This document shows positions 1 to 64,000 of a stretch of 64,000 nucleotides of DNA, piece after piece. Below the pieces are notes generated by a model. It saw only the letters and a list, made by a program, of their open reading frames with translations, was not told where the DNA came from and did no database searches. Numbering within the stretch: the first letter of the stretch is position 1; each line of letters begins with the position of its first letter. The DNA is taken from contig CAVRAL010000001.1 of the NCBI GenBank assembly GCA_963719085.1, forward strand, positions 160,001 to 224,000, read 5' to 3'. This DNA comes from a candidate division FCPU426 bacterium. Its GTDB lineage: Bacteria; Oederibacteriota; Muellerivitia; Muellerivitales; Muellerivitaceae. The translations under genes were made by a program, and so were the position numbers.

Positions 1-879
1 CGTTACGTAAGCGCCTATGATTACGGCGTCAACATGCTCAAAAGCGTCAACCGCAACGCGGTCATTTTTTGCAACGGGGATATCGACATCCTGCCCCTTT
101 GGTACATGCAATACGTGCTGGGCAAAAGGCCCGAGGTGGTCAGCTTCACCATGCAGTTGATCCCTTACGATTGGTACCGGAATCCTTTAATGAAAAGATC
201 GCCCTTCCTTTATGTGCCCGTGGGCCAGGATGTGCGCCCCGAGACCGTGGTGCAGGACATGATCAACGCCCATTCCGGGGAGAAGTCATTTTATTACACG
301 AACATTTTCACGGCCGAATGGATGCGCAATAACAATCCCTCCATTCCTGAGGGCTTCATGTGGCGCATGACCAACAGCAAGGATCTGAATTATCCCTTTG
401 ATTCCAACCGCTTGAATGGCTATTGGTCCACCTACCGGCTGCGGGACATGGACGCGCCGGAGCGGGGTTATTGGGATGAGTACACGGACGTCATGAAGGA
501 CTCTTACGGCATCGGCTACGATTTCACCGGCTATTTCGGTTACATGAATAAATTGCCCCAGTTGGCGCTGTGGAGTTTCGGCAACGCCTTGCGCTACCGC
601 CAGCCCCAAACCCTTTCGCGCATTTACATGATGCTGGGTGAGACCTACTTGATGACGAACAACGGCGGGGGCGCCATGCCTTGTTACGAGGAAGTCTTGC
701 GGCGGGAACCGAATAATCCTTTCGCCATGGCCCGGATCGGGAAATGTTATTTCCTCATGAAAGACTTGGCCAACGCCGAACAGGCGTACCGGGCTTCGCT
801 GGCCGTGAATCCCCAGCAGAAGGAAGCTTTGGACGGCCTGGAAGAACTCGGTAACCTGGAGAAAAAGGCCGGAAAGTAG
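1..879 (+). CDS. DUF2723/TMEM260-like protein C-terminal part with TPR repeats (5' truncated by window)
   Basis: Frame is open from base 1. NGDIDILPLWYMQYVLGKRPEV resembles the DUF2723 motif; C-terminal TPR-like helices (AEQAYRASLAVNP). Confidence 0.65.
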   Translation, partial: RYVSAYDYGVNMLKSVNRNAVIFCNGDIDILPLWYMQYVLGKRPEVVSFTMQLIPYDWYRNPLMKRSPFLYVPVGQDVRPETVVQDMINAHSGEKSFYYTNIFTAEWMRNNNPSIPEGFMWRMTNSKDLNYPFDSNRLNGYWSTYRLRDMDAPERGYWDEYTDVMKDSYGIGYDFTGYFGYMNKLPQLALWSFGNALRYRQPQTLSRIYMMLGETYLMTNNGGGAMPCYEEVLRREPNNPFAMARIGKCYFLMKDLANAEQAYRASLAVNPQQKEALDGLEELGNLEKKAGK

Positions 880-883
880 TTTC

Positions 884-1675
884 GTGGGATCCCGTAACCT
901 TCAACTCATTGTGCAGTATGACGGCACCCCCTACGCGGGCTGGCAAAAGCAAAGGGGTTTGGAAACCGTCCAGGGAACGCTGGAAGAGCGGCTTTCCGAA
1001 ATCGCCGGGCATCCGGTGGATCTTTTAGTGGCGGGCCGCACCGACGCGGGCGTCCACGCCCTGGGACAAACCGCCAACTTTCACACCCACTCCTCCATGC
1101 CGGTCAAGCAAGTCCAAGAGGTCGTCAACCGGCTTTTGCCCCACAGCGTCCGCGTGGCTAGGGTACGGGAAGTTCCCGCCGCTTTTCACGCCACTTATCA
1201 CGCTTCCGCCAAGCTTTACCGCTATGTCATCCGCAATCATCCGGACTACACGGTTTTCGACCGGCATTTTTACCACCATGTGCGCCGGACTTTGGATGTT
1301 TCCCTCATGCAAAAAGCCGCCCATCAGTTTGAGGGAAGCCACGATTTCACTTCCTTCCGGGGTGTCCTGGGCCGGCACGCGAACCCGGTCCGGGTGATGA
1401 AAAAGATCCGGGTGACCCGCAAGGGTTCGGATGTTTATTTGGATTACCTGGGCCACTCCTTTTTACACCAGATGGTGCGCATCCTCAGCGGGACGCTGGT
1501 CTACGCCGGTTGGGAAAAACTCAAGCCCGAGGACATGCGGATGATTCTGGACGCCAAGGACCGGATGAAAGCCGGGCCCACCCTTCCGCCCACCGGCCTT
1601 TTTTTGATGAAGGTTTTTTATCCGAAAACTTTTCCACCCGTGCGCAATCGCCGCGGAGCCGGGCCGGAAGAATGA
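884..1675 (+). CDS. truA: tRNA pseudouridine(38-40) synthase
   Basis: QYDGTPYAGWQ, AGRTDAGVHALGQ, FLHQMVR and GLFL motifs. Confidence 0.97.
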   Translation: MGSRNLQLIVQYDGTPYAGWQKQRGLETVQGTLEERLSEIAGHPVDLLVAGRTDAGVHALGQTANFHTHSSMPVKQVQEVVNRLLPHSVRVARVREVPAAFHATYHASAKLYRYVIRNHPDYTVFDRHFYHHVRRTLDVSLMQKAAHQFEGSHDFTSFRGVLGRHANPVRVMKKIRVTRKGSDVYLDYLGHSFLHQMVRILSGTLVYAGWEKLKPEDMRMILDAKDRMKAGPTLPPTGLFLMKVFYPKTFPPVRNRRGAGPEE

Positions 1676-2214
1676 GTCTTTTAAGGCTGGGCGGTTTGGG
1701 GCTTTTATTAAGCGTCTTTGTTTTTTGGCAGGACCCCGTGATGGACTTTAGGCTTCATCACCCCGAATTGATCGGCCGGTTGATCCTTCTTTATGGGTTT
1801 CCCTGGCTCATCGGCGTCACGCTCTTGGCATTGGGGCCCGACTTGTTTATCCTGGAAAACGTTTGGAGGGGCTGGCTCTTAGGGACCTTCTGGTTTTGCG
1901 GCCTGCCTTGGCTCTTGGTGTGGTGTTTCCTTTGGTCCCGATTGGTTTCCCCCGGTCATTGGCAAGTGTTGACTTTGGCGGACGGTTTGGGAATTGGTTG
2001 TGCTTTGGCTTTAGGGCTGGCGGGATGGATGAGCGTGGAGGGCCGTGAAAGCCGAATTTGGTTTTCGCGCGCTTTTGGCTGGATTGTTTTTTACGAGTCT
2101 GTCTTGAATCTTTTTTTACAGCCTGGTCTCTGGTTTTTGGCCTTTTCCGCCTGCGGCGCGGGATTGATTTTATGGGCGACATTCGCCCCACGAAGGATCA
2201 GCGATGGCTTATGA
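1672..2214 (+). CDS. hypothetical integral membrane protein
   Basis: ATGA overlap with the truA stop; several hydrophobic Trp/Gly-rich segments; 3' end overlaps the ubiD start. Confidence 0.6.
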   Translation: MSLLRLGGLGLLLSVFVFWQDPVMDFRLHHPELIGRLILLYGFPWLIGVTLLALGPDLFILENVWRGWLLGTFWFCGLPWLLVWCFLWSRLVSPGHWQVLTLADGLGIGCALALGLAGWMSVEGRESRIWFSRAFGWIVFYESVLNLFLQPGLWFLAFSACGAGLILWATFAPRRISDGL

Positions 2215-3652
2215 ATCCCTGGACGCCTTTATCGAGTTTCTTGAGAAAAAAGGCGAACTTGTCCGCGTCAAAGAAGAAGTCGATCCAGTCCTTGAAGTCA
2301 CCGCCATCGTGGATAAAGTCTCCAAGTCGCCGGAGGGGGGCAAAGCCCTTCTTTTTGAGAAACCCAAAGGCAGCGCTTACCCGCTTTTGATCAACGCGTT
2401 TGGCTCGACCCGCCGCATGGCCTGGGCGCTCGGCGTGGGGAATCTGGAAGAGCACGCCCAGGCGATCCGGGAGCTGCTTGACCTGAAACCGCCCAAGGGT
2501 TTGATGGACAAAATTAAGTTCCTTCCCAAATTGGCGGAAGTGGCTAAATTCCCACCGGTGGAAATTTCCAAAGGCGCCTGCCAGGAAGTCGTTGAAAAAG
2601 ATCCGGACCTCCACACCTTACCGATCTTGAAATGCTGGCCCGAGGATGGCGGCCGCTTTATTACCTTGCCCTTGGTTTACACGAAGGACCCCGAAACGGG
2701 CGTCGGCAATATCGGCATGTACCGCCTGCAGATCCATGATTCCAAATCCACCGGCATGCATTGGCAGGTGCATCATGGGGGGGCGGGGCACCATCGCAAG
2801 GCGGAGAAAATGGGGAAGCGGCTCGAGGTGGCGGTGGCCATTGGAGGCGACCCGGCCCTGACTTACGCGGCGACAGCGCCTTTGCCCGAAGGCATTGATG
2901 AGCTTTTATTCGCCGGTTTTTTGAGAAAAAAACCCGTGGAATTGGTGAAGTGCAAGACGGTTGATTTATGGGTGCACGCCGACGCGGACTTTGTTTTGGA
3001 AGGCTACGTGGAGCCGGGCGAGCGCAAGCGGGAAGGCCCCTTCGGCGACCATACGGGCTATTACAGTTTGGCCGACGACTATCCGGTTTTCCATGTCACC
3101 GCCCTGACCCACCGGAAAAAACCGGTTTACCTGACCACGATTGTGGGCAAACCCCCGATGGAAGACGGTTATTTGGGTAAAGCCACCGAGCGTTTGTTTC
3201 TTCCGCTGCTTCAAAAAGTTTTGCCGGAAATTGTCGACATGGACATGCCGGTCGAGGGGATTTTCCATAATTTGGTGATTGTTTCCATCGATAAACAATA
3301 TCCCCAACAGGCCCGCAAGGTCATGTTCGCCCTCTGGGGGCTGGGCCAGATGATGCTCAATAAAATCCTCGTCGTGGTGGATAAGGATACGGATGTGCAT
3401 AACTACGGTCAGGTGCTTTGGCGGGTGGGCAATTGCATGGACGCCAAACGGGATACCTTGATTGTGGACGGGCCTTTGGATGTGCTGGACCACGCCTCGC
3501 CCCAATGGGGCTGGGGCGGCAAGATCGGCATCGACGCCACCCGCAAATGGAAAGAAGAGGGGTTTAACCGGGAATGGCCGGACGAATTAACGATGGACCC
3601 GAAGGTCCAGGAGAAGGTTTTGCCGATCCTTAAAAAATACGGTTTCCTTTAA
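2204..3652 (+). CDS. ubiD: UbiD-family menaquinone biosynthesis decarboxylase
   Basis: EGPFGDHTGYY, GKPPMED, LDHAS and GGKIGIDAT motifs; mqn cluster context. Confidence 0.93.
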   Translation: MAYESLDAFIEFLEKKGELVRVKEEVDPVLEVTAIVDKVSKSPEGGKALLFEKPKGSAYPLLINAFGSTRRMAWALGVGNLEEHAQAIRELLDLKPPKGLMDKIKFLPKLAEVAKFPPVEISKGACQEVVEKDPDLHTLPILKCWPEDGGRFITLPLVYTKDPETGVGNIGMYRLQIHDSKSTGMHWQVHHGGAGHHRKAEKMGKRLEVAVAIGGDPALTYAATAPLPEGIDELLFAGFLRKKPVELVKCKTVDLWVHADADFVLEGYVEPGERKREGPFGDHTGYYSLADDYPVFHVTALTHRKKPVYLTTIVGKPPMEDGYLGKATERLFLPLLQKVLPEIVDMDMPVEGIFHNLVIVSIDKQYPQQARKVMFALWGLGQMMLNKILVVVDKDTDVHNYGQVLWRVGNCMDAKRDTLIVDGPLDVLDHASPQWGWGGKIGIDATRKWKEEGFNREWPDELTMDPKVQEKVLPILKKYGFL

Positions 3653-3771
3653 GCGGAAACCGTCTGCCTAAACGTAACCTGGATTTTCCATTGATTATTT
3701 GCTTCGCCCCGCCTCTTTTTCTAAACTCCAACCAGACCTAAATTGAATCAAAGGATTGGAAGGAGACAGTT

Positions 3772-4122
3772 ATGGCATTGACAAAAGAGCAGGTTTTAAA
3801 GGAATTGAAAGCCGATCATGTGGTGATTTTGAATGTTTTGCCTGAAGCGGAGTATCGAAAGCTCCACATCAAAGGCTCCCGAAACCTCCCGTTGGGAGAG
3901 GACTCCGGCGCCTTTCTCGACGCCGTCGAGGAACAATTCGGACGGGGTAAGTTGTTCATCACTTATTGCGCCGGACCGAGTTGTTCCGCCGGTCCCCACG
4001 CGGCAAAGCTTCTGAATGAAAATGGATTCAAGGCCGAGGATTATCCCGGTGGTATCGAGGAATGGCATGACAATGGATTGCCGGTGGAAGGAAGCATGGA
4101 AGAAGTTCCATTGAAGGCTTAA
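3772..4122 (+). CDS. rhodanese-like domain protein
   Basis: HIKGSRNLP, YCAGPSC and YPGGIEEW motifs; AAGGAG RBS. Confidence 0.88.
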   Translation: MALTKEQVLKELKADHVVILNVLPEAEYRKLHIKGSRNLPLGEDSGAFLDAVEEQFGRGKLFITYCAGPSCSAGPHAAKLLNENGFKAEDYPGGIEEWHDNGLPVEGSMEEVPLKA

Positions 4123-4151
4123 TTTTCAGGGTTTTAATAAAGTTTTAAAGT

Positions 4152-4192
4152 AAAGGCCTGTTTTCCTAGGGGAAGGCGGGCCTTTTTATTTT
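4152..4192 (+). terminator. intrinsic terminator after the rhodanese gene
   Basis: AAAGGCCTG...CGGGCCTTT stem followed by a T-rich run. Confidence 0.65.
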
Positions 4193-4248
4193 GATTAAAA
4201 TTGGTTATAAAAGTCCCTCGGCCGCATACCCAAAGACCAAGGAATGCC

Positions 4249-4932
4249 ATGAGCCAAACCATCCAGCAGATGTTTTCCCGCATTGCCCCGACCTATGACC
4301 AGGCCAATCACGCCCTGTCCTTCAATAAAGACATTCAGTGGCGTAAAGATGCGGTAAGCCAAGCGGCCCAAGACGGCTTCAAGCCCCGTCTGGTTCTGGA
4401 TCTTTGCGCGGGTACGGGGGATTTCGCGCTGGCGGTAAAGGAACAATGGCCCGAGGCCAAGGTCGCGCTGGCCGATTTCGCCAAGCCCATGTTGGTCTTG
4501 GCCAAACAAAAAGCGGGAACCAGCTTTGATTACTTGGAGGCGGACGCCTTGAAACTGCCTTTCCAAGATTTTTCTTTCGATTTGGTGGTTTGCGGTTTCG
4601 GGGTCCGGAACCTGGACTCGGTGGAAGCGGGGCTCAAAGAAATCGCCCGGGTCTTGAAGCCCGGCGGCAAGGCCGTGATCCTTGAGTTTTTTAAACCCAC
4701 GGGCTTTTTGGCCAAACTGGCCTATACCTTTTATGTGGGGACGATTCTTCCGATGCGGGGCGGCGCCATTTCCAAGGATAAAGCCGCTTACGAGTATCTG
4801 CAAAAGTCCTCCAAGCAATTTTTGTCCTTGAACGATTTCAAAGCGATCTTGGAAAAAAACGGGTTTAAGGATGTCATGGTTAAGAGCCAAACGATGGGTG
4901 TGGCGGCTAGTTTGGTGGCGGTAAGGAAGTAA
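4249..4932 (+). CDS. ubiE: UbiE/MenG demethylmenaquinone methyltransferase
   Basis: MFSRIAPTYDQAN, LDLCAGTGD, FGVRN, RVLKPGG and AYEYL motifs; start placed at ATG 4249. Confidence 0.92.
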   Translation: MSQTIQQMFSRIAPTYDQANHALSFNKDIQWRKDAVSQAAQDGFKPRLVLDLCAGTGDFALAVKEQWPEAKVALADFAKPMLVLAKQKAGTSFDYLEADALKLPFQDFSFDLVVCGFGVRNLDSVEAGLKEIARVLKPGGKAVILEFFKPTGFLAKLAYTFYVGTILPMRGGAISKDKAAYEYLQKSSKQFLSLNDFKAILEKNGFKDVMVKSQTMGVAASLVAVRK

Positions 4933-5043
4933 GTGACGGCAACTTTATTAACCGTCATTGCGACGCGGCAATCTCAGTTTGTGGGTTGTTTTTGGAGGTG
5001 ACGTCTTAATTCCACAAATTCAAAATGGGAAGATAAAGGAAAT

Positions 5044-5619
5044 ATGAAAAAAATATTTATCGCTGTCACCGGGGCTTCCGGCACACTCTATGCCCGGCGC
5101 TTCTTCCAGCACCTTCCCTATGACGATTGGGAAGTGCATGCTTGCGTGTCATCATCCGCCCGAATCGTGGCTTCGCATGAAGGGGGATTGAACCTGCCGC
5201 CGCACGTCAAAGAGTGGGATGAGAAAGACCTGACGGCTCCCGTGGCCAGCGGCTCCAACAAATTCGAGGCCATGGTGGCGGTGCCTTGTTCCACGGCGAC
5301 TTTAGGCAAGCTGGCCCATGGGATCGCCGATAACCTGATCACCCGGGCGGGCGAGGTTTTTTTAAAGGAACGCCGGAGGCTCATCCTGGTCCAACGGGAA
5401 ACGCCCCTGTCGCTGATCCAGATCAAAAACATGGAACTCTTGACCTTGGCGGGCGCCCATCTGATTCCGGCCAACCCGAGCTTTTACGGACAACCCAAAA
5501 CGATCGAGGATTTGGCCGATACGGTGATTGCCCGGGTTTACGACCACGCCGGGATCCAGGCTGAGGTCGCCAAACGCTGGCGGGCCGAGGAAGCCCGTAA
5601 GCTTCCGAACGAAAAATAA
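5044..5619 (+). CDS. ubiX: flavin prenyltransferase UbiX
   Basis: TGASG, ASGS, PCS, RETPL and PSFY motifs. Confidence 0.95.
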   Translation: MKKIFIAVTGASGTLYARRFFQHLPYDDWEVHACVSSSARIVASHEGGLNLPPHVKEWDEKDLTAPVASGSNKFEAMVAVPCSTATLGKLAHGIADNLITRAGEVFLKERRRLILVQRETPLSLIQIKNMELLTLAGAHLIPANPSFYGQPKTIEDLADTVIARVYDHAGIQAEVAKRWRAEEARKLPNEK

Positions 5620-5674
5620 GTTAAAAAACAAAGCCGCCGGGGGTGCCTTGGGGGCGGGCTTTTGAATATAATCT

Positions 5675-5825
5675 CCCCGCTTCGCCCAAAGGCGAAAAGC
5701 GCTGCGCCGGGCAGGTCCGGCTTCGTTTAAAGCCAAAAACCGATGTGTTAGATATAGCTCGTAGAGTCCAGGGAATATAACGCTGTACGTGACGGGCATG
5801 CCCGGCGTAGCGCAGCGAAGACGGG
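5675..5825. repeat. inverted pair of REP-like palindromes
   Basis: CCCCGCTTCGC...GCGCTGCGCCGGGCA and TGCCCGGCGTAGCGCAGCGAAGACGGG are complementary arms in the ubiX-ubiA gap. Confidence 0.55.
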
Positions 5826-5836
5826 AAAGGGAAGAA

Positions 5837-6706
5837 ATGCTCAAGCAACTCAAAGACTGGTCCAACCTGATTGTTTTGTCCCATTCGGTTTTCGCCCTGC
5901 CTTTCGCTTTGGCGAGCCTTTTGGTGGCGACCCGTCATCAACCTTCCGGGCATCTGACCTTGCTGGTTATTTTGGCCATGTTTTTCGCCCGCACCGCCGC
6001 GATGGCCTACAACCGGGTCGTGGACGCGGATATGGACGCCTTAAATCCCCGGACCCAGAACCGGGAAATCCCCTCAGGCAAAATTTCAAAGATACACGTT
6101 TTGATATTGACCTGGCTGTCCGCCGCCGGCTTTTTGGCCGCCTGTTATTTCATTGGGGGATTGGCGTTTAAATTGTCACCGCTGGCTCTTTTCATCATCT
6201 TTTTTTATTCCCAAACCAAGCGCTATACCTGGCTTTGTCACCTGGTCTTAGGGCTGGCTTTGGGGCTGGCGCCCATGGGGGCTTGGATCGCCGCCCGGGG
6301 AACGATTGACGCCGCGCCCTTTTTTCTTTTACTGGGTGTGCTTTGTTTCGTGGCGGGCTTTGACATTCTTTACGCCATCAAGGACGTGGCCTTTGACAAA
6401 ACCCATGGGCTTCATTCCTGGCCGGAGCGTTGGGGCATTCGCTCCAGTTTGAGGGCGTCTCGAATTCTGCATTTCGCCATGTTGGGATTTCTGGCCGGTT
6501 TCGGGGTTCTGGCGCAGTTAAGCCCCATTTATATTTACGGGCTTACCTTGATCGGCGTTTTCCTGATTTATCAGCATTCGAGAATTTTCACCTATGAACG
6601 GGACCGTAAAAGCGGGGAGTTCGTCCTGCCCATCGACGTTTTGAGCTTGAACGGATGGGTTTCGGTTATTTTCCTCGTCATCGTGGGAGCGAGCCTATGG
6701 TTTTAA
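5837..6706 (+). CDS. ubiA: UbiA-family prenyltransferase (MqnP-like)
   Basis: HSVFALPFA, NRVVDADMDALNPRT and GFDILYA motifs; start placed at ATG 5837. Confidence 0.92.
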   Translation: MLKQLKDWSNLIVLSHSVFALPFALASLLVATRHQPSGHLTLLVILAMFFARTAAMAYNRVVDADMDALNPRTQNREIPSGKISKIHVLILTWLSAAGFLAACYFIGGLAFKLSPLALFIIFFYSQTKRYTWLCHLVLGLALGLAPMGAWIAARGTIDAAPFFLLLGVLCFVAGFDILYAIKDVAFDKTHGLHSWPERWGIRSSLRASRILHFAMLGFLAGFGVLAQLSPIYIYGLTLIGVFLIYQHSRIFTYERDRKSGEFVLPIDVLSLNGWVSVIFLVIVGASLWF

Positions 6707-7818
6707 AGAAATCCATCCAACAGTCGCCGATCCGGGACCTTTACGAAAAGGTCGAGGCGGGAACCCGTATTACGGACGCGGACGCCTTGCGTCTTTTCGA
6801 GACCAATGATCTTTACACCCTGGGCGCCATGGCCAATCTGGTCCGCGAGCGCAAAAACGGCAATAACACCTACTACAACATCAACCGCCACATCGATTAC
6901 ACCAATGTTTGTTCCACGTCCTGTAAGTTTTGCGCCTTCTCCCGCTTTGAGGGGGAAGAAGGGGCTTTTGAGTTCACCCACCAACAGATCGTCCAAAAGG
7001 CCAAAGAGGCGGTTGAGAAGGAACACATCACCGAGCTTCACATCGTGGGCGGGCTTCACCCGACTTATGAGCTGGAATGGTACGAGCAAATGCTGAGCCT
7101 GTTGAAAAAGAACGTCCCCACCGTGCATTTGAAATGTTTCACGGGCGTTGAGATTAATTTTTTCGCCGATAAATACAATATGAGCTACGAGCAGATATTG
7201 ACCCGTTTAAAGGCCGCGGGATTGGACTCCATGCCCGGCGGCGGCGCCGAGATTTTTCATCCCGAGGTCCGCGAGGAAATTTGCCCCGAGAAGGCCACCG
7301 CGGACCAATGGATCGCGGTTCACCGTACGGCCCATAAGCTGGGCCTCAAGACCAACGCCACCATGCTTTACGGCCATATTGAGAAATACCACCACCGCGT
7401 GGACCATATGAGGCGCCTGCGGGAGCTGCAGGATGAAACCGGCGGGTTCCAGACCTTTATCCCCCTGGCCTTTCACCCCGACCATACGGCCATGGATCAT
7501 TTCGCGCGGCCCAGCGGCATGGAAGACTTGAAGACCCTGGCGATCGGCCGGGTTTACCTGGATAATTTCCCTCATATCAAAGCCTACTGGATCATGCTGG
7601 GCATCCGGTTGGCGCAGTTGTCGCTTTCCTATGGGGTGGATGACGTGGATGGAACCGTGATTGAGGAAAAGATTTACCACATGGCCGGCGCCGATACGCC
7701 GGAGATTATGACGGTCGAGGCTTTGCGGGCCGTGATTCGGGAAGCGGGCCGGATGCCCGTGGAACGGGACACGCTTTATCGGGAACTGAAGCCCATGCCG
7801 GAAACGGCTGTAGTCTAA
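6697..7818 (+). CDS. mqnE: aminofutalosine synthase (radical SAM)
   Basis: CSTSCKFCAF, PGGGAEIF, TMLYGHIE, HIKAYW and EEKIYHMAGA motifs. Confidence 0.95.
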   Translation: MVLKKSIQQSPIRDLYEKVEAGTRITDADALRLFETNDLYTLGAMANLVRERKNGNNTYYNINRHIDYTNVCSTSCKFCAFSRFEGEEGAFEFTHQQIVQKAKEAVEKEHITELHIVGGLHPTYELEWYEQMLSLLKKNVPTVHLKCFTGVEINFFADKYNMSYEQILTRLKAAGLDSMPGGGAEIFHPEVREEICPEKATADQWIAVHRTAHKLGLKTNATMLYGHIEKYHHRVDHMRRLRELQDETGGFQTFIPLAFHPDHTAMDHFARPSGMEDLKTLAIGRVYLDNFPHIKAYWIMLGIRLAQLSLSYGVDDVDGTVIEEKIYHMAGADTPEIMTVEALRAVIREAGRMPVERDTLYRELKPMPETAVV

Positions 7819-7825
7819 AAGGCTT

Positions 7826-7913
7826 TTACCGCCAAGACGCCAAGGAAGTCTTTTGGGGAAAAAATAATCGACGTTCAAAGTTTTTCTTGGTGTCTTTGTG
7901 TCTTGGTGGTGAA
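7826..7913 (+). repeat. CCAAG/CTTGG 8-mer periodic palindrome (family A, copy 1)
   Basis: TTACCGCCAAGACGCCAAG ... CTTTGTGTCTTGGTGGTGAA; five related copies lie in the dcw cluster. Confidence 0.85.
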
Positions 7914-7954
7914 CAGGTGTAGGTGATTACTTTAATCTGCTCAAAGAGGAAATT

Positions 7955-8809
7955 ATGTCTGAAACAACCCTAACACCGCCCCCCGCTGATTCCACCGTGC
8001 CGGCCGCGGCCCCGGTTGTCGTTGAAGCCCCTCCCGCTAGAAAAAATGTCCGGTCCCGAAAAATCGGAGTGGTGCCATTCTTAAACGCCCAGCCCCTGAT
8101 TTGGGGTTTGGCCCAGATCCATCAATTATCCCAAGTGGCGCCCAACGCCATGGGGAAGGCTTTAAAAGAAGGGTCGCTCGACATCGCTTTGGCTCCCATC
8201 GCGGCCAGCTTTCTCAATCCTGAACTGGTGATCGTTCCCGCGGGAGCCATCGGCTCCAAGGGCGCGGTTAAAAGCGTGAGGCTATTAGTCAATGGCGCAC
8301 CCCAATCCATCCGCCGCTTGTTCGTGGATGACCGCTCTCAAACGTCCGTGCTGCTGTCCCGTTTAATCCTGAAGCGCTGGTTTGGCGTGAAGGATTTGGA
8401 GGTGAAGCCCGTGGACATGAAAAGCTTTCACCCCGGCCAGACCAAGCCCTGGGAAGCGACCCTGGAATTCGGGGACAAGGCCCTGACCGCGGCTCCCTCG
8501 GGCATGACGGTACTTGATTTAGGGGAAGAATGGTCCCGTTATACGGGCCAGCCTTTTGTCTTCGCTGTTTGGATGGCGCGAAATCAGGAAATCGCGGCGG
8601 AGTTGAAGGAACAGTTGGAAGAAGCGAAAGCCCAGGGGCTCCAGCACCTGGAAGAAATCACCAATCAATATCAAGGGATCTGGCAGTTCAAACGCGTGGA
8701 CGCCAAGGCCTACTTGGAAAAAAGCATCGATTATAACTATGGCCCGGCCGAGCAACAGGGCCACGCTGAATTTCAGCGGCTATTAAAAGAAGAGGGGCTC
8801 CTATCATGA
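7955..8809 (+). CDS. mqnA: chorismate dehydratase (MqnA-like)
   Basis: FLNAQPL, GAVKSV, SQTSVLL, GDKAL and DLGEEW..TGQPFVFAVW motifs. Confidence 0.9.
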   Translation: MSETTLTPPPADSTVPAAAPVVVEAPPARKNVRSRKIGVVPFLNAQPLIWGLAQIHQLSQVAPNAMGKALKEGSLDIALAPIAASFLNPELVIVPAGAIGSKGAVKSVRLLVNGAPQSIRRLFVDDRSQTSVLLSRLILKRWFGVKDLEVKPVDMKSFHPGQTKPWEATLEFGDKALTAAPSGMTVLDLGEEWSRYTGQPFVFAVWMARNQEIAAELKEQLEEAKAQGLQHLEEITNQYQGIWQFKRVDAKAYLEKSIDYNYGPAEQQGHAEFQRLLKEEGLLS

Positions 8810-9879
8810 CCACGGCTTCCCTGGAAACGCTGCAAGAAAAAATTCTCGACGGCCATGTGGTGAACCGGCAGGAAGCGCTGGAACTTTACCAGCAATCCAG
8901 CTTGAACGACTTGGGATCCATCGCCGACACGCTGAAGGTGCGGTCCCGGGGCGATAAGATCGCCACTTATTTGATCGACCGCAACATCAATTACACCAAT
9001 GTTTGCGTGACGGTTTGCAAATTTTGCGCTTTTTACCGGGAGCCCGGCCATAACGAGGGTTACGTCCATGAGGCCGACAAGATTCTGCATAAAATCGCCG
9101 AGGCCAAGGAAAAGGGCTGTACCCAGATTCTTTTGCAAGGCGGGCACCATCCGGACCTGACGCTGGACTGGTACCTGAACATGCTCTCCAAGATTAAAAC
9201 CACCCATCCGGACGTCACCCTGCACGCTTTTTCGCCCTCGGAATTGGTCCATTTCGCCGAGACTTTCCGGATGCCGGTAAAAGAAATTTTGATCAAGTTC
9301 CGCGAGGCGGGCATGGATTCCATGCCGGGCGGCGGGGCTGAGATTTTGGTCGACCGGGTCCGCAAAGAAATCGCGCCGCTCAAGGCCTCCACGGACGAAT
9401 GGTTGAACGTGATGCGGGACCTGCACGCGCTGGGCATGAAATCAACCGCCACCATGATGTTCGGCCACGTGGAAACCGTGGAAGAACGGGTGGAGCATAT
9501 TTTCAGGGTCCGCGAGGTGCAGGAAGAAACCGGCGGCTTTTTAGGGTTCATTCCCTGGCTTTACCAGCCGGGCAACGAAAGCTTGGGGCTCAAGAGCGCC
9601 AGCGGCATGGAATATTTAAAAACCCTGGCCTTGGCCCGGGTGATTTTGAACCACTGCCTGCCGAACCTTCAGGCTTCCTGGGTGACGCCGGGCAAAAAGA
9701 TCGGCCAATTGGGCCTCAAATACGGCGCCAACGATTTGGGAAGCATCATGTTGGAGGAAAACGTGGTCGCGTCCACGGGCTTGCGGTACCTGATGAGCGT
9801 TGAGGAAATGCGCCGCCTGATCACCGAAATGGGTTATGAACCGCACCAGCGGGATACTTTTTATAACCTGGTGAACTAA
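8806..9879 (+). CDS. mqnC: cyclic dehypoxanthine futalosine synthase (radical SAM)
   Basis: DRNINYTNVCVTVCKFCAF, LLQGGHHP, QASWVT and GANDLGSIMLEENVV motifs. Confidence 0.95.
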   Translation: MTTASLETLQEKILDGHVVNRQEALELYQQSSLNDLGSIADTLKVRSRGDKIATYLIDRNINYTNVCVTVCKFCAFYREPGHNEGYVHEADKILHKIAEAKEKGCTQILLQGGHHPDLTLDWYLNMLSKIKTTHPDVTLHAFSPSELVHFAETFRMPVKEILIKFREAGMDSMPGGGAEILVDRVRKEIAPLKASTDEWLNVMRDLHALGMKSTATMMFGHVETVEERVEHIFRVREVQEETGGFLGFIPWLYQPGNESLGLKSASGMEYLKTLALARVILNHCLPNLQASWVTPGKKIGQLGLKYGANDLGSIMLEENVVASTGLRYLMSVEEMRRLITEMGYEPHQRDTFYNLVN

Positions 9880-9883
9880 GGCC

Positions 9884-10270
9884 ATGAAAATCCGGGGCGT
9901 CGACCTCATCGCCTTCCATGTGGCGGACCTCAACGAGGGGACCCGTTATTACGAGAACCTGGGATTTCAAGTTCAGTTTAGATCCAATGAACTGGGCGTC
10001 ACGGTTTTCCTTTTGGGGACGGATTTTCCCAAACTGCTGGTGACCACCGAGCCTCCGCCCGTTCCCGGGAAGGGAACCTCCCGGCTTTGGTTGGAGGTGG
10101 AGGATGTCACGGCCTTGCTGCCCGAGTTGAAAGCCAAAACCGCCCAGTTCGTCCGGGAGCCCCTGCTCATCGCCACGGGTTGGCTCGTTGAGACCGCGGA
10201 TCCCTGGGGCAACGTGATGAGCTTTCGCGACTACACCGCCCAACCCGATTACGGCCGCCCGAAGAAGTAA
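9884..10270 (+). CDS. VOC/glyoxalase family protein
   Basis: VADL...YY..LGF start and DPWGN motif. Confidence 0.8.
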   Translation: MKIRGVDLIAFHVADLNEGTRYYENLGFQVQFRSNELGVTVFLLGTDFPKLLVTTEPPPVPGKGTSRLWLEVEDVTALLPELKAKTAQFVREPLLIATGWLVETADPWGNVMSFRDYTAQPDYGRPKK

Positions 10271-10297
10271 ACGAAAACGAATGAAACAATGATGAAA

Positions 10298-10345
10298 ACT
10301 GATAACGGCTGATATTTTAAACATGAGAAATCAGCCGTTATCAGT
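10298..10345. repeat. perfect 16-bp inverted repeat
   Basis: ACTGATAACGGCTGAT (10298-10313) and ATCAGCCGTTATCAGT (10330-10345). Confidence 0.8.
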
Positions 10346-10416
10346 CCATGGCAATGTTTCAAATGATTTTTTCAGCGCGAAGGGAATGATTTTAAAATGA
10401 AAAAGGAAAAAAATAC

Positions 10417-10809
10417 GTGAAAGATTACAACGAAAGCCACGCCAAATCCGGGATCAAGATCAAGCTGCCCATCGTGGAAACTTTTCCCAACCAATATCCG
10501 GGCTATACCATCCGCATCGAGATTCCCGAATACACGGCGGTCTGCCCGAAAACCGGCCTGCCCGACTTTGGAACCATTATTTTGGAATACGAGCCCGTGA
10601 AGAGTGTTCTGGAACTCAAGTCACTCAAGGGCTATATCCTGGCCTACCGCAATATCGGTATCTTTTATGAGAACGCGGTGAACCGCATGCTCCGGGATTT
10701 CACCTCGGCCGCCAAGCCCAAATGGTGCCGGGTCACCGGCGTTTTCGCCACCCGGGGCGGCATGCATTCCACCATTACGGCTACTTCCGGCCGAGTCCCG
10801 AAGGCTTAA
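10417..10809 (+). CDS. queF: NADPH-dependent 7-cyano-7-deazaguanine reductase (preQ1 synthase)
   Basis: ETFPN, CPKTGLPDF, ELKSLK and RGG motifs. Confidence 0.95.
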   Translation: MKDYNESHAKSGIKIKLPIVETFPNQYPGYTIRIEIPEYTAVCPKTGLPDFGTIILEYEPVKSVLELKSLKGYILAYRNIGIFYENAVNRMLRDFTSAAKPKWCRVTGVFATRGGMHSTITATSGRVPKA

Positions 10810-10867
10810 TCGGCCGCAGCCCCCTAAGGGCTGGCTCGAGCGTCTAAACCCTCAAGGTACGCCTTTT

Positions 10868-10927
10868 CCCAAGCCGAGCTTGGACCATGCCCAAGCCGAG
10901 CTTGGACCCCACAGCCCAAGCTGAGGG
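10868..10927 (+). repeat. tandem hairpin direct repeats
   Basis: CCCAAGCCGAGCTTGGACC occurs exactly at 10868-10886 and 10890-10908, with a partial third copy from 10915. Confidence 0.8.
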
Positions 10928-11045
10928 ATGGTGTCTGGGATGAGGCCCGGTCTGCGACCAGGCCCCAAGTTTTACTTTAAATGAACATGAAGCTTTTTTT
11001 GTTTTGTGTATAATCCCCCCCAACTTTCGCAAGGAGCAACCCAAG

Positions 11046-11858
11046 ATGGCAATCAAGACCGAATGGACCACGGATACCTTTGGCCATGTTTATAAAGGCC
11101 GTTCCCTTTACCGGGGCCAGACCCCTTTCCAGTCCATGGAGATTTTCGAGAACGAGACTTTCGGAACCCTATTGTTTCTGGACGGCAAGATCCAGATCAG
11201 CCGCGGCGATGAGAACCGCTACCACCAATACCTGGTCTCGGCGCCGCTTTTAGCGCATAAAAACCCTGAAAGCATCTGCATCATCGGCGGCGGGGATTGT
11301 TTCGCCATCGAGGAAGCGGTCAAGTTTAAGGGGTTGAAGCGGATTTTGATGGTGGAGATCGACAAGGGTGTGGTGGATTTTTGCCGCAAGCACTATCCCG
11401 AGATTGAGAAATGCCTGAAGGACAAACGGGTTGAGATTATTTACGAGGACGCCCGCAAGTGGCTGGAGAATAAGCCCGAGACTTTCGACGTGCTTATCAT
11501 CGACCTCACCGAGCCCCACGGGCCGTCCAAGATGCTTTACACGCAGGAATTTTATAAAACTTGTAAAGGGAAGCTGAATCCCAAGGGCCTGATCGCGATC
11601 CATACGGACAACTATTATTTGTTCCCCGAATCCTTCGCCACCATCTATAAAACCTTCCACTCGGTTTTTCCCAATATCCTCACCGCCCGGGTGGACATGC
11701 CTTGCTTTGGGATGGGATGGACCTACCGGATGGCGTCATCCGCCCCGATCTCGATCAAAACGATGGAGTCCAACATTCAAAAAATGAGAAAGAAGGGCGT
11801 TACGTTTGACTATTTAACGCCGTCTCTTTTTTGGTCCAGCCGACGAACGAGGAACTGA
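11046..11858 (+). CDS. speE: spermidine synthase / polyamine aminopropyltransferase; likely frameshifted near the 3' end (true end about 11944)
   Basis: LDGKIQ, IIGGGD, VEID and FDVLIIDLTEP motifs; an alternative frame after the T6 run at 11827-11832 continues to TAG 11944. Confidence 0.88.
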   Translation: MAIKTEWTTDTFGHVYKGRSLYRGQTPFQSMEIFENETFGTLLFLDGKIQISRGDENRYHQYLVSAPLLAHKNPESICIIGGGDCFAIEEAVKFKGLKRILMVEIDKGVVDFCRKHYPEIEKCLKDKRVEIIYEDARKWLENKPETFDVLIIDLTEPHGPSKMLYTQEFYKTCKGKLNPKGLIAIHTDNYYLFPESFATIYKTFHSVFPNILTARVDMPCFGMGWTYRMASSAPISIKTMESNIQKMRKKGVTFDYLTPSLFWSSRRTRN

Positions 11859-12073
11859 AGGTTTTGAAAACCAAAGGACGGCTCTCGACGGACCGAAAGC
11901 CCTACGATAAATTCGAGAAGATGAAGGAATACGTGACGAAGTAGAAACATCGAAGGCAATTGGCATTGATGAACGCGGGTTTTAAGGTCGAAAAATCAGA
12001 GATTGAGGGAAGTCATCGGCATTTATCCGCGTGCGCGCCGCTCTTCCATATAGGAGTTAAGAGAGAGCGGCAT

Positions 12074-12113
12074 TGTCCCGGGACTCCTTAACTTCTCGTG
12101 GGGTCCCGGGGCA
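12074..12113. terminator. hairpin between convergent speE and GT9 genes
   Basis: TGTCCCGGGACTCC ... GGGGTCCCGGGGCA stem; no clear U-tract. Confidence 0.45.
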
Positions 12114-12119
12114 TCATTG

Positions 12120-13433
12120 CTAAATTTTGTTCGCGCTTAATCCCCGCAGGTAGGTTTCCACGTCCCGGTAGATGTTGTCGACGTCTAACACCTCAAAACA
12201 TCTTACCTTTTGGCAGGTCTTGGCCATCTTGTTGACGCACGTAATATTGCGGCAGGGGCTTTCGGAGACATAGGTCCTCGAAATAACGTCCTGGTTCGCC
12301 GGCGGAAACAAGGGGTCGGTGGAGTCGTATCCCGACATCCGGGGCGGGGTGGCGCCGAAGACCGAAATCACGAAAGTTTTATTCCGGAATTTAACATTTC
12401 CCGACTTGGAGACTTTCCGGGCGGCCGCCATATGCAGGGGCCCTGTGTCGCCGGAGAGAAAAACGTCGGTAAAGTCGATGAGGGCGCAATAGCCGTCGAT
12501 TGAAAGTCCCGTGGGGACGATAACCACCTTCTTTTTCTCGTCCTCGCTCAAACCTTCCCAAAGCCGCTTTTCAATATCTTTGGCCGTGAAGGCTGCTCCC
12601 AATAAAACCGACAGATCCATTTGCGCGAAATGCTTTAGGATCGCCAATTGATAATCAAAGGGGATGCGGGTGAAGGGGGAAGCGGTGTCGGGGTTCAGGA
12701 AAAAGATGGGTTTATCCAAAGCGATCCCGTTGGACTTCAAAAAGTCCTTGGCTTCCTCAAAGGATTTATCCGAAAGGGTCAAGGGAACGCCGGTAAAGGC
12801 GTCGGTTCTTTGGGGTTTTCCAAGGCTTGAAAGCAATTTGTGGGGAAATTCGTAGGATTGAAACAAAAAGTGATTGATCCCGGTCTGGTCGATGTCGTTG
12901 CGCACCAATTGGGGAGCCACGGTCATAAAATTCATGATGGCTTGGCCTTCGGGAAAAAGGCGGCTGTTTTCGAAAAAGGGACTGCAATTAAAGCAAAGGT
13001 CATAGTGGTTTTCCGCCACCAGTTTTTGCACTTCCGCCACATCGGCCGCGTTGGGATAGGGCGCTCCCGTAAAGACCGGATAAAGGTTGGAAATGTCGGG
13101 ATTTCCCTCAATCAAGCAGGCGATCGACTTTTTAATGACGTAGTCGATCCGGGCGGTGGGGAAAAAGTCGCGGAAGGCGCTGACGGCGGCCTGCATCATG
13201 ATGGCGTCGCCGATATGGACGTCGGGGATGACGAGAATTCGCTCGAATTTTTTAACTTTTTGGATGGCCTGAAGGTTTTTCCTCAGGGTGTGGTTGACCA
13301 AAAGCCGGTTACCCACGATGGGCGTCAAGGTATGGTTAAAAAACCAGGCCCCTGATCGGGGAAACCAAGTGGTGACCAGGCTGGTGAGGTGAAACAGGGT
13401 CTTCTGCAGCTTGTTGTCGAGCATTGTTCCCAT
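12120..13433 (-). CDS. glycosyltransferase family 9 (heptosyltransferase-like)
   Basis: HIGDAIM and SGDTGPLHMAAA motifs. Confidence 0.85.
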   Translation of the reverse strand: MGTMLDNKLQKTLFHLTSLVTTWFPRSGAWFFNHTLTPIVGNRLLVNHTLRKNLQAIQKVKKFERILVIPDVHIGDAIMMQAAVSAFRDFFPTARIDYVIKKSIACLIEGNPDISNLYPVFTGAPYPNAADVAEVQKLVAENHYDLCFNCSPFFENSRLFPEGQAIMNFMTVAPQLVRNDIDQTGINHFLFQSYEFPHKLLSSLGKPQRTDAFTGVPLTLSDKSFEEAKDFLKSNGIALDKPIFFLNPDTASPFTRIPFDYQLAILKHFAQMDLSVLLGAAFTAKDIEKRLWEGLSEDEKKKVVIVPTGLSIDGYCALIDFTDVFLSGDTGPLHMAAARKVSKSGNVKFRNKTFVISVFGATPPRMSGYDSTDPLFPPANQDVISRTYVSESPCRNITCVNKMAKTCQKVRCFEVLDVDNIYRDVETYLRGLSANKI

Positions 13434-13554
13434 GGGTTAAAAAGATGAAAGTCGACGGCTATTATCCCATTCCCCCTGCCGGGGTCAAGACTGGCTGGAC
13501 AAGGTTCTGCGATTCCTTTTGAATCGACCCTTGAATTGCGTGTACCCTAGTCTT

Positions 13555-14802
13555 ATGCAACCACGTTTGGTTTTATTCGCCAAAACCCTTTTAACTTTGG
13601 ACCGCTCGAAACCCATCGAGGATGGTTTTGTGCTGGTTCAAGGCAGCCGGATCCTGCAAGTGGGACGCCGGAAGGATTTTTATTCCCAGCCGCCGGTTCG
13701 CGCCCTGGATCTGGGCGACACGATTCTTTTGCCCGGCCTCATCAACGCCCATTGCCACTTGGACTTTACCGCCTTCAAGGGAAAGGTTCCTTTTAAGGGA
13801 AGCTTCCGCGAGTGGCTGAGGGAGATGGCGGGCAAGAGCCGGCTGGCCACAACGGCCGATTTTCACAAGTCGGTCAAATCCGGGATCCAGGAAAGCCTGG
13901 CCCATGGCACGACAACGCTTTGCGACATTTCCACCAGTGGGGAAAGTTTTAAATTGCTTCCCAAGTCGGGCCTGCGGGCCTTCGCTTTTTTGGAGCTTTT
14001 GGATGTGGCCCAGCCCAAGCCGGACGCGGTTTGGAAAAGCTTCCAAGAACGGATGAAGCGTTTGACTTCCGGGCTCCCGGATTCGGAAACATTCCGCTGG
14101 GGCATCGGCCCCCACACGCCTTTCACCGTTTCCAAGGAACTTCTTCTTTTGGCGGGCCGATACGTGGGCTCGCGGGCCCATTGTTTGACCACCCTGCATG
14201 TGGCGGAAAGCCGGGAAGAGTCCGTTTTTTTTAAGCGGGGAAAAGGCCCGATGGCGGATCGCATCAAGGTTTTAAACCCCGATTGGAACCTTCCCCACGG
14301 CACCACGCCGGTTCAATACTTAAACGAGTGCGGCTGGCTTCCTAAATTGGACCTGGCGGTCCATCTCAACGAAGTAGTGGAAAAGGACTTAAGGCTTCTG
14401 GCCAAGAACCGGGTAAGCGTTGTTCACTGCCCGGGGAGCCACGACTTTTTTAACCATTCCCGGTTTAAATTTGAAAAAATGCGCCGCTTGGGGATTCGAG
14501 TCTGCCTGGGGACGGATAGCTTGGCCAGCAACCGGTCTTTGTCCCTGTTCCGTGAAATGAGGCTTTTTCAAGGCGCGCACCCCAAGGTGGGTGCCGAGGA
14601 GATCCTTTCCATGGTGACGGTTAAACCGGCGCAGGCCTTAGGGGAGGGCCGTACCTTAGGGAGGATAAAACCGGGCTATTTCGCCGATCTCATCGGCATT
14701 CCGGCCCCGCGGCGGGGTCAAAAAGACCCCTATCAAGCCGTGATTCAAAACCAACGCCCCGTCACTTTTTCCATGATTCATGGCCGCTTAAGGCTCCGCT
14801 AA
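13555..14802 (+). CDS. amidohydrolase, MtaD/aminodeoxyfutalosine deaminase-like
   Basis: PGLINAHCHLD, PHTPF, HVAES, HCPGS and LGTDSLASN motifs. Confidence 0.85.
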   Translation: MQPRLVLFAKTLLTLDRSKPIEDGFVLVQGSRILQVGRRKDFYSQPPVRALDLGDTILLPGLINAHCHLDFTAFKGKVPFKGSFREWLREMAGKSRLATTADFHKSVKSGIQESLAHGTTTLCDISTSGESFKLLPKSGLRAFAFLELLDVAQPKPDAVWKSFQERMKRLTSGLPDSETFRWGIGPHTPFTVSKELLLLAGRYVGSRAHCLTTLHVAESREESVFFKRGKGPMADRIKVLNPDWNLPHGTTPVQYLNECGWLPKLDLAVHLNEVVEKDLRLLAKNRVSVVHCPGSHDFFNHSRFKFEKMRRLGIRVCLGTDSLASNRSLSLFREMRLFQGAHPKVGAEEILSMVTVKPAQALGEGRTLGRIKPGYFADLIGIPAPRRGQKDPYQAVIQNQRPVTFSMIHGRLRLR

Positions 14803-14836
14803 AGGGCCCCTCTATTCCCTTATTTGGCCTATTTCT

Positions 14837-14861
14837 GGGATTTACCCAGTTAACTCCCTAA
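14837..14861. repeat. terminal inverted repeat (cargo side)
   Basis: GGGATTTACCCAGTTAACTCCCTAA; 23/25 identical to the reverse complement of 18617-18641. Confidence 0.93.
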
Positions 14862-15005
14862 ATCCATAAACCCCTTTAAATTAGGCCCTAAAAACTCACA
14901 GAAAGCTCCCTTTAAATAGCCTTAAATTTTTGGTCTAAAAGTCTTAAATAATCATTAAGTATGATGGAATGGAAGATAAAGAGTTACGTTTGTATACCCC
15001 ATTGC

Positions 15006-15033
15006 TTGACATCAAAATACCTGTAATTATAAT
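15006..15033 (+). promoter_or_regulatory. sigma70-type promoter for the cargo gene pair
   Basis: TTGACA-N16-TATAAT. Confidence 0.75.
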
Positions 15034-15126
15034 GCCTGTTCTTTGACTCAGGCCAATTTTGGCATTTAGAAGTAACCTTTAATTTTTAATCTATAAAACA
15101 ATCTGTTTAAGATTCTGGAGCTAAAC

Positions 15127-15324
15127 ATGAACGAAAAAGAACAGTTAGATCAAATCCAAAGTGAACTCAAAGCTCGTGGAGTTAAGGATGTGAAGTTTTT
15201 TGTTTCTACCACCGGAGAAGCTTCTACGAATAAAGTTGCCGCTGCTGCCGCAACTTTTCTTAGAGCAATCTTGGACGGAAAACGAACTCTCAAGAAAGAA
15301 TTTGGGAGCAATAAATCCAAATAA
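15127..15324 (+). CDS. small hypothetical protein (65 aa)
   Basis: GGAG RBS, downstream of a consensus promoter, upstream of the IrrE-like gene. Confidence 0.7.
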   Translation: MNEKEQLDQIQSELKARGVKDVKFFVSTTGEASTNKVAAAAATFLRAILDGKRTLKKEFGSNKSK

Positions 15325-15410
15325 GTTAGAACCCGTATCCTTGATATTGATGGGCTCTTAAATGTAAGAGCCCATTTTTTTTGTTTAAAATACCGTATTT
15401 GGGGCGTCCT

Positions 15411-16046
15411 ATGAGACAGATTACCTATCGACATTTAAAAATTTGTTTAGAAAAAGCAAAGGAGATGTTCGATAAATATCAAACCTGGGGAGATGGCGAT
15501 CCTGGGTTCGAGAGAAATGTCGATGTTTTGGGTAGTGTTTGCGCCCGGGATTTAGAGGAAAGCATTCGTGTCTATGACGTTGAAGCTGTGCCGGAAGAGT
15601 TAAAAGAACTATGCGGTGGCTTGTGCTTAGTGATCGAAGATGGAAGTTATGAAATTAATTTACATCCGGCGCTCAATCCCTGCTGGCAACGATTCATTTT
15701 ATGTAAGGAACTCTTCCAAGTTGTTTTGGACGGCCAAGAGTATAGAAGCGTAAATTTGTATGCTCACCTAGAACAGCTGATTCAAATAATGCCGGGGGAC
15801 GGGGATGACGATAGTATTTATCTTCCGGGCGTTTCTGAGTTGATGGCTGAAATAGCTGCAATGGAATTTTTATTTCCATATTCTGAACGGTTAAAAATCA
15901 AATCTCAAAAAAGTATAAATTTGTTAGACGTTGCAACCAAATATCGGATTCCTCAAAAGTTTGTTGCCATTTATCTTTCGGACGCTTATATGGGTTTTCT
16001 AAATCCCGATTCAGATGATTTGAAAGTTGCTGAAAGCTCGGTATAG
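15411..16046 (+). CDS. ImmA/IrrE-like metallopeptidase-fold protein with degenerate HExxH
   Basis: LNPCWQRFILCKELFQ and E..AEIAAMEFLFP, then an HTH-like VATKYRIP; matches the IrrE/DUF955 layout by eye. Confidence 0.6.
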   Translation: MRQITYRHLKICLEKAKEMFDKYQTWGDGDPGFERNVDVLGSVCARDLEESIRVYDVEAVPEELKELCGGLCLVIEDGSYEINLHPALNPCWQRFILCKELFQVVLDGQEYRSVNLYAHLEQLIQIMPGDGDDDSIYLPGVSELMAEIAAMEFLFPYSERLKIKSQKSINLLDVATKYRIPQKFVAIYLSDAYMGFLNPDSDDLKVAESSV

Positions 16047-16090
16047 ATTATCTGTAGACTTGTTGTCTTAGGGCTAAAGCCCCCCCGAAG

Positions 16091-16297
16091 TCATTTAAAA
16101 AACTCCCCAAAATCGACTTTCAAATAATCGGCTATTTTCTCCAAAACCGGGATAGTTGGTATCCTTTTGCCGTTAAGGTAATTGTGGATAGTGGCTTTTG
16201 ATATTCCCGCCCCGAAAGCTACCTTCTCAGAGCTTTGGCCGCTGTTCACAATCATTCTTCTTAGGTTTTTAACTGCTTTTTTCGCATAGTTTGACAT
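16091..16297 (-). CDS. XRE-family helix-turn-helix regulator
   Basis: SSEKVAFGAGISKATIHNYLNGKRIPTIPVLEKIADYLKV. Confidence 0.9.
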   Translation of the reverse strand: MSNYAKKAVKNLRRMIVNSGQSSEKVAFGAGISKATIHNYLNGKRIPTIPVLEKIADYLKVDFGEFFK

Positions 16298-16331
16298 GCC
16301 AAAAACTATAGATTTTTGTCTTGCCTTATAC

Positions 16332-16366
16332 GTTCACCCTTGTAAACTTTGTTTACGTTCGTAAAC
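16332..16366. promoter_or_regulatory. two tandem palindromic operators GTT(C/T)AC-N4-GTAAAC
   Basis: 16332-16347 and 16351-16366, between the divergent XRE and lipoprotein starts. Confidence 0.6.
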
Positions 16367-16384
16367 CACTTGAATAGGCTAAAC

Positions 16385-16936
16385 ATGGGCAAATATATAG
16401 TAGTCCTAATACTATCCCTTATTGGCTCACTACCTTTAGCTTGTAGCATAGACCATCCGGTACCATCTGCACCTCAAACCGTAGCTACGAGTACATACAC
16501 ACCAACAACCACTCCAACCACGACTACGACACCCACACCTACCTCTATCTACACGATGATTCCGGTTACAATCGTTGCCAATTCTCAATATCCAACTACA
16601 AGTGAACCCAGCTACAGCGCCATACTTTTATGGGGGTCTTGCCCCGGCGGAACAGGCTTATGTCTTAGTGGGTCTGTATCTTTGGGGCTGTCTTCGAATT
16701 ACCAAGCAACTACGGTCGTTTCGATACCACAAGGACAATTTACCTACATTCAAGTTAATGAAGCCTATTCACTCCCGGTAAATTATACTTTTGGAAACAC
16801 ATTGGAACTGATTGTAACCCAACCTAACGTTTCTCCTGTTACGAGTTACGGAAGTCCCGTTACTTCCGGTTCTGATGTTGCCGATGATGCTGACATTGAT
16901 ACGAATGTGGGCAGTTCCGCCTCATCAGTTAAATAA
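16385..16936 (+). CDS. putative lipoprotein with Thr/Pro-rich linker
   Basis: MGKYIVVLILSLIGSLPLAC signal/lipobox followed by a TPTTTPTTTTTPTPT linker. Confidence 0.7.
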   Translation: MGKYIVVLILSLIGSLPLACSIDHPVPSAPQTVATSTYTPTTTPTTTTTPTPTSIYTMIPVTIVANSQYPTTSEPSYSAILLWGSCPGGTGLCLSGSVSLGLSSNYQATTVVSIPQGQFTYIQVNEAYSLPVNYTFGNTLELIVTQPNVSPVTSYGSPVTSGSDVADDADIDTNVGSSASSVK

Positions 16937-16949
16937 AAGGAGTTTGAAA

Positions 16950-17204
16950 ATGGCAACCTTCTTTATTTGTTATGACCTCGCGCAAAAAGATGAAGATTAT
17001 TACGAAGACCTATTCAAAGATTTGAAAAGTCTAGGTGCCAAACGAGTTCAAGAATCGGTTTGGGCTCTTAAATCTGACCAAAGAACCTCGGAAATTTTCG
17101 ATGCTCTAAAAGGCAATTTCCCGGATGATAACGATAGGCTTTTAGTTGGAAACATAGACGGATGGAGTAGTCGCCATTCGATGTATAACATCAAAGACAT
17201 TTGA
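16950..17204 (+). CDS. stand-alone Cas2/VapD-like protein (84 aa)
   Basis: AAGGAG RBS; FFICYDL ... LKSLGAKRVQESVW ... DRLLV matches the Cas2/VapD pattern. Confidence 0.7.
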   Translation: MATFFICYDLAQKDEDYYEDLFKDLKSLGAKRVQESVWALKSDQRTSEIFDALKGNFPDDNDRLLVGNIDGWSSRHSMYNIKDI

Positions 17205-17369
17205 TTACTCATCCTCGGAGCTTTGATATTGAGGGATACCTGGAGGGGTAATAAGACTACTTTCGAATTTGACCGTTTCGAGAGATTTGCGCATTACCTC
17301 CAGGGCTTTCCATTCTTCCTTTGACTCAGGTTCAAATTTTAAACCGCCGTTGTACCAGTACACTCTCAT
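17205..17369 (-). CDS. small hypothetical protein (54 aa, MRVYWYNGGLKFEPESKEEWKAL...)
   Basis: Translated by hand; ATGA-coupled to the upstream micro-ORF; below the ORF-track cutoff. Confidence 0.5.
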   Translation of the reverse strand: MRVYWYNGGLKFEPESKEEWKALEVMRKSLETVKFESSLITPPGIPQYQSSEDE

Positions 17370-17476
17370 TTTTTTGTATCCTTCTTTTTCTTTTTGGGTT
17401 CCTTGTTTCCGAATTTCAAAATCGCATCCAAAACCTTGTTTAACTTTTCTAATTCCTCTTTAACTTTTTTGGTCAT
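17366..17476 (-). CDS. small basic protein (36 aa, MTKKVKEELEKLNKVLDAILKFGNKEPKKKKKDTKK)
   Basis: Translated by hand; ATGA overlap with the transposase stop. Confidence 0.45.
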   Translation of the reverse strand: MTKKVKEELEKLNKVLDAILKFGNKEPKKKKKDTKK

Positions 17477-18396
17477 TCTTGCGCCCCGATCAGACGCTTG
17501 TAGGTAAGCCGCTTGCCAATGGAAGAATCAAGAAGACTGGCTAAACGTTCCATGCTAGTCCTGGTAACGTTGCCGTCGCTAAGACGAAATGCAAATTCAT
17601 TTACGTATCGAGAAAGGTGTTTCTTGGAGGCGTGGTGATAGACTCCATTCAAACCACGCTTCATAACTGCCCAAACGCTTTCAATTCCGTTGGTAGTTAC
17701 GTCGCCACGAACATACTCTTCTTTTTCGTGATTGATTTTCTCAATCGTGTATTGGCTCTTGAGATATTTGTATCCTGGGAATTGATCGGTATTCAAAATT
17801 GAACCCGCTTCAATATTTTTGGTAATGGTTTCAAATCGTTCTTTGGCGTTGATTTCATCAACCACTACGCCTTTAGTACGGCCTTTGCGTTCCCGCATTC
17901 CAACAACAATTGTTTTTCCGATAGAACCACCACCATGAATCCTTTTACTTTGATGCTTGTTTGCTTCAAGGCCACCAACATAAGTTTCATCAATCTCAAC
18001 AGTGCCACTTAAAAGTAGGGAAGGATCACCAGCACATGCTTCTCTAATACGACTCAAAAGAAACCAAGCCGTTGTTTGAGTGACTCCGATTTCTTTAGAC
18101 AGTTGCATTGATGAAACGCCTTTCCTTGAAGTCACTAGGAGGTACATTGCAAACAACCATTTATTTAATGGAACGTGAGACCGCTCAAAGAGGGTGCCAG
18201 TTCTCACAGTGAAATCAACCAAACAGGCATTACAGTGGTAGTAGCCACGCTTACGGATGCCAATGCGTTTAGTCTCCGAACAGCACGGGCAAATAGGTCC
18301 ATTTGGCCATCTGCGGGCCTCAATATGCTTCCTCGCTGCCTCTTCGTCTGGAAACATCTCCATAAGCTTGTAAGCGCTAATCGCTGTGTTTTTCAT
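17473..18396 (-). CDS. IS1595-family DDE transposase
   Basis: Zn ribbon CPCC..CNAC, EIDETYVGG, TDQ, TNGIESVW and YVNEFAFR motifs. Confidence 0.96.
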   Translation of the reverse strand: MKNTAISAYKLMEMFPDEEAARKHIEARRWPNGPICPCCSETKRIGIRKRGYYHCNACLVDFTVRTGTLFERSHVPLNKWLFAMYLLVTSRKGVSSMQLSKEIGVTQTTAWFLLSRIREACAGDPSLLLSGTVEIDETYVGGLEANKHQSKRIHGGGSIGKTIVVGMRERKGRTKGVVVDEINAKERFETITKNIEAGSILNTDQFPGYKYLKSQYTIEKINHEKEEYVRGDVTTNGIESVWAVMKRGLNGVYHHASKKHLSRYVNEFAFRLSDGNVTRTSMERLASLLDSSIGKRLTYKRLIGAQE

Positions 18397-18616
18397 ATCT
18401 TCTCCTAGCTAAGTCATTAAAATCATTGTGGCGGTCCGGAGCTTTATTAACGGTTCTGGTGACGTTAATAAGTGCCAATCCGATGACGGACTAAAGACCC
18501 CGAGGAAAGGCCCTCCGCAACCGCCACAATCATTCCCCGACTTCGATAAATGCCTTCCAAATGCCTCTAAAAACCCTAAAAATTTGGCCTTAATCCGGCT
18601 CCAAAACCCGCTCAAA

Positions 18617-18641
18617 TTAGGGAGTTAACTGGGTTATTCCC
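18617..18641. repeat. terminal inverted repeat (transposase side)
   Basis: TTAGGGAGTTAACTGGGTTATTCCC, followed by the CTATTTCT duplication. Confidence 0.93.
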
Positions 18642-18653
18642 CTATTTCTGTTC

Positions 18654-18681
18654 TTGACAGGTCCATTAAAAACCATATAAT
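18654..18681 (+). promoter_or_regulatory. rplM-rpsI promoter
   Basis: TTGACA-N16-TATAAT, ending 43 nt upstream of the rplM ATG. Confidence 0.8.
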
Positions 18682-18724
18682 TCAGGCCCTTGTATCTCTA
18701 TTAGACAGAAACGAAGGTAATGCT

Positions 18725-19174
18725 ATGACGCTTCAAAAGACTTATCTCCCCACCGTCAAGGACATCAACCGTAAATGGTGGCTTGTCGACGCGAAGGATC
18801 AGGTGCTGGGCCGTTTAATTTCCCGTGTGGCCGCCGTGTTGCGTGGAAAGCACAAAACGACCTTTACGCCGCATTTGGAAAACGGTGATCATGTGGTGAT
18901 CATCAACGCCGACAAGATCGTGCTCACGGGACGCAAGTGGGAAACCAAATCCCATCACCGCACCTCGGGCCGTCCGGGCGGATTGTCCACCGAAACCTAC
19001 AAGGTGCTTCGCACCTCGAAGCCTGAGCGCATTTTGGAATACGCCATCAAGGGCATGCTGCCCAAGACCTCCCAGGGGGCGAAGATGTTCACCCGGGTTA
19101 AGATTTACGCGGGCGAAACCCATCCCCACGAAAGCCAAGTTCCGCAAGTTCTCGATTTCGCATCTAAAAAGTAA
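18725..19174 (+). CDS. rplM: 50S ribosomal protein L13
   Basis: WWLVDA, LGRL, LRGKHK, GDHVVIINA and GMLPK motifs. Confidence 0.98.
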   Translation: MTLQKTYLPTVKDINRKWWLVDAKDQVLGRLISRVAAVLRGKHKTTFTPHLENGDHVVIINADKIVLTGRKWETKSHHRTSGRPGGLSTETYKVLRTSKPERILEYAIKGMLPKTSQGAKMFTRVKIYAGETHPHESQVPQVLDFASKK

Positions 19175-19187
19175 GGAGACTTAACCA

Positions 19188-19583
19188 GTGCCAGCCGCTA
19201 AGGAACAATTTATCGCCACGGGCCGCCGGAAAACTTCCGTCGCCCGAGTTACGTTGAAACCCGGAAAGGGCCAATTCGTGGTCAACGGATTGCCGGTGGA
19301 AAAGTTTTTCCCCGACCAGAAACAAGCGGTTCTTCGCTCTCCTTTGGAGACGGTGACGGCTTTGAACAAATATGATGTGTTCGTCAACGTGAACGGCGGC
19401 GGCGTGACGGGTCAAGCCGAAGCCATCCGCCACGGCATCGCGCGGGCCTTGTTGAAAATTGACTCCGAGATGCGCAAGCCCTTGAAGGTGGCCGGGATGC
19501 TCACCCGCGATCCCCGCATGGTGGAACGCAAAAAGTACGGGCGCAAGAAGGCCCGCCGCCGCTTCCAATTCTCGAAGCGTTAA
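19188..19583 (+). CDS. rpsI: 30S ribosomal protein S9
   Basis: [19 protein letters not shown] and ERKKYG...QFSKR motifs. Confidence 0.98.
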
Positions 19584-19597
19584 TTCGAAAAGCTTTC

Positions 19598-19636
19598 CAA
19601 TCCCATCTCCCGCAAGGGGGGTGGGATTTTTTGTTT
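19598..19636 (+). terminator. intrinsic terminator after rpsI
   Basis: AATCCCATCTCCC GCAA GGGGGGTGGGATT stem plus T run. Confidence 0.85.
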
Positions 19637-19746
19637 CTAGGCGTTTCCGACAATCTTGAAACACGGAGTGGCACAGAGTTTCTCAGAGTAAGACTCTCAA
19701 GAGTTTGACTTTAACTCTGTTCATTCTGTGTTGAAAAGGATTTGGT

Positions 19747-20184
19747 TTGACCCACAAGCCTCAACAAACCCCCAAGCTGGCAGTGAACGCGTTGGTCTTC
19801 AACAGCCAAGGGGAAGTGCTTTTGGCCAAGCGGACGGACAACGGCCTTTGGTGCATTCCGGGCGGCCACGTGGACCTGGGCGAGACTTTGGCGCAGGCTT
19901 GCGTCCGGGAATTGTTCGAGGAAACCGGGTTGAAGGCGGACGTGGTCCGCTTGGTCGGCGTCTATTCGGATCCACAAAACTCCCTGCATATCGCCCAGGG
20001 GCCCGAATGGCATACGGTGCGGGTATCCTTTTTGTGCGAGATTACCGGTGGTACAATAACTTCCAGCGATGAAACCAGCGAGATCCGGTATTTCTCCACG
20101 GGGAAATTGCCGCCTCTCATTACCGATCACGCTTTGCGGATTCAGGACGGCCTTCAAGCCAAGTCCGCGGCTGTCATCGGTTGA
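19747..20184 (+). CDS. NUDIX hydrolase
   Basis: PGGHVDLGETLAQACVRELFEETG Nudix box. Confidence 0.92.
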   Translation: MTHKPQQTPKLAVNALVFNSQGEVLLAKRTDNGLWCIPGGHVDLGETLAQACVRELFEETGLKADVVRLVGVYSDPQNSLHIAQGPEWHTVRVSFLCEITGGTITSSDETSEIRYFSTGKLPPLITDHALRIQDGLQAKSAAVIG

Positions 20185-20232
20185 AAAACTAGTTTTTAAA
20201 TTTGAATCATTTAATAACCTGTGAGGCTCCCC

Positions 20233-21000
20233 ATGCCAATTCGACGCAAAGTAAAAGCCAAAGCCAAATCGAAAAAAGAGCACCGTAAGGGCTCCCGTGA
20301 TTTCACGAAAGTGAAGGGACCGGCCAATAACAACCCCTTTATCGCCAATGAATTCCGCGAGCACGATGAGAACAATACCTGGCGGATGTTCAAAATCATG
20401 TCGGAGTTCGTGGAAGGATTTGAGAATCTCCGCGATATCCGGCCCGCGGTGACTATTTTCGGCTCCGCCCGCACCCATGCGGAGCACCCGGACTACGAAT
20501 TGACCCGAAAAATCGCCTTCGGTCTTTCCAAAAAAGGATATTCCATCCTCACGGGCGGGGGGCCCGGCATGATGGAAGCGGCCAATTTGGGCGCTTATGA
20601 AGCCGGTGGAAAATCCGTAGGTTGTAATATTGAGCTTCCCTTTGAGCAAAAGGTGAATCCTTATGTGAACCTGCCGGTGAGCTTTCATTATTTTTTCATC
20701 CGCAAGGTGATGTTTCTTCGCTATACCTCGGCGGTCGTGGTGATGCCGGGGGGATTCGGCACCTTGGACGAGATGTTTGAGACCTTGACCCTGATCCAGA
20801 CCCGTAAAATCGATCCTTTTCCCGTCATTCTGGTGGACCGGGCTTACTGGCAAAAAGGCCTGGACTGGATCCGGGAAACCATCATGCGGGAGCATGAATA
20901 TATCGACCGTCACGATATGGACCTGTTTGAACTGGCGGATACCCACGAGGAAGTCATTGAAATCATCACCCGGTATTACCGCAACCACAAAAAAGCCTAA
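20233..21000 (+). CDS. LOG family (TIGR00730-like) Rossmann-fold protein
   Basis: FGSAR, TGGGPGMMEAAN and PGGFGTLDE motifs. Confidence 0.92.
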   Translation: MPIRRKVKAKAKSKKEHRKGSRDFTKVKGPANNNPFIANEFREHDENNTWRMFKIMSEFVEGFENLRDIRPAVTIFGSARTHAEHPDYELTRKIAFGLSKKGYSILTGGGPGMMEAANLGAYEAGGKSVGCNIELPFEQKVNPYVNLPVSFHYFFIRKVMFLRYTSAVVVMPGGFGTLDEMFETLTLIQTRKIDPFPVILVDRAYWQKGLDWIRETIMREHEYIDRHDMDLFELADTHEEVIEIITRYYRNHKKA

Positions 21001-21006
21001 AGAACG

Positions 21007-23184
21007 ATGAAATGCTCCGGATGGCTGGCCTTCAGTTTGCTTTGGGGCCTGGGGCTCGCGCCGGCTTGGGGCGGGGTGAGTTTTCTTGATCTGTCGGCCG
21101 CGGCCAACCGCGGTCCCGGGGATTCTTTCGACAATTCTTTTCCGGGGGCCGAGGACAGCGTTCAAAAAAACGGTTTGGCCGAATTTCCCTCCGGTCCCCA
21201 GACTTTTCGCGGAGTGCCTTTCAGGCTGATGGATCCGGCGAAAAACCAAGGCCGGTCCTTCGTCGCCCTGAAGGGGAGGGAGCGGCCTGATTTTCCCGAA
21301 GCGGTGACCCTGCAGGGCCCGGGCGGCGGAATCTCGAACCTTTATTTTCTGCAGACCTGCCACTGGGGTGGAACTTCCGACAAAATCGCCGTGGCCCAAT
21401 ATGAAATCCTGTACGACGACGGCCAAAACCAAGTGGTGCCTTTAAGGGTGGGCCGGGAATTCACGAATTTTTGGGGCGCGGACGACACCGCTGAAAGTGT
21501 TTTGGCCTGGTGGTACCGCTATAAAAATTCCACGATGGGCATGAACCTTTTCACCTGGAAAAACCCAAGGCCGGAGAAATCCATCCGAAGCGTTATTTTT
21601 AAGTCCCTGTCGAAGATGCCGGTCCCGCTTTTATTCGCCGTAACCGCCTCGGATAAAGAAATTCCCATCTCAACCGTCTCACCAAAGCCTGAGGAAACAT
21701 CAGTCACTGATATGAAAGGGTGGATTCCTTTAGTCCATTCGGACGATCCGGAGGCCCCGGCTTTGGATTTGAGTTACCTATTGGACGCGCCCGCCGGGAA
21801 ACACGGCGCCGTGGCGGCGAAGGGAACTTCATTGGTATTCGCCGACGGAACTCCCGCCCGCTTTTGGGGAACGCGGCTTTCAATGGATTTGCTTTCGATG
21901 GATTCTAACGGACTTGAAAAAACGGCGGATTTTCTGGCTTCACAAGGTTTTAATTTAGTCGTTTTGGATTCCACTCGCATAGGAGTCGAGGTATCAACCG
22001 AATTTACGCCCCGGACCCCGGAGTTGAGTTCGAAGGCCTTGCGGGATTTTTTTTCGGCATTGAAGGAAAAGGGGATTTATTTTTGTATTCCGGGATTGTC
22101 TTGGAAAGAGCCGCGGGACACGCCGACACCGACGGTTATCTCGTTTGATTTTTGGAAGGACCCGGCTTTGATCTCCGGCGATCTTTTTCAAACCATTTCG
22201 GCTTCGTGGAATCCGGTTGCTCCCGGCGCGCAGACCCCTTTTCCGATTCAGGCGGACCCGCAACTTATGCAACCGGGGACTTCTTTGCCGGAACAATTGA
22301 TTCAACAACGGCAGTTTGAAAATCCTGTTTTCGCTTTTTGGGAATCCAACTGGCCCCAAAGCTATTTGACGGAAGTACCCCTTCTGATGTCCACGGCGGC
22401 CGCTTTCCAGGGTTGGGCAGGTTGCGTGGGGGAAGAAGTTGGGATTGGTGAGCCGGCACAGGTGATGGTTCCGGGAATGGATATTGCCTCAAATCCACTT
22501 CTCTATATTCAGGGACCATCAATGGCTTTGGCCTATTTGCGGGGCGATTTAAAACCTGGGAGAATCTACGCCCTGCCAACGACGACTGACACGCCATCGC
22601 CTGATCTTTTGTTGACCGCCTTGGCCCACCAATCGGGGCAGGGAGCCCTTAAGACCGATATTTTGGGGACCACCAAGTCCAAAATCAAAGTTCCTTTGAA
22701 GTCGTTTATTTCCGACAGCGGACAAATCAACTGGCAGGGGAACATCGGTCTTTTTCAAGTGGACTCGCCCCGCTTCCAGGCCGTGGCGGGTTTTTTAAGC
22801 CACCGGCAATTGAAATCAAATATTTGGCAAGTGGAGAGCGCCAATTGGTTTGGCGTGATCTCGCTCATTTCATTGACCAACCAAGCCATCCAGACTTCCA
22901 ATCATCTTCTTTTAACCGGCACCACCCGCATGGAAAACAGCGGTATGGTTTATAACGCGGATCAAACCAAAGTCCTTTCGCTAGGCCAAGCCCCGGTGCT
23001 GATGGAGCCCTTAGAAGCCAAGCTTTTGATCGCCCATTCGGGCAAGGATTTGTCCCTCAAGATAAGAGCGCTGGATTCGGACCGAAAACCCCTTAAAACT
23101 ATTGTGCCTTATCACTGGGCTGGTAATTATTTGGCTATTTCCTGGGTTCCGGAAGCCAGCTATCTCGAAATCTACAAAAAGTAG
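21007..23184 (+). CDS. secreted protein with carbohydrate-active-like architecture (degenerate glycoside-hydrolase-like core)
   Basis: Signal peptide; LDAPAGKHG..FADGTPARFWG and SDSGQINW segments recall GH-like proteins. Confidence 0.5.
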   Translation: MKCSGWLAFSLLWGLGLAPAWGGVSFLDLSAAANRGPGDSFDNSFPGAEDSVQKNGLAEFPSGPQTFRGVPFRLMDPAKNQGRSFVALKGRERPDFPEAVTLQGPGGGISNLYFLQTCHWGGTSDKIAVAQYEILYDDGQNQVVPLRVGREFTNFWGADDTAESVLAWWYRYKNSTMGMNLFTWKNPRPEKSIRSVIFKSLSKMPVPLLFAVTASDKEIPISTVSPKPEETSVTDMKGWIPLVHSDDPEAPALDLSYLLDAPAGKHGAVAAKGTSLVFADGTPARFWGTRLSMDLLSMDSNGLEKTADFLASQGFNLVVLDSTRIGVEVSTEFTPRTPELSSKALRDFFSALKEKGIYFCIPGLSWKEPRDTPTPTVISFDFWKDPALISGDLFQTISASWNPVAPGAQTPFPIQADPQLMQPGTSLPEQLIQQRQFENPVFAFWESNWPQSYLTEVPLLMSTAAAFQGWAGCVGEEVGIGEPAQVMVPGMDIASNPLLYIQGPSMALAYLRGDLKPGRIYALPTTTDTPSPDLLLTALAHQSGQGALKTDILGTTKSKIKVPLKSFISDSGQINWQGNIGLFQVDSPRFQAVAGFLSHRQLKSNIWQVESANWFGVISLISLTNQAIQTSNHLLLTGTTRMENSGMVYNADQTKVLSLGQAPVLMEPLEAKLLIAHSGKDLSLKIRALDSDRKPLKTIVPYHWAGNYLAISWVPEASYLEIYKK

Positions 23185-23318
23185 TCTTTTTCCGAAAATA
23201 GGCAAAAAGACCTTGGTTACACTTTTTATGTATTTTATGTTCATAAACAGGGCTAAAATTTACGTACTTAGGTGGTATGGCCTTCCGTTGGCTTAAAATT
23301 GTTTTAAGGTGAAACCGA

Positions 23319-23684
23319 ATGGCTCAAGACGCCCAAAAGTCCACTGGTGATGAGCGGCGAAAGCACAAAAGAGTCGAATTCAAGGAATCCGTGGTGGTTC
23401 ATCCGGTTCTTGAGTCCAAATCTGGAAATGTTTATGAGGTGGGCGAAAGTTCGCTGATGGTCAAGTCGGTGGACGTGAGTGAAGGCGGTTTGCGGCTGCT
23501 TCTTTCCGAGCCCGTTTCCGCCGGTAAAATTTTAAAAGTCAATTTCCAATCCCCCAAAAGTAAAATGAGCGACATTTACACCAAAATCGCCTGGGCCAAC
23601 GGCGCGCTTTGTGGTTTACAATTTATCGTGTTGGATGAGCCCACCCGCCAATTTATCCGCAATTACGTCGAAAAAAGTTTTTAA
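23319..23684 (+). CDS. PilZ domain protein
   Basis: RRKHKR (RxxxR) and DVSEGG motifs. Confidence 0.88.
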   Translation: MAQDAQKSTGDERRKHKRVEFKESVVVHPVLESKSGNVYEVGESSLMVKSVDVSEGGLRLLLSEPVSAGKILKVNFQSPKSKMSDIYTKIAWANGALCGLQFIVLDEPTRQFIRNYVEKSF

Positions 23685-23741
23685 GCCGCCCGCAAGATGT
23701 TCCTGGAATTTGAAGCTCATTTATAAGAAAATCCCCCGTCC

Positions 23742-23775
23742 CATCCACCTTCGGCTGGATGGGATTTTTGTTTTT
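23742..23775 (+). terminator. probable terminator after the PilZ gene
   Basis: CCATCCA CCTTCGGC TGGATGG stem plus T run. Confidence 0.6.
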
Positions 23776-23829
23776 AAGAGATCGCCTCCGGTTGACGGCG
23801 GCCCGCTACCACCTTAACTTTGGGACATC

Positions 23830-26028
23830 ATGACCAGCCCTTACGCCAATTTAAACGAGGAACAACGGGAAGCCGTCCTGCATGACAAGGGACCGGCGCT
23901 CATTTTGGCGGGAGCGGGTTCGGGCAAGACCCGGGTCGTGACCTTTCGGATTACGCGGCTCATCCAGGAAAAAAAAGTCCCGCCGTCCCGCATCATGGCC
24001 GTCACTTTCACCAATAAGGCCGCCCAGGAAATGCGCGGCCGCATCGTCGCCCTCGTGGGCCGCTCGGGCGCCCAGGGCATCTTCATGGGCACCTTCCATT
24101 CCTTTTGCCTGCAGATGCTCAAGATCCACGGCGAGAAGCTGGGCTACCGCTCGGGTTTTACCATTTACGACGACTCGGACCAGAAGTCCCTCATCAAGGA
24201 ATGCCTATGGGATTTGAAGTGGGACGAGAAGCAGGTGCATCCCCAGGCGGTTCATTCCTATATCAGCGCCGCCAAGAATGAGTTGAAGAACCCCAAGGAA
24301 TATGAGGAAATGGCCGCGGGCATTTTTATGGAAAAAGTCGCCCAGATTTATCCCCGTTACCAAACCAAGCTTAAGCAAAACAACGCCATGGATTTTGATG
24401 ATCTTTTGTTCAACGCGGTGATCCTGCTCAAACAATATCCGGAGGTTTTGGAAAGTTACCGCCAGCGCTTCGATTACGTGATGGTGGACGAGTACCAAGA
24501 CATCAATACGACCCAGTACCAATTGGTGTCGGCCATCAGCCATCCCTTGAACAACCTCTATGTGGTCGGGGATCCGGACCAGTCGATTTATGGCTGGCGG
24601 GGGGCCGATATCCGCAACATCCTGCGATTTGAGAATGATTTCCCGGGCGCGCGGGTCTTCAAGCTCCAGCAAAACTACCGCTCCACTAAGTCCATCATCC
24701 AGACGGCCCAATCGGTCATCCGCAACAACTCCCAGCGCAAAGAAAAAGAGCTTTTTTCCCTTAGGGAAATGGGGGAGTCCGTCACCTATTACCAAGCCGA
24801 GGATGACAAGGACGAGGCTGAGTTTGTCATGAAGACCCTTTACCAGCGCCTGGGCGAACCCGGCCGCAAATACCGGCACGTGGCCATTCTTTACCGCACC
24901 AACGCCCAATCCCGGGTGCTGGAAGACGCCTGCCGCCGCAACAACATTCCCTATGTCATCGTGGGGGGGCTCAAGTTCTATGACCGCAAGGAAGTGAAGG
25001 ATCTTTTGGCTTATCTGCATGTATTGGCGAACCCGCAGGATTCGGTGTCGCTTCGGCGCATGATCAACGTGCCCATCCGGGGCATCGGCAGCGGGACCGT
25101 GGAAAAACTGGAAATGAGCGCCAAACAGCAGGACATCACCCTTTTAGACTCCGCCCGGCAGGCGGCGGCGACGGGGGATTTCGGCAAAAAAATCACCCAG
25201 GCCCTGGGATCTTTCGTCTTGATGATGGATGAATTGGTGGCGCAGAAACTTCTCGCGAAACCCTCGGATTTTGTGAGGACGGTTTTGGAAAGATCCGGTT
25301 ATCTCACCGAACTCGCCCACGACGACACACCGGAGTCCAAGATGCGGGCGGAAAACTTGAAGGAATTGGTCAACTCGGTCGCCGATTATGAACAGAGCGC
25401 CGAAAATCCGACTTTGGAGGGCTACCTGGACCAAGTGTCGCTGGTGGCGGATGTGGACAAGCTGGATGACGACAAAAATTCCGTCACGCTCATGACCATG
25501 CATAACGCCAAAGGTTTGGAATTTCCGATTGTGTTCATGACGGGTTTGGAAGAGGGGCTTTTTCCCCACAACAATTCCATCGAGTCGGATGACGAGGTGC
25601 AGGAAGAACGGCGCCTTTGTTACGTGGGCATGACCCGGGCCATGGATCTTCTTTACATGACCGGCGCGGCCTGCCGCTATGTTTACGGAACGGCTCAATG
25701 GCGGGCGCCCTCGCGGTTCCTGGCCGAGATCCCGAAGGACATGCTTCAAGTCACCGGCAAGGCCGCCACCCTGGTGGCGACCCAAGCGGGCCTTTACCAG
25801 GTCGCCAATACGAAAAAAGAATTTGATGAGTTGAAAGATCCCGAATGGGACGAGGAAGGCGTGGTGCCTTTTCTTTTGGGGGATACGGTCAAACACAAAG
25901 CTTTCGGGAAGGGAATGGTCATCGCCCTGTCAGGTTCGGGGGATAATTTAAAGGTCACAGTTTCTTTCCCCAACCACGGCAAAAAACAGCTTATCGCCAA
26001 GATGGCGAATTTGGAAAAGGTGGAGTAA
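23830..26028 (+). CDS. pcrA: ATP-dependent DNA helicase PcrA/UvrD
   Basis: AGAGSGKT, VDEYQD, VGDPDQSIY, QNYRS, KGLEF and EERRLCYV motifs; C-terminal Tudor-like domain. Confidence 0.93.
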   Translation: MTSPYANLNEEQREAVLHDKGPALILAGAGSGKTRVVTFRITRLIQEKKVPPSRIMAVTFTNKAAQEMRGRIVALVGRSGAQGIFMGTFHSFCLQMLKIHGEKLGYRSGFTIYDDSDQKSLIKECLWDLKWDEKQVHPQAVHSYISAAKNELKNPKEYEEMAAGIFMEKVAQIYPRYQTKLKQNNAMDFDDLLFNAVILLKQYPEVLESYRQRFDYVMVDEYQDINTTQYQLVSAISHPLNNLYVVGDPDQSIYGWRGADIRNILRFENDFPGARVFKLQQNYRSTKSIIQTAQSVIRNNSQRKEKELFSLREMGESVTYYQAEDDKDEAEFVMKTLYQRLGEPGRKYRHVAILYRTNAQSRVLEDACRRNNIPYVIVGGLKFYDRKEVKDLLAYLHVLANPQDSVSLRRMINVPIRGIGSGTVEKLEMSAKQQDITLLDSARQAAATGDFGKKITQALGSFVLMMDELVAQKLLAKPSDFVRTVLERSGYLTELAHDDTPESKMRAENLKELVNSVADYEQSAENPTLEGYLDQVSLVADVDKLDDDKNSVTLMTMHNAKGLEFPIVFMTGLEEGLFPHNNSIESDDEVQEERRLCYVGMTRAMDLLYMTGAACRYVYGTAQWRAPSRFLAEIPKDMLQVTGKAATLVATQAGLYQVANTKKEFDELKDPEWDEEGVVPFLLGDTVKHKAFGKGMVIALSGSGDNLKVTVSFPNHGKKQLIAKMANLEKVE

Positions 26029-26045
26029 GTCGGGGTTTCGCGAAC

Positions 26046-27326
26046 TCAGGGAGGTTCGGGAAATCCGGACGGGCCCGGGGTTTGGGCGTGATAGGCCATC
26101 CCATAGTCGCCCTGAGGGTCGCCGTTGTTGACATGGATATAGCCTAGGAACGAGAGGGAAAGCAGTAATTGGGCGATCCAAACCGTCATGAGGGCCTTGG
26201 CGCCCCAGGGCCCGCGCCGCAGCCCCAGGCTTGAAAACCACACCCACTCCATCGGGAAAGTCACGATCAGATAGTGCCTGAAAATTTTAAAGCAGGCCAA
26301 GGTCATCAAGATTCCCGCTCCCCAGAAGGAAACTCGAATCGCTTCCCGGGTTTCAGGCCCCTGCGCCGATGGAGAGACGCGGTCTTTTTGGCTCCCCTGA
26401 AAAACGATCGAGCCCAGGATGAAGAGGATCAAAAGATGCAGGGCCGCTACCAGATAGGTGCCGTGGCCCGCCACCAGGGGATAGCGCATGAAATCCAGAT
26501 ACTCGGGCAATTTCAAGCTGTAATTCAGGCCCAGTCCCAGGGAGTCCGAGATCCAGAAAAACCAATAACGCGGGTCCAAGGGCCATAAAAGATACAGCCA
26601 ATTGAATCCATTCCCGGGATGCGCGGTTACCACATAGTGCGCCCAGTAGACAAGAGGAATGCCTCCTAAGCAGGTGCCCGCGGCCCAGGACCCCCACTTC
26701 ACTTCCCGATCCTTAACGAATGTCCAAAGGAACACGCCCCCGGCGAAGAAAAAACCCGACATGTGGACTTGGCCCAGGCAGGCTCCCAGCAGTCCCCAAA
26801 AGAAGGCTCCCGGCCTTTTATGCCGGAAATACCAAGCGATCCAAAAGAGGATGCCGAAGAAGGGAAGGGTGCTTTGCGCCCAGATCTTCCGTTGAAAGAG
26901 GACGGCGAATGGATTGACCGCCGCCAAGACGGTGGCCCACCGCCAGGGCTCCCTTTCAGCCGGGGGTAAAATTTTGAAGGCGAAGAGCGCTAAGGCCAAG
27001 AGGCCCAGAGTGTCCAGGCATTGCACGGCCCGGGCCAGCTCCTGCGGGGTCTTGACCCGAAAGGCCTCCGATAGCCAGTCAAATATCCAAACGCTCATTC
27101 CGGGGTTCCGGATTCCGATTCCCGAGCCCATACCCAAGAGCGGAAGCACCGGGTTCTTGAGGAAGGCTTGGCCGGTCTGGAACATGAAACGCTCGTCGCC
27201 CTTGTATTCGATGTCGTTGGGAAAGCCGAAGCGCAGCGCCAAACCCGCCAAAAGGGCCAGTGCCAGGAAAAAGCCCCAGGTCTTTTCGTTGGGGACCAGG
27301 AGCCCCTCTTTTTTCGCGTGTTCCAT
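26046..27326 (-). CDS. multi-pass membrane protein, GT-C/ArnT-like
   Basis: LRF...DE after the first TM helix, NPF..F.RKIW and many TM segments. Confidence 0.55.
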   Translation of the reverse strand: MEHAKKEGLLVPNEKTWGFFLALALLAGLALRFGFPNDIEYKGDERFMFQTGQAFLKNPVLPLLGMGSGIGIRNPGMSVWIFDWLSEAFRVKTPQELARAVQCLDTLGLLALALFAFKILPPAEREPWRWATVLAAVNPFAVLFQRKIWAQSTLPFFGILFWIAWYFRHKRPGAFFWGLLGACLGQVHMSGFFFAGGVFLWTFVKDREVKWGSWAAGTCLGGIPLVYWAHYVVTAHPGNGFNWLYLLWPLDPRYWFFWISDSLGLGLNYSLKLPEYLDFMRYPLVAGHGTYLVAALHLLILFILGSIVFQGSQKDRVSPSAQGPETREAIRVSFWGAGILMTLACFKIFRHYLIVTFPMEWVWFSSLGLRRGPWGAKALMTVWIAQLLLSLSFLGYIHVNNGDPQGDYGMAYHAQTPGPSGFPEPP

Positions 27327-28423
27327 CAGTGGCTGAACAGGTGCAATTGGGCGGTGCCGTCCAATGAGATTTGGGCTTCAATACCATCCCGGTTCACGTG
27401 AGCCTCCAAAACCCGAAAGGAGTCCACGTGGGTCACGAGCCGGCTGTGTTTTCCCACCTGGCAATTTAAGACGATGTTCATCCGTTCCTTTAATTTATCC
27501 AGTTCGGACCCGATGGGAATATGCGCTTTTTTGCGCAGCGCGTTCAAGATGTCCGATTTGAAAATCCAGCTGGCCACCTCCGTGATAAAGTCCCCGGTCT
27601 TCACGTCGAAATCCAGGCGCTTCAAGTAAAACAGTTCCTCCGTGGGTTCGTATTCGGGCGTTCCCCGGAAATAAATGGTCATGAGGGAAGGTTTGCCACT
27701 GAAATTGATGGGCGGATTGAATTGAATCTTGGTTTCGGCGATGACTTGGCCTCCGGAGCCGTAAAGCCGCACTCCCCTTACCCGCAAGTGGTAGCTGCCG
27801 CTGCCCCGGATGGGATAGTTCACCAAACCGTCCTTGGGATCGGCCAAAATCCGGTTGGCTTCCTTGAAACTAATGGCGGTATTGCTGATCGCGTGGAAGC
27901 CGCTGGGCCCGGGTGTATAGGCGCTTAAAGGCGGCAAGAGCCTTTTGACGATAGCGGGCTTCTGCCCGAACAGCAGAATCGGGTGCGACGTCATCTCCAA
28001 AACCACTTTCCAGGTGAAAGGATTTTTTTTATCCGGTTCGGTGACGCCCGTGCTGAGGGTTTCAGGCCTTATCAAAAGCCAAATGTTTTTATCGATGAAA
28101 ATAGGATCCTGCAGGGTGTCCCAAAGGTTGGGGATGCCGGACAGGGGTGATTTCTTGGCGACGATCCCGCCCGGCATTTGGGCGGCTTCGCCTATTTCGC
28201 GCAGGTTTTTGTCGATCCAGGCGAAAAAGTCCTTGGAAAGATAGCCGAGCTTCGGAACCGAGACTTGGACCGGTAAGCGGATGACGGCGGGCGGCGGCGG
28301 GGCGAAGGTCCTAACGGCCGCGTCCGACGGCGGGATGTAAAGCGACGGTGTCATGGTCGCGCAGCCGCAAAAGCTGAGACCAACCAGAAACAGTAGGAAT
28401 GGAGAAAGGAGCCGTTGTTTCAC
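27326..28423 (-). CDS. DUF4403-like lipoprotein
   Basis: Lipobox FCGC after GTG 28423; W..LQDPI, WLLIRP and LDFD pattern. Confidence 0.6.
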   Translation of the reverse strand: MKQRLLSPFLLFLVGLSFCGCATMTPSLYIPPSDAAVRTFAPPPPAVIRLPVQVSVPKLGYLSKDFFAWIDKNLREIGEAAQMPGGIVAKKSPLSGIPNLWDTLQDPIFIDKNIWLLIRPETLSTGVTEPDKKNPFTWKVVLEMTSHPILLFGQKPAIVKRLLPPLSAYTPGPSGFHAISNTAISFKEANRILADPKDGLVNYPIRGSGSYHLRVRGVRLYGSGGQVIAETKIQFNPPINFSGKPSLMTIYFRGTPEYEPTEELFYLKRLDFDVKTGDFITEVASWIFKSDILNALRKKAHIPIGSELDKLKERMNIVLNCQVGKHSRLVTHVDSFRVLEAHVNRDGIEAQISLDGTAQLHLFSH

Positions 28424-28568
28424 GCTTTTACTATAAATCCAATACCTAGGACTTGTGGGCGAAAATATTGAGCTTTTCACCCGCTTCTGGCAAGATAAGC
28501 GGCCCACGGGTTGAACCCCGGGTGGTGAGCCGGTTTATTTATTCTTGAAAGCATTTTAAGGAAAAAAC

Positions 28569-28853
28569 GTGTCCTTATCCGAAAAAGACGTCCAATATGT
28601 CGCCAAGCTGGCGCGGCTTGAGATCACCGAGGCCGAAACGGCCAAATACACCGAGCAATTGGGAAACATTCTTCAATATGTTGAGCAGTTGAATCAGCTC
28701 GACACGGCCAATGTGGAACCCTTGACCCATCCTTTGGATATGAAAAACGTGTTTCGGCCCGATGTGAATGAGCCTTCCTTAACTCAAAAAGAAGTGTTGT
28801 CCAACGGGCCCGAAGTCCAGGCGGGGCATTTTAAGGTTCCAAAAATCATGTAA
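28569..28853 (+). CDS. gatC: Asp/Glu-tRNA amidotransferase subunit C
   Basis: [15 protein letters not shown] and FKVPK motifs; precedes gatA. Confidence 0.95.
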
Positions 28854-28947
28854 TGAAGTGGGTATAAAGATTTTTGGAACCCCGAGCCAAGTCGAGGGGT
28901 CTCGACGTCATGTGATATTGCCTCTAACTTTTAATGGAAATGGATTA

Positions 28948-30414
28948 ATGGAACTTCACCAAAAAACAATCCACGAAATCTCGGCGGACCTGAAAGCCAA
29001 AAAGCTTTCATCGGTCGAGCTGACGAAGACGGTCTTGGCGCGCCTGGAAAAGGTCGAGCCCAAGGTTCAATCCTTCATCACCCGTACGCCCGACGAAGCC
29101 CTGGCGCAAGCCGCGGAAGCGGATAAGCGGCTGGCTTCAGGTGGGCGAATCGGCCCGCTCACCGGGGTTCCGATCGCTTTGAAGGACCTTCTTTGCACCA
29201 AAGGGGTTCGGACCACTTGCGGGTCCAAGATGCTGGAAAATTTCAAACCGCCTTATAACGCCACCGTGGTGGAACGCTTGAGCGCCGCCGGAGCCGTGTC
29301 GGTGGGGAAGACCAACATGGACGAGTTCGCCATGGGTTCTTCCACCGAAACCTCGGCTTACCAGAAAACCAAAAATCCTTGGAACCTGTCCTGCGTGCCG
29401 GGCGGTTCCTCAGGCGGCTCCGCCACCAGCGTTTCAGCCGACCAGGCTTTCGCGTCGCTGGGCTCGGATACCGGCGGCTCCATCCGCCAGCCGGCGGCTT
29501 TGTGCGGCATCGTGGGGCTCAAACCCACCTATGGCCGGGTTTCCCGTTACGGCCTTATCGCGTTCGCCTCGTCGCTGGATCAAATCGGCCCCTTCACGAA
29601 AGACGTGGAAGATTGCGCGCTGATGCTGGGCGCCATCGCGGGGCACGACCGGAAAGACTCCACCTCGGCCCAGGTGGCCGTGCCCGATTACGTCTCCGAT
29701 ATGAAAAAATCGATCAAGGGTCTGAAGGTCGGTATCCCGAAAGAATTTTTCCCTGAAGGGCTTAATCCCGAAGTGGCCGAGGCGGTCAAAAAGGCCATCG
29801 CGGAACTTGAAAAGCAAGGCGCTGAAATCCACGAAGTGTCCCTGCCGGCGTCGCCCTATGGTTTGGCCGCTTATTATGTGCTGGCGCCCTCGGAAGCTTC
29901 TTCCAACTTGGCCCGCTACGATGGGGTTCGTTATGGCCTGCGGGTGCCGGGCGAGAATATCGTGGAGATGTACTCCAAGACCCGGGCCGCCGGTTTCGGC
30001 GCCGAGGTCAAACGCCGCATCATGCTGGGCACCTACGCGCTTTCGTCGGGCTATTATGACGCTTACTATTTAAAAGCCCTGAAGGTGCGCCGTTTAATTA
30101 AGCGGGACTACGACAAGGCCTTTGAAAAGGTCGATGTCATCGCCACCCCCACCGCGCCGAATCCGGCTTTTAAGTTTGGCGAAAAAACGGGAGATCCCTT
30201 GGCCATGTATCTGGAGGATATTTTCACGGTATCGATCAATATCACGGGCATGCCCGGGATTTCAGTGCCTTGCGGATTATCCAAGTCGGGTCTTCCCATC
30301 GGCCTGCAGTTGATCGGCAAGGCTTTTGATGAGTCCACCTTGCTCCGTACGGCTTACGCCTATGAGCAAGCCACCGAATGGCACAAGCAGAAGCCGACAC
30401 TAAAGGAAAGTTAG
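28948..30414 (+). CDS. gatA: Asp/Glu-tRNA amidotransferase subunit A
   Basis: [31 protein letters not shown] and SSNLARYDG motifs. Confidence 0.98.
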
Positions 30415-30472
30415 GAATTAGGAGTTAGGAGTGGGTAGTTGACTCCTGACTTCGAACTCCTCACTACTAACT
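30409..30472. repeat. 7-mer periodic palindrome
   Basis: GTTAGGA ATTAGGA GTTAGGA ... CTCCTGA CTTCGAA CTCCTCA CTACTAAC between gatA and gatB. Confidence 0.75.
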
Positions 30473-30483
30473 GGAGATTTTTC

Positions 30484-31935
30484 ATGGAGTACGAGCCAGT
30501 CATCGGATTAGAAGTCCACTGCGAACTCAAAACCGCCACCAAGCTTTTTTGCGGCTGTTCCACTGTGTTCGGCAACGAAGCCAATACCCAGGTTTGTCCC
30601 GTCTGTTTAGGACTGCCCGGCACGCTACCGGTGATGAATGAGAAAGCCGTGGAGTACGCGGTCAAGATCGGCCTGGCCTTGAATTGCTCGATCGCCAAAT
30701 ATTCCAAGATGGACCGCAAAAACTATTACTATCCGGACCTGCCCAAGGCCTACCAGATTTCCCAATATGACAAGCCCCTCAACTACGGCGGTCATTTGGA
30801 TATTGTGACCAAAGATGGAGTCAAGCGGATCGGCGTGACCCGGGCGCACTTAGAAGAAGACGCCGGGAAACTTGTGCATCAAGGCGGGAAGGCTGGACGG
30901 CTCGATTCTTCCGATTATTCCTTAGCCGACTACAATCGGGGCGGGATTCCTTTGGTGGAAATTGTGTCGGAGCCCGACATCCGCAGCGCCGACGAGGCCC
31001 ACGCTTATCTGACGGCTTTAAGGAATATCCTGCTTTATATCGGCGTGTCCGATTGCAATATGGAAGAGGGCTCTTTGCGCTGTGACGCCAACGTTTCCGT
31101 GCGTCCCGTGGGAACGGAAAAATTCGGAACCCGCACCGAAATTAAAAATATGAACAGCTTCAAGTTCGCCAAGCAAGCCATTGAATATGAGATCAAGCGC
31201 CAGTCGGCTCTGCTGGATAAAGGCGAAAGGGTTGTGCAAGAATCCCGTCTTTGGGATGTGACCGAGAACAAAACTAAAACCATGCGTTCCAAAGAGGAAG
31301 CCCACGATTACCGCTATTTCCCTGAGCCGGATTTAATTCCGATCATCCTGGGCGAGGATTATGTCCAAACGATCCGCAAAAACCTGCCCGAATTGCCCGC
31401 GGCCAAGCAGGCCCGGTTTGTTTCCCAATACGGGCTTACGCCTTATGACGCGGGTGTTTTGACCGCCGGACAGGAATTGGCGGATTGGTATGAGGCGGGA
31501 GCCAAGCATACCAAGAGCCCCAAAGGATTGGCCAACTGGGTCATGGGTGATATGGCGGCCCAGATGAAAGAACAGGAAAAAGAGCTCCAAGACCTGAAGT
31601 TTGACCAAAAGAAACTTTGTGAATTAGTCGATCTTTTGGAAGAGGGGACCATCAACAGCAAACAGGGCAAGGAAGTTTTCCTGGAGCTTTTCAACAATGG
31701 GGCCTCGCCGGCCGAGGTGGTAAAATCAAAAGGCATGGCTCAGGTTTCCGACCCCAAGGCCATTGAAACGGCCGTGGATAAGGTTTTGGCCGAAAACCCC
31801 AATGTGGTGGCCGACTATAAGGGCGGCAAACAGGGTGTCATCGGCTTTTTGGTCGGCAAGGTCATGCAGGCCAGCCAGGGCAAGGCCAATCCCAAATTGG
31901 TCAATGAAGTTTTAAAAAAGAAACTGGACGCTTAA
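30484..31935 (+). CDS. gatB: Asp/Glu-tRNA amidotransferase subunit B
   Basis: IGLEVH, YPDLPKAYQISQ, HLEEDAGK and YRYFPEPDL motifs. Confidence 0.98.
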   Translation: MEYEPVIGLEVHCELKTATKLFCGCSTVFGNEANTQVCPVCLGLPGTLPVMNEKAVEYAVKIGLALNCSIAKYSKMDRKNYYYPDLPKAYQISQYDKPLNYGGHLDIVTKDGVKRIGVTRAHLEEDAGKLVHQGGKAGRLDSSDYSLADYNRGGIPLVEIVSEPDIRSADEAHAYLTALRNILLYIGVSDCNMEEGSLRCDANVSVRPVGTEKFGTRTEIKNMNSFKFAKQAIEYEIKRQSALLDKGERVVQESRLWDVTENKTKTMRSKEEAHDYRYFPEPDLIPIILGEDYVQTIRKNLPELPAAKQARFVSQYGLTPYDAGVLTAGQELADWYEAGAKHTKSPKGLANWVMGDMAAQMKEQEKELQDLKFDQKKLCELVDLLEEGTINSKQGKEVFLELFNNGASPAEVVKSKGMAQVSDPKAIETAVDKVLAENPNVVADYKGGKQGVIGFLVGKVMQASQGKANPKLVNEVLKKKLDA

Positions 31936-31948
31936 AAGGGAGTCGCTT

Positions 31949-32530
31949 TTGCCCGTATCCTTCGGTCCCTCCGATGTCAAAAATCCTCGCAGTTACTTCT
32001 GGGGCCCCGTGCCCGAAAGCTACTGGTTGACCAAGGTCTTCATTTTTGATTTTGATTGGGTGGTGCGGGAAGCGGAACTGGCCCGCCACGCCATGCCGGA
32101 CCAGGCGCAAGCCCATTCCAGCCTGGAAGGCCTCAAAGAAACCTTTCGGATGCTTCGCGGGTTTGAGGTGCGCCTGGCCATGACCTCCAACTTCACCCAA
32201 AAACAAGTGGTTGAAAAGCTCCACAACTTAAACCTGGCGGAAGATTTTGACTGTATCCGCTGCGCGGAAGAACTGCCCTCGCTCAAGCCCAATCCGGATT
32301 TAAATTTCAACGTGATGGAAACGCTGGGTATCCGGGCCATCAAGGCCATCGCTTTTGAAACCAGCCCCGAAGGCATCGAGGCCGCCCGCAAGGCCGATGT
32401 TTTTTGCGTGGTTCCGCCTTCGCTTCAAGGGCGTGGCGATTACGTTTTGAACTCGGTCACCGAGGAGCATTTGATCGGTCTTCTGGAAAAGATGGACCTT
32501 CAAAAGCGGAAAATTTTGTCCCTCATTTGA
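31949..32530 (+). CDS. HAD-superfamily hydrolase-like protein (degenerate)
   Basis: FIFDFD, TSN, KPNPD and FETSPEGIEAA motifs; start uncertain. Confidence 0.6.
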   Translation: MPVSFGPSDVKNPRSYFWGPVPESYWLTKVFIFDFDWVVREAELARHAMPDQAQAHSSLEGLKETFRMLRGFEVRLAMTSNFTQKQVVEKLHNLNLAEDFDCIRCAEELPSLKPNPDLNFNVMETLGIRAIKAIAFETSPEGIEAARKADVFCVVPPSLQGRGDYVLNSVTEEHLIGLLEKMDLQKRKILSLI

Positions 32531-32540
32531 CAAGTGGCGA

Positions 32541-33377
32541 TTAGGGATAAGCCGCCATTGAGGCTTTCATGAAAGCCTCGATCGTCGGGCGGTAAGTTTC
32601 GGCCACTGATGGGAAATCCAGATGGTCGATGCCCTTCAACACGATGAACTGTTTCGGCTCCGCCGCTTCCGCGAAAACCTTCCGGCCCAAGGCGATGGGG
32701 ATCACCGTGTCGTTCTCGGCGTGAAAATCCAATAAGGGACAAGTCCGCTGGGCCACATATTTTTCCGTCTCGAACTTATCCTGGATCATAAAGGGAAAAA
32801 CCAACAGCCAGGGAAAGCGGGTCCGGGACACGGCGTAAATCGAGGGGAAGGCGCCTTCCAAAAAAAGCCCAGCGGGATGGGTGTGGGTCGCTAGTTGCGC
32901 GGCCACCGAAGAGCCCAGTGAATGGCCCCAGATAAAAACATGGTTTTCGGGATAGCCCTTGGCCAGCACCCATTGGCAGGCCGCCAAGGCGTCCCTATCG
33001 ACAGCCGCCTCGCTGAGGGGCGCTTTTTCACTATCCCCATAGCTTCGGTAATCAAACAAAAGCGCGTCGAATCCATAACTGTAAAAAATCTTGGTGACCT
33101 TGGCCAAAAGCGAAAGCGTCGCGGCGTTACCGTGGCAATAGACCAAAACCGGTTGATGGGCGGAGGGATGGGGATGGTGGACCCACCAACCATTGAGGGT
33201 GACCCCATCGGAGGTCACGAAACTCACGTTTTCATAGGGCTGGTTGTATTTCATCGGCGTAGTGACGTGGTCCAGGGGTCGTGGGACAAAGACCAGCTGT
33301 TTTTGCCGGAGGGCGAAGGCCGCCACGATGGTCAGGTAAGCGCAAAGAATGGGGAGTAGGACGCGTTTCATGGGCAC
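32541..33377 (-). CDS. alpha/beta hydrolase
   Basis: HGNA, DYRSYG, GHSLG and HAENDTVIP motifs. Confidence 0.9.
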   Translation of the reverse strand: MPMKRVLLPILCAYLTIVAAFALRQKQLVFVPRPLDHVTTPMKYNQPYENVSFVTSDGVTLNGWWVHHPHPSAHQPVLVYCHGNAATLSLLAKVTKIFYSYGFDALLFDYRSYGDSEKAPLSEAAVDRDALAACQWVLAKGYPENHVFIWGHSLGSSVAAQLATHTHPAGLFLEGAFPSIYAVSRTRFPWLLVFPFMIQDKFETEKYVAQRTCPLLDFHAENDTVIPIALGRKVFAEAAEPKQFIVLKGIDHLDFPSVAETYRPTIEAFMKASMAAYP

Positions 33378-33534
33378 CTCGGGAAGTTGATTGGGCCAAA
33401 GTGTAGCAAAAACCCCGGAAGGATGAACCCCTTAAACGAGTGAGTTTTAAGGGGAAGATTTCGAAACCTCCGGGGTCTGGATTTGATATTGAGAGTGATT
33501 GCATTTCATCCGGCGGGGGATTAGCTTGAAGCCC

Positions 33535-33927
33535 ATGTTATTAAAGTCCTTTTGCGTCCTATTGACGGTTGGGTTTTTGGCCCTTGCGCCTTGTCTGCCG
33601 CCGGCGCCGATGGAGGGAGTTCAAAAAACCGATTTAAGTTCCGCATGCCCGATGAAGGGCCTTTGCGGCATGACTTGCTGTTGTTCGGCCAAACAAAAGT
33701 CTTCGCTTTGCGGCGGGTCCTTGCCGGAGGGGCTTTACGCGGCGGGTTGTGTGCCCCTGAACGGCAAGGGGCTCTTTTTTTCCAGTCCTACGGCCAAGTG
33801 GGTACCCGCCCGTTTTGCCTGGATTTTCCGGGGGATTTCTTTGAACCCCATGGTTGTTTCCAATTCGTTGCCTTCACTTCAAACTGAACCCATCTCGCCA
33901 CCACCCCGGATTTCACTCCTTTCTTGA
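33535..33927 (+). CDS. Cys-rich exported/leader protein ending in a PPPR motif
   Basis: N-terminal hydrophobic segment, CPMKGLCGMTCCC and C-terminal EPISPPPR. Confidence 0.55.
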   Translation: MLLKSFCVLLTVGFLALAPCLPPAPMEGVQKTDLSSACPMKGLCGMTCCCSAKQKSSLCGGSLPEGLYAAGCVPLNGKGLFFSSPTAKWVPARFAWIFRGISLNPMVVSNSLPSLQTEPISPPPRISLLS

Positions 33928-33985
33928 AATTTCTTGGCGATCCGCTTCCCGTGGACGCAAATTTCGATTTTAAAAGGAGATTCAA

Positions 33986-34969
33986 ATGTTCCGATTATTC
34001 TTTCGTTTATTTTCATGTTTGTTTCTTGCCCTGACAACCGGGGCTCAAGCCTGCTCGGTCTGCGGCTGCGGGGATCCGATGCAATCCTCGGCGAACGCCC
34101 ATCCTTTGGAAGGCGCGGTTCGGCTGGACTTTGAGACGATTTACCTGACCGCCAGCGCCCAAAGCGATGACGATGCCACGCAGACCGAGGCGGTGCGGCA
34201 GGTCAATCTCAATACCACGCTGAATTACAGTCCCACCAACGATATGACCTTGACCTTGATGCTGCCCTTGGTGGAAAAATATTGGACGCTTTCCGCGGGA
34301 GACGCGCCCGCGGTGCCGGGGGGCGCGCTGGCGGATACGGGGACGCCCTTTGGCATCGGCGACATCATGGTGGGGGCCCGGTACTTTTTTTGGCAGGATA
34401 CGGACTTCAAGACGAAGCAGCATCAAGCCTTGGCGATTTCGGCGGGAACTTACCTTCCGACGGGACCCACCAATATCAATTCGGGCATTACGGGAGGCCC
34501 CATCGATACCCACGCGCAATTGGGTACGGGAGCTTTCGGGTTTTATGGGGGGCTTCTTTACAACCATGTTTGGGATGACCTGACGATCAGCGCCAATTTC
34601 AACGTGGTGGCCCATACGAAAGCCCTGACCAGCGATTCGACCAGCGCGGTATGGGATTACACCTTTGGTACTTCTTATACCGGAGGCATTTCGGGCCAAT
34701 ATCACTTGGAAGATGATCTGGGAATTTCCCTGGCGGTGGAAGCCCGTTATGCCACCGCGGATACGGAGGCCAATGACAGCCAGACCGCGATCATCACCGC
34801 CCCCAACACGGGCGGAACGGTCCTGGACCTGTCCCCGGGTTTTTCCTGGAACATCTCGGGCGACTCGGTTCTTTACGCCAAGGTTCAAGTGCCGGTTTAC
34901 ACCAGCCTTTTTGGCGTACAGGAAATCGATCCGACTTACTTATTGGGAACCCAGTTTTTAATTAAATAA
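33986..34969 (+). CDS. putative outer-membrane beta-barrel 'transporter' with N-terminal CSVCGC motif
   Basis: AAGGAG RBS; signal peptide ending AQA; CSVCGC, GIGD, LPTG and QLGTG motifs; alternating beta-strand pattern. Confidence 0.7.
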   Translation: MFRLFFRLFSCLFLALTTGAQACSVCGCGDPMQSSANAHPLEGAVRLDFETIYLTASAQSDDDATQTEAVRQVNLNTTLNYSPTNDMTLTLMLPLVEKYWTLSAGDAPAVPGGALADTGTPFGIGDIMVGARYFFWQDTDFKTKQHQALAISAGTYLPTGPTNINSGITGGPIDTHAQLGTGAFGFYGGLLYNHVWDDLTISANFNVVAHTKALTSDSTSAVWDYTFGTSYTGGISGQYHLEDDLGISLAVEARYATADTEANDSQTAIITAPNTGGTVLDLSPGFSWNISGDSVLYAKVQVPVYTSLFGVQEIDPTYLLGTQFLIK

Positions 34970-34993
34970 GTTCCAGTTTCTTTAATGGCCGTT

Positions 34994-35035
34994 TAAAACC
35001 GCCTGGGAATAGTTCCCGGGCGGTTTTATTTTTTG
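34994..35035 (+). terminator. intrinsic terminator
   Basis: TAAAACCGCCTGGGAA TAG TTCCCGGGCGGTTTTA stem plus T run. Confidence 0.85.
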
Positions 35036-35077
35036 TTATATTTTGCCGTCGTTACTTTTTAGGAGGCTTTTACGCCC

Positions 35078-36313
35078 ATGGCCCGATCCAAAGCTTCAAC
35101 ACCCCCCTCCCGGCACGCTTTGGCTTTCATCTTTATCACCGTTGTGTTGGACATGCTGGCCCTGGGCGTCATTATTCCCATCCTGCCGAATTTGGTGGTG
35201 AGTTTGATGGCCGGCGACAACGTGAAGGGTGCTTTAATGGTCGGGCTCTTCGGCACGGTTTTCGCCCTGATGCAATTTATTTTTTCCCCCATTCTTGGGT
35301 CTTTGTCCGATCGTTTTGGCCGCCGTCCGGTGATTCTTATTTCGAATTTTGGGATGGGATTGGATTATGGGGTGATGGCCCTGGCCCCCACGGTTCGATG
35401 GTTGTTTTTGGGCCGGGTTATTTCCGGTATCACGGCTTCCAGCGTAGGGACGGCCTTCGCTTATATCGCGGATTCCACCACGCCCAAAACCCGAGCCGCC
35501 GGGTTCGGCGTCTTGGGCGCGGCCTTTAGCATTGGATTCGTGGTGGGGCCGGGAGTGGGCGGATGGCTGGGGGATATCAGCCCACGCCTGCCCTTTTGGG
35601 TGGCGGCGGGGCTTAGCTTATTGAACTTTCTTTATGGTTATTTCGTGCTTCCGGAATCGCTCAAACTATCCCGGCGCGCTCCCTTCAGCTGGAAAAAGGC
35701 CAATCCCGTTGGGTCCTTGAAGCTGCTCAAGTCCCATTCCGAATTGTTCCGGTTGGCCCTTATTTATTTCATCAACAACCTGGCCCACGGGGTTTTGACC
35801 AGCGTGTTCGTGCTTTACGGGGGTTACCGCTATCACTGGAGCGAGAAGATGATCGGGTTCACCTTGATGCTGGTGGGAATCTCAACCGGCATCGTCCAAG
35901 GCGGCTTGATACGCCCCGTCGTCAAAAAGTTCGGGGAAAGGCGCTCGCTTTTCGCCGGGTTGGGTTTTGGTTTAGCCGGATTCGCCTTGTTTGGTTGGGC
36001 GCCCACGGGTTGGATTTTCTGGTGCGCCATTCCCTTGATGGCGCTCTGGGGTTTGGCGGGTTCACCGCTTCAAAGCCTGATGTCCAAGCGGGTAAGCCAT
36101 TCCCAGCAGGGCCAATTGCAGGGAGCCAACGGCAGTATCCGGGCTATCGCTGAACTGGCCGCGCCCTTTATTTTCACGGGCATCTACGCTTATTTCATCG
36201 GCCCCGCGCAAGCGCGGCCAATGCCGGGCGCGCCCTTTTACCTGGCGGCGCTTTTTATGGTCGTCGCCGGGTTGATGGCTTGGCAGGCGGGAAATAGACT
36301 AAGCCGGACCTGA
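35078..36313 (+). CDS. TCR/Tet family MFS transporter
   Basis: GSLSDRFGRRPV, GRVISGIT, AYIAD and LPESL motifs. Confidence 0.92.
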   Translation: MARSKASTPPSRHALAFIFITVVLDMLALGVIIPILPNLVVSLMAGDNVKGALMVGLFGTVFALMQFIFSPILGSLSDRFGRRPVILISNFGMGLDYGVMALAPTVRWLFLGRVISGITASSVGTAFAYIADSTTPKTRAAGFGVLGAAFSIGFVVGPGVGGWLGDISPRLPFWVAAGLSLLNFLYGYFVLPESLKLSRRAPFSWKKANPVGSLKLLKSHSELFRLALIYFINNLAHGVLTSVFVLYGGYRYHWSEKMIGFTLMLVGISTGIVQGGLIRPVVKKFGERRSLFAGLGFGLAGFALFGWAPTGWIFWCAIPLMALWGLAGSPLQSLMSKRVSHSQQGQLQGANGSIRAIAELAAPFIFTGIYAYFIGPAQARPMPGAPFYLAALFMVVAGLMAWQAGNRLSRT

Positions 36314-36367
36314 TAGGGTTTTCGAAAGCCTACTGATAATGGGTCGACTTATTTAAAGGAGCGGTTT

Positions 36368-36613
36368 ATGCACCAACTCATCTGGGATTTAATCGTAGGA
36401 GCCATCATCGGCTGGTTGGCGGGAATCATCGTTCAGGGCGCGGGGATGGGCATCCTGACCAATATCGTGGTGGGGATTTTGGGCGCCATTTTGGGCGGCT
36501 ATCTTTCCGGTTTTCTTCACGTCAATATCTCGGGTTTTTGGAGCGCCTTGGGTATGTCGGTTTTGGGCGCGGTGATTCTATTGGTTCTGCTTCGGTTGAT
36601 CCGGTCGAAATAA
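36368..36613 (+). CDS. GlsB/YeaQ/YmgE (transglycosylase-associated) membrane protein
   Basis: GAIIGWLAG...NIVVGILGAILGG...GAVILL pattern. Confidence 0.9.
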   Translation: MHQLIWDLIVGAIIGWLAGIIVQGAGMGILTNIVVGILGAILGGYLSGFLHVNISGFWSALGMSVLGAVILLVLLRLIRSK

Positions 36614-36623
36614 GGCAAGCGGA

Positions 36624-37754
36624 ATGCCCTTGGTTTATCCCGCGAAGGCTTACGCCGCCGATGGCGGGGGCGGCGCGCGCGATTGCAAGCTCACCCTGGG
36701 CTCTTCCAGCCTGAACGCCGAGACCGAGGACGGCCTTTCGTTCCAATGGGGTTACCGCGATATTCAGCCGAGCCAAACCGGGGAAGACGGCGGGTATCTT
36801 CTCCTAAAGTACTCGGGCAGGGCGCCGGCTTTTGACGGAAGCCTTATCGTCCAAGATGAGGAATTTCGGTCGGCCCTAGCCGAAAAAATGGATGAACCGC
36901 AAAAAAAATTCCTTCTTCGCTTTTCGAAACAACATAAACAAATCCTGTTCACGAAATGGCGCAATTTAATCCTAGCGGGTTTGGGTTTGGTCTTTTTTCT
37001 GGTGGGCGGCTATTGGGCCTTGGGCCATTGGGCGGCGGATTTCGCGGCCAAGCACTTGCCGATCCCCGCTGAAGTGGCCTGGGGGGAAATCCAAGCCCAG
37101 GCCGAATTGGCCCAGCAAAAAGCCGTCACCGAAGGGCCCGTGGTGGACGCGGCGCGGACCATCCTGAAACGGTTGGCCGCGGCGGTTCCGAATAATCCGG
37201 GTTATCCTTTCGAGATTCATGTGATCGAAGACCCCGAAGTGAACGCCTTCGCGCTTCCCGGCGGACAGATCTTTCTTTTGACGGGCTTGGTCAAAAAGGC
37301 CCAAAGTCCCGAGGAAGTGGCGGGGGTTTTGGCCCACGAGATGCAGCATGTGCTGCACCGGCATGTGGTGCGCCGCACGGTTCAGGAGATGGGTTTGCGG
37401 CTTTGGATCACGGTTTTGTTCGGACACGGGGCTTATTCCACTCTGGCCCAACAAGCGGGGAAGGTTCTTAATTTATCCTTTAGCCGGGGGCAGGAATCCG
37501 AAGCGGATCTGGATGGGGCGAGGCTTTTGGCCCGAGCGAACCTTCCTATCAAGCCGTTGGAAGTTTTTTTCTCAAGATTGGCCCAGGAACAAGGCGCCGC
37601 GGGCGGCAAGGCCATGGCTTTTATTTCCGATCATCCGGCGAGCCTGGATCGGGTACAGGCTTTGGAGGACCTAGCTAGAACAATTGAGCCCAAAAACCCG
37701 CAGGGTTTTCCGGCCATTGATTGGAAACAGGTTCAGGATTCGTTAAAAAAATAA
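36624..37754 (+). CDS. M48 family metallopeptidase
   Basis: NAFALPGG, GVLAHEMQH, ESEAD and SDHP motifs. Confidence 0.9.
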   Translation: MPLVYPAKAYAADGGGGARDCKLTLGSSSLNAETEDGLSFQWGYRDIQPSQTGEDGGYLLLKYSGRAPAFDGSLIVQDEEFRSALAEKMDEPQKKFLLRFSKQHKQILFTKWRNLILAGLGLVFFLVGGYWALGHWAADFAAKHLPIPAEVAWGEIQAQAELAQQKAVTEGPVVDAARTILKRLAAAVPNNPGYPFEIHVIEDPEVNAFALPGGQIFLLTGLVKKAQSPEEVAGVLAHEMQHVLHRHVVRRTVQEMGLRLWITVLFGHGAYSTLAQQAGKVLNLSFSRGQESEADLDGARLLARANLPIKPLEVFFSRLAQEQGAAGGKAMAFISDHPASLDRVQALEDLARTIEPKNPQGFPAIDWKQVQDSLKK

Positions 37755-37779
37755 AAGCAAAGGCATTTTTCAATGATTC

Positions 37780-37856
37780 GCGCGGATAAACGCGGATTCT
37801 ACTGAAAAGAGGAGACGCGGATATTTTTAATCAGCGTTCATCCGCTTTTATCAATG
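37780..37856. repeat. CGCGGAT/ATCCGCG periodic palindrome
   Basis: GCGCGGATAAACGCGGAT ... ATCAGCGTTCATCCGC; a related copy lies at about 11966-12032. Confidence 0.6.
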
Positions 37857-37902
37857 TAAATGATTGTCGTTGCTTTTTTTAAAGTCATGATAAGGAGACC
37901 TC

Positions 37903-39399
37903 ATGTCTAAACTGATTTTAGCGATTGACCAAGGCACCACGGGGACCCGCACCTATCTTTTGGATCACGCGGGCAAGGTGGTGGGGAGCGCTTACCAGGA
38001 ATTCACCCAGTATTTTCCCAAGCCCGGATGGGTTGAGCATGACGCCGCTGAAATTTGGCGAACCGTGGAAGCCACCGGTAAAAAGGCGCTTAAGGCGGCG
38101 GGGGTAAAACCCTCGTCGGTGGCCGCCATCGGCATCACGAACCAACGAGAAACCACGGTTCTTTGGGACCGGAAAACCGGAAAGCCCATCCACAAGGCCA
38201 TTGTCTGGCAATGCCGCCGTACGGCGCACCGCTGTGATGAATTGAAAGCCCAAGGAAAAGAAAAACTATTTTTAAACAAAACCGGGCTGGTCCTCGACGC
38301 TTACTTTTCAGGAACCAAGGTTGAATGGCTTTTGAAAAATGTTCCGGGCGCGGCCAAAAAGGCCGCCAAGGGGGAATTGGCTTTCGGCACCATTGATAGC
38401 TGGCTGCTTTGGAACCTGACCGGTGGAAAAATTCACGCCACGGACTATACCAACGCTTCCCGAACCCTTCTTTTTAACATCAAAACCAAACAATGGGACC
38501 CGGCGCTTTTAAAAGCGCTTCACGTTCCCGCTTCACTCTTGCCCAAGGCCCTGGCTTCGGCCAGCTGGTTCGGAAAAACTTCGGCTAAAAGTTTTTTAGG
38601 CGCGGGCATCCCCATCACCGGCATCGCCGGGGACCAACAGGCGGCCCTCTTCGGGCAAGGGTGCCATGAGCCTGGAACCCTCAAGAATACCTATGGCACC
38701 GGCTGTTTCTTGCTTTTGAACTTGGGCCACAAATTTTTGATCTCCAAAAATAAGCTTTTGACCACCTTGGGTTGCGATGGAAAAGGCCGGCCGGTTTATG
38801 TGTTGGAGGGCGCGGTTTTTATCGGCGGGGCGGCCATTCAATGGATTCGGGATGGATTGAAACTGATTAAAACCTCGGCGGAATCCGAAAGGGTGGCGGC
38901 TCAGGTGCCGGGTACGGATGGAGTTTATCTGGTTCCGGCCTTTGTGGGCTTAGGCGCGCCCTATTGGGACGGCCATGCCCGGGGCGCTTTGGTGGGACTC
39001 ACGCGGGGAACGAAAAGGGAACATGTGGTCCGGGCCGCGCTGGAATCGATGGCTTACCAAAGCCGGGATTTGGTGGACGCCATGCTCAAGGATTCCCGTT
39101 TAAAGCTCAGGGAATTACGGGTGGATGGCGGGGCCTGCCGGAATAATTTACTGATGCAGTTCCAGGCGGACATCCTAAAGGTGAGGATCAACCGCCCCAA
39201 GGGCGTGGAAACCACGGCCATGGGCGCCGCTTATTTAGCGGGCCTTCAAATCGGCTATTGGAAAAACAGCGCCCAGATCCAAAAGATCCGCCGGGTGGAT
39301 CGGGTCTTTAGCCCCAAGATGAAAGAAGATACCCGCAAGCGTTTGTGGGCGGGATGGAAGCGCGCGGTGGAGCAAGTTTTGACGAAAATGCCGTCCTGA
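37903..39399 (+). CDS. glpK: glycerol kinase
   Basis: IDQGTT, TNQRET, YFSGTK, GDQQAALFG and KNTYGTG motifs. Confidence 0.97.
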   Translation: MSKLILAIDQGTTGTRTYLLDHAGKVVGSAYQEFTQYFPKPGWVEHDAAEIWRTVEATGKKALKAAGVKPSSVAAIGITNQRETTVLWDRKTGKPIHKAIVWQCRRTAHRCDELKAQGKEKLFLNKTGLVLDAYFSGTKVEWLLKNVPGAAKKAAKGELAFGTIDSWLLWNLTGGKIHATDYTNASRTLLFNIKTKQWDPALLKALHVPASLLPKALASASWFGKTSAKSFLGAGIPITGIAGDQQAALFGQGCHEPGTLKNTYGTGCFLLLNLGHKFLISKNKLLTTLGCDGKGRPVYVLEGAVFIGGAAIQWIRDGLKLIKTSAESERVAAQVPGTDGVYLVPAFVGLGAPYWDGHARGALVGLTRGTKREHVVRAALESMAYQSRDLVDAMLKDSRLKLRELRVDGGACRNNLLMQFQADILKVRINRPKGVETTAMGAAYLAGLQIGYWKNSAQIQKIRRVDRVFSPKMKEDTRKRLWAGWKRAVEQVLTKMPS

Positions 39400-39431
39400 T
39401 ATTTTAAAATAGGTTTATTTGGGGAGAAATT

Positions 39432-40580
39432 ATGAAAAGTAAATTAACGTACGGCGGTTTTTGGGTCAGACTCCTCGCTTGGACGCTCGATCTTATTATT
39501 CTTATGGTTCTTTTGCTTGTCCCGATGATCGTTTTTAGCGTCGCGCTTTCGGTTGTCAGTGTCCGAGGCGGAAATTTTTCTCCGGCACAATGTCAAACAA
39601 TCGGTTTTTGGTTCGGCTTATTCGCGATGATTCTATTGAAATGGCTCTATTTCACGATTATGGAATCGTCGCGTTTACAAGCCACAATGGGTAAAAAAAT
39701 TCTTCATTTGAAGGTGACGGACATTAGAGGGAAGCGAATTAGTTTTGGACGGGCCAATGCCCGCTATTGGTCCAAAATGCTTTCGACGTTATTTTTTTCA
39801 ACGGGTTTTGTCATGATCGGAGTTTCACAATTGAAACAGGGGCTTCATGACAGAATAGCGAAGACCTTTGTGGTTCGGACTGAGCCGGGGGAAAGCGAGG
39901 AATCATCGGTTGACGAAGGGAACGCGGCGAGTAAAGATTATTTGGAAAAAATCACGCCAACCGCCTTTTTTGAGGTTTGGTTTCATCCTCGTAAAGTGGT
40001 TCGAACCATTATCGCGACCCGGCCAGGCTATTGTGTTTGGGCGTTCATTCTTACCTACGCGGTTCTTCAAGCTTTTCTTCCCGAGGATTACGTTTCTTTT
40101 TTAGGCCAAATGCCCCTGGGCATTACCGTTCTTATCGGAATCCTGTTCTCGCTGCTTTTGGATGTGACGGCGTTTGTCGTTCTGGGCGGGCTTACTTATC
40201 AGTTGGGGAAATGGCTTGGTGGAAAAGGAAGTTGGGAAGATATGGAGGTAGCCTATGCCTGGGCCTATCCACCGGCCTTAATCGGAATCCTCTTTATGCA
40301 ATCCCGGGGCCTTCCGGTTTGGTTCCAAATGATCGCGGGTGAAACCGACAGTAGAGCCTTGTTATTACAACCGCATCAGTGGTGGCAAATCTTATTTCAA
40401 GGCATTTCGGCCATTCTCACGGGTTGGACCATCCTCTTATGGATTATTAATATTTCTGAGGCCCATAAGTTATCCATCCCGCGATCGATCGGAATTGTCG
40501 TTTTGGTTTTTATTCCGATCGTTTTATTGACCATTGGTTTCGCGGTGTTCATCGCTTCGCGTGATTTTTCGGGGCACTAG
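39432..40580 (+). CDS. RDD domain fused to a Yip1-like membrane domain
   Basis: YGGFWVR, QATMGK and QGLHDRIA (RDD); VWFHPR..R and LGGKG (Yip1-like). Confidence 0.8.
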   Translation: MKSKLTYGGFWVRLLAWTLDLIILMVLLLVPMIVFSVALSVVSVRGGNFSPAQCQTIGFWFGLFAMILLKWLYFTIMESSRLQATMGKKILHLKVTDIRGKRISFGRANARYWSKMLSTLFFSTGFVMIGVSQLKQGLHDRIAKTFVVRTEPGESEESSVDEGNAASKDYLEKITPTAFFEVWFHPRKVVRTIIATRPGYCVWAFILTYAVLQAFLPEDYVSFLGQMPLGITVLIGILFSLLLDVTAFVVLGGLTYQLGKWLGGKGSWEDMEVAYAWAYPPALIGILFMQSRGLPVWFQMIAGETDSRALLLQPHQWWQILFQGISAILTGWTILLWIINISEAHKLSIPRSIGIVVLVFIPIVLLTIGFAVFIASRDFSGH

Positions 40581-40609
40581 GCGAAAAGAATCGATAAGGA
40601 GAATTTTCA

Positions 40610-41329
40610 TTGAAAGATTTCTTCCCCTTGACGGTCCTACTCATTTTTCTTCCTTCGGCGCTATTGGCCCAAAGTATCACCCCGGTTTTGCCTCAGCCAA
40701 TATCCGCGCCCCTTTTCCTGAGACCGGCCGACAAAACTCCTTTGGACGCGCTCAATAGTCCGGCGGTTCCGGATCAGGGGTTCGATGGAAACCCGCTGGG
40801 AGCCGATGAGGCGATTGACGCTCCCCCGGCGGATATCCTGAACCAACTGTCAGAACCTCATCTTTTTGAGAGCATCAAAGCGGCCAAGAAAAAAGAGGCG
40901 GGAATCAACCAAATCCATTGGCACGCCAGTGATGATTTGAACTATGGCCACTTCCGGGATAAGGAAGGGAACAACTGGTACGGCTGGAGCGATGGCCAGG
41001 CCTTTCATTGGATCCTGGCGTTGGGAAACCGCTACTGGTGGCACGATGACTTCGCCGGGCATTGGCTTTATTTCGCGAAAAACCATTGGTGGAGGGCCGA
41101 TGGCCAATCCGCCAATCAAATTCAAGTCATTATCGACGGGGAATATTACCTTTGCCAAAGGGATGGAACCATTGTCAAGGACATGGGTCAGGATGGGAAC
41201 GGTCAAATTCTCAGCGGCAGTGGGCGTTACCAGGGGGATTTTCGCGGAGGCCACGGCGGTCATGCCGGTGGACATGGTGGTGGGCATTCCGCGAATGGCT
41301 CGAGCGGAGCGGGGACGTCAGGCCAATAG
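40610..41329 (+). CDS. secreted Trp-rich hypothetical protein with Gly/His tail
   Basis: Signal peptide; NWYGW, YWWHD, HWWR and GGHGGHAGGHGGGH. Confidence 0.65.
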   Translation: MKDFFPLTVLLIFLPSALLAQSITPVLPQPISAPLFLRPADKTPLDALNSPAVPDQGFDGNPLGADEAIDAPPADILNQLSEPHLFESIKAAKKKEAGINQIHWHASDDLNYGHFRDKEGNNWYGWSDGQAFHWILALGNRYWWHDDFAGHWLYFAKNHWWRADGQSANQIQVIIDGEYYLCQRDGTIVKDMGQDGNGQILSGSGRYQGDFRGGHGGHAGGHGGGHSANGSSGAGTSGQ

Positions 41330-41429
41330 ATCAAAATGATAAAATTTTGATGGCCGGACGGCGGGTTTATTTGTTCTTTAAAAAACCAGGGTACCTTAAG
41401 ATGCAGGTTCAATCCATTCAAGGACTGCC

Positions 41430-41966
41430 ATGACCCGTTTTCTTCTCGTTTTGTTTTTGGTTTTTACATTTAATTCGCCGGTCTTGGCGAAAAACGCGCA
41501 ACCGGATAACACTCCGCCTTTTGCGCCCATCCAATCCCATTGGACCCTCTGGGACGGCATGCAGTATTTGCGGAATGATCACGTTCTTTCCGAACCCGAA
41601 TTGAACAGCTTGATTCGGTCGCTCAAAGATCAACAGGCTACCGAACTTTTAGTGAGCGGCGAATCGGACGGGACATTGGGAGGGATCGGAGTGGGCGCCT
41701 CCATTGTGGCGTCGATCCTCATCTTGTTTTTGCCCGGCACCCATTTCCAATTATTGGGCCTGAACGTCGCTACCCCCTATTTGCCGGTCGCGGCGCCCGG
41801 AACAGTTTTGGGAATTGTGGGGGGAGTTCTTGAGGCGCAAGCCAACACCGAAAAATACGCCGCCGTCCAACGTTACAACCGCCTCACCAAGCAGGACCAA
41901 TCGTTGACTTGGAATTTTTCGCCCCAAAAGAATGGGATAGGGTTGAATATGGGTTATGCCTTTTAG
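41430..41966 (+). CDS. hypothetical exported/membrane protein
   Basis: Signal peptide, two Gly-rich hydrophobic segments, terminal Phe. Confidence 0.65.
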   Translation: MTRFLLVLFLVFTFNSPVLAKNAQPDNTPPFAPIQSHWTLWDGMQYLRNDHVLSEPELNSLIRSLKDQQATELLVSGESDGTLGGIGVGASIVASILILFLPGTHFQLLGLNVATPYLPVAAPGTVLGIVGGVLEAQANTEKYAAVQRYNRLTKQDQSLTWNFSPQKNGIGLNMGYAF

Positions 41967-41994
41967 CTCCAGGAACAACAGATAAGGAAAAACG

Positions 41995-42930
41995 ATGAAA
42001 ACCCGCCAACTCGGTAATTCGGATTTACATATCACGCCTTTGGGTATCGGGACCTGGGCCATCGGCGGCCCGGACGGCAACTATCATTGGGGCCCGCAAA
42101 GCGATGAGGATTCCATTAAGGCCATCCACCGGGCTTTTGAAAAGGGGATCAACTGGATCGACACCGCCCCCGCTTATGGCCGGGGCCATTCGGAAGAAGT
42201 CGTGGGCAAAGCGATCCGTGGGCTCAATCCCAAGCCTTATGTTTTCACGAAAAACTCATTGGTGTGGGGAGCGGACCGGGTCGTGACCAACCGGCTTAAG
42301 GCGGATTCGGTGCGGAAGGAATGTGAGGACAGCCTTCGGCGTCTGGGGGTTGAATCGCTGGACCTGTGGCAAATCCATTGGCCCAATCCGGATGTTGATA
42401 TTGAGGAAGGTTGGACCGAGATGGCCCGACTGCAAAAAGAGGGCAAGGTCCGTTGGATCGGCGTTTCCAACTTCAGTCCCGCCCAAATGAGAAGGGCCCA
42501 GGCGATCGGCCCCCTTACCTCGCTCCAGCCGCCCTATTCGGCCGCGCGCCGGGACATCGAAGCCGAAATCCTGCCCTTTTGTAAGGAAAACAATATTGGC
42601 GTCATTGTTTATTCGCCCATGCAAGCCGGGCTTCTGAGCGGCCGCATGAGCCGGGAGAGGATTCAAAATCTACCCAAAGGCGATTGGCGTCCCGGAAACG
42701 ACCAGTTTAAGGAGCCGCTTCTGACCCGCAATCTGGCCCTGCAGGAGGCGTTGTCCAAGATTGGCGCGAAATACGGCTATAGCGCGGGTGTCGCGGCCTT
42801 GGCTTGGGTCTTGAGGCGCGAGGAAGTGACCGGTTCTATTGTGGGCTTCCGCCATCCGGATCAGGTGGATGACCTGATCGCGGCGGGAGAGTTTAGGCTT
42901 TCGAAAGAAGAAATGGAAACATTGGCTTAG
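41995..42930 (+). CDS. aldo/keto reductase
   Basis: GIGTWAIGG, DTAPAYG, QIHWP, IGVSNF and YSPM motifs. Confidence 0.95.
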   Translation: MKTRQLGNSDLHITPLGIGTWAIGGPDGNYHWGPQSDEDSIKAIHRAFEKGINWIDTAPAYGRGHSEEVVGKAIRGLNPKPYVFTKNSLVWGADRVVTNRLKADSVRKECEDSLRRLGVESLDLWQIHWPNPDVDIEEGWTEMARLQKEGKVRWIGVSNFSPAQMRRAQAIGPLTSLQPPYSAARRDIEAEILPFCKENNIGVIVYSPMQAGLLSGRMSRERIQNLPKGDWRPGNDQFKEPLLTRNLALQEALSKIGAKYGYSAGVAALAWVLRREEVTGSIVGFRHPDQVDDLIAAGEFRLSKEEMETLA

Positions 42931-42940
42931 TTTTGGGGGC

Positions 42941-43040
42941 GAAGTCAAACGCGTTAGTCGGATTCAGCGCTTTTTTGTCCCGGTCATTCAAGGGCTGTAA
43001 ATCTCCGCGGGTCTAAATTGAAGCGTCGAATAGATGGATC
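42941..43040 (-). pseudogene. remnant copy of the phosphoesterase gene 3' end
   Basis: 28-nt exact match 42968-42995 to 45691-45718; translates LQPLNDRDKKALNPTNAFDF versus LTPLNDRDKKAVNLTNAFDF. Confidence 0.8.
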
Positions 43041-43043
43041 GCG

Positions 43044-43661
43044 CTACTTTGCGTTCTTGATTTTCAAAATCCTCCAATACCCGAAAGGGCGAGTGGGGAT
43101 GTCCTCGGCTCCCGCCAAACCTGTTTTGTCGATGAAATCATCCTGATAAAAAACGGGCTCAAATCCCAAGACGGATGCCAAGGGTTTGATCCCCTTTTCC
43201 ACGATCGTTGCCATGGAATGGCGGCGGCTGAAATGGCTGAGGATGTATAGGTATCCCCCGGGCCGGGTGACCCGCTTCATTTCTTGTACCATGGCGGCGG
43301 GGTTGGGAATGACGGAAGCCACATAGAGGGCCAGGCATTGGTCGAAAGAATCATCCTTAAATTCCAGATTTTCGGCGTCCATCAATTGAAGGTCGGAACG
43401 CAAACGGCCTGATTTTTTCGCGCGGCCTAAAGCCTTTTCCAACATGGGGGCGCAGGCGTCAATTCCGGTTAATTGGGCGTCGGGAGGGTAGAAGGGAATC
43501 GAAAGTCCCGTGCCGATGCCGATTTCTAAGACCCGGTTCCCCGCGGACCATTCGATTTGCCGCAGGGCTTGGCGGCGTCCGGGGTTCAAGGAAATTCCGA
43601 AAACAAAATCATAAAACCCGGCGTATCGCCGGTAAGCGCTTTGAATGGATGCGGCGTCCAT
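43044..43661 (-). CDS. class I SAM methyltransferase, PmtA-like phospholipid N-methyltransferase
   Basis: AYRRYAGFYDFVFG, VLEIGIGTG, MDAENL and RVTRPGG motifs. Confidence 0.8.
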   Translation of the reverse strand: MDAASIQSAYRRYAGFYDFVFGISLNPGRRQALRQIEWSAGNRVLEIGIGTGLSIPFYPPDAQLTGIDACAPMLEKALGRAKKSGRLRSDLQLMDAENLEFKDDSFDQCLALYVASVIPNPAAMVQEMKRVTRPGGYLYILSHFSRRHSMATIVEKGIKPLASVLGFEPVFYQDDFIDKTGLAGAEDIPTRPFGYWRILKIKNAK

Positions 43662-43741
43662 GCGGGATTCCGTGGTGATAGGGTCGTAAGCCGGGACATT
43701 CTAAGGGAAATGACGTTGGAGGGAATCTGTTTTCACGTCTC

Positions 43742-45616
43742 TTATTGGGTCGAGAAATGGTCGAGCGCCCGCCTCCTAAATTCACTAAGAAGCGTGGTGG
43801 GCGCGGCGGGGATCAAGTTGGTCAGGCCCGCCGGGTCTTGGAGCAGATTCACCAATTTTTCGTTTGAGGGAAGCAGTGTCTGGTTCGCCAGGGGGCGGCT
43901 GTATTCCAAAAGCTTTTTTCCGTCATAAAAAACAACCGCGCCTTGGTCCCCGGGTTGGAACGACGGGGTGAAATGGTAGCTCCAGGGATCGGTCCTGGGT
44001 TTCAGAAGCGATTGACCGGCCCAGGTGGGAGGAGGTGTTAATCCCGCCAATTCAGCCACGGTGGGGGCGATGTCCAATTCGGTGGCGAAAAGTGGCTGGG
44101 TGAAGGCCGGAAGCGGCGAACTGCCGCTAAAAAAAAGCGGTGTGTGCAGGATACAGGGGGTTGTGTAATGTCCGTGGCCGTAATGGCCGTCTTCCCCCAA
44201 AAGCTCCCCATGGTCGGCTGTTAGTACCACCAGATAATCCTTCAAATATCCCTTTCGACCCAGGATTCCAAAAAGATTTTTCAAAACGGAGTCGGCTTGC
44301 AGAATCCGGTCGTCGTAAAGATTGACGGCGTATTGGGCTTTGAGGGCTGGCGAGGATCCCTTTTCATGGGTTTCGCCGATGGGTTGGTATTGTTGGTATT
44401 GGTCGTGGAACCGGCCCGCCTGGTGGACCGACATTAGGTGAAAATAAAAGAAGTGAAATTTTCCGTCGTCCGGTTTTAAGCCCTCTAGCAGCGCGGGAAG
44501 GGCTTCGTCGTCGTCAATGCTGTAGCCCGGCGGGAAGGCGGTGCCGTCCAAACAAGTGGATATCTTGTGGCCGTAAGAATTATCGAAGTTATACCAGTGG
44601 TGGTCGCCGGACAGGTAAAGAAAATCCTGAAAGCCGTTGTCCGCCAAAAAATCGGCGAGCGTGTAGTTTTGGGAGCTGATTTCAGGAACCGGCTTGGAGG
44701 TGAGAATGGACATGATTCCCACCGCGGATTCAGAACCATTGGCCAGGCACCAGCCGATTTTCCGGGTCCGGGTGGAAGTTAAAAAGCTTCCCAAGAAGGG
44801 AGTGGTGGACCTCGCGCGGCCGTAGGCGGGCAGTTGGTCGGCCCGCAACGCGTCCACGATAACGAGGATGATGTTGTGGACTTTGGGGATGCGGGGGCGT
44901 GTTTCCATTTCCGCTTGTTTGTCCAGAGCGGCCCATCGCAGCCGTTCCGGGTCCATGGGAAATTTTGTTTTTTCCACCGTGAAGAACCCCCGTATGGGAT
45001 CCTGGAGCAGGCCGCCGCCCAAGGCTTGCTCAGGGTTGGCCCGGCAAAAAAGCACCAAGCTGGCCGTCCAAACCAAACACAGGATGACAAGCGACGTCAT
45101 TTTTGGAGCCCGGTTCCGGTTGAAATTTTCGAAGCGTTCTTTGACCCACCGGTCTAACGCGGCCGCCCGGGCTTGGTAAAAAGCCACGAAACCGATGAAG
45201 GAAAAGGCCGCGAGCGATAACGGAATCCAGGGCGATATCGAAAAGTCGCCGGCCACTTGAAAAAAGCGGGATAAGAAACGGCCCACGATCAGGTAAGTCG
45301 GCGTATCGCCCCAGCACCAGTTGCCGACCGCCGCGCTGAGATAAAGTAGGAAAAGAAAATAGAAACTCAACGCGGGGATGAGCGCCGGAATCCCCCGAAC
45401 CGGCCAGAGGATGTTATTTTCCAGCGTTTTCCGGACAGCGAGGAATACTAGGAATGTGGCCAGAATCCATAGGGCGAGGATATAAAGGTGGACGAGGACA
45501 AAAGGAAGGCCCGCCCCAAAGCGCAGGAGCGCTAAGCCTATATAGAGGATTCCCCCCAAGGCGGGGGGGATCCAAAGAGAGGCCGGCGGCGGAAGGGGAA
45601 AAAGGGCGTCGCGCAT
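43742..45616 (-). CDS. membrane-anchored sulfatase-like / alkaline phosphatase superfamily protein
   Basis: N-terminal TM helices; VDALRAD, TADHGE, GHG and DIAPT motifs. Confidence 0.85.
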   Translation of the reverse strand: MRDALFPLPPPASLWIPPALGGILYIGLALLRFGAGLPFVLVHLYILALWILATFLVFLAVRKTLENNILWPVRGIPALIPALSFYFLFLLYLSAAVGNWCWGDTPTYLIVGRFLSRFFQVAGDFSISPWIPLSLAAFSFIGFVAFYQARAAALDRWVKERFENFNRNRAPKMTSLVILCLVWTASLVLFCRANPEQALGGGLLQDPIRGFFTVEKTKFPMDPERLRWAALDKQAEMETRPRIPKVHNIILVIVDALRADQLPAYGRARSTTPFLGSFLTSTRTRKIGWCLANGSESAVGIMSILTSKPVPEISSQNYTLADFLADNGFQDFLYLSGDHHWYNFDNSYGHKISTCLDGTAFPPGYSIDDDEALPALLEGLKPDDGKFHFFYFHLMSVHQAGRFHDQYQQYQPIGETHEKGSSPALKAQYAVNLYDDRILQADSVLKNLFGILGRKGYLKDYLVVLTADHGELLGEDGHYGHGHYTTPCILHTPLFFSGSSPLPAFTQPLFATELDIAPTVAELAGLTPPPTWAGQSLLKPRTDPWSYHFTPSFQPGDQGAVVFYDGKKLLEYSRPLANQTLLPSNEKLVNLLQDPAGLTNLIPAAPTTLLSEFRRRALDHFSTQ

Positions 45617-45651
45617 ACCCTTAAATTAACATTCAAGGATGAAAATTTCCT

Positions 45652-47013
45652 TTAGTTTCCGGAGAAGTCAAAGGCGTTCGTCAAATTCACCGCTTTTTTG
45701 TCCCGGTCATTCAAGGGCGTTAAGCCCCAACGGGTCTCAATCAATTTCAAAATTGAAGTGGTGTCATAGACGGTCTTGTCCACGAAGTTTTTCTTGGCGT
45801 AAGGCGAAACCACGATCAAGGGCAGGCGGATGCCCGGGCCCAATGAATCGCGGATAGGCGGGGCCACCTGGTCCCAGCGGCCTCCATGATCGTCATAGGT
45901 AATCAAGATCGCCGTGTCTTTCCAATAGGGGCTGTCTTGAACGGCCTTCACCAAGCTCAGCACATATTCCTGGCCCGCTTGGATATCCGAATAGCCCGGA
46001 TGCTCGTCATTCTCGCCCAAGGCCTTGATCCAGCAAACCGACGGCAAGTTTCCGCTTTTCAAATCGTTCAAAAAGTCTTCCTTATCTTTCAAGTGCGTGT
46101 GATCCACGGAGGTGGGACTGGCGTATTTTTTAAAATAGATGAAGGGTTGGTGATGGTACTCATAATCCTCGTCGGCTTTACCGGCCAAGGCGTCATTGAA
46201 CCCTTCCGCGTACCAAGCCCATGAAATATTTTTATCGCTCAGGCGGTCGCCGATCGTCGGCACATCGGACCCGGGCACCAATTGATCCTTCGGGGTCTTG
46301 GGATCATGCGGAATATTTTCGGTCTGGCAATTGTTGATCACGTCACCCTCGGGGCTGAGGAAGCCGTCCTTGATCAAATTGCCCTTGGCGTCCAATTGGG
46401 CGCGCAGGGTGGCGGGGGCGCTTTTCCAGGAAATGGTGTCGGCGCAAATCAAATACAAATGATTCAAGAGGGAACCGCCAAAGGCGCCTTGGAAATAATG
46501 GTCGCAAAGCGTGTATTGGCCGGCCAGCCGGCCTTCAGGTAATTTCGACGCGTCAAAGTAGCTCATGACCAATCCGCCGTTGTCGCTTCCCGAGACGAAC
46601 TTGTCCATCTTGCCGCCATCGATCTGGTTTTGTTCCTGATAATAACGGTGAACCAAATCGCCGGTTTTGTCCGTTGTCTTGATGTAGTTCAAAAGATCAA
46701 AAGGCTTCACCGGCAGGTTGTCGGGGAAGCGCTTGTCCAAGGTAATAAATTTGGTTTTTTTATCGATGCTTAAAGCCGGTTGGGGCAAAACCGTGAGGGG
46801 TTTTCCTCCGTCGTCCACCTGGTCGAATTTCGCGTCGGGACTTTGGATGCCTTCGGCGCCCGGGAAAGACCCATAGAGTCCGTCAAAGCTCCAGTTTTCT
46901 TGGTAGATCACGATCACATGGTTAATTTTTTGAAGATTTGAATTCTGGGCATAGGCGCTCGAAAGCCCCATAAAAAGACCTAAAATCAGCCCGGCGGGGG
47001 ATAAAAACCTCAT
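45652..47013 (-). CDS. phosphoesterase family (AcpA acid phosphatase / phospholipase C-like)
   Basis: YQENWSFD, GGKMDKF, GGSLLNH, DEHPG and TYDDHGG motifs. Confidence 0.9.
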   Translation of the reverse strand: MRFLSPAGLILGLFMGLSSAYAQNSNLQKINHVIVIYQENWSFDGLYGSFPGAEGIQSPDAKFDQVDDGGKPLTVLPQPALSIDKKTKFITLDKRFPDNLPVKPFDLLNYIKTTDKTGDLVHRYYQEQNQIDGGKMDKFVSGSDNGGLVMSYFDASKLPEGRLAGQYTLCDHYFQGAFGGSLLNHLYLICADTISWKSAPATLRAQLDAKGNLIKDGFLSPEGDVINNCQTENIPHDPKTPKDQLVPGSDVPTIGDRLSDKNISWAWYAEGFNDALAGKADEDYEYHHQPFIYFKKYASPTSVDHTHLKDKEDFLNDLKSGNLPSVCWIKALGENDEHPGYSDIQAGQEYVLSLVKAVQDSPYWKDTAILITYDDHGGRWDQVAPPIRDSLGPGIRLPLIVVSPYAKKNFVDKTVYDTTSILKLIETRWGLTPLNDRDKKAVNLTNAFDFSGN

Positions 47014-47173
47014 TTAACAGCCTCCCAGAAAGCTTTATTTTGAGCCCTTTTTAGGCCCTTTCCGGCTCAAAGCCTAGAGCCGAACCCAGAATTAACCTCC
47101 TTTTTACAGGATTTGGGAATCTTCCCCACCTGGCTTTAGGCTTAAAAATAGTTGAAATATATAGAAAAAGTCC

Positions 47174-47233
47174 TTGACCTGGCCCAAAAGTTCAACATAA
47201 TGGCGGCAAGTGGGGAAAAGTGGTTTAAAGTGG
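47174..47233 (+). promoter_or_regulatory. dcw promoter with MraZ-binding GTGG repeats
   Basis: TTGACC-N16-CATAAT, then AAGTGG at 47208, 47218 and 47228 (exact 10-bp period). Confidence 0.8.
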
Positions 47234-47276
47234 GTAAAACTACCGAAAACCCTTATTTTTCAAGGTTAAGGGCGCC

Positions 47277-47735
47277 ATGTTTCGAGGGATCTTTCACAAC
47301 CATTTAGATGAAAAGGGACGGCTCAATATTCCCGCCCGTTTGCGGGAGCAGATTAAGTCCGATCACGAAATGCCTTTGGTTTTGACCTTGGGATTTGACC
47401 AATCCTTGTTTTTGTACCCGATGGACGCGTGGAAAAAAATCGAGGACCAATTGTCCTCGCTCAACAGCCTCAGCCCGGAAGTCCGGCAGTTTCAGCGGAT
47501 GATCTTGGGCAACAGCGATGAAGTGGAATTGGACCAGCAAGGACGCATCATCATCTCGCCGATCCTCCGCAAGGAAGCGGGGCTCTCGAAGAACGTGGTG
47601 ATCGCGGGGATGCTGCACCGCATCGAGATTTGGGATAAAGAAAAGTACGAGACTTATCACGCTCAAAGTTCGCAGTCGTTGGAGCTCTTGGGCCAGAAGC
47701 TTTCGGATAAAGGGATTCAGTCGTTAACTCTGTAG
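47277..47735 (+). CDS. mraZ: transcriptional regulator MraZ
   Basis: MFRG, DEKGRLNIP, DQQGRI and IEIW motifs. Confidence 0.96.
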   Translation: MFRGIFHNHLDEKGRLNIPARLREQIKSDHEMPLVLTLGFDQSLFLYPMDAWKKIEDQLSSLNSLSPEVRQFQRMILGNSDEVELDQQGRIIISPILRKEAGLSKNVVIAGMLHRIEIWDKEKYETYHAQSSQSLELLGQKLSDKGIQSLTL

Positions 47736-47846
47736 CGGGGTGTTGAAAAAGTTGGGACGAAAAACTTTTTCGGTTGAGTAAACCCTGGGGCTGCTAGACA
47801 GGTTTTTGAAAATTTTTTAGAGCAACCCGCGGATCGGGAGTGACGA

Positions 47847-48200
47847 ATGGAAATCGGAATAGAAGTTAAGGAGAAATTTTCGCTCCTTTCCATCGTCGGG
47901 GATATGGATGACGACGATTTAGAAAAGTTGGAACAATCGATCGAGACGTTGATGGGGAAGGGCTACCGCCGGGTGGTCCTGGATTTGACTCAGGTCTCAA
48001 CGATGAGCGCCAATGGGTTGGGGACCCTGGCTCGTCTTTGGAGTCGGATTCGCTTCAAGAGGGGGGACCTGAAGATCGTGGGGCTCAACAGCCGGCTCAA
48101 ATATTTGTTCCGGTCGATGGGGGCCGAAGGAATGTTTGAGACTTACCGCGATGTTCGGGAAATGATGGAAAAGACCGGCCGCTTGCCGGTTGTCGCGTAA
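47847..48200 (+). CDS. STAS domain protein
   Basis: GDMD, VVLDLTQVSTMSANGLG and GDLKIVGL pattern. Confidence 0.85.
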   Translation: MEIGIEVKEKFSLLSIVGDMDDDDLEKLEQSIETLMGKGYRRVVLDLTQVSTMSANGLGTLARLWSRIRFKRGDLKIVGLNSRLKYLFRSMGAEGMFETYRDVREMMEKTGRLPVVA

Positions 48201-48221
48201 AAGAATTGGGGAGATATACCG

Positions 48222-48557
48222 ATGCCGGTTACAGCCAAAGCGGAAACCGTTACCGTGGTTCGTTTAGGTGGCGAATTGAGCCAGGACGAGGTGACGTCAC
48301 TGCTCCGGGTTCTTACCGACTTGGTGCTGTCCAACAAAACAAAGGTGGTGCTGAATTTCCGAAAGGTGACCCACATGTCCCTGAACGGCATCGCCAAGCT
48401 GGTCGAGAAAAGCCTTCGCTTTAGGGCGCTGAACGGTGAGATCAAAATCGCCGGCATGGCCCCTTACGTCACCAACCTTTTCAACCTAGTGGGTGCCTCT
48501 TCCCAATTCGACATCGTGTCGAGCGAAGAAGAAGCCATTGCCCGCTTTGAAAGCTGA
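48222..48557 (+). CDS. STAS domain protein
   Basis: LGGEL, VVLNFRKVTHMSLNG, GEIKIAG and SEEEA pattern. Confidence 0.85.
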   Translation: MPVTAKAETVTVVRLGGELSQDEVTSLLRVLTDLVLSNKTKVVLNFRKVTHMSLNGIAKLVEKSLRFRALNGEIKIAGMAPYVTNLFNLVGASSQFDIVSSEEEAIARFES

Positions 48558-49500
48558 CCCTTCTCACCAACCGGTCCTTTTGGCCGAAACGGTGGAATGG
48601 TTGTCTCCTCCCGAGAATGGGACCGTCTTGGACGGAACCTTCGGGTTGGGAGGCCACGCGGCTGAGTTATTGAAACATTTGACCCACGGCCGTTACGTGG
48701 GGTTGGACCAGGATGCCGATGCCCTTCAACACGCTGGCCGAGCACTGAAAGACGACCCCCGGGTCATCCTTCGTCAGGCTAACTTCGCCGACCTCCTGGA
48801 TGTGCTGACAAACCTTGGGATCTCAGAGGTGGACAGCGTGTTGATGGATATTGGCGTATCCTCATTACAATTGGATTCGGCTTCGCGCGGTTTTTCATTC
48901 CAGCAATCAGGCCCGCTGGACATGCGCATGGACCAATCCGCCCCCCTTTCGGCTTCCAACGTCGTCAATGAATATTCCGAGGAAAAACTGTCCCAAATCT
49001 TTTGGGAATACGGCGAAGACCGCAAGGCCCGGGCCTTGGCCCGGGCCATCGTGAAGGCGCGCGAGCAAAAGCCCTTTGAAACCACCGATGAGCTGGCCGC
49101 TTTGGCCAAACGGGTCAATTACCAACCGGCCAGCAAGGGCGCCCAAAAACACCCGGCCACCCGGATTTTCCAGGCCATCCGTATGGAAGTGAACCAAGAG
49201 CTTCAGGTTTTGGAAAGGGGCCTGAAGGCCGCGCTTCAAGTCTTGAAGCCAGGCGGCCGCGTGGCCGTCATCACTTTTCATTCCTTGGAAGACCGGATCG
49301 TCAAACAATTCTTCAAAAAAGAAAGCGTTGATTGTATCTGCCCTCCCGAGATTCCTTTCTGCCAATGCGACCACAAGGCTTCCCTTGAAATACTGACCCG
49401 CAAACCCGTCACGGCCTCCGAAGCCGAGACGGAGCGAAATCCCCGCTCCCGCAGCGCCAAGCTTCGGGTGGCCGAGAAATTGGCCGGAGGGCGCGTTTAA
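48547..49500 (+). CDS. rsmH: 16S rRNA m4C1402 methyltransferase
   Basis: HQPVLL, DGTFGLGGH, GVSSLQLD, FHSLEDR and NPRSRSAKLR motifs; start at TTG 48547. Confidence 0.97.
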   Translation: MKADPSHQPVLLAETVEWLSPPENGTVLDGTFGLGGHAAELLKHLTHGRYVGLDQDADALQHAGRALKDDPRVILRQANFADLLDVLTNLGISEVDSVLMDIGVSSLQLDSASRGFSFQQSGPLDMRMDQSAPLSASNVVNEYSEEKLSQIFWEYGEDRKARALARAIVKAREQKPFETTDELAALAKRVNYQPASKGAQKHPATRIFQAIRMEVNQELQVLERGLKAALQVLKPGGRVAVITFHSLEDRIVKQFFKKESVDCICPPEIPFCQCDHKASLEILTRKPVTASEAETERNPRSRSAKLRVAEKLAGGRV

Positions 49501-49935
49501 ATGAGCCCAGCGCCCACCTTTAAAGAACAAGTGGTCAGCACCGCCAATGACGTGGTGGACGCCAGCCTTTTTTGGCGGGGCAACCTGGCCAAGGCGGTCC
49601 AACGCCGGGATTTTAAAGGGACCATTTGGGGTGTTCTGGCCCTGACCTTTTTTCTTTTTATCTACGTCTGGCAGCACATGCAGGTGATCAAGCTCGGCTA
49701 TGAGGTTCAGGCGCTGAAGTCCCAAAAAGAGGAATTGAGCAACCAATATTATTACCTTCAATACAAACTCCATGACGTGGACAGCCTGGCCCGGGTGGAA
49801 ACGCTGGCCCAGTCCCAATTGGGCATGACCACACCCCGCTCGGATCAAGTGGTCATCCTGAAGGACGAGGATTCCTCGGCCCCGCATTGGTTGACGGTGT
49901 GGATCAACGCGGTCAAGGGGCTGGGGTCCAAATGA
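49501..49935 (+). CDS. ftsL: cell division protein FtsL
   Basis: One TM helix plus coiled coil, RVETLA..QLGM..P; sits between rsmH and ftsI. Confidence 0.8.
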   Translation: MSPAPTFKEQVVSTANDVVDASLFWRGNLAKAVQRRDFKGTIWGVLALTFFLFIYVWQHMQVIKLGYEVQALKSQKEELSNQYYYLQYKLHDVDSLARVETLAQSQLGMTTPRSDQVVILKDEDSSAPHWLTVWINAVKGLGSK

Positions 49936-52076
49936 GTGCTTTTCAAACCATGACCCAGTCCGAAAAAAGGCTTTTTGGCGTCAAGCTCGTCATTCTTTTT
50001 TGCGCCCTCCTGGTGGAAGGCCGGTTGGTTTACCTGCAGGTCATCAAGCACGGCGAGTTCCGCGAGATGTCCGACCGGCAACAGTTCACCCCGCGGGATG
50101 TGCAGGCTTCCCGGGGATTGATTGAGGACCGCAATGAAAGCCCCTTGGCCGTGAATGTCGATCTTTTCAACGTCTGCGCCCATCCGGACCTCATTACGGA
50201 CAAAGCGGGAACCGCGCGGGTGCTTTCCCAGTGCCTGGGGATGCCTTATGGGGAGATCGCCGCCAAGTTGTCCCAGGATAAATCTTTCGTTTGGCTGGCC
50301 CGACAAGTGCCTTATGAGCGCTCCACCGCGGTGGAAAGCTTGAAGCTCCAAGGGGTCGAGGCTTTCCGGGAACAGCGCCGTTTTTATCCCGACCACGATA
50401 TGGCGTCCCACGTGGTGGGATTCGCCGGGATCGACAACCAGGGTTTGGACGGCTTGGAGCGCCTTTATGACACCTCGCTCAAGGGAAAAATCGGGAAGGT
50501 CGTGGCCGAGCGCGACGCGCGGGGACGGGTCGTGATCGAGGACAGCAAAAAAATCGCCGCCGGAACCGACGGGCTCAATATCGTCACCACCTTGGATAAA
50601 ACCATCCAGCACATCGCCCAAGTGGAACTGGAAAAAGCTTTCATCAAGTACAAGTGCAAAGCCGCCTCGATCATCGTCATGGACCCGCATACGGGCCAGC
50701 TTTTGGCCGTGGCCAATTACCCGAACTTCGACCCGAATGATTTTAAAAGCTATGGCAAGGAAATTTGGAGCGACCGGGCCGTGTGCGACTCGTTTGAGCC
50801 GGGCAGTACCTTCAAGTTGGTGACCATGGCGGGCGCCTTGGAAGAGGGCGTGGTGAACGAGGATGACAAATTTTTCTGCGAGAACGGGCATTTCCTCACC
50901 GACTACGGCCGGATCGTGACCGACCACGAGAAATTCGGATGGCTGACAGTCCGCGAGATATTCGGCTATTCCAGCAACATCGGCACCACCAAAGTGGCCA
51001 TGAAGCTGGGCAAGGATAAACTTTACGCTTACGCCAAACGTTTTGGTTTCGGCGATTTGAGCGGGGTGGACCTGCCCGGCGAGGCCACCGGGACGCTGCG
51101 GCCCGTGGATAAGTGGAGCGGAACTTCCATCACCACGATCCCTTATGGTTACGAGGTTTCCACCACGCCCATCCAAATTCTCGACGCTTACGCGGCCATC
51201 GCCAACGACGGCGTTTTGATGAAGCCCTATATCGTCCAGCGGATGGAAACCATCGACGGCCGGACGGTGAAAGAATTCGGACCCAAGAAGGTGCGCCGGG
51301 TTTGCTCGGATAAAACCGCCAAGCGCATGACCGACATGATGCGATGGGTGGTGCAAAACGGAACGGGCACCGCCGTGGCCCTGCCCAACTACGACATCGC
51401 GGGCAAAACGGGGACCGCCTACAAGTTTGTGGGCAAACAATATTCCAAATACAGCTATGTGTCGTCTTTCGTGGGCTTTGTCCCGGCTGAAAACCCCAAA
51501 TTCGCCATCTATGTCTCGCTGGACGATCCCCGGGGTATTTACTGGGGCGGCTATACGGCGGGTCCGGTGTTTAAAGAAGTGGCGAAGCGGGCCATGGCTT
51601 ATGACTTGATCCCGCCCTCGGGGGTGGACGCTCCCGCGGTGGCCGCAGCGCCGATCTCCAAAACCATGCCTTCGTTCGCGGGCCTGACTCCGGCCCAATG
51701 CCAATGGCTGGCGCAGGAGGCCGGTCTGAAATTACGGTTTTCGGGCAAGGGTGAAAGGGTGACGGATCAGTCGCTCAAGGCGGGCGTGAGCTTTTCCGAT
51801 CCCGCTCAAGAAAAGCTGGTCCTGACCTTGGGCGTCCCCGCGAACGCCGCGGCCCCGCAAGGCAACGGCGTGATGCCCGACCTTCGTGGAAAAACCAAGC
51901 GGCAGGCTTTGGCCTTGGTGGCGCCCTTGGGAATCACGGTGAACTTCCGGGGCCAAGGAATTGTCCAGAATCAGTTCCCGCTTCCGGGCCAATCCGTGGG
52001 CGCCGCCGGCCTTTGCGAGCTTAATTGCGACTTGCCGATGGCCGACTCCCAGGTTTCCGCGGGAGGCCATTCGTGA
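49932..52076 (+). CDS. ftsI: FtsI/PBP2B transpeptidase with C-terminal PASTA domains
   Basis: RGLIEDRN, EPGSTFK, SSN and KTGTA motifs; MPDLRG PASTA repeat. Confidence 0.92.
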   Translation: MSAFQTMTQSEKRLFGVKLVILFCALLVEGRLVYLQVIKHGEFREMSDRQQFTPRDVQASRGLIEDRNESPLAVNVDLFNVCAHPDLITDKAGTARVLSQCLGMPYGEIAAKLSQDKSFVWLARQVPYERSTAVESLKLQGVEAFREQRRFYPDHDMASHVVGFAGIDNQGLDGLERLYDTSLKGKIGKVVAERDARGRVVIEDSKKIAAGTDGLNIVTTLDKTIQHIAQVELEKAFIKYKCKAASIIVMDPHTGQLLAVANYPNFDPNDFKSYGKEIWSDRAVCDSFEPGSTFKLVTMAGALEEGVVNEDDKFFCENGHFLTDYGRIVTDHEKFGWLTVREIFGYSSNIGTTKVAMKLGKDKLYAYAKRFGFGDLSGVDLPGEATGTLRPVDKWSGTSITTIPYGYEVSTTPIQILDAYAAIANDGVLMKPYIVQRMETIDGRTVKEFGPKKVRRVCSDKTAKRMTDMMRWVVQNGTGTAVALPNYDIAGKTGTAYKFVGKQYSKYSYVSSFVGFVPAENPKFAIYVSLDDPRGIYWGGYTAGPVFKEVAKRAMAYDLIPPSGVDAPAVAAAPISKTMPSFAGLTPAQCQWLAQEAGLKLRFSGKGERVTDQSLKAGVSFSDPAQEKLVLTLGVPANAAAPQGNGVMPDLRGKTKRQALALVAPLGITVNFRGQGIVQNQFPLPGQSVGAAGLCELNCDLPMADSQVSAGGHS

Positions 52077-53560
52077 GGCTTCAAGCCCTGCTGAAAATCC
52101 TGAAACCCAAGAAAGTTTCCTTGAAGGCCAATCCTGAAATCTCGGGAATCGCCGAGAATTCCAAACAAGTCAAGCTCGGGGAACTTTTCGTTTGTGTCGC
52201 CGGCGCTAAGCAGGACGGCCGGACTTTCGCGAAGGAAGCGGTCAAAAACGGCGCCGCCGCCTTGATCGTGGAAGGCGAGGCGATCCCGGAAATTTCGGTT
52301 CCCCAAGTATTGGTCAAGGACAGCCGGGAAGCGCTGGCCAAGGCCGCCCATTTTTATTACGGATTCCCGTCCCGTCAGGTGAAGGTCATTGGGGTCACGG
52401 GGACCAAGGGCAAGACCACCACGACTTATTTAATCCGTTCGATCTTGGATCAAGCGGGTTTTAAGACCGGGTTGGTGGGGACGATCGCCTACGAGATCGG
52501 CGGTAAAAAAGTGGAGGCGAGCAATACCACGCCCTCGGCTTTGACCCTGGTGAAACTGCTTCGGGAGATGGCGGAGGCGGGCTGCGCCTGGGCCGTGATG
52601 GAAGTGTCGTCGCACGCACTGGAAATGAAACGGGTATTGGGCATTGAGTTTGCCGGTGCCGTTTTCACTAATTTGGGACGCGACCATTTGGACTATCACA
52701 AGACCTTCGCCAATTATTTCAAGGCCAAAAGCCGCCTCTTTACCGAGTTCAAAACCGTAAAAGCCCGCGCGGTGAACGCCGACGACACTTATGGCAAAAA
52801 ACTTTTGACCCGCTTGAAATCAAAAGGAACGGGATACGGCGTGAAACAGAAATGCGCTTACCAGGCCTCGGAGGTCGAGCTGAAGCCCGGGCACCTTCGC
52901 TTCAGCGTGAAGGGCCAAGCTTTTGAGATCCCCATGACCGGTCTTTTCAATATTTATAACGCGCTGGCCGCCCTTTCGGTTTTGAAGGAACTGGGTTTTT
53001 CCTGGGCCGCGCTTCAAAAAGGGCTGGCCATGGCGCCTCCCGTGCCGGGCCGTTTTGAGCAGGTCAAGGGCGGACAGCCTTTCACTATTTTGGTGGATTA
53101 CGCCCATACGTCCGACGCCTTGGAGCAGGCCTTGACCGCGTGCCGCCAGCTGATGGAGGCGCCGGGGCAATTGGGACAGGGGCATCGATTGATTTCGGTT
53201 TTTGGCTGCGGCGGGGACCGGGATAAGACCAAAAGGCCCTTGATGGGGGAGATCTCAAGCCGCTTGGCGGACCTGACCGTCATCACATCGGACAATCCCC
53301 GCACGGAAAAACCGCGGGTCATTTTGGATGACATTCTTCGAGGCATCCCGGCCCAGTCCATTCAAAACGGCCACCGCCGGGTTTGGGTGGAAGAGGACCG
53401 GGGTAAGGCCATCCGCTTGGCCCTGTCCATGGCGAAGGCCGGCGATGTGGTCTTGATCGCGGGAAAAGGCCATGAGACTTACCAGATCATCGGGGAAAAC
53501 AAACAGCATTTCGATGACCGGGAAGAAGCGCTCCAAGCGTTGAAAGAGATGTCCAAGTGA
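52073..53560 (+). CDS. murE: UDP-MurNAc-tripeptide synthetase (DNPR, meso-DAP type)
   Basis: GVTGTKGKTT, MEVSSH, DYAHT, SDNPR and GKGHE motifs. Confidence 0.96.
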   Translation: MRLQALLKILKPKKVSLKANPEISGIAENSKQVKLGELFVCVAGAKQDGRTFAKEAVKNGAAALIVEGEAIPEISVPQVLVKDSREALAKAAHFYYGFPSRQVKVIGVTGTKGKTTTTYLIRSILDQAGFKTGLVGTIAYEIGGKKVEASNTTPSALTLVKLLREMAEAGCAWAVMEVSSHALEMKRVLGIEFAGAVFTNLGRDHLDYHKTFANYFKAKSRLFTEFKTVKARAVNADDTYGKKLLTRLKSKGTGYGVKQKCAYQASEVELKPGHLRFSVKGQAFEIPMTGLFNIYNALAALSVLKELGFSWAALQKGLAMAPPVPGRFEQVKGGQPFTILVDYAHTSDALEQALTACRQLMEAPGQLGQGHRLISVFGCGGDRDKTKRPLMGEISSRLADLTVITSDNPRTEKPRVILDDILRGIPAQSIQNGHRRVWVEEDRGKAIRLALSMAKAGDVVLIAGKGHETYQIIGENKQHFDDREEALQALKEMSK

Positions 53561-53641
53561 GCCCCGAGGCCAGGGAGATCCAGAGAACCACGCTTATTCC
53601 AACGCCTATCTCTGGATCTCCGTGTTCTCGGACAAGCCGAT

Positions 53642-53722
53642 TTACCGCGAAGCCGCGAAGCCGCAAAGAAAAAATGATTTTATTCTCATTTGTTCTTGGC
53701 GTCTTGGCGTCTTGGCGGTGAG
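53642..53722 (+). repeat. family A palindrome, copy 2
   Basis: TTACCGCGAAGCCGCGAAG ... CTTGGCGTCTTGGCGGTGAG. Confidence 0.8.
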
Positions 53723-53729
53723 GGGTTCC

Positions 53730-55073
53730 GTGCTTCCCTGGACTTTGCGGGAGACGGCGGCTTTGGTGAATGGCCGGATCGTGGAAGGGAAAAACGATTT
53801 AGTGGTGACGGGGGTTTGCCACGACACCCGCGCCGTTCAAAAAGGATTCCTGTTCACGGCGATTCGGGGGGCTCGGCTCGATGGGCACCGGTTTTTAGCC
53901 GAGGCGAAACGAAAAGGCGCGGTGGCGGCGCTGGTCTCGCGCTTTGTCGCGGGAGTGAAACTGCCCCAAATTTTGGCGCCGGAGACCACGGCGGCCTTGG
54001 GCGAATTAGGCCGGACCCAGCGCCTGCAATGGGGGGGGCCGGTGGTGGCGGTGACGGGCAGCGTGGGGAAAACCACGGTGAAAGATTTGACGGCCCACTT
54101 GTTGGGCGGAAAGTTTAAGACGCTCAAGACCCAGGGCAACCTGAACAATCAGTTCGGCCTGCCCTTGAGTTTGCTGAAGCTGACGGCGGCCCACGAGGCG
54201 GCCGTGGTGGAGTTGGGGATCAACCATCCGGGCGAGATGGAATGGCTGTCGGAGATCGCCCGGCCGGATACGGCGGTGGTGACGGCGATTGGGGAAGCCC
54301 ATCTGGGTTTCTTTAAGGGGAAGAAGCAGCTGGCCGAGGAAAAATTGAAGATCGCCTCGCATTTGAGGCAGGGGGGGAGTGTCGTGCTAAACGCCGAGGA
54401 CGACTACTTGAAAAAGAATTTGGAGAACAAAAAAAGTTTCGGCTTGCGCCAGGGCGATGTCCGGGCCTGGGGCCTCAAACTTTTGGGGCTTAAGACCCAA
54501 TTCACCCTTTGGGCGGAGGGCCGCGCCTTCCGAACCAGCCTGGCCATGCTGGGCGAGCACAATGTTCAAAACGCCTTGGCGGCCACCACGGCGGCCATGA
54601 CCCTGGGGGTTTCGGCCGAGGAATGCGCGAAACGCCTCAGCACGTTTAGGGTAGAGGCCCCCATGCGGATGGAATTGAAAAAGCGCGACGGAATTCTATT
54701 TATTAATGACGCTTATAACGCCTCGCCCACCTCCATGGTGGCGGCTTTGGCGGCCTTTGAGCGGGTTCCGGCCAAGGGGTATAAGTACGCGGTTTTAGGG
54801 GACATGTTGGAATTGGGCGATTATTCCCTCGGCGCCCACGCGCAGATTTTGCGCTTGGCCCTGATGGAGCCTTTGGATGGACTCATTTTGGTCGGCGACG
54901 GGATGGGCGAAGCCTTGGATCACACGGCGATCCGGAAAAATTTCAGGATCTGGCATTTTCCCTCGGCGGGCCTGACCGGTAAATTTTTGAGGCGCAAATT
55001 GGTGAAGGGTGACGCGGTGTTGCTCAAGGGTTCCCGGGGCATGGCCCTGGAAAAGGTGTTGGACGCGTTTTAA
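53730..55073 (+). CDS. murF: UDP-MurNAc-pentapeptide synthetase
   Basis: TGSVGKTT, GNLNN, DAYNASP, LGDMLELG and KGSRG motifs. Confidence 0.96.
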   Translation: MLPWTLRETAALVNGRIVEGKNDLVVTGVCHDTRAVQKGFLFTAIRGARLDGHRFLAEAKRKGAVAALVSRFVAGVKLPQILAPETTAALGELGRTQRLQWGGPVVAVTGSVGKTTVKDLTAHLLGGKFKTLKTQGNLNNQFGLPLSLLKLTAAHEAAVVELGINHPGEMEWLSEIARPDTAVVTAIGEAHLGFFKGKKQLAEEKLKIASHLRQGGSVVLNAEDDYLKKNLENKKSFGLRQGDVRAWGLKLLGLKTQFTLWAEGRAFRTSLAMLGEHNVQNALAATTAAMTLGVSAEECAKRLSTFRVEAPMRMELKKRDGILFINDAYNASPTSMVAALAAFERVPAKGYKYAVLGDMLELGDYSLGAHAQILRLALMEPLDGLILVGDGMGEALDHTAIRKNFRIWHFPSAGLTGKFLRRKLVKGDAVLLKGSRGMALEKVLDAF

Positions 55074-55090
55074 AAAAAGAGAGGTAATTT

Positions 55091-55180
55091 TTACCACCAA
55101 GGCACCAAGACGCCAAGGAGGCTTAAGGAAAAAATCCTCAGGTTTTCAAATCTTTGATTTCTTGGTGTCTTGGTGGTGAG
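55091..55180 (+). repeat. family A palindrome, copy 3
   Basis: TTACCACCAAGGCACCAAG ... CTTGGTGTCTTGGTGGTGAG. Confidence 0.85.
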
Positions 55181-55222
55181 AGAGATTGAGACTTAGCTTA
55201 AGAAACGATCGGAGATCGAAAA

Positions 55223-56311
55223 GTGCTTTACCACTTGTTATATCCGCTGGCGGATAAATTTATCGGGTTCAACGTTTTTCGCTATGTGACCTTCCGCAGC
55301 GTTTACGCCGCCATCACGGCTTTTGGCTTGTGCCTGCTTTTGGGCGGCGCGGTCATCGCCCGCATGCGGGCCGCCCAGTTGGGCGAAAAGATCCGCCACG
55401 ACGGGCCGGCCAGTCATTCCGCGAAGGCGGGTACGCCCACCATGGGCGGGGTTCTTATTCTTTTGACGCTTCTCATCAGCGCGCTGCTTTGGGTTCGGTG
55501 GGACTCCAAGTTTTTGTGGTTGGGGGTTTTTTCACTGGTTTGGTTCGGCCTGGTCGGGTTCGTCGATGACTACTCAAAACTCGTCGGCAAGGGAAAAAGC
55601 CGGGGAATGTCCAGCGCCACCAAGCTTGTTTTGCAGACCGTGGGCGCCGCCATCGTGGTGGCCCTTTATATGTGGGCCCTGCCCGATGATTTCGCGCTTC
55701 GCACCTCCATCACCCTGCCTTTCATCAAGGTGCCGGTGGACCTGGGGATGTTTTACCCCTTTTTCGCCGTGCTCGTCATCGTGGGCGCTTCCAACTCGGT
55801 CAACCTCACCGACGGGCTCGATGGATTGGCCATCGGCTGTTCCACCTTTACGGCCATGGCTTTTGTGGTCATCACCTACGTGTCGGGCAATATCAAGTTC
55901 AGCGAGTATCTCAAAATCATCAGCGTGCCCGGCACGGGTGAGCTGACGGTCATGTGCGCGGCGCTGGTCGGGGCGGGGCTGGGGTTTCTTTGGTTCAACG
56001 CGCATCCGGCCCAGATCTTCATGGGCGACACGGGTTCGTTGGCCCTGGGCGGTCTTTTGGGCACCATCGCGGTGATGGTCAAGCAGGAGCTTTTGCTGGT
56101 GATCGTGGGCGGCATTTTCGTGGTGGAGGCCCTGTCGGTCATTATCCAGGTCACGTCTTATAAATTCAGCGGCAAGCGCGTCTTCAAGATGGCGCCCCTG
56201 CACCACCATTTTGAGCTGTCGGGCGTCCCGGAATCCAAACTCATCGTCCGATTTTGGATCGTGGCCATTATTTTGACATTGCTGACACTGTCGACGCTGA
56301 AACTGCGTTAA
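55223..56311 (+). CDS. mraY: phospho-MurNAc-pentapeptide transferase
   Basis: GTPTMGG, NLTDGLDG, FMGDTG and MAPLHHHFE motifs. Confidence 0.98.
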   Translation: MLYHLLYPLADKFIGFNVFRYVTFRSVYAAITAFGLCLLLGGAVIARMRAAQLGEKIRHDGPASHSAKAGTPTMGGVLILLTLLISALLWVRWDSKFLWLGVFSLVWFGLVGFVDDYSKLVGKGKSRGMSSATKLVLQTVGAAIVVALYMWALPDDFALRTSITLPFIKVPVDLGMFYPFFAVLVIVGASNSVNLTDGLDGLAIGCSTFTAMAFVVITYVSGNIKFSEYLKIISVPGTGELTVMCAALVGAGLGFLWFNAHPAQIFMGDTGSLALGGLLGTIAVMVKQELLLVIVGGIFVVEALSVIIQVTSYKFSGKRVFKMAPLHHHFELSGVPESKLIVRFWIVAIILTLLTLSTLKLR

Positions 56312-56343
56312 GAGGAAAAAATGATGGAAACCAACACAAAAAG

Positions 56344-56432
56344 CCAACGCCAAGACGCAAAGGAAAGCGAAAGATATGTTTGAAAAACATTCTCGTTTTG
56401 CCCTTCTTGGCGTCTTGGCGTCTTGGCGTTGG
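56344..56432 (+). repeat. family A palindrome, copy 4
   Basis: CCAACGCCAAGACGCAAAG ... CTTGGCGTCTTGGCGTTGG. Confidence 0.85.
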
Positions 56433-56470
56433 TCGTTTGTGTTGGTTCTGACTTTGGAAGGGGTCGCGAA

Positions 56471-57847
56471 GTGATCTATGTCCATAACAAACAAGTGGCG
56501 GTGATCGGCTTGGGCCGCTCGGGACTGGCTGCGGCGCGTCTTTTGTCCGTGCGGGGCGCCCAAGTGGTGGTCCTGGACGAGAAGACGCCGGAAAAGCTAG
56601 GTTCCTGGATCGACAAGGCCAAGGACCTGCCGATCCGTTTGTCGTTGGGGAAAATGGACTTGACGCTCCTTTTGTCCTCGGATTTGATCGTCACCTCGCC
56701 CGGGGTGCCTTTTGACCATCCGGCCTTGGAACAGGCCCGGGACAAGGGAATCCGGGTGATCGGGGAGCTGGAATTGGCTTACGGTTATTGCCCGGCGCAA
56801 GTCGCCGCCATCACGGGCACCAACGGCAAAACCACCACCACGGCCCTGACGGCCGCCATGATCGCGGCTTCCGGCAAAAAAGCCATCGCTTGCGGGAATA
56901 TCGGCCGGGCTTTCGCCGAGGCGGTCTTTGAGCTTTCGGCTGAGGATTGGGCGGTCTTGGAAGTTTCCAGTTTTCAATTGGAGACCATTGAGACTTTCAG
57001 GCCCAACTTGGCGGCGATTTTAAACGTCACTCCGGATCATTTGGACCGGCATGGCAGCATGCAGGCTTATGTCGAGATGAAGTCCCGGATTTTCGAGAAC
57101 CAAAAACCCGAGGACGCGGCGGTCTTAAATGTGGGCGACAAATACACCCCCATCTTCGCGGGGCTTTTAAAAAGCCGGCTGCACTTCTTCGGTTTCGCCG
57201 AGAAGGCCAAGGATTTGGGCCGTCCGGGCTGTTACGTGGTGGGAAATCAATTGGAACTTTTAGGGCGTCCCTTGTTGAAGTCCGCCGATTTAAAAATTCC
57301 GGGGCCCCATAATTTAGAAAACGCCTGCGCGGCGGCGATGCTGGCCTCGCTGGCGGGTGTTTCGGATTCGGACATCGCCCGGGCTTTGGCGGAATTTAAC
57401 GGGGTGGAGCACCGGTTGGAAAAGGCCGGCGTGATCGAGGGCGTGAGTTTTATCAACGACTCCAAGGGAACCAACGTGGATTCGGTCTTGAAGGCGCTGG
57501 AAAGTTTCGAGCGCCCGATCGTTCTTATCCTGGGCGGCCGGGACAAGGCCGGGGACTTTAGGACCTTGGCTCCTTTGGTAAAGGAAAAAGTGACCCGGGT
57601 GGTGGCCTTCGGGGAATGCAAAGCCAAGGTGGTTCAACAGCTTTCATCCACGGCCACCGTGGTGGAAGCCGAAACCTTGGAAGAGGTGGTGAATGGGGCT
57701 TTCGCGGCCAGTGAAAAGGGGGGCACGGTGCTTTTTTCCCCGGGCTGCGCCAGCTTTGACATGTTTCAGAATTACGAGGATCGGGGCCGTCAGTTTAAGG
57801 ATTTGGTTTTGAAGTTGGCTTTAGCCAAGTCCACGGCTAAGGCTTAA
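56471..57847 (+). CDS. murD: UDP-MurNAc-L-Ala:D-Glu ligase
   Basis: GLGRSG, TGTNGKTT, EVSSFQL, NDSKGTN and SPGCASFD motifs. Confidence 0.97.
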   Translation: MIYVHNKQVAVIGLGRSGLAAARLLSVRGAQVVVLDEKTPEKLGSWIDKAKDLPIRLSLGKMDLTLLLSSDLIVTSPGVPFDHPALEQARDKGIRVIGELELAYGYCPAQVAAITGTNGKTTTTALTAAMIAASGKKAIACGNIGRAFAEAVFELSAEDWAVLEVSSFQLETIETFRPNLAAILNVTPDHLDRHGSMQAYVEMKSRIFENQKPEDAAVLNVGDKYTPIFAGLLKSRLHFFGFAEKAKDLGRPGCYVVGNQLELLGRPLLKSADLKIPGPHNLENACAAAMLASLAGVSDSDIARALAEFNGVEHRLEKAGVIEGVSFINDSKGTNVDSVLKALESFERPIVLILGGRDKAGDFRTLAPLVKEKVTRVVAFGECKAKVVQQLSSTATVVEAETLEEVVNGAFAASEKGGTVLFSPGCASFDMFQNYEDRGRQFKDLVLKLALAKSTAKA

Positions 57848-57856
57848 GAAAATAAG

Positions 57857-57956
57857 TTTTACCGCCAAGGCGCCAAGGACGCCAAGGACGGAAAAACAAA
57901 AAGATATTTTGAAGGGGTTCGACTTTCTTGGCGAACTTGGCGTCTTGGCGGTGAAA
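57857..57956 (+). repeat. family A palindrome, copy 5
   Basis: TTTTACCGCCAAGGCGCCAAG ... CTTGGCGTCTTGGCGGTGAAA. Confidence 0.85.
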
Positions 57957-57988
57957 TAGTTTTGGCTGAATTTTAGGTTTTAAAGGGA

Positions 57989-58253
57989 GTCATTTTTACA
58001 TTCGGATTCTAAGACTACGCCTTCTACGCCACTCAACACCTACTACACCTGGCTTGGAATCCGAATGAAAGAATGACAGCCAAAAAAAGAAGTTAAAAAG
58101 TCATTCTGTAACAACCCCTGAAGCCGGGGGATTCAGGGGTTTATGAAAAGATGAATCCTATTTATTAGGGAATCATCTTTGGGCGCCATTGGAAGCTGTC
58201 CCTTCAAATGGCCATGGGGGACGACCTCCTTGTTATTGGCGGTCCGAAGTCGG
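57989..58253 (+). ncRNA. candidate structured RNA (unknown family)
   Basis: Four consecutive stems, with G-U wobbles favouring the + strand in the first; no recognised family. Confidence 0.3.
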
Positions 58254-58270
58254 TTTTATAGAAGTTATTT

Positions 58271-59431
58271 TTGGAGGCAGTTTTGAATTTTAAGACTCGA
58301 CAATTGGAATCGCCGGATTTTCTGCTTTTCCTGATCACCCTGATTCTCACGACTTCGGGACTGATCATGGTCTATAGCGCGTCGGCCATTTTGGCCCACG
58401 ATGAGTACGGCAATTCTTACTATTTCTTCGGCCGCCAACTCCTTTGGATTTTGGTGGGAAGCGCCGCGGCTTGGGTCGTCAGCCGGGTCGATTTGGAAAC
58501 CTTCCGGAGCCTGGCCATACCGGCCCTTTTGGTTGGGTTTTTCCTCATGGCCCTGGTTTGCGTGCCGGGCATCGGCCGCACCGTGGGCGGAGCCCAGCGC
58601 TGGTTTCGCTTGGGCCCCCTTTCGTTCCAGCCTTCCGAAGTCATGAAAATCATCCTGATCTTTTACCTGGCGGATTCCTTGGACCGGCGCCGGCATCTTT
58701 TGGTCAACTTTTCCGGGCTCATGCCCTACCTGGTTATTTTGGGGATCACCATGGTCTTTTTGGAAAAACAACATGACTTCGGGACGGCCGTACTCCTGGC
58801 TTTGGTCACCATCCTGATGCTCTTTTTGGCCGGCATGCCCTGGGGTTATTTCGTGATCCCGGTTTCCATCCTGATCCCGGTTTTTATCTTCCTGGTGGAA
58901 TCGGCCAGCTACCGCATGCGCCGCATCACGGCCTTTTTGAATCCTTGGGACGACCCGCAAGGCGCCGGATTCCAGCTGATTCAAAGCTTGATCGCGGTGG
59001 GCTCGGGCGGGCCCTTCGGCGTGGGACTTTCCAACAGCTCCCAAAAGCTTTTTTACCTGCCGGCTCCGCACACGGATTTTATCTTCGCCATCATCTGCGA
59101 AGAGCTGGGATTGGTGGGGGCGGGGGCTTTGGTGGCCTTCTTCGCTTTTTTCATCCTGCGGGGATTCAAGGTGGCCGAAACCGTAGGGGCCCGCCAGGGC
59201 GGTTTTTTCGCGTTCCTTTTGGCTTCGGGCATTACGGCTTTGATCGGCTTCCAGGCCATCGTGAACTTGGGCGTGGTGACCGGGCTTTTGCCCACCAAGG
59301 GAATTCCCTTGCCGCTGATTTCGTACGGCGGATCGTCCATGGTCTTCACCCTGGTCTCCATCGGCATTCTTTTCAACATTTCCCGGGGGGTGAAGCTGCA
59401 TTTCCCCTTCAGCGGAAAAAGGACGGTTTGA
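58271..59431 (+). CDS. ftsW: peptidoglycan polymerase FtsW
   Basis: MVYSAS, FQPSE, HTDFIF and PLISYGGSS motifs. Confidence 0.96.
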   Translation: MEAVLNFKTRQLESPDFLLFLITLILTTSGLIMVYSASAILAHDEYGNSYYFFGRQLLWILVGSAAAWVVSRVDLETFRSLAIPALLVGFFLMALVCVPGIGRTVGGAQRWFRLGPLSFQPSEVMKIILIFYLADSLDRRRHLLVNFSGLMPYLVILGITMVFLEKQHDFGTAVLLALVTILMLFLAGMPWGYFVIPVSILIPVFIFLVESASYRMRRITAFLNPWDDPQGAGFQLIQSLIAVGSGGPFGVGLSNSSQKLFYLPAPHTDFIFAIICEELGLVGAGALVAFFAFFILRGFKVAETVGARQGGFFAFLLASGITALIGFQAIVNLGVVTGLLPTKGIPLPLISYGGSSMVFTLVSIGILFNISRGVKLHFPFSGKRTV

Positions 59432-59435
59432 GGAT

Positions 59436-60563
59436 ATGACGGATATGGACCGCGGCGAAAAAGTGAAGGTCATCATCACCGGCGGCGGCACGGGCGGCCA
59501 CGTGTTTCCGGGCATCGCTTTGGCGCAAGAATTGGGACGCCGTTCCTCGGTGAAAGTTCTTTATGTGGGCAAGGTGACCGGGCCTGAAAGCAAATGGGTC
59601 ACGGACCGGGGATTGCCCTTTGAGGGGATCAACGCCAGCGGTTTTCCGCGGGGCTTCAGTTTAAAACTTTTCACCTTTTGGATCGACCTATTGAGGGGAT
59701 TTTCCCAGGCCTCTGGAATTTTGAAAAAATTCCGGCCCCAAGTGGTTTTTTCAACCGGCGGCTACGTGTCGGTGCCGGTGTCGGTGGCGGCGGCGTTGAA
59801 GGGGATTCCGGTGTTGTTGTTCGAGCCCAACGTGACACCGGGCTTGGCGGCCCGGGTTTTGTCCTTTTTCTCAAGCCGGGTTTTCACGGGATTTAAAAAA
59901 ACCTCGGAAACTTTCGCCAGGTCCAAATCAGTTTGGAGCGGGATCCCGGTGCGCCGGGAGATTTTAGAGGCCCGAAAAGAGGAAGCCCTGAAAAGTTTCG
60001 GTCTGGACGGCGAAAAGATCACCCTGCTTCTTTTGGGGGGGAGCCAGGGGGCCCATGCCTTGAACCAAATGATGAGCGGCGCGATCCAGGTATTGAACGA
60101 CGGCGCCGATCCCTTGCAGGTTTTGATGATGACGGGATTTTCCGATTATCAATGGGTGCTCGATGAGACGGGCAAATGCGCTTTGAAGGTGGTCTTGCGG
60201 CCCTTTTTCAGCGACATCCAACAGGCTTACGCGGCCGCGGATTTGGTCGTGGCCCGCTCCGGCGCCATTACTTGCGCGGAGCTTTTATCCCGGGGCCTGC
60301 CGTCCCTGTTGATCCCTTATCCCCACGCCTCGGGCCACCAGGAAGCCAACGCGCGGGCGCTGGAAGAAGCCGGCGCGGCGGAAGTGTTGCTCGAAAAAGA
60401 TTTGCAAAAGGGTTTTTTGGCCGACCGGATCCACGATTTGGTCGCTCATCCGGAACGTTTAAAGCGCATGGGCCTCAAGGCCCGTGAAATTTACAAAGAG
60501 GACGCCTCGGCCTTGATCGCCGAGAACCTGTTGGAATTCGCGTCGCAAAGGAAAAGCGCATGA
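59436..60563 (+). CDS. murG: lipid II GlcNAc transferase
   Basis: GGGTGGH, GGYVS, GGSQGA and RSGA motifs. Confidence 0.96.
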   Translation: MTDMDRGEKVKVIITGGGTGGHVFPGIALAQELGRRSSVKVLYVGKVTGPESKWVTDRGLPFEGINASGFPRGFSLKLFTFWIDLLRGFSQASGILKKFRPQVVFSTGGYVSVPVSVAAALKGIPVLLFEPNVTPGLAARVLSFFSSRVFTGFKKTSETFARSKSVWSGIPVRREILEARKEEALKSFGLDGEKITLLLLGGSQGAHALNQMMSGAIQVLNDGADPLQVLMMTGFSDYQWVLDETGKCALKVVLRPFFSDIQQAYAAADLVVARSGAITCAELLSRGLPSLLIPYPHASGHQEANARALEEAGAAEVLLEKDLQKGFLADRIHDLVAHPERLKRMGLKAREIYKEDASALIAENLLEFASQRKSA

Positions 60564-61960
60564 GCCTGTCCCAGTTTTTAACCCAGCCCCTGGGGTCCGT
60601 GAAAAGGGTCCATTTTATCGGCATCGGCGGCGCCGGCATGAGCGGCATCGCGGCGGTGCTCTTGAGCCTGAAATACCAAGTAACGGGATCGGACTTGAAA
60701 CCCAGTGAAGTGACGGACCGCTTGATCGCCATGGGCGCCAAGATCGCCTTTGGCCACAAGGCCGCCAACGCGGTGGGTTCGGACGTGGTGGTTTATTCGG
60801 CGGCGGTTCCCTTGGACAATCCGGAGATCACCGAAGCCCAAAAGCGGCAAATCCCGGTGATCCAACGCACCGAAATGCTGGCCGAACTGATGCGGCTCAA
60901 ATACGGAATCGCGGTCTCGGGCACCCACGGTAAAACCACGACCACTTCCATGATCGGGCTGGCTTTGACCGAGGGAAAACTGGACCCGACCTTGGTGATT
61001 GGGGGCCAAGTGGACGCTTTCAAGTCCAACGCCAAACTGGGAAAAAGCGATTATCTGGTGGCCGAGGCCTGCGAGGCTTTCGGCGAGTTTTTCCTGCTCT
61101 CGCCCATGATTTCCATCATCACCAATATCGACGACGATCACTTGGACTATTACGGTTCCATCGAGAAGGTGCGGGATTCTTTCGTGACCTTCGCCAACAA
61201 AGTTCCTTTTTATGGCTGCGTGATTTTGGGGATCGATGACAAGCAGATCCAGTCCATGGTCGGGCAAATTAAGCGCCGGGTAGTGACCTATGGGCTTCAA
61301 AAACCGGCCCAGGTGATGGCCCGCAAGATCAAATACGAAAAAGCCGGGTCGATCTTTGAGGTGGCCCGGGACGGAAAAAAGCTCGGCGTGGTCCACTTGG
61401 GCGTGCCGGGCCGGTTCAACATTCAAAACGCTTTGGCCGCCATTTCGGTGGCGCTGGAACTCAAAGTTCCCTTCAAGGCGATCGCGGCGGGGTTGGCCCG
61501 CTTCCATGGGGCCCAGCGCCGCTTTGAGATCAAGGGAACCTTCAAGGGCGCCACGGTGGTCGATGATTACGCCCACCATCCCACAGCGGTCTTGGAAACC
61601 TTGAAAGCGGCCAAGCATTTCGCCGGAAGCAAAAAGTTGGTGGTGGTGTTTCAACCCCATCTTTTTTCCCGGACCCAATTGCTCCGGGACAAATTCGGCA
61701 AGGCCTTTGGCGACGCGGATGAGGTGATCATCACCGCCGTTTATCCTTCCCGGGAAAAGCCGATCCCGGGCGTGACGGGCAAAACTTTGGTGGAGGCGAT
61801 CCGGGAAAACGGCCACAAGTCGGTGGCGTCTTTTGAGGATAAGACGGCCCTTTTGGAATATTTAAAAGGCCATCTGACCGGCAAACATGTGCTTTTGACC
61901 ATGGGCGCGGGGGATATCTGGAAACTGGGTTCGGACCTGGTCCAGAAACATAAAGGTTAG
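60560..61960 (+). CDS. murC: UDP-MurNAc-L-Ala ligase
   Basis: GIGGAGMS, GTHGKTTT, DDYAHHP and FQPH motifs. Confidence 0.97.
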   Translation: MSLSQFLTQPLGSVKRVHFIGIGGAGMSGIAAVLLSLKYQVTGSDLKPSEVTDRLIAMGAKIAFGHKAANAVGSDVVVYSAAVPLDNPEITEAQKRQIPVIQRTEMLAELMRLKYGIAVSGTHGKTTTTSMIGLALTEGKLDPTLVIGGQVDAFKSNAKLGKSDYLVAEACEAFGEFFLLSPMISIITNIDDDHLDYYGSIEKVRDSFVTFANKVPFYGCVILGIDDKQIQSMVGQIKRRVVTYGLQKPAQVMARKIKYEKAGSIFEVARDGKKLGVVHLGVPGRFNIQNALAAISVALELKVPFKAIAAGLARFHGAQRRFEIKGTFKGATVVDDYAHHPTAVLETLKAAKHFAGSKKLVVVFQPHLFSRTQLLRDKFGKAFGDADEVIITAVYPSREKPIPGVTGKTLVEAIRENGHKSVASFEDKTALLEYLKGHLTGKHVLLTMGAGDIWKLGSDLVQKHKG

Positions 61961-61969
61961 GAAAAAATG

Positions 61970-62053
61970 ACCACCAAGGCACCAAGACACCAAGGAAGGC
62001 GGAAAGAAAATTCGATTTGTTTTTTTCTTGGTGTCTTGGCGTCTTGGTGGTGA
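61970..62053 (+). repeat. family A palindrome, copy 6
   Basis: ACCACCAAGGCACCAAGACACCAAG ... CTTGGTGTCTTGGCGTCTTGGTGGT. Confidence 0.85.
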
Positions 62054-62067
62054 GGAACTTTTTCGTC

Positions 62068-63015
62068 GTGGATTTTGGGGAACTGAAGAAACGGCTTAAG
62101 GGCCGGGTGGAATTGGGCGCCTCAATGGCGCTAGCGACCAGCTACCACATCGGGGGCGCCGCGGGGGCCTTGGTGGAGCCGCAAGACGTGGAAGATTTAA
62201 AGACTTTGATGGGCTGGCTTGGGGAAACCCAGACGCCCTACCTCATTTTGGGCGGGGGAAGCAACCTGCTTTTCGCCGATGAGGGCTTTCAAGGCGTGGT
62301 GATCCGCCTGGGACGCGGGTTCCAAGGCGTGCAGGTGGAAGGGGATCGGGTTCGGGTGAAAGCCGCCACCAAATTGGTGACGGTTCTCAATCGGGCCCGG
62401 GAAGAAAACCTGGGGGGCGTCGAGTTTTTCGCCGGCATCCCGGGAACCATCGGCGGGGCGGTGTCCGGGAACGCCGGGGCTAAAAAGGCCTGGATCGGGC
62501 CCACGGTGGAGGAGCTTTTGATCGTGACGCCTGAGGGCGAGGCGAAGGTTTTAAAGAAGGCGGACTACGTTTACGGATACCGCGCCTCCTCGTTGAAGAT
62601 GAGCGGAAATGTTTTGGTGGAGGCGGTCTTGAGGCTCAAAAAAGAGCCCCAGGCGGAGATTGAAAAAAAAGTGAGGGACTATTTCAAGGTGCGCCGGGGG
62701 AAACAGCCCCGGGTGGAGCCCAACGCGGGAAGCGTTTTTAAGAACCCCGAGGGAAACTTCGCGGGGCGTTTAACCGAGTCGGTGGGACTCAAAGGCTTCA
62801 AGGTGGGCGGGGCTGAGGTGAGCCAAATTCACGCCAACTTTATCGTGAACGACGGAAAGGCCAAGGCCCGCGATGTGGTGGCGGTGATGCGGGAGATTCA
62901 GAAACGGGTATGGGCTGAGTACCAGATCAAACTGGAGCCTGAAATCCTTCCCTTGGGGGATTGGGATTGGGCCGAGATTCAGGATGTGTGGTGGAATTTG
63001 GAAAAGAAGTTTTGA
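62068..63015 (+). CDS. murB: UDP-N-acetylenolpyruvoylglucosamine reductase
   Basis: GGGSNLL, GIPGTIGG, AGSVFKNP, HANFIVN and LEPE motifs. Confidence 0.96.
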   Translation: MDFGELKKRLKGRVELGASMALATSYHIGGAAGALVEPQDVEDLKTLMGWLGETQTPYLILGGGSNLLFADEGFQGVVIRLGRGFQGVQVEGDRVRVKAATKLVTVLNRAREENLGGVEFFAGIPGTIGGAVSGNAGAKKAWIGPTVEELLIVTPEGEAKVLKKADYVYGYRASSLKMSGNVLVEAVLRLKKEPQAEIEKKVRDYFKVRRGKQPRVEPNAGSVFKNPEGNFAGRLTESVGLKGFKVGGAEVSQIHANFIVNDGKAKARDVVAVMREIQKRVWAEYQIKLEPEILPLGDWDWAEIQDVWWNLEKKF

Positions 63016-63075
63016 ATTTTAAGTTCTAAGTTTTGAGTTCTTAAACTTAAAACTAAAAACTGAGAACTCAAAACT
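63008..63075. repeat. 7-mer periodic palindrome
   Basis: TTTTGAA TTTTAAG TTCTAAG TTTTGAG ... CTTAAAA CTAAAAA CTGAGAA CTCAAAA. Confidence 0.75.
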
Positions 63076-63089
63076 AGGGCAGGAAACGA

Positions 63090-64000
63090 ATGAGTACAAG
63101 GAAAGCAATGAAGCCGAAAACCGGAGCGGGAAAATTGAAAGTGGGTGTCCTGATGGGCGGTTGGAGCTCGGAACGCGCGGTGTCTTTGGTCTCGGGCCAA
63201 AAGGCGGCGGAGGCTTTGAAAAAGGCGGGCTTTTCCGTGGCGATTTTGGATTTGACCTCCACCGACCGGAACGAAAAGAAACTCGCGGCGAGGTTGAAAA
63301 AGGCCCGCTTGGACGCGGCTTTGATCGCCTTGCATGGCGGTTACGGGGAGAACGGCGGCATCCAGTCCTTGCTCGAACGTTTGAGGATTCCCTATACGGG
63401 ATCGGGTCCCTTGGCTTGCGGATTGGCCATGCAAAAGGCCTGCGCCAAGCTGGTGCTGGAAGCCAACGCGGTGCCGACGGCGCCTTGGCAGGCGTTGGAA
63501 CGAAAAACCTCGAATGACAATCGGGGCAAAGAAGTGATCTTGAAATTGCCGCTGGTGGTCAAGCCCGCGGACGGGGGATCGGCGATCGGGGTGACGATCG
63601 CGCGCAAAAAAGAACAATTGAGCCCGGCCTTGAAAACGGCCTTTAAAACCAGCCAATGGGCGGTGGTGGAGAAATTCATCGAGGGAGTGGAAGTGACGGC
63701 GGGAGTTTTGGAAGACAAGGCGCTTCCTTTAATCGAGATAGTGCCCGCGAACGATTTTTACGATTACGACGCCAAATACACGCCGGGCCGCTCCAAACAC
63801 GTGATTCCGGCCCGGTTGTCCAAGGCGGTGACGAAAAAAGTCCAAGCCGCGGCGTTAAAGGCGGGCCGGGTATTGGGATGCCGTGATTTTTACCGGGTGG
63901 ACTTGATCGTGCCGAAAAAAGGCGGCCCGCAAGTTTTGGAAGTGAACACGGTTCCGGGCATGACGGGAACCAGTCTTTTTCCGGAGGCCGCGGCGAAGGC
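63090..64000 (+). CDS. ddl: D-alanine--D-alanine ligase (3' truncated by window)
   Basis: Translated by hand: VLMGGWSSERAVS, ALHGGYGE, PYTGSG, YDYDAKY and EVNTVPGMT motifs. Confidence 0.95.
   Translation, partial: MSTRKAMKPKTGAGKLKVGVLMGGWSSERAVSLVSGQKAAEALKKAGFSVAILDLTSTDRNEKKLAARLKKARLDAALIALHGGYGENGGIQSLLERLRIPYTGSGPLACGLAMQKACAKLVLEANAVPTAPWQALERKTSNDNRGKEVILKLPLVVKPADGGSAIGVTIARKKEQLSPALKTAFKTSQWAVVEKFIEGVEVTAGVLEDKALPLIEIVPANDFYDYDAKYTPGRSKHVIPARLSKAVTKKVQAAALKAGRVLGCRDFYRVDLIVPKKGGPQVLEVNTVPGMTGTSLFPEAAAK

Follow-up and report, generated by a model that had tools for sequence, protein, structure and literature searches.

The closest described carriers of a locus such as this one are the transporter insertion sequences (tIS) of the IS1595 family, treated, with reference to Siguier, Gagnevin and Chandler 2009, in the available portion of the ISsaga article (PMC3129680). 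For the cargo, the nearest counterparts are pairs of an XRE repressor and a COG2856 (M78) peptidase, i.e.: ImmR/ImmA, DdrO/IrrE and CapH/CapP, as set out in the available portions of Makarova 2009 (PMC2701414) and Lau 2022 (10.1101/2022.04.27.489752), and the lysogeny module of S. thermophilus phage TP-J34 with its exclusion lipoprotein Ltp, as far as described in the accessible part of PMC3952083. Here we analyse an element found in a 64-kb stretch of DNA (64,000 nt, the window). It is an intact, single-copy tIS of the IS1595 family, a kind already catalogued. We give a probability of roughly 60% to the reading that its 2.6 kb of cargo form not one system but a mosaic, put together from units that move independently and are of a type seen on plasmids and in the lysogeny regions of temperate phages.

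The element measures 3,805 bp end to end (14837-18641) and is bounded by 25-nt terminal inverted repeats (TIRs) that are complementary at 23/25 positions (92%). The left TIR, GGGATTTACCCAGTTAACTCCCTAA (14837-14861, + strand), has a core similar to the ends of sibling elements (e.g. GGGACTTATATAGTTAACTC), and the right one (18617-18641, - strand) is its inverted-repeat match. A degenerate pattern built from these two ends gave 2 matches in the window, both of them the element ends, versus 0 in 100 shuffles. The TIRs are flanked by an exact 8-bp target-site duplication, CTATTTCT, read directly at 14829-14836 and identical at 18642-18649. GC content is 0.34-0.48 in the interior versus 0.50-0.58 in the flanks. 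The repeats, the duplication, the AT-rich interior and the intact IS1595 transposase of the original prediction were thus all confirmed from the sequence. The genome (3.04 Mb, 99% complete) holds one copy of the element, which was not found in the 98 other genomes of the phylum. As had been proposed, an empty site was sought in relatives, and it was found in G001, of the same genus: there the amidohydrolase match runs to 8197 and the one on the rplM side begins at 8189, leaving a few bases where the window has ~3.8 kb. Together, these features support the earlier view of an intact, recently inserted, cargo-carrying element. Its target was an AT-rich 8-bp site, and only 4 nt separate this site from the -35 box of rplM. 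This promoter-like site (18654-18681, + strand, 12/12 consensus) belongs to the host, begins 4 nt past the duplication, outside the element, and has a homologous TTGACA...TATAAT retained in G001.

The transposase (307 aa, 17473-18396, - strand) has no internal stop and matches Pfam DDE_Tnp_IS1595 (137.7 bits), Pfam Zn_ribbon_IS1595 (47.7 bits) and NCBIfam transpos_IS1595 (185.8 bits, cut-off 75). It is 55-64% identical to the transposases of sibling elements, and with 67% identity to the closest protein in the database this particular IS evidently has no close relative. Its stop is overlapped by m36, a Lys-rich 36-aa ORF (17366-17476, - strand; 4-nt overlap at 17473-17476), whose own stop overlaps the start of m54, a 54-aa ORF (17205-17369, - strand; 4-nt overlap at 17366-17369). 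These overlaps couple the translation of both micro-ORFs to that of the transposase. In 7/9 elements the transposase gene is followed, at the same position, by an m36-like ORF, recognised by a motif judged by eye (tblastn was significant for G012 only), so that m36, first taken for cargo, is a conserved component of the IS. The backbone consists of the DDE transposase and this coupled 36-aa ORF. m54 is convergent with the Cas2-like gene, which it directly abuts, and among sibling elements it was found in G009 only, where a stretch beside the Cas2-like gene is 51% identical to it but lacks a start codon and is interrupted in frame by a stop. The seven ORFs first counted in the cargo are all open, and there are four transcription units, not the three given at first. 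Siblings with different cargo, a search for which had also been suggested, exist in the same phylum, each with its own TIRs and 8-bp duplications: G012 (2,024 bp), G069 (1,966 bp), G008 (1,556 bp), G072 (3,176 bp), G023 (2,779 bp, carrying a D12 methyltransferase) and G019 (5,379 bp, carrying a Cas2-like gene besides two D12 methyltransferases). The cargo of our element has, as first proposed, a mobile stress or defence flavour, and that of siblings includes restriction-modification genes.

The first cargo unit (unit A) opens with a promoter-like site (TTGACA-16-TATAAT, 15006-15033, + strand, 12/12, a consensus match only) upstream of orf65 (15127-15324, + strand). Its product, 65 aa long, belongs to no known family and has no Pfam or NCBIfam match above noise. 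An intrinsic-terminator-like hairpin with a 12-bp stem and a T-run (15349-15386, + strand) separates it from the gene of a 211-aa M78-like protein (15411-16046, + strand). A strong hairpin was found at the same position in 9/9 folded orf65/M78-like spacers, with differing sequences (z -2.0 to -4.6). Transcription from the consensus promoter would run through orf65 and the hairpin to the M78-like gene, and termination at the hairpin would leave the small protein in excess over the larger one. The description of the latter as IrrE-like is supported by its fold, although not by its sequence: the AF2 model (pLDDT 82) retrieves IrrE, PprI and CapP with Foldseek (IrrE 3dti, E 1.4e-4; CapP 7t5t, TMq 0.59), while the match to Pfam M78 is 17.5 bits, under the cut-off of 22, and the family profile recovered no IrrE chain by sequence.

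The M78-like family has 18 members, with 17 metagenome loci. K99, E100, E143 and E147 are invariant over 17 members that are 32-71% identical, which argues for selection on the family, and H103 is present in 15/17. The zinc motif hence reads KExxH across the family and KELFQ (with Q103) in the window copy, instead of HExxH. Judging from motif position and the helices of the model, K99 would replace the first zinc-binding histidine throughout the family, and Q103 the second in the window copy, which may be decaying, as it lacks the histidine kept by 15/17 relatives. In 11/13 informative loci (those with at least 300 nt of sequence upstream of the M78-like gene) this gene is preceded by an orf65 homologue, a conserved partner, and the two proteins are predicted to bind each other. 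Their complex scored 0.80 versus 0.02 for the best control; the mark for this score is reached by 116/157 solved complexes and 2/215 mismatched pairs, counts that hold roughly here because our own alignments were used. Contacts agreed by at least 94% between runs and the pLDDT of the partner was at least 82, while orf65 modelled alone folds poorly (pLDDT 68). The predicted interface on the M78-like protein includes residues 96, 99, 100, 103, 143 and 146: the small protein would fold onto its IrrE/CapP-like partner and cover a substrate cleft devoid of zinc-binding histidines. Elsewhere, the pair has an integrase, a terminase, an IS1 transposase or a methylase/helicase as neighbours. We infer an antitoxin/toxin-like or inhibitor/sensor pair, rather than an active repressor-cleaving peptidase.

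Unit B is built around a 68-aa XRE-type HTH regulator, of Cro/controller-protein size (16091-16297, - strand; HTH_3, 44.7 bits). Two operator-like palindromes (GTTCAC-N4-GTAAAC and GTTTAC-N4-GTAAAC, 16332-16366) lie between its gene and that of a 183-aa exported protein (16385-16936, + strand), and a pattern taken from these same sequences matches nowhere else in the window. In G013, where the XRE copy is 85% identical, the homologous intergenic region holds the same palindrome pair, but the lipoprotein opposite the regulator is not homologous to ours. An Mrr nuclease follows it, and an integrase is also present. In G009, genes for a secreted and a Cas2-like protein accompany a decayed XRE. 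The exported protein of the window combines a hydrophobic N-terminus, a Thr/Pro-rich linker and a C-terminal domain of no known family; profile searches gave no family match and the best Atlas score was 0.82, under the useful level. It had been called a lipoprotein: the signal-like N-terminus (hydrophobic segment at residues 4-22) is consistent with this, but the lipobox (..SLPLAC) is non-canonical by reading of the sequence, with a Pro at -3, so that we retain it as a possible lipoprotein. Those exported proteins that accompany the XRE or the Cas2-like gene are not homologous to one another, and the association of exported protein and Cas2-like gene may therefore be a coincidence. In our proposal, the XRE regulator would bind both operators and control the divergent operon, whose products are the exported envelope protein and the solo Cas2-fold protein, the latter probably a small nuclease. 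Such a unit would benefit its carrier element through exclusion or addiction.

One could instead regard the cargo as a single stress-induced defence system of the CapH/CapP type, in which the M78-like protein acts as a sensor of damage or infection that cleaves the XRE, so that both the exported protein and a Cas2-like effector are de-repressed, with orf65 as an extra regulator. Such regulators control diverse immune operons, according to the available part of 10.1101/2022.04.27.489752. All parts lie inside one element, 44 nt separate the end of the M78-like gene from that of the XRE gene, the M78-like model resembles CapP and IrrE, and the XRE stands opposite a putative effector operon, with two operators in between. 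PADLOC also gives a weak capH match (E 0.013), together with one to Control_protein (E 0.0012); overall, this check, suggested at the outset, matched Cas2 and HTH models but recognised no known defence system. CapH, DdrO and ImmR are cleaved in a C-terminal domain, while in the 68-aa XRE the HTH spans residues 10-67, leaving no room for such a domain. Moreover, the zinc motif of the presumed protease reads KELFQ, and the 17 M78-like metagenome loci, in which orf65 is the recurrent partner, hold no relative of the window's XRE (nor of its exported protein, Cas2-like gene or transposase). The XRE unit, in turn, occurs in G013 and in G009 with neither orf65 nor the M78-like gene alongside. We consider a CapH/CapP-type system quite unlikely.

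The solo Cas2-like protein (84 aa, 16950-17204, + strand) matches Pfam Cas2 (29.3 bits, cut-off 23.8), TIGR01573 (25.9, cut-off 24.5) and phrog_1090 (1.5e-13). It belongs to a large family (2,180 representatives) of solo 80-90-aa proteins on mobile elements, whose near-invariant residues it retains. The Asp of the N-terminal YDL strand is kept, aligned by HMMER with Cas2 chains, and the family profile matches solved Cas2 chains weakly (best E 0.0031). No cas1 was found in the genome and no repeat array in the stretch. Cas2 has reported nuclease activity, and VapD-type small nucleases are related to it. The contexts of the family are diverse: the gene is alone in 5 Acidobacteriota loci and in Vibrio plasmids, closes an operon with an RHH-like protein (by sequence reading) and a membrane protein in a 4.15-kb Klebsiella plasmid, and is represented by gp05 of Enterococcus phage phiFL1A (hhalign 99.5%), in a lysogeny module comprising int, ImmA, XRE, gp04 and gp05. 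It is also found within three different IS1595 elements (window, G019 and G124), which make up 3/12 chromosomal Cas2-like loci examined; the transposases of G019 and of G124, from another phylum, are 55% and 35% identical to ours. A gene serving the transposon as a DNA-binding transposition helper, or countering host CRISPR adaptation as a decoy that ties up Cas1, would account for these rides on IS1595 elements. Yet the available flanks of the other 9/12 chromosomal loci, and those in plasmids and phages, contain no IS1595 transposase, most sibling elements lack the gene, the three elements differ in where it lies and how it is oriented with respect to the transposase gene, and this genome offers no cas1 target. 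Either role is highly improbable.

Since each unit is found elsewhere without the others, the coherent new system that had been proposed is not supported: the M78-like pair, the XRE unit and the Cas2-like gene all occur separately. Nor is the gene set as unfamiliar as it had seemed. An ImmA-type peptidase, an XRE, an exported lipoprotein and the same Cas2-like family all occur in temperate-phage lysogeny modules, and the position of this family beside ImmA and XRE in phiFL1A makes our set resemble a phage immunity region. The cargo might also be a decaying scrap of the immunity region of a prophage or island, picked up by the IS and without function for cell or element. The M78-like copy without both zinc-binding histidines fits this idea, as do the lack of Atlas relatives of the exported protein, the single copy of the element, not found in the 98 other genomes of the phylum, and the related G009 cassette, in which m54 and the XRE are broken, showing that such cassettes decay. 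However, seven of seven ORFs are open, the consensus promoter is accompanied by a conserved terminator, Shine-Dalgarno-like sequences (by reading) precede the orf65, Cas2-like and transposase genes, and both the invariant residues of the M78-like family and the near-invariant ones of the Cas2-like protein are in place. Inert cargo is thus unlikely, and we favour the mosaic of independently mobile units.

Compared to known systems, the element is like other tIS in having one DDE transposase with an N-terminal zinc ribbon, short TIRs, an 8-bp duplication and passenger genes between its ends. It differs in its transposase, at most 67% identical to the protein collection and 45% to plasmid-borne ones, and its clade adds the conserved Lys-rich micro-ORF after the transposase gene. 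Unit A shares with XRE/M78 pairs the IrrE/CapP fold of its larger protein and the format of a two-gene mobile-element module, often beside an integrase; unlike them, it has KExxH (KELFQ here) instead of HExxH, a 65-75-aa partner without HTH match and a terminator hairpin between the genes. The Cas2-like protein is above the Pfam and NCBIfam Cas2 cut-offs and keeps the YDL Asp, but in contrast to CRISPR Cas2 it represents a solo mobile-element family, with no cas1 in the genome or array nearby. C proteins act as controllers of restriction-modification systems, and unit B is like them in its ~70-aa XRE, the paired palindromic operators in a divergent promoter and the nuclease-containing operon opposite, although it has no methyltransferase or restriction enzyme and its PADLOC Control_protein match is weak. 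While the carrier here is an IS without integrase or phage genes, and its exported protein has no detected similarity to any family, the element has in common with lysogeny modules of temperate phages from Gram-positive hosts (phiFL1A and, in the accessible part of its description, TP-J34) genes for M78-type, XRE and exported lipoprotein-like proteins and for members of the Cas2-like family. The cargo modules, two of which stand out as unusual, resemble the self-protection modules of temperate phages and plasmids.

The IS1595-family element spans positions 14837-18641 of the window (3,805 bp), and the original prediction placed it correctly: ends, duplication and transposase were all found there. 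Its 25-nt inverted repeats (14837-14861 and 18617-18641) are identical at 23 of 25 positions and have no other match in the window, the search pattern having been taken from these same ends. The target duplication CTATTTCT is present on both flanks (14829-14836 and 18642-18649), and eight ORFs lie between the ends. The 307-aa transposase (17473..18396, minus strand) carries the ISXO2-like DDE catalytic domain and N-terminal zinc ribbon by which IS1595 transposases are recognized (Pfam PF12762, 137.7 bits; PF12760, 47.7 bits), and scores 185.8 bits against NCBIfam NF033547 (cut-off 75). GC content is 0.34-0.48 in the interior of the element versus 0.50-0.58 in its flanks, and the 3.04-Mb, 99%-complete genome contains a single copy. 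In the untranslated sequence that separates the transposase start from the right end there is a 15-nt inverted repeat (18421-18435 / 18520-18534; 93% complementary, 84 nt apart), which may act as a regulatory hairpin for transposase expression.

The claim of a recent acquisition was upheld by the empty site: in G001, a relative from the same genus, a few bases separate the amidohydrolase gene from the rplM promoter region, while the window has ~3.8 kb between them. The rplM-rpsI genes are preceded by a 12/12 consensus promoter (TTGACA-16-TATAAT, within 18642-18681), whose -35 hexamer starts 12 nt from the right end of the element, i.e.: 4 nt past the target duplication. The same promoter is present in G001, where the insertion is absent. 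The insertion has displaced whatever sequence stood upstream of this promoter. Contigs from two soil-metagenome runs bridge both junctions with zero differences and show the filled form only, yet these runs may include the source sample and are hence not independent support for the filled site. The contigs of three soil runs, all belonging to one study, showed no empty-site joint, uncovered parts being uninformative. The element is genuine, inserted recently, and represents a new IS within a kind already known.

TIR-core searches matched no other genome, so that there is no close sibling for comparison: the exact 18-nt core gave 0 matches in a collection of genome contigs and, allowing up to 2 mismatches, was found among 99 genomes of the phylum in the source genome alone. 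Transposases are at most 67% identical to that of the window (8,000 candidates scored from a 5.8-billion-sequence collection, 5,544 of them at E 1e-60), and plasmid-borne ones at most 45%. An IS1595 transposase was detected at E 1e-30 in 14 of the 99 genomes, and seven places in the phylum harbor one that is 55-64% identical over nearly its full length. Their surroundings reveal whole elements whose ends are related (GGGA[ACT]T[TA]A....TT.A.T) and which have AT-rich 8-bp duplications. The duplication is exact in six siblings and matches at 7/8 positions in a seventh, from genome G012. By reading, eight duplications are AT-rich (CTATTTCT, TTTTCAAA, TTTTTTTG, AAAAATCA, TAATTTTA, AAAATTTT, TTTGCAGA and ATAGTTT(C/T)).

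These relatives have their own ends and different cargo. In the G008 sibling (1,556 bp) the transposase is preceded by a 129-aa ORF that matches no known family; the two in G069 (1,966 and 1,965 bp, the transposase being broken in one copy) carry a 253-aa protein, and that of G012 (2,024 bp) a membrane protein. A D12 adenine methyltransferase and a 263-aa protein without family are found in G023 (L061, G023:C1, 4258-7036; 2,779 bp; duplication TAATTTTA). In the G019 sibling (L062, G019:C30, 2067-7445; 5,379 bp; duplication AAAATTTT) the cargo includes two D12 adenine methyltransferases, glycine-zipper and membrane proteins, a DUF7226 protein and, adjoining the right end, a Cas2-like gene. In G072 (L063, G072:C4, 5963-9138; 3,176 bp) the transposase is frameshifted and a DDE_Tnp_1 (IS5-type) transposase is nested; the cargo there includes a 188-aa relative of the G069 protein. 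The siblings thus form a clade of transporter ISs in which the backbone is fixed and the cargo can be exchanged, part of that cargo being restriction-modification. Transporter ISs have already been described: the ISsaga paper (PMC3129680) cites Siguier et al. 2009 for them.

One of the micro-ORFs initially counted as cargo belongs instead to this backbone. A Lys-rich micro-ORF directly follows the transposase stop in 7/9 elements, with a motif resembling ..L..I..YG...PKKKKK by eye and tblastn significance in G012 only. The window copy is the 36-aa ORF (17366..17476, minus strand), the start of which overlaps the transposase stop by 4 nt. Six non-backbone ORFs remain, between 14862 and 17369. 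In G023 the motif forms the first residues of the D12 methyltransferase.

Unit A of the cargo contains an M78-like protein (15411..16046, plus strand; 211 aa) that scores 17.5 bits against Pfam M78, under the gathering score of 22. Its family is small: 18 proteins at E ≤0.001, three of which have a stored PF06114 match, and 17 metagenome loci. In the 17-member alignment K99, E100, E143 and E147 are invariant, and the HExxH motif of M78/COG2856 peptidases is absent from the window protein, a KExxH motif standing in its place (KExx[HQ] in 17/17 members). The window protein reads KELFQ, with Q in place of the remaining His, as in one other member; the position of the zinc motif was set by motif order and by the helices of the model. 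The AlphaFold model (pLDDT 82) does have the M78/COG2856 fold, with Foldseek matches to 3dti, 8slm and 7t5t at probability 1.00. The structures retrieved are IrrE (3dti, E 1.4e-4), PprI, CapP (7t5t, TMq 0.59) and the M. tuberculosis regulator 6cz6, which we take to be an XRE-COG2856 fusion, together with related chains; all matches had probability 1.00, but only two had E ≤0.001. A profile of the family searched against solved chains found no IrrE or ImmA chain (best E 0.59, to unrelated proteins), and the link to IrrE/CapP therefore rests on the fold and on weak Pfam hits.

The usual partner of the M78-like gene is orf65 (15127..15324, plus strand), which has no HTH match, rather than a cognate XRE repressor. 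A homologue of orf65 lies just upstream of the M78-like gene in 11 of the 13 loci whose upstream sequence extends to 300 nt or more; none was detected in the loci L031 and L033, three loci were too short upstream, and L025 is outside the count. All nine spacers folded between the two genes (the window plus eight loci, three others being left out) contain a GC-rich hairpin of 9-12 bp, with differing sequences and z-scores from -2.0 to -4.6; by reading, a U-run follows in 7/9. The window hairpin (15349-15376) scores as a terminator, and a 12/12 consensus promoter is found upstream (15006-15033). Prediction of a complex between orf65 and the M78-like protein gave a score of 0.80, against 0.02 for the best control; the mark used for this score is reached by 116/157 solved complexes and 2/215 mismatched pairs, and is approximate, own alignments having been used. 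The runs share 94% or more of their contacts, with partner pLDDT of at least 82, while orf65 modeled alone is of low confidence (pLDDT 68). The predicted interface includes residues 96, 99, 100, 103, 143 and 146, which make up the former active-site cleft.

In other loci the neighbors of the pair are an integrase, a terminase, an IS1 transposase, or a C5 methylase with a helicase. Relatives of the window XRE, exported protein, Cas2-like gene or transposase were found in none of the 17 M78-like loci. In our reading, unit A is a module of two genes that moves autonomously with mobile elements: orf65 would be produced in excess and would occupy the cleft of a peptidase-like protein that has probably lost its cutting activity, and we infer a toxin-antitoxin-like behavior. 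More speculatively, it may be a pseudo-peptidase switch, which would combine an IrrE/CapP-fold protein devoid of zinc catalysis (KExxH) with a partner holding the former substrate cleft shut and made in excess thanks to the conserved terminator, and would serve as a toxin-antitoxin or as an infection sensor.

We also considered that the cargo could be one CapH/CapP-like system, in which the M78-like peptidase would cut the XRE protein (16091..16297, minus strand) and thereby release an effector operon. Loss of the zinc motif from the M78-like protein argues against cleavage, and so does the regulator itself, which is too small for a cleavable domain: of its 68 residues the HTH covers 10-67, nearly the whole protein. 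Elsewhere the M78-like protein is tied to orf65, not to an XRE, and unit B is found without unit A. We consider this arrangement quite improbable and have rejected it. As each unit occurs elsewhere without the others, the idea that the cargo is one coherent new system is not supported; it is a patchwork of putative self-protection modules of mobile elements, of which unit A is one.

Unit B comprises the XRE gene, an exported protein (16385..16936, plus strand) and a Cas2-like gene (16950..17204, plus strand). The XRE promoter region has two palindromes, GTTYAC-N4-GTRAAC, the sole matches in the window. Genome G013 encodes an XRE protein 85% identical to that of the window and has the same two palindromes, the pattern having been derived from both sequences. 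There the XRE gene faces that of a lipoprotein sharing with the window exported protein the Thr/Pro-rich linker alone, followed by an Mrr-type nuclease. This G013 cassette lies in an integrative element (L013, G013:C3, 3227-8869) that also encodes a tyrosine recombinase and a primase-like protein of 705 aa. The window exported protein has a hydrophobic N-terminus and, by reading, a lipobox with Pro at -3, and the G013 protein in the same position has a canonical ..FIGC lipobox. Searches of four family libraries with the exported protein gave no hit, and the best score in the Atlas search was 0.82, under the meaningful level. In G009 the cassette is decaying: its XRE gene is frameshifted, its secreted protein is unrelated and its Cas2-like gene is 62% identical, while its copy of the 54-aa ORF (17205..17369 in the window, minus strand) has an in-frame stop. 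In the window, the stop codons of the Cas2-like gene and the 54-aa ORF abut with zero spacer (17202-17207), so that their transcripts must overlap or share a bidirectional end.

The Cas2-like protein passes PF09827 (29.3 vs 23.8) and TIGR01573 (25.9 vs 24.5), yet the context of a CRISPR-associated Cas2, cas1 plus an adjoining array, is absent. The 99%-complete genome has no cas1 match, the control search having matched in 7 genomes, and neither tandem repeats nor a CRISPR array, nor any Rfam match at E ≤0.1, were found over 14000-19500. Its family consists of solo proteins of 80-90 aa (2,180 representatives at E ≤0.001, 169 at ≤1e-10) with near-invariant Y8, D9, L10, S36, W38 and D62; 28 of 41 sampled members match PF09827. 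It is rare per genome, being present in 4/99 genomes of this phylum and in 5/201 and 3/401 in samples of another phylum, and a locus search with a 3-row alignment gave three loci in genome contigs and none in viral contigs.

The neighborhoods of these genes are varied. In G064, a two-segment membrane protein overlaps the start of the Cas2-like gene in an AT-rich island (L073, G064:C12, 4800-11600), where the overlapping protein has 119 aa and an 802-aa protein without Pfam family is also encoded, as is a two-gene pair, PIN/AbrB-like by eye. The 4.15-kb ColE1-type Klebsiella plasmid NZ_CP089444.1 has an apparent three-gene operon (L082, 13-810), with a 72-aa protein that is RHH-like by reading, a 100-aa membrane protein and the Cas2-like protein, all annotated as hypothetical; the operon is the sole non-replication cargo of the plasmid. 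On a B. thuringiensis plasmid the Cas2-like gene is followed by a two-segment membrane protein. It stands alone in five Acidobacteriota loci and on Vibrio plasmids, on the latter with a RelE/Phd pair and a Tn3 transposase next to it; the Vibrio record CP068636.1 annotates a CRISPR Cas2, and of the 16 further Vibrio plasmid records most have no annotation for the gene.

Three Cas2-like genes lie within IS1595 ends: those of the window, of the G019 sibling (transposase 55% identical) and of G124, a genome of another phylum (35%). The G124 element (L084, G124:C1, ~3922-5957; 2.05 kb) has similar ends (GGTAATAATATACTTGACTGAAT) and an 8-bp duplication (TTTGCAGA), and the Cas2-like gene is its main passenger. 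Among the chromosomal Cas2-like loci, 12 were examined, mostly with 1.5-kb flanks only, and three of them are inside IS1595 ends. The three proteins share only 31-36% identity and differ in position, which suggests separate captures. On IS1595 transporter ISs of two phyla and on a 4-kb plasmid, a Cas2-like protein recurs together with a membrane or exported one. Unit B would join a controller-regulated membrane or exported protein to a solo Cas2-fold nuclease, and would serve as an exclusion or abortive-infection system.

That the two small modules of the window are both undescribed kinds of mobile-element self-defence is a tentative reading, to which we give a probability of roughly 0.2. PADLOC returned nothing on the cargo beyond Cas2 and HTH models, and the terms Cas2 and VapD do not occur in the accessible part of Makarova 2009 (PMC2701414). 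As found, the element represents an ordinary, well-documented insertion with two testable leads. Cargo-bearing IS1595 elements are a cheap vehicle spreading immunity, addiction or restriction-modification modules among distant bacteria. If the orf65/M78-like pair works as a switch, the ImmA/IrrE/CapP scaffold can be reused without catalysis; should the solo Cas2-like proteins have their own role, the automatic label 'CRISPR-associated endonuclease Cas2' is wrong for many genes on plasmids and prophages.

The original prediction had called the cargo unfamiliar. That holds for the literature on IS1595 passenger genes and solo Cas2-like toxins, in which we found no paper on this cargo, but not for the gene types, which are those of a temperate-phage immunity region. 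The Cas2-like gene, alone, is also found at the genetic switch of temperate phages: gp05 of Enterococcus phage phiFL1A is Cas2-like (hhalign 99.5%, E 2.7e-22), in a lysogeny module ordered integrase, ImmA/IrrE peptidase, XRE repressor, gp04 and gp05 that faces a cro-like repressor, and Bacillus phage phi4B1 has a similar layout. Ltp-type exclusion lipoproteins, as described in PMC3952083, are located in lysogeny modules and expressed from the prophage. The M78-type protein, the XRE regulator, the lipoprotein-like exported protein and the Cas2-like protein of the cargo thus correspond to the genes of such a phage region, here borne by an IS.
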